The notes below the pieces were generated by a model. It was given only the letters and a program-made list of their open reading frames with translations. It did not search any database and was not told where the DNA came from. The position numbers and the translations under genes are program-made. Below are positions 1 through 30,776 of a stretch of DNA of 30,776 nucleotides, in pieces (position 1 is the stretch's first letter; each line of letters opens with the position of its first letter). The DNA is from a virus (lineage: Duplodnaviria > Caudoviricetes), in the IMG/VR virus record IMGVR_UViG_3300034112_002752, positions 1 through 30,776 of that record; one strand, given 5' to 3'.

Positions 1-101
1 GCGTTATATTTGTGAGTGTCTGTGGGAAACTGTAAATATAATTGGGTTGAATGTAATGAAACATTGTTCCCATTATATGAAAAAATTTCCCCAGGATAAA
101 A

Positions 102-272
102 ATGGTCTATAAGTTGATTGCAAGGGACAGGGTATTTTGTGAGGGCACCCTTTCAGAATGCCAGAAAACCCTCACAGGCATATCCCAGATGATTAGTGCA
201 GGGTTTTCCACAGACTTTCAAGTAGAAGAGTTTTTAATTATTGACAATGGCAAAGAAATTAAACTGGTATGA
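102..272 (+). CDS. small hypothetical protein, 56 aa (MVYKLIARDRVFCEGTLSECQKTLTGISQMISAGFSTDFQVEEFLIIDNGKEIKLV); not in ORF track
   Basis: Hand translation from ATG 102 to TGA 270-272; AGGA at 93-96 upstream; 3' end overlaps the start of the next gene, consistent with dense phage packing. Confidence 0.6.
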   Translation: MVYKLIARDRVFCEGTLSECQKTLTGISQMISAGFSTDFQVEEFLIIDNGKEIKLV

Positions 273-555
273 ATATTGGATTGGACACTGTTGGATGACA
301 GGTTGGCAATCCATCAGAAGTACCTTCAGGATCTGGTCAGATTTGATGAGAAGCAACTATGAGGACTATGCCCTACCAAGAACCGTAGAAGACCCCTTAC
401 AGGAGTGTATAGAGTGGTTCTGGGTGTCTTTGAATGAGGATGATGTGTACCCCAAAGAGTTCCTTGAATATCTGATGCAGATGGTAGAAGATATTGATTC
501 AGGTAAGGTCAAGACATATTCCTTGGAAGAAGTAATGGAACACATGAAAGAATGA
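247..555 (+). CDS. hypothetical phage protein, Trp-rich N-terminus and acidic C-terminus (about 102 aa)
   Basis: ORF track 241..555 begins at TTG; the in-frame ATG at 247 (MAKKLNWYEYW...) is the more plausible start. Confidence 0.75.
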   Translation: MAKKLNWYEYWIGHCWMTGWQSIRSTFRIWSDLMRSNYEDYALPRTVEDPLQECIEWFWVSLNEDDVYPKEFLEYLMQMVEDIDSGKVKTYSLEEVMEHMKE

Positions 556-557
556 TA

Positions 558-586
558 TTGACGAGAACTAAATAAAGCAGTATCAT
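558..586 (+). promoter_or_regulatory. sigma70-type promoter TTGACG-N17-TATCAT with a late-promoter-like CTAAATA (568-574) in the spacer
   Basis: TTGACG 558-563, exactly 17 nt spacer, TATCAT 581-586; intergenic, about 40 nt upstream of ATG 626. Confidence 0.7.
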
Positions 587-625
587 TGAATTGATACGTA
601 TCTAAATTAAAAACTTGATATTTTT

Positions 626-1381
626 ATGGCTAAAGGATTTACTGTAAAAGCAAAAAAACCTACAGAGGAAGAACAACCTCTGTTTAATAGAGAAGAGTGT
701 TTAGAGAGAATCAAAGGTAAAACAATTGTATTCTGTCTTCCAGGACGTGGAGTTTCATATATCTTTTTGAAGAACTTTGTACAACTGTGCTTTGATCTGG
801 TACAGGCAGGTGCAAGTATTCAAATCTCACAAGACTATAGTTCAATGGTGAACTTTGCACGTTGCAAGTGTCTTGGTGCAAATGTACTTGCAGGTCCTGA
901 TCAAGTTCCCTGGCAGGGTAAACTGAATTATGACTATCAACTCTGGATCGACAGCGATATTGTCTTTAACACAGATGCATTCTGGGCAATTTTTGCCATG
1001 GACAAGGACATTGCAGCAGGTTGGTATGCCACAGAGGATGGTAGAACCACATCAGTAGCTCACTGGTTGGAAGAGGACGACTTCAGAAAGAATGGAGGCG
1101 TCATGAACCACGAGATGGTCGACACCATTGGCAACAGAAAGAAACCATTCACTGTGGATTACACAGGCTTTGGTTGGGTTCTGATTAAGAAGGGGGTCTT
1201 TGAACATCCTGATATGAAGTATCCATGGTTTGCCCCTCAGATGCAAGTCTTTGACTCTGGTGAGGTTCAGGACATGTGTGGTGAGGATGTATCCTTCTGT
1301 CTGGATGCCAAGAAGGCAGGATTTGAGATCTGGTGTCACCCTCAGATTCGTGTAGGACATGAAAAAACAAGAATCATTTAG
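626..1381 (+). CDS. conserved cyanophage protein, putative GT-A fold (GT2-like) glycosyltransferase
   Basis: Hydrophobic N-terminal strand (TIVFCLPG), DxD motif in LWIDSDIVF, TGFGWVLIKKGVF, GEDVSFC and C-terminal RVGH, all typical of GT-A enzymes. Confidence 0.7.
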   Translation: MAKGFTVKAKKPTEEEQPLFNREECLERIKGKTIVFCLPGRGVSYIFLKNFVQLCFDLVQAGASIQISQDYSSMVNFARCKCLGANVLAGPDQVPWQGKLNYDYQLWIDSDIVFNTDAFWAIFAMDKDIAAGWYATEDGRTTSVAHWLEEDDFRKNGGVMNHEMVDTIGNRKKPFTVDYTGFGWVLIKKGVFEHPDMKYPWFAPQMQVFDSGEVQDMCGEDVSFCLDAKKAGFEIWCHPQIRVGHEKTRII

Positions 1382-1532
1382 AATTCTGTGTGCTGGTAGG
1401 GTCCTTTACCAGTATCTCTCTCAAGATGAGATGTTTGATGTGATGGATGAACTGTCTCAACAATTTTATGAGACAGGGCTTCCCAATCCAGAGGACCTTG
1501 TGGTAGAATGTACAAGTGATTCAGAGGATTAA
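1359..1532 (+). CDS. small acidic hypothetical protein, 57 aa (MKKQESFRILCAGRVLYQYLSQDEMFDVMDELSQQFYETGLPNPEDLVVECTSDSED); not in ORF track
   Basis: Hand translation from ATG 1359 to TAA 1530-1532; overlaps the end of the previous gene and fills the gap to 1536. Confidence 0.7.
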   Translation: MKKQESFRILCAGRVLYQYLSQDEMFDVMDELSQQFYETGLPNPEDLVVECTSDSED

Positions 1533-1535
1533 ATT

Positions 1536-1679
1536 ATGGCAAAGCGTCCATCACTGACCAATAAAGTGATTATTGAGAGTAAACCCAAGAAGACTCGTCA
1601 AGGTCGTTCACAGAACACCAATCTCTCTGCCACCTCTCGTAATGGCAGGAAGAAGCGTTACAGAGGTCAAGGTTGTTAA
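1536..1679 (+). CDS. small highly basic protein, 47 aa, ending KKRYRGQGC; possible nucleic-acid-binding protein; not in ORF track
   Basis: Hand translation MAKRPSLTNKVIIESKPKKTRQGRSQNTNLSATSRNGRKKRYRGQGC; GAGG upstream (1524-1527); followed by a terminator; the KKxYRGQG ending is familiar to me from small ORFs of T4-like phages. Confidence 0.8.
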   Translation: MAKRPSLTNKVIIESKPKKTRQGRSQNTNLSATSRNGRKKRYRGQGC

Positions 1680-1686
1680 TATAGAT

Positions 1687-1712
1687 AAAGCAGGGTAACT
1701 CCCTGCTTTTTT
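1687..1712 (+). terminator. rho-independent terminator
   Basis: AAAGCAGGG-TAACT-CCCTGCTTT perfect inverted repeat running into TTTTTT, 7 nt after the stop at 1679. Confidence 0.85.
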
Positions 1713-1723
1713 ATTAATTTTTT

Positions 1724-2356
1724 ATGGCATATTTAAATCACAATCTTCCAACATTTACTTGTTACATTCGTAATGAGTTTTTGTATAATCATAAAAAAGG
1801 TCATGGTGATGTAACTCTTTGTGACGTACATTCAGTAGCATCATTAGAAAAAAGAGTTCCTCTTTTTGAAGCATTTTTAGAGAATGGCGTGAATTGGACA
1901 CGACGACCAATTCACGCTTTTTGTTGGAAACCTGATGCTCCAGTCCCAAATTTAGAGGAATGTATGTGGTGGGACTGTTTTTCTCCCTATGTTGATGTGC
2001 AAATTCGTTCAAGACTTGCTGGATTAAGAGCAGAATTGATTAATTATAAAGGTGAAAAGAACGAAGGTGTGTATATGTTTACCTTAGATTGGTCTTGGGA
2101 GTCAAAATCTACATTAAACACAAATTTTAGTGAGACACCAGAACATAAATGTGCCCATTTTTTCAAAATGGATGATGGTAATTTTTATGCATATCCAAAT
2201 AATAAAATTTTATGGTATGATGATGCCTGGATTTGCAATAGAATTACAAAAAACCCTGGATATGAAATTGATTTAACTGAGTACTCAGTTGAAAATAAAA
2301 GAAAAATTGAAACTTCTGATGATTTTATGTATGAAGTTGGGATAGCAACCCCTTAA
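1724..2356 (+). CDS. conserved phage hypothetical protein (210 aa)
   Basis: Long ORF with motifs MAYLNHNLP, WWDCFS, Y-x-FTLDW, PEHKCAH and GNFYAYPNNKILW, which I recognise as a widespread aquatic-phage family of unknown function. Confidence 0.85.
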   Translation: MAYLNHNLPTFTCYIRNEFLYNHKKGHGDVTLCDVHSVASLEKRVPLFEAFLENGVNWTRRPIHAFCWKPDAPVPNLEECMWWDCFSPYVDVQIRSRLAGLRAELINYKGEKNEGVYMFTLDWSWESKSTLNTNFSETPEHKCAHFFKMDDGNFYAYPNNKILWYDDAWICNRITKNPGYEIDLTEYSVENKRKIETSDDFMYEVGIATP

Positions 2357-2385
2357 AAAGTTCTAATTCACACTGAATTAGGAGC
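2339..2385 (+). promoter_or_regulatory. candidate cis-regulatory RNA: small GGG..CCC hairpin plus a 10-bp hairpin covering the Shine-Dalgarno of ORF 2389
   Basis: TTCTAATTCA (2361-2370), loop CAC, TGAATTAGGA (2374-2383), with one G-U pair; AGGAG 2380-2384 lies in the 3' arm; GGGATAGCAACCCC at 2339-2352. Confidence 0.5.
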
Positions 2386-2388
2386 AAA

Positions 2389-2634
2389 ATGTCTAACTTA
2401 CCTGTAGATAGAGACCAAAATTACATGTATCAGATGTGGGGAACCACAAATTTAGTAACTGACTACCATGTTAAACTTGAAAAAAGGACTATTCAAGAGA
2501 TTATGCATGATGATGTTCCCAAATCTAAGCATTTTTTGAAGGAACAAGCAGAAATTCACCAGAAAATTCGTAATGATGAAGACTATGATGACTGGGAATA
2601 TGGAACTGAACCAACCTATGGGAAACCACAATAA
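2389..2634 (+). CDS. hypothetical protein, 81 aa, acidic C-terminus (DEDYDDWEYG)
   Basis: ORF track; AGGAG Shine-Dalgarno just upstream. Confidence 0.8.
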   Translation: MSNLPVDRDQNYMYQMWGTTNLVTDYHVKLEKRTIQEIMHDDVPKSKHFLKEQAEIHQKIRNDEDYDDWEYGTEPTYGKPQ

Positions 2635-2637
2635 ATA
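2631..2637 (+). promoter_or_regulatory. T4-like late promoter (ATAAATA) for the baseplate operon
   Basis: Matches the T4 gp55 late consensus TATAAATA at 7 of 8 positions; about 25 nt upstream of the gp25 start. Confidence 0.65.
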
Positions 2638-2661
2638 AAAGTAATGTGTTAGTAGTTACAG

Positions 2662-3066
2662 GTGCCTTTAGAAAATATTTCAAGGGGATTTAAAGATATC
2701 AGCTTGTCTTTTCTAAGGCATCCTGTAACCAATGATATTGGAACACTCTCAAATGAGGATGCAATCAAACGATCTGTAGTTAATTTAGTTAGAACAAGAG
2801 TTGGTGAAAGGTTCTTTAACTCACTTTTAGGGTCAAAAGTAGAATCTTACTTCTTTGAACTTGCAGATAGTGGTGTTGTTGACCCATTACAGGAAGAAAT
2901 TAGAACTGTTTTGTCTAACTTTGAACCAAGAGTTGTGGTCAGAGATGTAAATGTTGCATTATATCCTGAAGATAATGAGTTAGATGTTAGCATCATATAT
3001 GATATTGTTGGACTTGCTGTTCCAACACAAGCAATTAACTTCATATTACAACCCACCAGATACTAA
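2662..3066 (+). CDS. gp25: baseplate wedge subunit gp25
   Basis: FKDISLSF..HPVTND, AIKRSVVNLVRTRVGERFFN..GS and NFEPRV motifs of the gp25/GPW family; directly precedes gp6; GTG start. Confidence 0.92.
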   Translation: MPLENISRGFKDISLSFLRHPVTNDIGTLSNEDAIKRSVVNLVRTRVGERFFNSLLGSKVESYFFELADSGVVDPLQEEIRTVLSNFEPRVVVRDVNVALYPEDNELDVSIIYDIVGLAVPTQAINFILQPTRY

Positions 3067-4964
3067 TGGCATTTACAGATTTCACTAATCTGGACTTTGA
3101 TCAGATTAGAGCCTCTATTAAAGACTACTTAAGAGCAAATTCAACCTTTAGCGACTTTGATTTTGAAGGTTCTAACTTCTCTATTCTGATTGATATCCTT
3201 GCCTATAACAGTTATCTGACTGCCTACAACACCAACATGGTGGCAAATGAGGCATTCCTTGACAGTGCCACCATCAGAGAGAACGTAGTCTCTCTTGCAA
3301 GGAATATAGGGTTCGTTCCACTGTCCAGAAGAGCAGCAAAAGCAAATATTTCATTCATAGTATCAGGTTTAAATTCATCAATCAAGACAGTCACACTCAA
3401 ATCTGGTATTGTTTGTACTGGTTCATTAGATAATACCAGTTATATTTTCTCAATTCCAGAAGATATTACTGTTGGCGTTTCAAATCAGGAAGCAGTTTTT
3501 TCTGAAATTGACATTTATGAAGGAACATATCTTACAAAAACCTTCACTGTAGACAATTCTCAACCAAATCAGAAATATATTCTTCCAAACCCCTTTGTAG
3601 ATACTTCTACAATTAGAGTAAAAGTCTATAATGATTCTCAAAGCACCACTTCTGAAGAGTATTCTTCAGTTAATGATATTGTTGGAATCAGTTCTACATC
3701 ACAAATCTTCTTAATTCAAGAAGTTTCTGATGAAAAATATGAACTTTTCTTTGGTGATGGTATTTTTGGTAAAGAATTAAGCAATGGAAATGTAGTTAAT
3801 GCCTCTTATATTGTCACAAATGGTCCTGCAGGTAATGGAGCATCTAATTTTACCTTCTCTGGCACATTAAATGATGATACAGGAGCTTCAATATCTTCTT
3901 CTGCAGGTGTTATAGTCACAAATGTTGCAGCACAGAATGGTGATAACATTCAATCTGTAGAATCTGTAAGATATTATGCTCCAAGACTGTATGCATCTCA
4001 ACGAAGAGCGGTTACAGCAAATGACTATGAATCTATTTTACCATCCATTTACTCAAATATTGAGTCTGTGACTGCATATGGGGGGGAAGAAATGACTCCT
4101 CCACAATATGGAAAAGTATTTCTTGCAGTCAAACCAAAGAATTCAGATTTTCTTGCACAATCTACCAAAGAATTCATTTTAAATGACCTCAAAAAATACA
4201 CTATAGCAGGAATCAAACCTGAATTTGTAGATATTAATGTTTTATATGTTGAATTGGATTCAACTGTTTATTATAATTCAAACTTTTCATCATCTCCAGA
4301 ATCATTGAAAACAAATGTGACCTCATCTCTTACTACTTATTCAAACTCTTCTGATTTGAATAAGTTTGGGGGTAGGTTCAAATACAGTAAAGCATTAGCA
4401 ATCATAGACTCAACAAGCAATGCTATTACATCAAATATTACTAAGGTTAGAATTAGAAGGAATTTTGAAGTTCTTTTAAAAGAACCCACAAAATATCAAA
4501 TATGTTTTGAAAATAGATTCAATGTAAATGATAATAGAAACAGCAATACTCCAAATATTAGATCAAGTGGATTTATGATTAATGGCATTTCTTCTACTGT
4601 CTATATTGGAGATATAGTAGATGATTCTACATTAAAAACAGGAACATTATATTTGTTCTCATATGATTCAAACAAGATAATTAAACAAATAGATAATATT
4701 GGAGATGTTGATTATGTGAATGGAATTATCAATATAGATAATATAAATGTATCTTCTACATTAAAACCCAATAATATTATTGAGATTGATGCAATTCCAT
4801 ATTCTAATGATGTAATTGCTAAAAAATCTATTTACTTGAAATTAGACATTGGAAATAGCGATATTTCTATGGTTAAAGATTTGATATCCTCTGGGGAAAA
4901 TGCATCTGGCAGTAGATTTATTCCAGAATCAAGTTATTTTTCTGACTCAAAGATAAGAAATTAA
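3066..4964 (+). CDS. gp6: baseplate wedge subunit gp6
   Basis: NLDFDQIR..IKDYL, DFDFEGSNFSILIDILAYN, NEAFLDSATIRENVVSLARNIG, FGDGIFGK and QRRAVTANDYE; TAATG overlap with gp25; 632 aa. Confidence 0.95.
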   Translation: MAFTDFTNLDFDQIRASIKDYLRANSTFSDFDFEGSNFSILIDILAYNSYLTAYNTNMVANEAFLDSATIRENVVSLARNIGFVPLSRRAAKANISFIVSGLNSSIKTVTLKSGIVCTGSLDNTSYIFSIPEDITVGVSNQEAVFSEIDIYEGTYLTKTFTVDNSQPNQKYILPNPFVDTSTIRVKVYNDSQSTTSEEYSSVNDIVGISSTSQIFLIQEVSDEKYELFFGDGIFGKELSNGNVVNASYIVTNGPAGNGASNFTFSGTLNDDTGASISSSAGVIVTNVAAQNGDNIQSVESVRYYAPRLYASQRRAVTANDYESILPSIYSNIESVTAYGGEEMTPPQYGKVFLAVKPKNSDFLAQSTKEFILNDLKKYTIAGIKPEFVDINVLYVELDSTVYYNSNFSSSPESLKTNVTSSLTTYSNSSDLNKFGGRFKYSKALAIIDSTSNAITSNITKVRIRRNFEVLLKEPTKYQICFENRFNVNDNRNSNTPNIRSSGFMINGISSTVYIGDIVDDSTLKTGTLYLFSYDSNKIIKQIDNIGDVDYVNGIINIDNINVSSTLKPNNIIEIDAIPYSNDVIAKKSIYLKLDIGNSDISMVKDLISSGENASGSRFIPESSYFSDSKIRN

Positions 4965-4965
4965 A

Positions 4966-7900
4966 ATGAATCAAGACAATAAAGTAGTTAAAATTAAGGA
5001 TATTGTTATTAATCAAATCCCTGAATTCATACTGTCAGACAATCCAAATTTTTCAGAGTTCTTAAGTCAATATTATACTTCTCAAGAATTTCAAGGGTCT
5101 ACAGTAGACCTTGCAGAGAATTTAATTAAATATAAAAATTTCGACGCTTTTGATAACACAAATTTACATTCAGATACAGTTTTATCTAATAGTGTTGATT
5201 TCTTTGATGATGAAATATTTGTAGAGTCTGTTAGTGGGTATCCTCCTGAATATGGTCTTTTAAAAATTGATGATGAGATTATCACTTACACTGGAATTAC
5301 CACAAATTCCTTTACTGGATGTGTTCGTGGATTTAGTGGAATTTCATCATTAACCCAGCAAAATAATCCAGAATTTTTAGTATTTTCTCAAACAGAATCT
5401 TCTGAACATACTGCAGGAGCATCTGTACAAAACTTAAGTAATTTATTTTTACAAGAATTTTTTAAGAAAATCAAATATCAATTCCTTCCAGGATTTGAAG
5501 AAATTGATTTTGATAGTAGAATTAATGTTCCAAACTTTATCAGTAAAGCAAGAGCATTTTATGAAACCAAAGGAACTGATGAATCTTACAAAATTTTATT
5601 CAAAGTTCTTTATGGCGAAGATGTAAAGGTCATCAAACCTGATGATTATACATTTAAACCTTCAGATGATAAATGGACTGTTTGCGAGTCATTTAGTTGT
5701 GAATTAATATCTGGAGATCCTACAAAATTAGTAGGACAAACTTTGTATCAAGATGAAAGTGTAAATGGAAATATTTTACCAGCATCTGGGTCAATTTATA
5801 GTGTAGATAGATTTTATTTTAAGAATAAAGTATATTACAAAATTAACTTATTTTCTGGATATTCTTCTAATTTAAGTTCTCTTGGTTCAATTTTTGGCAA
5901 CTTTTTAGAAACACCAAAAACATATGTAGTAGAAGATATTTCTTCAGGGGCAACTGTAATTACTGTTGACTCTACTATTGGATTTGAAAATTCTGGAACA
6001 ATTTATATTAATGAAATTGCTATAACTTATACTGACAAAACATCAAACCAATTTTTAAACTGCTCTGGCATTTCTCAAAACATACTTTCAAAAACAGAGT
6101 TGTATGGAGATAACTTTGTTTATGGATATGAAGAAAACTCAAACACTCAAGTTAAATTGAGAATTGTTGGTTCTCTTTCTGGGATAGAATCTTCTACTGT
6201 TTCATATGCAATTAAAGGTGATGGGATTAAAGTAGATAATTTAGGAAACCTTGATGATAATGCCTTCACAAAATCATTAATTTACAATTTACCATTAACT
6301 GTATATTCTGGAATATTGACAACTTCTTTGCAAGATTATGCTTTAGAAGGAGTTAGTCTGTCTAATGGTGCAGTAAAAACCTTATATGACCACAAATTAA
6401 AAAATAGTGATGTAGTAGATTTATACAGAACTAATTTTAATCAAAAAATTAAATCTGGAGTAGTTGTTTCTACAAGTAATGCAACACCAAAACAATATTC
6501 AATTAATGTATCTGGAATTTCTTCTTATGTCGGTTCAAGAATAACAGCAAAAAGAAAATTATTTAAATCACAATCAACAACATACCCTGAAATTAATAAT
6601 AAATTCACTGCAAATATTCAAAATTCTTTTACTGATGAATCTTACAATTATATAACTTCTAATGGATTTCCTAATTATAACATAAATCCATATAAAAGAC
6701 AATTTTCTTTTACTTTAAATCAATCTGATTATGAAACATTAGAGGGATCTCATAATTATTATGATGGGGAATTGGTAACAGTTACAAATTATAGTATTTT
6801 TGGGTCTTACTCTAATCCAGTTGGTGTCTCTACTGGGACATCTTTTTATGTTAAGAAAATTGATGGCGATAGTATTAAATTAGCATATTCTGCAGAAAAT
6901 ATTGCAAACTCATCTTTTATTAGTTTTTATGAATTGGTCAATCCTCCAGTAGACAATTCTATTAAAGGATATATTCAATCATTTACTTTAATTGATAATA
7001 GTTTATATGGAAATGAATTTACTTCTCCAAAAATATTTAAAAAGTTTCCAAAAATTCCAAATGTTTCAATTTCAGATGTAGAGACATTACCAGGACCAAC
7101 AGGAATTTTGGCTAATGGAATTGAAATTAAAAATTATAAATCTTATGATAAAATTTACTATGGGCAAATATCATCCATCAATGTTTTAAATTCTGGAACA
7201 AATTATGATATTACAAACCCCCCAAGATTTTTAATTGATGGTGGAAATGATACTCAAACAACTACAGTACCACAATTAACTGGAAAAATTACTGAATTAA
7301 TTGTCACTGATCCTGGATTTAATTATACAAAATCTCCTACAGTGACAATATCTGGTGGAGGAAATGATTCTGTTAAAACTGAAGTTAAAATGAAACTTCA
7401 GGCAAAAGAACTGGAATTTACTGCATCATCAGCTGGTGGATATGTTAGTGATATTAATGACCAGTTTATATTTCCATCTAAACACTATCTTATAACTGGA
7501 GAAGAAGTTGTATATCAAACATTAGGAGGATCTCCAATTGGTATAGGAACATTGGCAAGTGAATATTTGATTAATGATAGTGTTTATTATGTAATCAATG
7601 TTGGAGCAGGAACCTCATTTAGATTAGCTTATACTAAAAATGATGCTATATCAAATAATTATATCAGAATTAGAGAATATGGTACAGGGACTCAAAGATT
7701 TGTATCGACTCAAAAGAAACTTATAGTAGACTCTGTAAATTTAATTAATGTAGATACAGAATTTAAATACAAAAAAGTATTAGCAGGACCTAATGATATT
7801 AATCATTATGATAACGTTATCACCATAAAAAATCATGGTTTTGTAACTAATGATGAAGTGAGATACTCTTTTGCTGGAACATCTTTATCTGGAATTAGTA

Positions 7901-10900
7901 CAGGAACAAACTATTACATCCATAAAATAGATGAAGATAGATTTAAATTAAAGTCAAGCAAAACTTCAACAACTTATGTAGATATTGGACAGTCTGATAT
8001 ATTTTCAATTTATTTCTTTGAATATTCACCAATTGCAGTAAATGTTTCTGGACCTTTAGCAACAGATAACCAAGGAAATGTTATAGGATCTCAAGCAACA
8101 ATAAAACCAGTAGTTTTAGGAAAAGTTACTGAGGTGCAGACTGGATTTTTTGGACAAAATGGATATGGTTCTCCAACAATTCTTAACTATAAAAATTCTC
8201 CTACTATCAAAGAATTAGTTGGATCTGGAGCAAATTTAGAACCAGTTGTAGTAAATGGAAAAATTATTAAAGTAATAGTTAAAAATTCTGGAAGCAATTA
8301 TTACAATTCTATTAAGTTAATTGTTGATGGGTCTGGATATGGAGCAAAACTTGAACCTGTAATAGTAAATGGAGAAATCTCTTCAGTTTCAGTTGTAAAT
8401 GGTGGAGTTGGTTATAATAATTCAACAAATATATTAATAGAACCTTTTGGAAAAAATTTAAAAGTTTCTACAAATTTACAATCTTGGTCTTTAAATGAAG
8501 TCTCTAAACTTGGGACAACAAATATTTCAGAAGGAATTCTTTTAGGAAAGAAACATTCATATTTTGGCAACACATTTAATGTGTTTTATCTAAATCCAAA
8601 CTTATGGGCACAATTTAATGTCCCTGAATTAGATCCTACTCAAAACCCATCGTCACACTCACAAATAATAGGATGGTCTTATGATGGTTGTCCAATTTAT
8701 GGCCCAGATGGGTATACTAATCCTGATGGGACTGGTGGATTTAGAAGAATGACAAGTAGTTATAGAATAAAAACTATTTTGCCAACTAACAGACCAGATT
8801 CTTCAATATTTCCTGAAGGATCATTAATGGAAGATTATGAATATGTTGAAGGTCTTGGCACATTGGACAAATACAATGGAAGATTTTGTGTAACTCCAGA
8901 TTTTCCTAATGGAATTTATGCTTATTTTTGTACTATCTCAAAAAATAGAGATCCAATATTCCCATATCTTATAGGAAATTACTACAAATATATTCCAGAA
9001 CAAGATAATTTTGATTTGAAAATTAATCAAGATTTAAATTTTAACACTCTAAACATAACCAAACATACTCTTCCATATGGGGTAGAAAATAAACAAAACT
9101 ACTATGAATATTTTAACTTTAATGAAAAATCAAAAGATGGAGAAATTTTAGTTACAAATACTTCAAGAGGTAGAGTAGATGATGTTCTTGTAGTTAATGG
9201 TGGATTTGAATATTCAATAGGAGATCAAATATCCTTTAATAATTCTAATACTGGTGGATTTGGTGCTCTGGCAGAAGTGTCTGAACTATCTGGAGTAGGT
9301 ATTAATAGTATTCAATCTTCAACTGAAACATTGTCAAATGTCACTTTAATTTATGAAAGAGGGTCAGTTGTTGGTATTGCTACCACAACACACAATATCA
9401 AAGATCAAAGTTATATTAAAATTTCTGGAATATCTACCTCTACATTTTCAGATTTAGAAGGATTCGTTCAAGTAAATGTTCCATTAAAAGAAACTCAATT
9501 ACTTCAAGGGATATCTGATCAAACTACTACTGGAATAGTAACATCAATTCAAGTTAGAGATTCTATTTTAAATTTTGAAGTAGATTCTCTCATAAAAATA
9601 GATTCAGAAACTTTAAAAGTAATTGGATTAGATTTATCTAATAATTTAATTAATGTATTAAGAGAAACTGGAGCAACATCTCATAATTTAGGAACATCTG
9701 TCACACTGTTGCAAAGTAGATTTGACTTTAGTTATCCTCTTATAGATCTTCCACCTAAAAATGAAACTTATTACTTTAATCCAGAACAATCTGTTTCTGT
9801 AGGAATTTCAACTGCTGTTGGCGCTGGAAATACATTATCAATATTGCCATTAGGATATGGTGTCAGTAATACTGAATTTATTCCTACTGGAAGAATCTTT
9901 TTACCAAATCACAAATTCAAAACAGGAGAAAAAGTAAATTATGAGTTTGGAGAAAATTCAATTATAGTTTCTGGTTTTGGAAATTTAAGTGGGATTTCAT
10001 CTTTGTATGTCATCAAAATTAATGATAACATAATAGGTTTAACCAGTTCAATAACAAACAGCACTGACAATCTTTTATTATATACTTCAGCAGAAAATAA
10101 TTATCTCCATAAATTAACAAGCAACAGATCTTCTGTAACTGCTGATATAAACACAAATAAAACAATAGTATCTACAGCACAAACTCATGGACTGTCAGTA
10201 GGGGATAAAGTTTATTTAACTGTAAATTCTGGAATTGCCACAACATATATTGTATCATATGACAATTCAACTGCAAAGTTAAAAATTGATTCCCAAAATA
10301 ATCCTAATATTAAGTTTTATGAGAATGAAACTGTAACTTTTGATTTATCTTCTCCCACTCTCTCTCAAACCCAATTTAAGTTATATACTGACTCTAATTT
10401 TGCAAATGAATATTTGGGCAATGTTCAAAATGGCATAGAAGTTGAAAAAACATCAACATCTTTAACATTATCAATCTCAAAATATACACCAAAAATTCTT
10501 TTTTATAACATAGAATCATCATCTAAAAAAGTATTTTCTGATGAATCTATATTTAAATTTAATACTATTGATATTAAACCAAGTTTGTATAATAATATTA
10601 TTGCTGGGATCACTACTTATTCAGATACTTCTTTTGAAATTAATTATCCTATAGATCCAGAAAACAGAAGTTATTCATCATCAAATTCTACATTATCTTA
10701 CAATGTAACTTCTTCAAATATTCTTGGATCTGTAAATAAAGTAAAATTATTATCCAAAGGAAATGAATATCAAAAACTTCCAAAAATTTCTTCAATTTCT
10801 GGAGGTGGAACTGGAGCAAACCTAATTCCTATTAGCAATAGTGTAGGTAAAATCTTAAAAAGTTCTACTGTAAATGATGAATGTATTCTCCCATTTGATA

Positions 10901-13218
10901 AAACTTTAAAACCATTTTCAAATGGATACTCTTCAACATTTGTTTATAATAATTACAAAGTTGGTTCTTTGAGTATCGTTGAAAGAGGATCAAGTTATTT
11001 AAGCGCTCCTAAGATTAGTTTGTATAGCATTGAAAATAATAGTTTGGTTTCTGACTTTGCTGCTAATGTTACAATTAAAAATGGATCAGTAGATGAAGTT
11101 GAACTGGTAAATTCAAGTTCTGGTCTTCTTTCTACAGATGATAAGATTGTCTTTATAGAAAATAACAATGGTCTGAAAATTCTTGGAATAAGCACTTCAT
11201 TTGCTTCAAATCAGTATCTAATTACTTTAACTTTAGAAACTCCAATATCAGGATTTACTACAAGCAATCCATTACCATTTTCTATTGATGATGAAATTTT
11301 TATAGAAGGAATAGAAGAAAATCTTGGAGCAGGATATAATTCATCAGATTATGATTATGATTTCTTTAAAGTTGTTGGTGTCCAGACTTCTTATGGGTCT
11401 GAAAATGCATCTCAAATAACTTATAAATTAGACAAGTATCCTGGAATATTTTCTGTAGAGGGAACTTTGTCTAATAATGCTTATGTTGTAAATTCTAATA
11501 ATTTGCCAAAAGTAACTGCAAATCTTGTAGAAAATGTTTTTTACAGTGGAGAACAAATAGAAGATTCTAATATTATTTTAAATAAAAATAATGACCCTAT
11601 CACAAGTTTAATTAAAATTAAAAATCCAAATAGCATTCAAGTTGAGGATGTGTTAACTGGAAAATCAAGCTTGTCTAAAGGTAAAGTTTATAAGATAGAA
11701 AATTATAATTTAATTCTAAAATCATCTTCAAGTGTTTCAAAATCTATAGGATGGAGAACCCAACAGGGACAATTATCATCAACTATACAAAAACTTCCAG
11801 ATAATGATTATTATCAAAGATTCTCTTATTCACTTAAGAGCAAAAAATCTTTAAGTGATTGGGATTCAGTGGTTTCTGATACTTCTCATGTAGCAGGATA
11901 TAAAAAGTTTAGTGATTTAATAGTAGAATCCTCTCCTTCTGGAATTTCTTCTATTACTGCAGATGATTCATCAAGAGTTGATATTGCAATTAGTTCTTAT
12001 GCTGATTTGTCTACAATTAATGATTTTGATTTGGTGTTTGAAAATGTTGAAGATTATAATTACAATGCATCAGACATTATAAAATTTAATAGTAAAATTT
12101 TATCTGATTATTTACTTTCCAATCAAAATTTAGTTCTTTCTATAGATGATATTTCCAACTTGTTTAATACAACTGTTCCTCCAGTAGTAACAATTCCCAT
12201 AGATGAAATTACTGGAAGCATTGTTTCAAAATATGTGTTTTTTGTAGAATCCTCAGATTCTTTCTTAGGACCATTTTTATTCCCACAATTTTTTGAATTG
12301 TTAGTAGCTAGAAATGGGTCAAATATTAATTTGACATCATATTCTTACTTTGAGAATAATGATTTTGGAAGGGTCACCGCTGATCTTTTAAATGATAACA
12401 CAATAGTAATTAATTATGTTCCAATTAATGTATTCAATTCTTTATCTATAAAAGCTGTTAGAGAAAACGTTAATACAACTATTGGAATTACTACAACAAC
12501 CTATGGATATGTTAAAAATGTTTTAATAACATCTAATTATGCTTCTGAAGTTTCGCCAACTCAAAAGACAATTTATTCAATACCATTATCAGAATCATCT
12601 TCAGGAACTCTATTTGTAGGAATATCTTCAACTTTAAATAATATTGAAAGTTCTCACGAAATGGCATTTTTATATGATTCTGGTGTTGCTCAATACAATA
12701 CTTATGCTCAAAATGAATTAGTTGGGTTAGGAACTATTGGGATTTCTACTTCTGGAGGAGATTTATTAATCACCTATGATGGAGTTTCTGGAGTTGGGGT
12801 AACTGTTTACACTAATGTAACATTTTTGACAAACACATTAATTTCTCCAAGTGAAATTGTCGATTCTCCAACAAGATTAAATAGTTCTGCAGTTTCTGGA
12901 AGTTATACATCTGGAAACGATGAAATTATTACTGTTGTCCCAACATCTTATGCTGCATCCAAATTTGGAATTGAAGTAACAAAAACAATAGGAATAACTA
13001 CACAGAAAAGTTTTGTTCTATTAGATTCTGTGCACTATCAACAAGATACATATTTAAATAATATAAACTATTCTGTAATTGGAAACCTCAATGATTTGTC
13101 TTTTGAAACAACTTATGATTCAGGAACAAATACTTATATATTATCTTATATACCTGCAGATAATGCTAATTACTCTATCAAGTTTTTTGAAAAAAATATT
13201 TTAACAGCACAACCATAA
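4966..13218 (+). CDS. gp7: giant gp7-like baseplate wedge initiator / virion structural protein (2750 aa)
   Basis: Position between gp6 and gp8; N-terminal QIPEFI..F..FL..YY, FYETKGT..SYKILFKVLYGE, and later KLPDNDYYQRFSYSLKS..W...V....HVAGYKKF motifs of cyanophage gp7-like proteins; YHYH-domain-like segments. Confidence 0.8.
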   Translation: MNQDNKVVKIKDIVINQIPEFILSDNPNFSEFLSQYYTSQEFQGSTVDLAENLIKYKNFDAFDNTNLHSDTVLSNSVDFFDDEIFVESVSGYPPEYGLLKIDDEIITYTGITTNSFTGCVRGFSGISSLTQQNNPEFLVFSQTESSEHTAGASVQNLSNLFLQEFFKKIKYQFLPGFEEIDFDSRINVPNFISKARAFYETKGTDESYKILFKVLYGEDVKVIKPDDYTFKPSDDKWTVCESFSCELISGDPTKLVGQTLYQDESVNGNILPASGSIYSVDRFYFKNKVYYKINLFSGYSSNLSSLGSIFGNFLETPKTYVVEDISSGATVITVDSTIGFENSGTIYINEIAITYTDKTSNQFLNCSGISQNILSKTELYGDNFVYGYEENSNTQVKLRIVGSLSGIESSTVSYAIKGDGIKVDNLGNLDDNAFTKSLIYNLPLTVYSGILTTSLQDYALEGVSLSNGAVKTLYDHKLKNSDVVDLYRTNFNQKIKSGVVVSTSNATPKQYSINVSGISSYVGSRITAKRKLFKSQSTTYPEINNKFTANIQNSFTDESYNYITSNGFPNYNINPYKRQFSFTLNQSDYETLEGSHNYYDGELVTVTNYSIFGSYSNPVGVSTGTSFYVKKIDGDSIKLAYSAENIANSSFISFYELVNPPVDNSIKGYIQSFTLIDNSLYGNEFTSPKIFKKFPKIPNVSISDVETLPGPTGILANGIEIKNYKSYDKIYYGQISSINVLNSGTNYDITNPPRFLIDGGNDTQTTTVPQLTGKITELIVTDPGFNYTKSPTVTISGGGNDSVKTEVKMKLQAKELEFTASSAGGYVSDINDQFIFPSKHYLITGEEVVYQTLGGSPIGIGTLASEYLINDSVYYVINVGAGTSFRLAYTKNDAISNNYIRIREYGTGTQRFVSTQKKLIVDSVNLINVDTEFKYKKVLAGPNDINHYDNVITIKNHGFVTNDEVRYSFAGTSLSGISTGTNYYIHKIDEDRFKLKSSKTSTTYVDIGQSDIFSIYFFEYSPIAVNVSGPLATDNQGNVIGSQATIKPVVLGKVTEVQTGFFGQNGYGSPTILNYKNSPTIKELVGSGANLEPVVVNGKIIKVIVKNSGSNYYNSIKLIVDGSGYGAKLEPVIVNGEISSVSVVNGGVGYNNSTNILIEPFGKNLKVSTNLQSWSLNEVSKLGTTNISEGILLGKKHSYFGNTFNVFYLNPNLWAQFNVPELDPTQNPSSHSQIIGWSYDGCPIYGPDGYTNPDGTGGFRRMTSSYRIKTILPTNRPDSSIFPEGSLMEDYEYVEGLGTLDKYNGRFCVTPDFPNGIYAYFCTISKNRDPIFPYLIGNYYKYIPEQDNFDLKINQDLNFNTLNITKHTLPYGVENKQNYYEYFNFNEKSKDGEILVTNTSRGRVDDVLVVNGGFEYSIGDQISFNNSNTGGFGALAEVSELSGVGINSIQSSTETLSNVTLIYERGSVVGIATTTHNIKDQSYIKISGISTSTFSDLEGFVQVNVPLKETQLLQGISDQTTTGIVTSIQVRDSILNFEVDSLIKIDSETLKVIGLDLSNNLINVLRETGATSHNLGTSVTLLQSRFDFSYPLIDLPPKNETYYFNPEQSVSVGISTAVGAGNTLSILPLGYGVSNTEFIPTGRIFLPNHKFKTGEKVNYEFGENSIIVSGFGNLSGISSLYVIKINDNIIGLTSSITNSTDNLLLYTSAENNYLHKLTSNRSSVTADINTNKTIVSTAQTHGLSVGDKVYLTVNSGIATTYIVSYDNSTAKLKIDSQNNPNIKFYENETVTFDLSSPTLSQTQFKLYTDSNFANEYLGNVQNGIEVEKTSTSLTLSISKYTPKILFYNIESSSKKVFSDESIFKFNTIDIKPSLYNNIIAGITTYSDTSFEINYPIDPENRSYSSSNSTLSYNVTSSNILGSVNKVKLLSKGNEYQKLPKISSISGGGTGANLIPISNSVGKILKSSTVNDECILPFDKTLKPFSNGYSSTFVYNNYKVGSLSIVERGSSYLSAPKISLYSIENNSLVSDFAANVTIKNGSVDEVELVNSSSGLLSTDDKIVFIENNNGLKILGISTSFASNQYLITLTLETPISGFTTSNPLPFSIDDEIFIEGIEENLGAGYNSSDYDYDFFKVVGVQTSYGSENASQITYKLDKYPGIFSVEGTLSNNAYVVNSNNLPKVTANLVENVFYSGEQIEDSNIILNKNNDPITSLIKIKNPNSIQVEDVLTGKSSLSKGKVYKIENYNLILKSSSSVSKSIGWRTQQGQLSSTIQKLPDNDYYQRFSYSLKSKKSLSDWDSVVSDTSHVAGYKKFSDLIVESSPSGISSITADDSSRVDIAISSYADLSTINDFDLVFENVEDYNYNASDIIKFNSKILSDYLLSNQNLVLSIDDISNLFNTTVPPVVTIPIDEITGSIVSKYVFFVESSDSFLGPFLFPQFFELLVARNGSNINLTSYSYFENNDFGRVTADLLNDNTIVINYVPINVFNSLSIKAVRENVNTTIGITTTTYGYVKNVLITSNYASEVSPTQKTIYSIPLSESSSGTLFVGISSTLNNIESSHEMAFLYDSGVAQYNTYAQNELVGLGTIGISTSGGDLLITYDGVSGVGVTVYTNVTFLTNTLISPSEIVDSPTRLNSSAVSGSYTSGNDEIITVVPTSYAASKFGIEVTKTIGITTQKSFVLLDSVHYQQDTYLNNINYSVIGNLNDLSFETTYDSGTNTYILSYIPADNANYSIKFFEKNILTAQP

Positions 13219-15969
13219 ATGGCAAACATAGACATTTTATATGTTCCTAATATTTTTGGGAGAACATCCTTTCCCATAAAACATAAAGGAACTCCATTAT
13301 TCTATAAACAATTTGATGGTAGTGATGGTGATGTAGTGGATATAGATAATAATACTATTACGATTGAAGACCATTACTTCAAAACAGGAGAAACATTAAA
13401 TTATACTTTAGGTGTTGGAAGTTCTTCTGTAGGAATAAGTTCTTCTGGATTTGGATTGGGATTTACTTATCTTCCAGATACAATATATCCAATAGTAGTT
13501 GATAAAGACACAATCAGAGTTGCTCTTGCATCTTCTTTAGCACTATCAAATTCTTATGTAGACTTAATTTCTGTAGGAGTAGGAACTGAGCATTATCTTG
13601 AAGTTGAAAAACAAAACTCAAAATGTCTAATTTCAATAGACAATGTAATTCAGTCACCCCTTTCAATTGGGTCCACTGTTGGCATACAAACTGCATTTAA
13701 TTCTGCAAAAATTAGAGTTTCATCTTTAAGAAATGTAAAACCAACTTCTGTATTGAAAATTAATAATGGACTTTTTAGAATTTTAACTTTAGATTATGAA
13801 TTAAAAACGACTCCAGTTGGATATGGGACTGGATATGATATTACATTACTTGAAGATTTAAATTATTTGGGAACTGATAACACTCAAATAAGTCAAGAAA
13901 ATGTTGCCTATGTAATGGAAGGAAATTATACTATTGATAAAGATATAATCTATTTTACAAGTGCTCCTTTGGAAGGAAGAACATACTCTATATTACTTTT
14001 ACCAGAAAATTTTAATTATTCTAATACAGGTATATCATCATATTCTTTTAATTATTTTACCAATAATTTTCAAACAGGATCTCAAGTTAGAATTTTTGGA
14101 GCAAGAGTACCCAATGAATTAACTTCAGGAAATAATTATTTCATAATTAAAAATTCAGAAAATAATTTCAGTTTTGCTTCTAATTATTTAAAAGCAATTA
14201 ATAATGAAAAAATAGAATTTACTGATTCAACTGATCTTGCCAACCCAGTATCAAATGTACAACTTGTTCAAATTATTCCAAATGAAGAAACAAAATTTCA
14301 TGGAAGAGCTTTTCTAAGATCAAATTACTATGGAAATGCAGTGTTTGATGATGTTTCTGAACAATTTAATGGAATAAGTTCTTCTTTCACATTAACAGCA
14401 TCAGGAATTAATACTGTAGGTATTAAATCAGATAATGGAATTGTATTAATTAATAATATATTTCAATATCCAGAGTCTGAAGAAGCTTTTACATACCAAG
14501 AAGACTCTGTAGCAGGAATTACAAGTATTGCATTTATAGGAAGTAGGGGAGAATATGATTCTGGATTTGGAACTACAAAATCTTATGACGTAAATGTTGG
14601 AGGATTGCCAAGAGGAGGAATAATAGTTGGATATGGATTAAGTTATGGAACTAACTATCAACCTATGGTCCCTGCAGAACTTCTTATTGGAGGTGTTTTG
14701 CCAGAACAAGAAATAAATCCAGACAATATTGCCATAGGTGTGTCTGGATCTGGTTATAGATCTGACTTAATTTATAAAATTCATTTTGAAACTTCTTCTG
14801 GAATAAGAACTACAGGATCTGCAACAGCAATAGTTGAAAATGGACATGTTGTTGGCACAGTTTTTAGTGAAGTTGGAAGTTACTCTGGAGGAACTCCACC
14901 AACTGTAGTGATTGATCCTCCATTTGGATATGAAAATATTCCTGTAACTGGATCAACTTCTGGTGTAGGTGCTTCTGTTTCTTTTGAAGTCAACTCATTT
15001 GGTACAGTAACAAACTTTAAATTTACCAATCCTGGATATGGATACACTGTAGGAGAAGTTTTGACCCCAGTGGGAGTTGTTACTGCTCCAGGATGCACTC
15101 TATTACAAATAACAATAAATGATGTTGAAAAAGATAAATTTGCTGCTTGGAATGTTGGAATATTGCAAAAGTTAAATGATTTTACAAGTTATGTAAATGG
15201 AAGAAGAAAAATATTTACTTTATATGAAACTGTAGATGGAGAGTCTCAACCAATAAGTTTAGAAACAGTAAATGGATCTCAAATAGACTTAGCTTATAAT
15301 TTATTAATTTTTATAAATGACATTTTACAAATTCCTAATGAATCTTACACTTTTACTTCAGGAACTCAAGTTTTATTCAAAGAAGCTCCTGCATTAGGAA
15401 GCACTGTAAAGGTTTATTTTTATAAGGGAAGTTATAATGACACTGAATTTGTTAATATAGATCCTCCTATAGAACCTGGAGACATTTTGCAAATACGCAA
15501 AGATTTATTAAATAAATCTCCCCAGCAACAGCAGACAAGAACAGTAAAAAGAATTTTAACATCTGATACAGTTCAAACTGAATTGTACAATAAATTAGGT
15601 CTTTCTGAAAGTTCTTCTCAGATCAGATCTATTTCTTGGACTCCACAAAAACAAGATAAAATTATATCTGGAGAATATGTGAACAAGTCAAGATTTTCAC
15701 AAAGATCAAGACTTTATTCTTTTGTTGGTATTGGGACCACAAGTGGAACTTTTGTTGGAGTTGGAACAAATACAATTGGAATTAGTACCACAGTAGGGAT
15801 TGGGACATTAATTGTTATTGGAGACTATGTTGAGTCTGACTATACTGGAGTTGGAGTTACTGTAACTTCTATAGGATCAGGTTCAATTGGAATTGGAAAA
15901 ACTTACTATATTTCAAATTCCCCCTCAGGAATTAATACAACTACAATTTCCATCTGGAGAAAATCTTAA
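13219..15969 (+). CDS. virion structural protein, probably the C-terminal portion of a split gp7-like giant protein (916 aa)
   Basis: In frame with and abutting the preceding stop codon; shares the H-x-F-x-TGE repeat, GxGY repeats and GIGT/GIST motifs; precedes gp8. Confidence 0.7.
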   Translation: MANIDILYVPNIFGRTSFPIKHKGTPLFYKQFDGSDGDVVDIDNNTITIEDHYFKTGETLNYTLGVGSSSVGISSSGFGLGFTYLPDTIYPIVVDKDTIRVALASSLALSNSYVDLISVGVGTEHYLEVEKQNSKCLISIDNVIQSPLSIGSTVGIQTAFNSAKIRVSSLRNVKPTSVLKINNGLFRILTLDYELKTTPVGYGTGYDITLLEDLNYLGTDNTQISQENVAYVMEGNYTIDKDIIYFTSAPLEGRTYSILLLPENFNYSNTGISSYSFNYFTNNFQTGSQVRIFGARVPNELTSGNNYFIIKNSENNFSFASNYLKAINNEKIEFTDSTDLANPVSNVQLVQIIPNEETKFHGRAFLRSNYYGNAVFDDVSEQFNGISSSFTLTASGINTVGIKSDNGIVLINNIFQYPESEEAFTYQEDSVAGITSIAFIGSRGEYDSGFGTTKSYDVNVGGLPRGGIIVGYGLSYGTNYQPMVPAELLIGGVLPEQEINPDNIAIGVSGSGYRSDLIYKIHFETSSGIRTTGSATAIVENGHVVGTVFSEVGSYSGGTPPTVVIDPPFGYENIPVTGSTSGVGASVSFEVNSFGTVTNFKFTNPGYGYTVGEVLTPVGVVTAPGCTLLQITINDVEKDKFAAWNVGILQKLNDFTSYVNGRRKIFTLYETVDGESQPISLETVNGSQIDLAYNLLIFINDILQIPNESYTFTSGTQVLFKEAPALGSTVKVYFYKGSYNDTEFVNIDPPIEPGDILQIRKDLLNKSPQQQQTRTVKRILTSDTVQTELYNKLGLSESSSQIRSISWTPQKQDKIISGEYVNKSRFSQRSRLYSFVGIGTTSGTFVGVGTNTIGISTTVGIGTLIVIGDYVESDYTGVGVTVTSIGSGSIGIGKTYYISNSPSGINTTTISIWRKS
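15721..15900 (+). repeat. low-complexity protein-level G-I/V-G-T/S repeat region
   Basis: FVGIGTTSGTFVGVGTNTIGISTTVGIGTLIVIG...TGVGVTVTSIGSGSIGIGK. Confidence 0.6.
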
Positions 15970-15975
15970 TAAATA
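15969..15975 (+). promoter_or_regulatory. T4-like late promoter (ATAAATA) upstream of gp8
   Basis: Lies in the short intergenic gap, about 21 nt before ATG 15997. Confidence 0.65.
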
Positions 15976-15996
15976 AGATAAAAGTGTCCCCAAAAA

Positions 15997-17535
15997 ATGC
16001 CAGCTATAATAACTGATAATTTAAAAATTAGAACCTGTACTAATTTTATTAATGATGTTGATAACGGAAATTATTATTGCTTCATAGGGTTGTCAAATTA
16101 TAGTGACTATTTTTCAGATTGGAACAGCAACACCCCAGATCCTGTAGATAATTTAAATTATTTGAATGAGTATAAAAATACAATATTGGGAGTTAAAAAA
16201 ATAACATCATCAAATACTATCAGAGTTATTCCAAAAATTCAATGGACTTCTGGATTAAAGTATGATATGTATAGGCATGATTATAGTAGATATAATTTAA
16301 CTCCTATTACAAGATCTACAAGATTATACGATAGTAGATATTATGTTGTAAATAGAGATTATAGAGTTTATGTTTGTATTAATAATGGTGCTGCTCCCTC
16401 AAATCAAAATCTGGGAGTAATTTCTATAAATGAACCTATTCACACTTCAGAATCTCCAGAAATAGAAAATGATGGATATGTTTGGAAATATCTTTATACT
16501 ATTTCTGCTTCAGATGCTTTAAAAATTGATTCTACTAATTACATATCTGTACCAAGTAGTTGGGAAAATTCAACAGACTCTGAAATATCAAGAATCAGAG
16601 ATGCTGCAGTTGATGGGAAGATTGAAACCATTTTAGTTGAAGATTCACAACCTTACTTAATACCATCAACAACAAATATAATTAATGATGTTCCAATTGT
16701 TGGAGATGGTTCTGGTGGATTAGCATCAGTAACTTTTGATGAACAGGGAAGACCTATAGAAGTTATTGTGACTAATGGAGGATCTGGGTACACTTTTGCA
16801 ACTTTAGATTTAGATTCTATTGTAGAACCACAATTGAATAAATCAGTATTTAATGTAATTATACCACCTCCAGGAGGTCATGGCAAAAATGTTTACTCAG
16901 AACTTGGAACAAATAGAGTTTTAGTTTATTCCAGAATAGAAAATACTATAACAAATCCTGATTTCATTGAAGGAAATCAATTTGCAAGAGTTGGAATAAT
17001 TAAAGATATAACTCAATTTGGAAGTACAACTACTTTTACAGACACAACAGGATCAGGAGTTTATGGAATTCTAGTTGATGGAACTTCTGCATCTTCAGAG
17101 CCTGAAGATTCTTTGATAACACAATCTCAGACTAATTCTATTGGAAGTTTAGTAAGTGCAGTTTCTATTGGATCTTCTACTGTAATTAAATACACAAAAC
17201 CCAGAGAATTTTATACAGATACATATTCTTCAGGAAATATTACAAAAACATCTGATAGATATTTGACTGGAGGATCTGGATTATCTACAACATCAACATA
17301 TTCATATTCTAATTTTGATGCAAGTTCTATTACAATAAATGGCAACAACTATAATATATTGAGTTTTTCAGGATCTCAAATAGGAGAAACCTTTTTGGGT
17401 CAAACTTTTTCTGGAGGACTTGCAAATCCAGATATAAATACAAAGAGTGGTGAGATTGTATATGTTGATAACAGAGTTTCTGTATCAAGACAATCTCAAC
17501 AAAGAGAAGATATCAAAATTATTATAGAGTTCTAA
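15997..17535 (+). CDS. gp8: baseplate wedge subunit gp8
   Basis: MPAIITD, W.SG.KYDMYRHDYS, YYVVN.DYRVYVCINNG, DGYVWKYLYTI, PPGGHG and SGEIVYVDNR...R...QREDIKIIIEF motifs of cyanophage gp8. Confidence 0.92.
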   Translation: MPAIITDNLKIRTCTNFINDVDNGNYYCFIGLSNYSDYFSDWNSNTPDPVDNLNYLNEYKNTILGVKKITSSNTIRVIPKIQWTSGLKYDMYRHDYSRYNLTPITRSTRLYDSRYYVVNRDYRVYVCINNGAAPSNQNLGVISINEPIHTSESPEIENDGYVWKYLYTISASDALKIDSTNYISVPSSWENSTDSEISRIRDAAVDGKIETILVEDSQPYLIPSTTNIINDVPIVGDGSGGLASVTFDEQGRPIEVIVTNGGSGYTFATLDLDSIVEPQLNKSVFNVIIPPPGGHGKNVYSELGTNRVLVYSRIENTITNPDFIEGNQFARVGIIKDITQFGSTTTFTDTTGSGVYGILVDGTSASSEPEDSLITQSQTNSIGSLVSAVSIGSSTVIKYTKPREFYTDTYSSGNITKTSDRYLTGGSGLSTTSTYSYSNFDASSITINGNNYNILSFSGSQIGETFLGQTFSGGLANPDINTKSGEIVYVDNRVSVSRQSQQREDIKIIIEF

Positions 17536-17536
17536 A

Positions 17537-20500
17537 ATGCCCCAAAGCACAAATTTAAATAAAAGTCCTTATTTTGATGATTTTAGTGAGGACAAAAATT
17601 ACTATAAGGTTTTATTTAAACCAGGAACTACTGTACAATCAAGAGAATTAACTACTTTACAATCAATTTTACAAAATCAAATTGAAAAATTTGGAACTGC
17701 TTTCTATACAAATGGTGGTGTAGTAATTCCTGGGGCATCAAATTATGATGGAAATTTTACTTGCGTAGAAATTGAAAGTACTTACAAGGGCATTAACGTA
17801 GAAGAATATTATGAAAATTTGGTTGGGAAAACTATAAAAGGAAAACTGACTGGAATTTCAGCAAAAGTATTAAAAGTTTTATCTAAAGAAGATTCTGAAA
17901 GAACAAATACAACATTATATGTAAAGTATATTTCATCCTCTGATAGTTCTGATGATCAATCCTTTACTAAAGAAGTATTTGACGATGGAGAAGAATTAAT
18001 AACCTTATCAGATATTCCTGTTGGAGATTCTTATATCTTTACCAATTCAGAATTTGCAAGAGTAATTTCTTTAACCAATAGAAAAGCAACGTCTGTAGGA
18101 TCTGCTGCGAATTTAACAGAAGGTGTTTATTTTGTTAGGGGATATTTCATTGGAGTTGAAACAAGTACAATTATTTTAGATCAATACACTAACACTCCCT
18201 CATATAGAGTTGGATTAGAAATAGTAGAAGATATTATAGACTCTGATGAAGATCCATCTTTAAATGATAATTCACAAGGTTTTTCCAATTATGCTGCTCC
18301 TGGAGCAGACAGATTAAAAATTACTTTAAACTTATCCAAAAAACCAATAGATAATTTTAATGATGATAATTTTATAGAATTGTTTAGAGTTACTAATGGA
18401 ATAGTAACTTCAATTAAAAAAGATGATAAGTATTCATTTATTAATGAAATTTTAGCCAGAAGAACTTATGATGAGTCTGGAAATTATTATGTAAATGCTT
18501 TTAATGTACAGGCATTAGAGTCATTGAATGATAATCTTGGAAATGGTGGACTTTATACAGAAACTCAAAAAACTCCAGATGGTTCTTTACCATCAATTGA
18601 TTTAGGACTTTTAAAAGTTTCTCCTGGAAAAGCATATGTAAAAGGATATGAAATTCCAACAAGTAATGTTTTAATAGATTATCCAAAACCAAGAACTACA
18701 AAATCAGTAGAGTCTTCATCAACATCTTTTTATGGTGGTGACTTAATTAGAATTAATAACGTAAAAGGATCCCCAACTCTTGGACTAACTACTACATTTT
18801 CAGTTTCTCTGTTGGATCAGAGATTGACAAATCAAGTAGCAACTGGTACTACAGTAGGATTTGCAAGAGTTTATGATTTTGAGTCTCATAATACTTCATT
18901 TGAAAATCCTTCAAGTCAAGCAAACTTATACTTATTTGATATTCAAACATACACTAATTTAACTTTAAGTGGAGCAATTTCTTCGCTGACTGTAGGTTCT
19001 TATGTAAAAGGGAAAAATAGTGGTGCTTTTGGATATGCAAAAGAAGTTAGTGGAGCCTCTGTAAAATTATATCAAGTTTCTGGAAAATTCTCAATTGGTG
19101 AAAATTTAATTGTAGATGGAATAGAATTTTCACAAACACTTACTGCAGTCAGAGATTATTCAATTGATGATGTAAAGTCAATTTATAATCAATCAGTAAG
19201 TTTTGTTGCTGACACTTTATTGTCCAAACAAAGCAATATTACTGGTCAATTTACTGCTCAAATTGATTCTGGTATAGGAACAATTACAAGCAATAATGGA
19301 AGTTCATTTGCATCATCCTTAAAGGTAAATGATGTATTATCATTTACCAGAGCAGGATTATCATCTTCAGTTTATGTTAAAATCACTTCTATAGCAGCAT
19401 CTAAAAATCAAGTTGTTGTCACTGGAGAATCCACAGTTCAAAATGTTTGTACTGGAAACATTGGTACTGGAACAACATTTTATCAAATATCAGATTTAAA
19501 AGTAATTAAACCTCAAGTAGTTGTCAACTCTGAATCATCATCCTTATATACTCAATTAAATCATAGTAATATTTCAAATGTAAGCACCTTAAATTCAAAC
19601 GTTTATATTAAAAAGCAATATACTGGAGTATCAAAATCTTCAACCACATTAACTCTCCCAACATTAGTAGGTGATTACACATATGCATCTTTTGATGAAG
19701 AAAGGTATGTTGTAGTCAATGCTGATGGAACATTAGAAAATCTTTCTAATGCAACCTTTACAAGATCTAATGGAAATAAAGATGCAGAATTTACGAACTT
19801 GAGTTCTACTGCAGGACCTTGTTCTGTAATCACAACGCAAATTAAATCTAATGTAACTAATAAATTTAAGAAGTTAAATAGATGTTCCTTTGTTGATATT
19901 ACAAAAACCAAATACTCAACACCACCAAATGCTGGACTTGCTGTAACATCAGTATATGGAGTTAGAGTAGAGGATAATGAAATCTCATTAAACTATCCAG
20001 ATATTTTTGAAGTTCAAGGTATATTTGAATCTACTGAAACTGGAACTGCTACTCCTCCTTGGATTTCATTAACTGGAATCACTGGTCCAAATGGTAACAC
20101 TTTAGATCTAATTGTAGGAGAGATTCTAATAGGTCAAGATTCTGGAGCAGTTGCAGTATATGCAGAAAATAAAACCACAAGTCAAATTTACATTATTTAC
20201 AAAAACCAAAAAGTATTTTCTGCCTCTGAAATAGTTTCATTTAAAGAAAGTGGATATACTGCAACAGTATCTACAGTAAATGTTGGTTCAACTAATATCA
20301 CTAATGATTTTTATCTTGATAATGGACAAAGGAAACAATTTTATGATTTTGGAAGGATTGTAAGAAAAGATTCTTCAAAAGAACCATCTCATAGAATTAG
20401 AATATATTTTGATAGATTTTCTTTTGAATCTACTGATAATGGCGATGTAATTACAGTTAATAGTTATCCATCTACAATCAATAAAAATAAAATTCCATCT

Positions 20501-23500
20501 TACAATCAAGTCAGAAATTTAGATACTATTGACGTAAGACCAAGGGTATCTAATTACAATACTTCAAGTACTATCAGTCCATTTGATTTTGGTTCCAGAG
20601 ATTTCTCTGGTTCTGGTTCAAATACCACTCAAATTTTATCTTCTAATGAAGACTTTGTATTTGACTATTCTTTCTACTTACCAAGATATGACAAATTAAC
20701 TTTATCCTCTAATGGTGAATTTGAACTGGTATTAGGATTTCCTGCAGAAGATCCAAAATTACCAACAATTTCTAAAGAAGTATTAGATGTAGCAACAATT
20801 TTATCAGTACCATATGTTTATGATCTTAATACTGATGTTGTCATTTTACTGACTGACAACAGAAGATATACAATGTCCGATTTGAGAGATATTGAAAATA
20901 GAGTAGAATCTTTAGAATATTATACAAGTCTTTCATTATTAGAATCTACAACCAAAAATTTATTGATAGAAGATGAAGATGGATTTAATAGATTTAAATC
21001 AGGATTCTTTGTAGATAACTTTAGTTCTTCTGATTTTTCAGACACCACTTCTCCAATTTATAGATCTAAAATAGAAAACAATACAATATCTTCTCCAACA
21101 GTAAAAAATCTCATTAATCTCTCTTTGTATTCTGATGATAGTCAAAATACTACTTCAGAAATTAATTTGAGTGATGTCAATTCAAGTAATTTAAAATTAA
21201 CTGGAAATACATTAACATTATCATATACAGAAACTGATCATGTAAAGCAACCATTTGCAAGTAGAATTGTAAACATTAATCCATATCAAGTAGTAACTTG
21301 GTCAGGATTATTAAATTTAAATCCAAGCAGTGATACTTGGACAGTAGAAATTTCAGAATCCAGAAGAGTAGCTGATGCTTCAAGAGCAGGATCTTCTGAT
21401 GTAAGTGTAACCAAAACCAAAATTCCTTACATTAGATCAAGAAATATTGAATTTGTTGCTACAAGATTAAAACCAAACACCAAATTTAAACTTTTATTTG
21501 ATTCTAAAGAATTAAGTTCTAATATTAATGGATTTACTTATGTATTTCCAAAACTACTTCAAATAAAAGATGTTACTGGATCATTCCAAATTGGAGAAAC
21601 TGTAACTGCTTACACGAATACTATCAGTGCTGATAGTCAAAAAATTTGTACTTTTAGACTTTGTACTCCAAATCATAAATCTGGAAAATATAATTCCCCA
21701 GAATCAACTTATACAGTAAATCCATACAGCACTTCTTCAGGAATAGCAACAGTTTATGGTCCACAATCAACCTTGTTAAATATTGACACCTCTTCCCTTC
21801 AAATTGCCAACACATCTAAGTTCTATGGCAATTTAATTAAGGGATGCAAGTTGTATGGAAAGACCAGTAAAGCAATAGCTACTGTATCAGAAAATCAATT
21901 GATTGCTGACAATAATGGAACTTTAATTGGAAGTATTTTTATACCAGATCCAAATAATTCTTCTCTAAAGTATAATACAGGAAGAACTCCAGTAAGAGTA
22001 ACTCAATCAACATCACTTGGAGTTCCTGGAGAATTCGTAAGTTCTGCTGAGGCTGTCTTTACTTCATCTGGAACTGAAATTAAAACTACCACTATTAATT
22101 ATTATGACCCATTAGCACAATCATTTATAGTTAGTGATCAGAATGGTATTGTTCTATCTTCAGTAGATGTTTTCTTTGCAAGCAAAGATAGTAATATTCC
22201 AGTGTCATTACAAATTAGAGAGGTTATCAATGGCACTCCAGGTGGTCCAGATAAAATAGTAGGAAATCTTGAAAAGGTTCTAAATCCATCTGAAATTACA
22301 ACAAGTTCTGATGCAAGTATAGCAACTACTTTTAGATTTGATAATTTGACCAGATTGGAAGGTGGAAGAGAATATGCAGTAGTTCTTTTATCAGATTCAT
22401 TTGATTACAATGTATGGGTTTCAAGAGTTGGTGAAGTTGAAATATCTACTGCAAGTTTGCCAGAGGTTCAAAAAGTAATTATTAATTCTCAACCATCTTT
22501 AGGATCTCTGTTCATCTCACAAAATGGAACAACTTGGACAGCAGTCCAAACTGATGATCTTAAATTTACCCTTAAAAAGTGCAAATTTTCTACAGCAGGA
22601 GGAACTGCAAGATTCTATAATTCAAAAGTAGAAGTTGAAGACATTGAAAATCTTCTTCCAACAAACCCAGTTGTAGTTGGTGTTGGATCAGATGCTCCAA
22701 ATAATGGTTATTTTATGCAGATTATTCATCCAAATCATGGCATGAATTCTGCAAGTAATGTTGTGACAATAGATGGTGTTTCAACAGATGTTTCTCCAAC
22801 AACATTAACTGCTGGATATGGAATAACTGCAACTGGATCCATTTTAGTTGCAAGTAATTCAAACTTTACCACATTTGAAGGACAAACAGTTTCTCCATCA
22901 AATCCAGGATATGTTTTAATTGATGGTGAAATAATTAAGTATGAAAATGCTTCTACTGCTGGACAGTTATCAGTGATTACAAGGGGAATGCAAAATTCTC
23001 CAATTATTAATCATCCAGTTTCATCTTTAGTTTATAAGTATGAGTTTAATGGAGTATCTCTGATTGGAATTAATACTTCTCACACCATTTCCAATTCTCA
23101 TCCAATTACTATAGATTCATACTATATTGGTATTGCAAAATCATTTACTTCATCTAAATTTGGTGGTGGAAACTCTGTATATGCAACAAAGAACAAACTG
23201 TATAACTCAGTAGGTATAAGTTCAGAATTTGTTTCAGTATTTAATGGAGCAACTTGTTCTGCATCATTAAGATCTATTTCTGGTCAAAGTGTTGATGGAA
23301 ATGAATCTCCATTTGAAGATCAAGGATATTCATCACTTTCAATATCAAATACAACTACATTTAATACAATAAGATTAGTAGCATCAGAAGAAAATGAAAA
23401 TCAATTCTTAAATGCAACTCAATTCCCAGGAAACAAATCTCTTACTTTAGATCTGAATTTAGGAACTTCTGATTCTAATGTTTCTCCAATCATCAATGTT

Positions 23501-23995
23501 GAAAAATCTTTCTTAACTGTCAACAATAACAGAATAACCCAACCAATTGTTGGTATTGCTTATACAACTGACAATAGAGTAAATTCAAATGTAGATGACC
23601 CACATACATTTATTCATATTACTAACAGAGTTGATTTGCTCCAAAGTGCAAATGCACTGAAAGTTCTACTTGATGCATATAGACCAGCAGATTGTGACAT
23701 TAGAGTGCTTTACAAGTTGTTTAGAAATGATTCGCCAGATGAAGACCAAGTTTGGAATCTGTTCCCAGGATATACTAATTTGGATGTAAATGGAAATGTA
23801 AAAAATGAAGCTTATAATAATGGATTAACAGATAAACTTGTAGCACCAAGTTTGAGCAATCAGTATTTGGAATATGAATATACTATGAACAATTTGGAAG
23901 ATTTCACAGCATTTGCAATTAAAATTGTATGCTCAAGTATCAATCAAGCAGTAACTCCAATTATTCAAAACTTAAGAGTAATTGCACTGAAATAA
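17537..23995 (+). CDS. large virion structural protein, VrlC-like / DUF4815-type (2152 aa)
   Basis: MPQ.TNLN.SPYFDDF, VLFKPG..VQ.RELTTLQSILQNQIE, APGADRLKI, LARRTYDESGNY, RYTMSDL..IE.R...LEYYTSLSLLE, RFKSGFFVDNF and DPLAQSF; usual position after gp8 in T4-like cyanophages. Confidence 0.85.
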   Translation: MPQSTNLNKSPYFDDFSEDKNYYKVLFKPGTTVQSRELTTLQSILQNQIEKFGTAFYTNGGVVIPGASNYDGNFTCVEIESTYKGINVEEYYENLVGKTIKGKLTGISAKVLKVLSKEDSERTNTTLYVKYISSSDSSDDQSFTKEVFDDGEELITLSDIPVGDSYIFTNSEFARVISLTNRKATSVGSAANLTEGVYFVRGYFIGVETSTIILDQYTNTPSYRVGLEIVEDIIDSDEDPSLNDNSQGFSNYAAPGADRLKITLNLSKKPIDNFNDDNFIELFRVTNGIVTSIKKDDKYSFINEILARRTYDESGNYYVNAFNVQALESLNDNLGNGGLYTETQKTPDGSLPSIDLGLLKVSPGKAYVKGYEIPTSNVLIDYPKPRTTKSVESSSTSFYGGDLIRINNVKGSPTLGLTTTFSVSLLDQRLTNQVATGTTVGFARVYDFESHNTSFENPSSQANLYLFDIQTYTNLTLSGAISSLTVGSYVKGKNSGAFGYAKEVSGASVKLYQVSGKFSIGENLIVDGIEFSQTLTAVRDYSIDDVKSIYNQSVSFVADTLLSKQSNITGQFTAQIDSGIGTITSNNGSSFASSLKVNDVLSFTRAGLSSSVYVKITSIAASKNQVVVTGESTVQNVCTGNIGTGTTFYQISDLKVIKPQVVVNSESSSLYTQLNHSNISNVSTLNSNVYIKKQYTGVSKSSTTLTLPTLVGDYTYASFDEERYVVVNADGTLENLSNATFTRSNGNKDAEFTNLSSTAGPCSVITTQIKSNVTNKFKKLNRCSFVDITKTKYSTPPNAGLAVTSVYGVRVEDNEISLNYPDIFEVQGIFESTETGTATPPWISLTGITGPNGNTLDLIVGEILIGQDSGAVAVYAENKTTSQIYIIYKNQKVFSASEIVSFKESGYTATVSTVNVGSTNITNDFYLDNGQRKQFYDFGRIVRKDSSKEPSHRIRIYFDRFSFESTDNGDVITVNSYPSTINKNKIPSYNQVRNLDTIDVRPRVSNYNTSSTISPFDFGSRDFSGSGSNTTQILSSNEDFVFDYSFYLPRYDKLTLSSNGEFELVLGFPAEDPKLPTISKEVLDVATILSVPYVYDLNTDVVILLTDNRRYTMSDLRDIENRVESLEYYTSLSLLESTTKNLLIEDEDGFNRFKSGFFVDNFSSSDFSDTTSPIYRSKIENNTISSPTVKNLINLSLYSDDSQNTTSEINLSDVNSSNLKLTGNTLTLSYTETDHVKQPFASRIVNINPYQVVTWSGLLNLNPSSDTWTVEISESRRVADASRAGSSDVSVTKTKIPYIRSRNIEFVATRLKPNTKFKLLFDSKELSSNINGFTYVFPKLLQIKDVTGSFQIGETVTAYTNTISADSQKICTFRLCTPNHKSGKYNSPESTYTVNPYSTSSGIATVYGPQSTLLNIDTSSLQIANTSKFYGNLIKGCKLYGKTSKAIATVSENQLIADNNGTLIGSIFIPDPNNSSLKYNTGRTPVRVTQSTSLGVPGEFVSSAEAVFTSSGTEIKTTTINYYDPLAQSFIVSDQNGIVLSSVDVFFASKDSNIPVSLQIREVINGTPGGPDKIVGNLEKVLNPSEITTSSDASIATTFRFDNLTRLEGGREYAVVLLSDSFDYNVWVSRVGEVEISTASLPEVQKVIINSQPSLGSLFISQNGTTWTAVQTDDLKFTLKKCKFSTAGGTARFYNSKVEVEDIENLLPTNPVVVGVGSDAPNNGYFMQIIHPNHGMNSASNVVTIDGVSTDVSPTTLTAGYGITATGSILVASNSNFTTFEGQTVSPSNPGYVLIDGEIIKYENASTAGQLSVITRGMQNSPIINHPVSSLVYKYEFNGVSLIGINTSHTISNSHPITIDSYYIGIAKSFTSSKFGGGNSVYATKNKLYNSVGISSEFVSVFNGATCSASLRSISGQSVDGNESPFEDQGYSSLSISNTTTFNTIRLVASEENENQFLNATQFPGNKSLTLDLNLGTSDSNVSPIINVEKSFLTVNNNRITQPIVGIAYTTDNRVNSNVDDPHTFIHITNRVDLLQSANALKVLLDAYRPADCDIRVLYKLFRNDSPDEDQVWNLFPGYTNLDVNGNVKNEAYNNGLTDKLVAPSLSNQYLEYEYTMNNLEDFTAFAIKIVCSSINQAVTPIIQNLRVIALK

Positions 23996-24228
23996 TGGAA
24001 AATAAGTATGCTAAAGTTGAAGGTCATCCAAATATAATTAGAGACTTGAAGACAAATGCAATTATTAATACAGACATTCAAGGAATGCAGAATTATATTT
24101 CTTCTAAAAACAGAAGATTGAATGAAAAACAAAAATTAGAGTCTTTGACTAATGATGTGGAAGAAATGAAATCTTCTATAGAAGAAATTAAACAATTATT
24201 AAAGGATTTGGTAAATGGACCCAGATGA
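23995..24228 (+). CDS. conserved small protein with C-terminal coiled coil (77 aa, MENKYAKVEGHPNIIRD...)
   Basis: ATG 23995 overlaps the upstream stop (TAATG); KVEGH..I.RD..TNAIIN motif and heptad-like C-terminus; the track start at 23929 is probably an over-extension. Confidence 0.8.
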   Translation: MENKYAKVEGHPNIIRDLKTNAIINTDIQGMQNYISSKNRRLNEKQKLESLTNDVEEMKSSIEEIKQLLKDLVNGPR

Positions 24229-24391
24229 CCTAAAACTTGAAACTATTTCTAAATTGTTTGAATATGAAAAAATTTCAAGAGAATTGGATACTTGTACAAA
24301 TATTGATTTAATGAGAAATCTTTGTAAGTGTTATGTGAAGTTGTATATGAAGCAGCAAGAGGTAGTATCAGATATATGCAAAAATCTCTAA
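24215..24391 (+). CDS. small helical protein, 58 aa, NblA-like candidate (MDPDDLKLETISKLFEYEKISRELDTCTNIDLMRNLCKCYVKLYMKQQEVVSDICKNL); not in ORF track
   Basis: Hand translation from ATG 24215 to TAA 24389-24391; AAGGA upstream at 24202-24206; fills the gap before gp13. The ORF is fairly secure; the NblA call is by pattern only. Confidence 0.55.
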   Translation: MDPDDLKLETISKLFEYEKISRELDTCTNIDLMRNLCKCYVKLYMKQQEVVSDICKNL

Positions 24392-24394
24392 ATA
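24388..24394 (+). promoter_or_regulatory. late promoter-like CTAAATA upstream of gp13
   Basis: TAAATA core about 18 nt before ATG 24413. Confidence 0.6.
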
Positions 24395-24412
24395 CTTAAA
24401 AAGTGTAAAATA

Positions 24413-25243
24413 ATGGCAAAACCAGCATCAAGACAAGAATTAATTGATTATGCCTTAAGGCAACTTGGTGCTCCTGTTCTGGAAATTAATGTTTCAGAGG
24501 AACAAATTGATGATAGATTAGATGATGCCCTTCAGTATTTCAATGAAAGGCATTTTGATGGCGTTGAGAAAATGTTCTTGAAGTATAAATTTACTCAAGA
24601 TGATATTGATAGGGGTAGATCACGTGGTGGAGCGAGGAGTGCTGGAATTGTTACAACAACAGTGTCATCTGGATTGGGATCATTTAATTGGGAAGAAAAC
24701 TCAAACTATATTCCAATTCCAGATACTATTGTTGGAGTAGAAAGAGTTTTTAAACTTGATAATAGAACTATTACATCAAACCTTTTTAATGTTAACTATC
24801 AGTTATTTTTGAATGATATTTACTGGTTTAGTTCTACTGAACTTGTAAACTATTATGTAACCAAGAGATATCTTGAAGATATTGATTGGATTGTTAACCC
24901 ACAAAGACAGATTAGATTTAATAAGAGACAAAATAGACTGTACATTGATATGAGTTGGGATAGTATTGTGGCTGGAAACTATCTCATAATGGAATGTTAT
25001 AGAATTTTAGACCCAAATGATTATACTAAAGTTTATAATGATTCTTTCTTAAAACTTTATTTTACTGCATTGTTGAAAAAACAGTGGGGACAAAACTTAA
25101 TCAAATTCCAAGGAGTAAAACTTCCAGGTGGCGTAGAGTTAAATGGACGTCAAATTTATGATGATGCAGTAAAAGAATTAGAAGATATTAGAATGAGAAT
25201 GTTAAGTGAGTTTGAAACTGCTCCATTTGATATGATAGGTTAA
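24413..25243 (+). CDS. gp13: neck protein gp13 (head-tail adaptor)
   Basis: PASRQELIDYALRQLGAPVLEINV..EQIDDRLDDALQYF.ERHFDG and KKQWGQNLIKFQGVKLPGGVELNGRQIYDDA. Confidence 0.95.
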   Translation: MAKPASRQELIDYALRQLGAPVLEINVSEEQIDDRLDDALQYFNERHFDGVEKMFLKYKFTQDDIDRGRSRGGARSAGIVTTTVSSGLGSFNWEENSNYIPIPDTIVGVERVFKLDNRTITSNLFNVNYQLFLNDIYWFSSTELVNYYVTKRYLEDIDWIVNPQRQIRFNKRQNRLYIDMSWDSIVAGNYLIMECYRILDPNDYTKVYNDSFLKLYFTALLKKQWGQNLIKFQGVKLPGGVELNGRQIYDDAVKELEDIRMRMLSEFETAPFDMIG

Positions 25244-25244
25244 T

Positions 25245-26630
25245 ATGTTAAATCCATTCTTCTTACAAGGCACATCCAGTGAGCAAGGTCTTGTTCAGGA
25301 TTTGATTAATGAACAATTAAAAATGTATGGCATAGAAGTTTATTATATGCCAAGAGAAATTATTACGGAAGGAAAGGTTATAAAAGAAGTTTTATATTCA
25401 ACATTTACTAATCAATTTCCAATTGAGGCATATCTTGCTTCTTATGAAGGATTTGATTCTAATAGTATTTTAATGAGTAAATTTGGGGTTAGAATTACTG
25501 ATGAAATGAACCTAATTATCTCTAAAGAAAGATTTGAAACTTACATTGGAGAATTGATGAAACAAATCCCAGATGTAAAAAACGCATTACGTCCTAATGA
25601 AGGGGATTTAATTTACATTCCATTAAGTGAAAGCTTTATGGAAATTAAATATGTTGAAAATAGAAAACCATTTTATCAACTTCAAAAAAATTATGTTTAT
25701 GAATTGAGATGTGAACTTTTTGAAATTGAAGATGAAAATATTGTAATGAATGTCAGTGATCCAGTTATTGCTGGAAAAGAACCAAAAGCTCTTGGATATG
25801 AATCGGAATTACAACTTTCTGGAATTGGGGTCACTGCAACTGCATCTACAACTTTTGTTTCTGGAGGCGTTCAAACAATCAGTACAATTAATGGTGGTTA
25901 TAGATATTCTACAACTCCAAGTATAAATGTTTCATCTCCACTTTCTGGAACAAAAGCACGAGTTGTTGGTATAATGACCAGTAAAAGTGCTCTTTTAACT
26001 TCAAAAAGTGTTCATAAAATATACATAGAAGACCCTGGAACAGGGTATAATTATAGCAAACCACCATTGGTAACATTTTCTGGGGGAGGGGGTTATAATG
26101 CCAGTGCTACAGTTGGCATAGCAACTTCTGGAAGTATTGGACCTATCAGTCTAACCAACGCTGGTCAAGGGTATGTTACCGAACCTACAGTAACCATTTC
26201 AGGACCAGTTTCTGGAGGAACCACTGCAACAGCTAGGGCATTTTTAAATTCATCTGGAGGAATTTCTACAGTTAGAATTATAAATGCTGGGTATGGATAT
26301 ACAACAGCACCAAACATTACAATTTCTGCTGGTAGTACAGTTTCCAATGGAAATTATATTTTTGGAGAAACAGTAACTGGATCTATTTCTGGTGCTACAG
26401 GATTAGTCAAAGATTGGGACGCAGAAACTAAAATTCTTAAAGTTAGTGGATTTGGAACTGCATTTGTAACAGGTGATGTTGTAGTTGGGGCTGCTTCAAC
26501 TGCTACGTACATTATTAAAGATAGCGGAGATTTTATATCTGCTCCCCCATATGATTCCTCTGATGACATTCAAGAAGAATTTGATGATATTGTAGAATTT
26601 ACAGAAGTCAATCCTTTTGGTGAAGTTTAA
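25245..26630 (+). CDS. gp14: neck protein gp14 (head closure) with Gly/Thr-rich repeat insertion
   Basis: LNPFF.QG..SEQ.LVQDLINEQLKMYG.EVYYMPR, SKFGV, RPNEGDLIYIP, PFYQL.KNYVYELRCELF, C-terminal F.E.NPFG; between gp13 and gp15. Confidence 0.92.
   Translation: MLNPFFLQGTSSEQGLVQDLINEQLKMYGIEVYYMPREIITEGKVIKEVLYSTFTNQFPIEAYLASYEGFDSNSILMSKFGVRITDEMNLIISKERFETYIGELMKQIPDVKNALRPNEGDLIYIPLSESFMEIKYVENRKPFYQLQKNYVYELRCELFEIEDENIVMNVSDPVIAGKEPKALGYESELQLSGIGVTATASTTFVSGGVQTISTINGGYRYSTTPSINVSSPLSGTKARVVGIMTSKSALLTSKSVHKIYIEDPGTGYNYSKPPLVTFSGGGGYNASATVGIATSGSIGPISLTNAGQGYVTEPTVTISGPVSGGTTATARAFLNSSGGISTVRIINAGYGYTTAPNITISAGSTVSNGNYIFGETVTGSISGATGLVKDWDAETKILKVSGFGTAFVTGDVVVGAASTATYIIKDSGDFISAPPYDSSDDIQEEFDDIVEFTEVNPFGEV
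25893..26333 (+). repeat. four protein-level GxGY-xxx-P-x-V/I-x-I/F-S repeats in gp14
   Basis: GGYRYSTTPSINVS, GTGYNYSKPPLVTFS, GQGYVTEPTVTIS, GYGYTTAPNITIS. Confidence 0.7.
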
Positions 26631-26631
26631 G

Positions 26632-26638
26632 ATAAATA
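26632..26638 (+). promoter_or_regulatory. T4-like late promoter (ATAAATA) upstream of gp15
   Basis: Intergenic, about 20 nt before ATG 26659. Confidence 0.65.
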
Positions 26639-26658
26639 CAAAATAAACGAAAATAATT

Positions 26659-27510
26659 ATGTTTGGCAATTATTTTTATCATAAGTCAATACAAAAAACT
26701 GTAACTGCTTTTGGAACGTTATTTAATAACATTCAAATCAGACACTTTAATGATGCTGGTGACCCAATTTCCAGATTGAAAGTTCCACTTGCGTATGGAC
26801 CTACACAAAAGTTTTTAGCAAGAATTGAACAGCAACCAGCAGGTGATAGAAAGATTGCATTAACGCTTCCAAGAATGTCATTTGAAATGACTTCAATTGA
26901 TTATGATTCTCAAAGAAAATCTTCAGTTATTCAAACATTTAGTTCTCCAAGAACTGATACAGGAAAACCTGCAAAAGTTTATACACCAACTCCATATAAC
27001 ATTGGATTTGAACTTAACATCATGAGCAAAATTCAAGATGATGCTCTTCAAATTATAGAACAGATTTTACCTTTCTTCCAACCATCATTCAATGTTACTG
27101 TGAGATTAATTCCAGAAATTAATGAAACAAAAGATATTCCTATTATTTTAAATAGAGTTGGATTTAGAGATGATTATGAAGGTGATTTTAGTACAAGAAG
27201 GATTATACTTTACACATTAAACTTCACTGCTAAAACATACTTATTCAGTGAAATTCCATCAGACAGTCAAGGACTTATTAAGAAAGTTCAAGTTGATTAT
27301 GCCACAGATGCACTGTTAAATGCAAGAAGAGAAGTTAGATATACTGCAACACCAAAAGCACTTGAAGATTATAATGGAGACAATGTAATTAATACTGTTG
27401 ATGATGGATTAATTCCATTTGGAGATGATTTTGGATTTAATGAAGAGATAGTTGAATTCCAAGACTTCGAAGATTATAGTCCTTCTCAAGGCACTGATGT
27501 GGATATATAA
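26659..27510 (+). CDS. gp15: tail sheath stabilizer / tail completion protein gp15
   Basis: YFYH..I.K.V.AFGTLFNNI, KVPLAYGPTQKFLAR, LPRMSFE, QIIEQILPFFQP and DDYEGDF.TRR. Confidence 0.95.
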   Translation: MFGNYFYHKSIQKTVTAFGTLFNNIQIRHFNDAGDPISRLKVPLAYGPTQKFLARIEQQPAGDRKIALTLPRMSFEMTSIDYDSQRKSSVIQTFSSPRTDTGKPAKVYTPTPYNIGFELNIMSKIQDDALQIIEQILPFFQPSFNVTVRLIPEINETKDIPIILNRVGFRDDYEGDFSTRRIILYTLNFTAKTYLFSEIPSDSQGLIKKVQVDYATDALLNARREVRYTATPKALEDYNGDNVINTVDDGLIPFGDDFGFNEEIVEFQDFEDYSPSQGTDVDI

Positions 27511-27513
27511 TGC

Positions 27514-27930
27514 ATGGCAAACAAATTTAAAAAAATAGAAGAATCTTTAAATATAGAAACCTCAATTGTTTCTGTAGTAGATTCTGCTGAACTTTCTACA
27601 TCAGAAACTTCAAATGACCCACAAAAAGATTATGAGTATAGTAGAGGACAACTGTATAGTTTAATCTCAAAGGGACAAGAAGCAGTTGATGGCATATTAG
27701 AAATTGCTCAAGAATCTGGTCACCCAAGAGCATTTGAAGTTGCAGGTCAATTAATCAAATCTGTTGCAGATACCACAGATAAATTGATTGATTTACAAAA
27801 GAAAATGAGAGAGTTAGATGCTCCCCAAAAAGGTCCTACAACAGTTAACAACTCACTTTTTGTTGGGTCTACTGCAGAGTTATCCAAACTTATAAAGCAA
27901 GGTCTGCTAAATAGTGCAGAAGAATCATAA
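27514..27930 (+). CDS. gp16: terminase small subunit gp16
   Basis: KDYEYSRGQLYSLI.KGQEA.DGILE.A..S.HPRAFEVAGQLIKSVAD.TDKL.DLQKK and NNSLFVGST.EL. Confidence 0.95.
   Translation: MANKFKKIEESLNIETSIVSVVDSAELSTSETSNDPQKDYEYSRGQLYSLISKGQEAVDGILEIAQESGHPRAFEVAGQLIKSVADTTDKLIDLQKKMRELDAPQKGPTTVNNSLFVGSTAELSKLIKQGLLNSAEES
27907..27913 (+). promoter_or_regulatory. late promoter-like CTAAATA in the 3' end of gp16, upstream of the mosaic gene
   Basis: TAAATA core about 23 nt before ATG 27937, similar spacing to the other late promoters in the window. Confidence 0.55.
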
Positions 27931-27936
27931 TATGTA

Positions 27937-29322
27937 ATGAGAGATCCAAAAGGACCTGTAAAATCATACAAGACCCCAAAGGAAATCGCTGCAAAGCATA
28001 ATGTTCCTTTGGATAAAATTATTCAACAGGTTAAAATGGGAACTAAAGTTGAAGGTGAGCATACCACAAGTAAAGGTGGTGCAAAGATTACTGCATTACA
28101 GCATGTAGATGAACTTCCAGATTATTATTCAAAATTAAAGAAAATTGAAAAAATTAAAGAAGGTTCTCTTCATCAGTGGTTTAAAGGTTCTAAGTCAAAA
28201 GACGGAAAACCAGGATGGGTCCAATCAGATGGTTCTTCATGTGCAAATGAACCAGGAGAAACAAAAACACCAAAATGTTTCTCAAGTTCAAAATTAGCAA
28301 GCATGTCTAAAAGTGAAATTAGATCTGCAGTAAAAAGAAAAAGACAACAAGATCCAGGTCAACAGCAAAAAAGTGGTGCTGCAAAACCAACTTATGTTTC
28401 TACAGATAAACCAGAAAAGAAAATGAACGAAGAATCAGACGTCAAAAGTAAAGGTAGTGGCGAAAAAGATGCTTGCTACCACAAAGTAAAAGCAAGATTC
28501 AAAGTTTGGCCAAGTGCATATGCATCAGGAGCTCTTGTTAAGTGTAGACAAAAGGGTGCTAAAAACTGGGGAAACAAATCAGAGGAAGTAAGTGTAGAAC
28601 AGCAATATGAAAAAGATACAAAATATTGTCTTCTTTGCAAAAAGAACGAAAAAAGAGATGAATGTTCTTATGGTCCTCAAATGTGGGATAGGTATACTAT
28701 AGCAAAAATTCATCCTGCCAATGAATCAAAGATTCATGAGGATCATAAAGAAGTTGCTTCTGGAAAGAAGAAAGATGAAGAAGGATACATGGCAAGAGTT
28801 GAGTTTGATCAAATTGAGAGAGCAATTAATATTTTAAGAAAACATATTAAGAAAGGAGATCAACAAATTCCTGCTTGGGTTCAATCTAAGATTACAAGAG
28901 CAGCAGATTTTATTGATACTGCAGCAGAATATATGCAGAGTGATGAGGATATATCTGAAGCATGTTGGCAAGGATACAAGCAAGTTGGAATGAAGAAAAA
29001 AGGTAAGAAAATGGTTCCAAATTGTGTTCCTGCAAATGAAGATACTTGTTTGACATTTTCACAATTTATGGCAGAAGTTGCTGCATGGCAAAGAAAAGAA
29101 GGTAAGAATCAATCTGGTGGTCTGAATGAAAAAGGTAGAAAATCATATGAGAGGGAGAATCCAGGGTCAGACCTCAAATCACCTTCAAAAAAAGTAGGCA
29201 ACCCTCGTAGAGCATCATTCTGTGCTCGTATGTCTGGGATGAAGAAAAAGTTAACTTCAGCAAAAACTGCCAATGATCCAAATAGCAGAATTAACAAATC
29301 CTTAAGAGCTTGGAATTGCTGA
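27937..29322 (+). CDS. Lys-rich multi-module protein, putative internal-head polyprotein (461 aa)
   Basis: About seven short, compositionally distinct modules joined by linkers ending in IKE, MNEE, KSEE/VSVE, IHE, ISE and FMAE. Confidence 0.75.
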   Translation: MRDPKGPVKSYKTPKEIAAKHNVPLDKIIQQVKMGTKVEGEHTTSKGGAKITALQHVDELPDYYSKLKKIEKIKEGSLHQWFKGSKSKDGKPGWVQSDGSSCANEPGETKTPKCFSSSKLASMSKSEIRSAVKRKRQQDPGQQQKSGAAKPTYVSTDKPEKKMNEESDVKSKGSGEKDACYHKVKARFKVWPSAYASGALVKCRQKGAKNWGNKSEEVSVEQQYEKDTKYCLLCKKNEKRDECSYGPQMWDRYTIAKIHPANESKIHEDHKEVASGKKKDEEGYMARVEFDQIERAINILRKHIKKGDQQIPAWVQSKITRAADFIDTAAEYMQSDEDISEACWQGYKQVGMKKKGKKMVPNCVPANEDTCLTFSQFMAEVAAWQRKEGKNQSGGLNEKGRKSYERENPGSDLKSPSKKVGNPRRASFCARMSGMKKKLTSAKTANDPNSRINKSLRAWNC

Positions 29323-29323
29323 T

Positions 29324-29638
29324 ATGAAAAGTTATAAACAGTTTCTTTCAGAAAGTATCAATATTCAAGGTGACTTTAATGGAACCCTGAATATTGGATC
29401 ACAACCATCTCCACAACAAGTGGGAGAAGAATTCTCTGTTGATTTTGTGTGGCAAGGAAGCATTTATAGAGTTGATATGATTTCAGAGCATGGAATTCCC
29501 TCAAAAGATAAACTTGTAGAGCATCTTCAAAGAGAGTATCCTGGAGCAATTATACATAACATATATCCAGCAACTCAAAAAGTAGAAAACATAACTAAAG
29601 TTAGCAGGTATCATCCAGCAAAATTAGAATGGATTTGA
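29324..29638 (+). CDS. 104-aa protein with N-terminal capsid-targeting-like sequence; putative internal head protein
   Basis: Begins MKSYKQFLSE, compared with the T4 internal-protein targeting sequence MKTYQEFIAE. Confidence 0.7.
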   Translation: MKSYKQFLSESINIQGDFNGTLNIGSQPSPQQVGEEFSVDFVWQGSIYRVDMISEHGIPSKDKLVEHLQREYPGAIIHNIYPATQKVENITKVSRYHPAKLEWI

Positions 29639-29641
29639 TTC

Positions 29642-30776
29642 ATGGCACAATGGAATATTCAAACTCAAGATTATCTAAATCAAGAGAGATCTCTTTTTGA
29701 GGTTTTTAATGTTGCAACAAAAGATGGAGTAGAAGTATCTACAGATAATCCATTTCCAGTCACAGGAACTGTTGGGATTTCATCAGATACTCTTATTACT
29801 ATCAATCCAGATACAAATGCTGTTGATGCATTTGGTAGAAATAGAGTTTCTGAACCATTTACTCTTGGTGATTATAAGCACCTTTATGCTATTGACCCAA
29901 ACTTTTTAGATAGTGTTTCTGGTGCTGGTTCAACAGTAACATTTTTACAAAATCAAGCAGCAGCAAAATTACAAACTGGTATTGGATCTACTGCATTTAG
30001 TATTCACCAAACAAAGTTTTATCATCACTATCAGCCAGGAAAAGGACAACTAATTTTTAGTTCTTTTAACTTTTATGCTCCTCAACAAAATGCAACTAAA
30101 AGAACTGGATATTTTGATGATAGAGACGGAATTTATTTTGAACAGGTTGGTCTTAATACTTCTGATGGAATAAATCCTGGTATTGGAACAAACAATTGGG
30201 TAATCAGAACTTTTGTAAGTGGAATTGCAACAGAAACAAGAATTCCACAATCACAATGGAACAGAGATAAATGTGATGGAACAGGAACTTCTGGGTTCAA
30301 TTTAGATATTACAAAAACTCAACTTGCATTTATAGATTTTCAGTGGTTAGGTGTTGGTAGAGTTCGTTGTGGATTTGCTCATAATGGGCAACTTATCACC
30401 GCACACGAATTTAACCATTCCAACTATCAGAGCACAGTTTATATTGCAAATCCAAACCTACCAGTTCGTTGTGAACTCCGAAATACTGGTGTAGGTATTG
30501 GAGCATCATTTGATCAGATTTGTTCTTCTGTGATGTCAGAAGGTGGATATGTAGAAAGTGGTATTGACTTTGCTTATACAATGACTGCTACAAGAACCAC
30601 ACCAACACCAGCAGGAACAGAACTTCCTTTGGTTGCCATTCGTCTCAAAAATATTTTTCAGGGATATCCAAATAGAATATCAGTTAAATTGAATAATATT
30701 TCATTATTCTGTGAAACAAATAGTATTGTTTATAAAGTTATAAAACTTCCAAGTTCTGCTTATTTGAGTAATGCGG
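29642..30776 (+). CDS. conserved beta-rich putative virion protein, partial (runs off the window end); not in ORF track
   Basis: Open from ATG 29642 to the end of the window (at least 378 codons): MAQWNIQTQDYLNQERSLFEV...DAFGRNRVSEPFTL...YQPGKG...KRTGYFDD..GIYFE...DFQWLGVGRVRCGF...NLPVRCE...ICSSVMSEGG. Confidence 0.8.
   Translation, partial: MAQWNIQTQDYLNQERSLFEVFNVATKDGVEVSTDNPFPVTGTVGISSDTLITINPDTNAVDAFGRNRVSEPFTLGDYKHLYAIDPNFLDSVSGAGSTVTFLQNQAAAKLQTGIGSTAFSIHQTKFYHHYQPGKGQLIFSSFNFYAPQQNATKRTGYFDDRDGIYFEQVGLNTSDGINPGIGTNNWVIRTFVSGIATETRIPQSQWNRDKCDGTGTSGFNLDITKTQLAFIDFQWLGVGRVRCGFAHNGQLITAHEFNHSNYQSTVYIANPNLPVRCELRNTGVGIGASFDQICSSVMSEGGYVESGIDFAYTMTATRTTPTPAGTELPLVAIRLKNIFQGYPNRISVKLNNISLFCETNSIVYKVIKLPSSAYLSNA

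Follow-up and report, generated by a model that had tools for sequence, protein, structure and literature searches.

Candidate prohead protease-processed polyprotein of basic mini-proteins in the late structural region of a T4-like phage

Introduction

The capsid targeting sequence of bacteriophage T4 has aromatic residues at positions 4 and 7. Within this sequence of 10 residues, positions 4 and 7 act in targeting and positions 8 and 10 in processing, and the prohead protease gp21 cleaves after L/I-X-E (PMC9026906). Each of the T4 internal proteins IPI, IPII, and IPIII is a single product of a single gene, with one N-terminal leader, a capsid targeting sequence of 10-19 residues, and processing by gp21. 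Multiple internal Glu-ending prohead protease sites occur in gp22, gp67, and gp68 and in the long propeptides of the giant phages SPN3US and phiKZ, the multiply cut parts of which are cleared. In eukaryotic DNA viruses, a virion protease makes several core proteins from one precursor. Polyvalent proteins, known from phages and conjugative elements, are shuffled multi-domain proteins that are thought to be packaged in virions and are sometimes released by proteolysis; their domains are large and enzymatic, often with an embedded peptidase (Iyer 2017, PMC5512222).

We analyzed a 30,776-nt virus record (IMG/VR IMGVR_UViG_3300034112_002752; hereafter, the window) whose relatives are cyanophages of the Kyanoviridae. 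T4-like cyanophages rank with the most abundant marine viruses, and the gene family of interest is nearly universal in them. This family, phrog_727, is the same as T4-GC119 (Sullivan 2010, PMC3037559 Table S8), since the S-SM2 orthologue is labeled GC 119, and it was published as a structural protein of unknown function with a gene length of 276-2985 nt. That label has stood since 2010; the reading proposed here offers a mechanism and exact predicted neo-N-termini. Neither modularity nor processing of T4-GC119 is described in the available parts of PMC3037559. The literature searched, with most subscription papers beyond reach (the Syn9, S-PM2, and S-CRM01 proteomes included), contained no paper on processing or modularity of the family; DUF6321 and DUF5661 gave no hits there, and DUF5872 gave one table row, on an algal virus.

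The protein resembles the T4 internal proteins in its predicted small basic products, a targeting-like decapeptide, a Glu-ending motif, T4-type head assembly, and a virion-associated family (PMC9026906, PMC3012670), but here many products would come from each chain and the motif is internal. No sequence relationship to the T4 internal proteins was found with Pfam, PHROGs, or a sequence search of solved structures. Compared with polyvalent proteins, its modules are non-enzymatic and 25-90 aa long, and the protease would act in trans. No catalytic conflict domain or embedded peptidase was found in the query above the Pfam cut-off, and cyanophage and Synechococcus had no hits in the available parts of PMC5512222. 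Unlike the cleared parts of gp22, gp67, gp68, and the giant-phage propeptides, the pieces here are folded, conserved, and free elsewhere. The eukaryotic core polyproteins differ in protease class and motif, and no homology is claimed.

Results and Discussion

A modular basic protein is encoded downstream of gp16

The window corresponds to a late structural region from the genome of a T4-like phage, with baseplate, neck, and tail-completion genes recognized by sequence and gene order. A sequence-only reading had described an open reading frame (ORF) at 27937..29322 as a string of modules. Translation reproduced its coordinates and module motifs, and the ORF is a single open frame. Its features and those of its neighborhood are as follows.

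27514..27930, + strand: gp16, terminase small subunit (phrog_445, E 1e-54), directly upstream of the modular ORF
27908..27913, + strand: predicted T4-type late-promoter hexamer TAAATA, 29 nt before the ATG
27937..29322, + strand: 461-aa modular protein of the T4-GC119/phrog_727 family, pI 9.6, net charge +34 (ORF translation)
27937..28161, + strand: module A, DUF5661, four helices, aa 1-75, ending I-K-E75 (Pfam E 2e-12; pLDDT ~90; motif in 45/59 aligned rows)
28162..28431, + strand: module B, basic, two Cys, aa 76-165, ending M-N-E165 (profiles; stand-alone genes elsewhere)
28432..28587, + strand: module C, basic, two Cys, aa 166-217, with a junction to Z that lacks the motif (stand-alone genes elsewhere)
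28588..28740, + strand: module Z, CxxC plus a third Cys, neutral, aa 218-268, ending I-H-E268 (motif in 55/57 aligned rows)
28741..28959, + strand: module D, helical hairpin, slightly acidic, aa 269-341, ending I-S-E341 (motif in 44/64 aligned rows)
28960..29046, + strand: module W, cationic beta-hairpin, one Cys at either end, aa 342-370 (sequence, AlphaFold)
29047..29076, + strand: internal decapeptide resembling a capsid targeting sequence, aa 371-380, with F374, F377, M378, and E380 (motif at E380 in 75/83 aligned rows)
29077..29319, + strand: module F, DUF6321, net charge +14, two Cys, aa 381-461 (Pfam E 1e-22)
29324..29638, + strand: next gene, 104 aa, phrog_1742, stand-alone paralogue of module Y (hhalign 96%, E 3e-9)

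PHROGs assigned the 461-aa protein to phrog_727 (E 3.5e-121) and to twelve partial families, none with an assigned function. Two Pfam domains, DUF5661 (residues 14-72) and DUF6321 (389-459), were above the cut-off and no others were; module C was weakly DUF5872-like, under the cut-off (E 0.016).

The gene had been placed between gp16 and gp17. The upstream flank stands, with gp16 directly adjacent; gp17 falls outside the window and was seen downstream only in relatives. Neither gp17 nor gp21 is present in the 30.8-kb record. In 15 related loci, gp16 lies 5' and gp17 3' of the gene, and the same order is found in S-SM2, S-SCSM1, and S-CREM2. A TAAATA promoter of its own had also been proposed, at 27907. 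The hexamer is present at 27908-27913, and four other late genes, among 12 genes checked, have one at the same offset of 24-30 nt, but taken alone the hexamer is rarer in the window than chance (41 versus 61). Among IMG/VR loci we also compared the best 80 of 588; 35 of the 80 carry T4 markers and 45 do not. In 20 of the 35 loci with markers and in 1 of the 45 marker-free loci, TAAATA lay at most 50 nt 5' of the first module ORF.

Programmed frameshifting at an in-register G_GGA_AAC heptamer (28569-28575, at the end of module C) was considered and rejected because the gene is a single open frame and the heptamer, slippery in 9 of 30 copies, follows from a conserved W-G-N. It is probably a by-product of the amino acid sequence.

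AlphaFold, run on an 85-row colinear alignment, gave beads on a string (mean pLDDT 73.5, pTM 0.28). The independent mini-domains anticipated from the sequence were thus seen in the model, separated by low-confidence linkers with pLDDT <50 at residues 160-177, 208-225, and 258-270. Module F folded alone reached pLDDT 75.7 and pTM 0.48. Foldseek searches with the whole model against the PDB and with module F returned nothing at E <= 0.001, and the best VIA-align hit to module F had Z 4.2 and rmsd 3.4 (43 aligned), so that module F is marked as neither a known nor a new fold. A likeness to alpha-defensins, from three Foldseek rows (E 6.7-9.7, 22-25 columns), was discarded as just a short beta-hairpin. 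Sequence searches found no solved relatives (best E 0.21; no hits for free F). Among the named top hits in BFVD there were family members only, and the ESM Atlas returned only unnamed viral clusters and DUF5872/DUF6321; look-alikes of module D, 68-84 aa long, form clusters there.

Module order varies across homologues

Profiles were built for seven modules (A, B, C, Z, D, W, and F). Family matches comprised 505 phage records and 8,428 clusters at 50% identity, and two sets were compared: 120 listed close homologues and 150 listed representatives of the 8,428 clusters. The former had 16 module orders and the latter 67, with losses, duplications, and reversals. The build of the family is modular and shuffling; homologues are not uniformly full length or colinear, and the AlphaFold beads do not make one globular unit. 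In the representatives, gaps between modules held at least 30 further recurring segments, and the S-SM2 family member carries a DUF192 domain as cargo. Insertions of at least 35 aa lay at most 15 residues from a junction in 22 of 26 distinct cases, against 41% expected (P0005-P0060, 56 of the 120 homologues). One insert of 200 aa, common to four representatives (P0184, residues ~264-463), resembles by eye what we take to be an intein/HINT-type domain.

A hydrophobic-X-Glu motif precedes most modules

Nearly every junction had been said to end in hydrophobic-X-Glu. Five of the six named junctions do (I-K-E75, M-N-E165, I-H-E268, I-S-E341, and M-A-E380). The VSVE221 assigned to the C|Z junction does not fit: S-V-E221 occupies P3-P1, and none of 63 aligned rows has hydrophobic-X-E in that column. 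As a consequence of this misfit, about six products would be expected instead of seven. Two extra motifs lie within modules, V-D-E59 (58/64 rows) and L-N-E398 (60/83 rows), so that protection by folding must be assumed.

In the 461-aa protein alone, the motif hardly exceeds chance (7 of 35 Glu; background 0.16). Whole-protein motif frequency was rejected as a test, with controls spanning 0.46 to 1.47 times background. The signal is instead the position of the motif across homologues. We anchored 625 module copies, 570 with 30 upstream residues and 55 N-terminal copies that were counted apart, 31 of which keep a motif leader. The motif stood directly before the core in 485 of the 570 internal copies, compared with 118 +/- 10 when the same linkers were shuffled; the windows behind this count were chosen after the data had been viewed. 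With a single fixed window, thirteen held-out modules gave 67 of 90, compared with 20.6 in shuffles (maximum 33). Common ancestry of module copies and the close relationship among the free F genes mean that these counts are not independent. As the sequence-only reading had proposed, then, hydrophobic-X-E stays with the N-terminus of each module while module order and number vary.

The majority of copies had the motif in 25 of 28 neighbor pairings; those mostly without it were C>Z (5/14), Z>D (6/16), and Z>F (0/2). Glu preceded by a hydrophobic P3 made up 160 of 1436 inside module cores versus 1409 of 4786 outside. Strict L/I-X-E occurs in three of the five sites of the query and M-X-E in the other two, and P3 across the family is V (30%), I (25%), L (23%), M (15%), or F (7%). 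In two cyanophage major capsid proteins, the N-terminal segment has L-T-E-A or L-S-E-A at its end. Cleavage of the polyprotein by a T4-type gp21 appears probable.

Alternatively, the chain could be a head protein that stays uncut as beads on a string, its acidic linkers serving as spacers or as patches that bind the core, with an incidental motif. In SPN3US, about 80% of head proteins escape cleavage (PMC10052503), and both the conserved motifs inside modules and the C|Z junction would suit this arrangement. Unrelated modules nevertheless bear the same N-terminal tripeptide whatever precedes them, a short motif leader is kept by 21 of 29 N-terminal copies of module B, and the motif is missing from free F genes in marker-free phages, which makes an uncleaved protein distinctly unlikely in our judgment.

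Modules F, B, and C are separate genes in phages without T4 markers

The strongest evidence for the polyprotein reading comes from a natural control: where T4 head markers are absent, modules F, B, and C are separate basic genes of 46-94 aa with no acidic leader. That several modules stand alone in other aquatic phages had been suggested in the sequence-only reading, and for these three it proved correct in marker-free loci, podoviruses, and the Roseobacter phage CRP-901. Four marker-free loci could be typed by non-T4 terminase, portal, capsid, or internal-virion genes, and the rest are untyped and closely interrelated. Free B was found in L068, L072, L078, L079, and CRP-901, and free C in L068, L078, L079, and CRP-901. 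Such small basic proteins are often missed by annotation, and the CRP-901 genes are unannotated. Free genes for modules A, Z, D, and W did not turn up in non-T4 phages among the best 80 of 588 loci and the cultured phages.

Free F is usually 80-94 aa, and 41 of 42 copies in the marker-free loci (best 80 of 588) lack an acidic or motif leader. The exception, L083, adjoins a cytidylyltransferase of the T4-cyanophage type; stand-alone modules in T4-like phages (L083 and Cr30 gp166) retain a targeting-like leader. In 39 of 42 free F genes, Met precedes the conserved Trp by 6 residues, and in 113 of 115 polyprotein copies the predicted cut Glu precedes it by 1-5 residues. Free F begins no more than a few residues from E380, where the cut is predicted. 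The E398-type motif is present in 84 of 136 polyprotein copies of F versus 1 of 42 free genes. F of the query is 77-84% identical to stand-alone F of phages without T4 markers.

F adjoins a capsid or scaffold gene in the cultured podoviruses P-SCSP1d, Jormungand, and S-RIP1 and is also a free gene in HTVC204P and MaMV-DH01; a related free module recurs in Pelagibacter, Roseobacter, and cyanobacterial phages. Next to free F there are arrays of tiny basic genes, with free B, free C, and free forms of three held-out modules (9, 10, and 15 hits) among them. Plasmids had no match to module F. A T4-type gp21 query, which does not extend to other protease types, matched none of five complete non-T4 records with free modules (control E 1e-87) and none of four further fragments. 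The occurrence of fused modules as free genes elsewhere, together with a head-protease motif before most of them, suggests that the product is packed in the head and cut.

Family members are found in cyanophage virions

T4-GC119 is listed as a structural protein with 13 counts in S-SM1, as absent from S-PM2, and as annotated but undetected in Syn9 (PMC3037559 Table S8, with columns assigned to these phages by inference from the available main text). In S-CREM2, where the modules are divided over two proteins, the virion proteome contains gp137 (F plus a Y-like module) as well as gp160 (B, W, and C) (PMC10665884 Table 3), with low coverage of 4.1% (gp137) and 13.1%. S-SCSM1_29, which has modules B, C, W, Z, and F, is annotated as a virion protein. 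Homologues are thus present in virions of S-SM1, S-CREM2, and S-SCSM1. The sources on these three phages and the literature searched report no cleavage, neo-N-terminus, or gel size for any family member, and the P-SCSP1u cryo-EM and P-SSP7 papers hold no virion data on the free genes.

Low virion coverage could also reflect a disposable core protein like gp22, gp67, and gp68, cut up so that its pieces leave the head and traces stay in virions. gp22 and gp21 are themselves seen in the virion proteomes of the cyanophages, and T4 core proteins are cut into many fragments that are mostly removed (PMC9026906). Scaffolds, however, are acidic and Glu-rich throughout (S-CREM2 gp144 has 45 Glu in 352 residues), whereas the module cores are basic, Glu-poor, folded, highly conserved, and found as free genes where nothing is cut. 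We therefore regard disposal as highly improbable. Retention of the products as free proteins in the head seems likely.

Proposed processing and function of the products

In the proposed mechanism, the polyprotein gene would be transcribed late and the chain drawn into the prohead core, with the capsid-targeting-like motif as a possible targeting signal. The prohead protease gp21 would cut after E75, E165, E268, E341, and E380 and release about six mini-proteins (A, B, C+Z, D, W, and F). These would remain inside the head, where the basic ones would bind packaged DNA, with their Cys pairs as candidate disulfide or metal staples. Expected product masses are 4-12 kDa; four products are basic (pI 9.0-10.7) and one is acidic, and Lys and Arg make up 25% of the module cores. 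Earlier, about seven basic or Cys-paired peptides had been envisaged; the number falls to about six with the C|Z junction, and Z and D are not basic.

The near-identity of F across unrelated capsids and hosts and the high Lys/Arg content of the cores point to a partner common to all of them, most simply DNA. Lysines of the T4 internal proteins contact DNA phosphates (PMC3012670). That DNA binding and charge neutralization are the main job of the products is a prediction to which we give an even chance. The full mechanism, an internal head polyprotein processed by gp21 to release DNA-binding basic mini-proteins, seems moderately probable, or a little less than that.

The chain might also be cut as proposed to yield anti-defense or host-takeover effectors that are injected, like T4 IPI*, the cassette delivering interchangeable cargo. 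The T4 internal proteins are diverse injected defense inhibitors that have only the targeting sequence in common (PMC3012670). Foreign cargo is accepted by the cassette (DUF192 in S-SM2 and the further recurring segments), and the predicted product sizes (4-10 kDa) are comparable to that of IPI* (76 residues). Counter-defense proteins evolve fast, however, unlike F, which is so similar across unrelated phage types. Neither sequence searches nor Foldseek matched the protein to known effectors, nor did VIA-align match module F to any, and the free genes cluster at head or packaging genes in several phages. Injected effectors as the products seem rather unlikely to us, although they are compatible with the DNA-binding explanation and the two are not exclusive.

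If the polyprotein reading is true, the role of gp21 would grow from leader trimming and scaffold destruction to the maturation of several retained products per precursor, and a set of small basic proteins would link T4-like myoviruses with podoviruses of SAR11, Roseobacter, and cyanobacteria. T4-like cyanophages may use one protease-cut cassette where other aquatic phages use an array of tiny genes for the same role. More tentatively, at slightly below even chances, aquatic tailed phages of many types may have in common an overlooked kit of tiny Cys-stapled, Lys-rich virion proteins for packaging or escorting DNA, made in T4-like cyanophages as a shuffling, gp21-cut polyprotein and a cargo cassette for head and host. 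The gene product would then be a genuine multi-product core polyprotein in a tailed phage.

Targeting-like motifs and other observations

Residues 371-380, just before module F, have Phe at positions 4 and 7, Met at position 8, and Glu at position 10. This targeting-like pattern occurred 14 times in 13 of the 150 listed representatives, versus 0.04 in shuffles; one copy was N-terminal and 13 were internal. By sequence inspection, the N-terminus of the 461-aa protein has no capsid targeting sequence, the only candidate being the internal one. The 104-aa product of the next gene starts with a targeting-like leader of 10 residues ending at E10, a pattern shared by 9 of 12 orthologues, and module Y is fused inside the polyprotein in 29 of the 150 listed representatives. 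The S-SCSM1 orthologue of the 104-aa gene is not labeled as a virion protein.

Several other loci were recorded in passing. In S-SM2, the small gene SSM2_108 (L002:1776-2204) carries two targeting-like motifs, one N-terminal and one internal, ahead of a module found fused into polyproteins elsewhere. In S-CREM2, genes for virion-detected proteins (gp154-gp160, L004:24609-29236) cluster at a distance from the head genes. Among them gp154, a cytidylyltransferase, begins with a capsid-targeting-like leader, which suggests that enzymes use the same loading route. Vibrio phage VPs20 (L092:2386-3654) has module A (DUF5661) inserted in the middle of a DUF2213 protein in a head gene cluster.

Arrays of four to eight very basic genes (45-100 aa) are present in non-T4 aquatic phages at L042:8818-10258, L073:5726-6800, L078:1000-2161, and L082:9271-11411. 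Several lie near head or packaging genes, and they are mostly unannotated and conserved across hosts; such arrays may be a virion DNA-packing kit. In S-SRM01 (L005:2217-9884), some annotations seem mistaken: the names 'tail sheath' and 'terminase large subunit' are apparently swapped, and the gp21 orthologue is labeled 'primosomal protein'.
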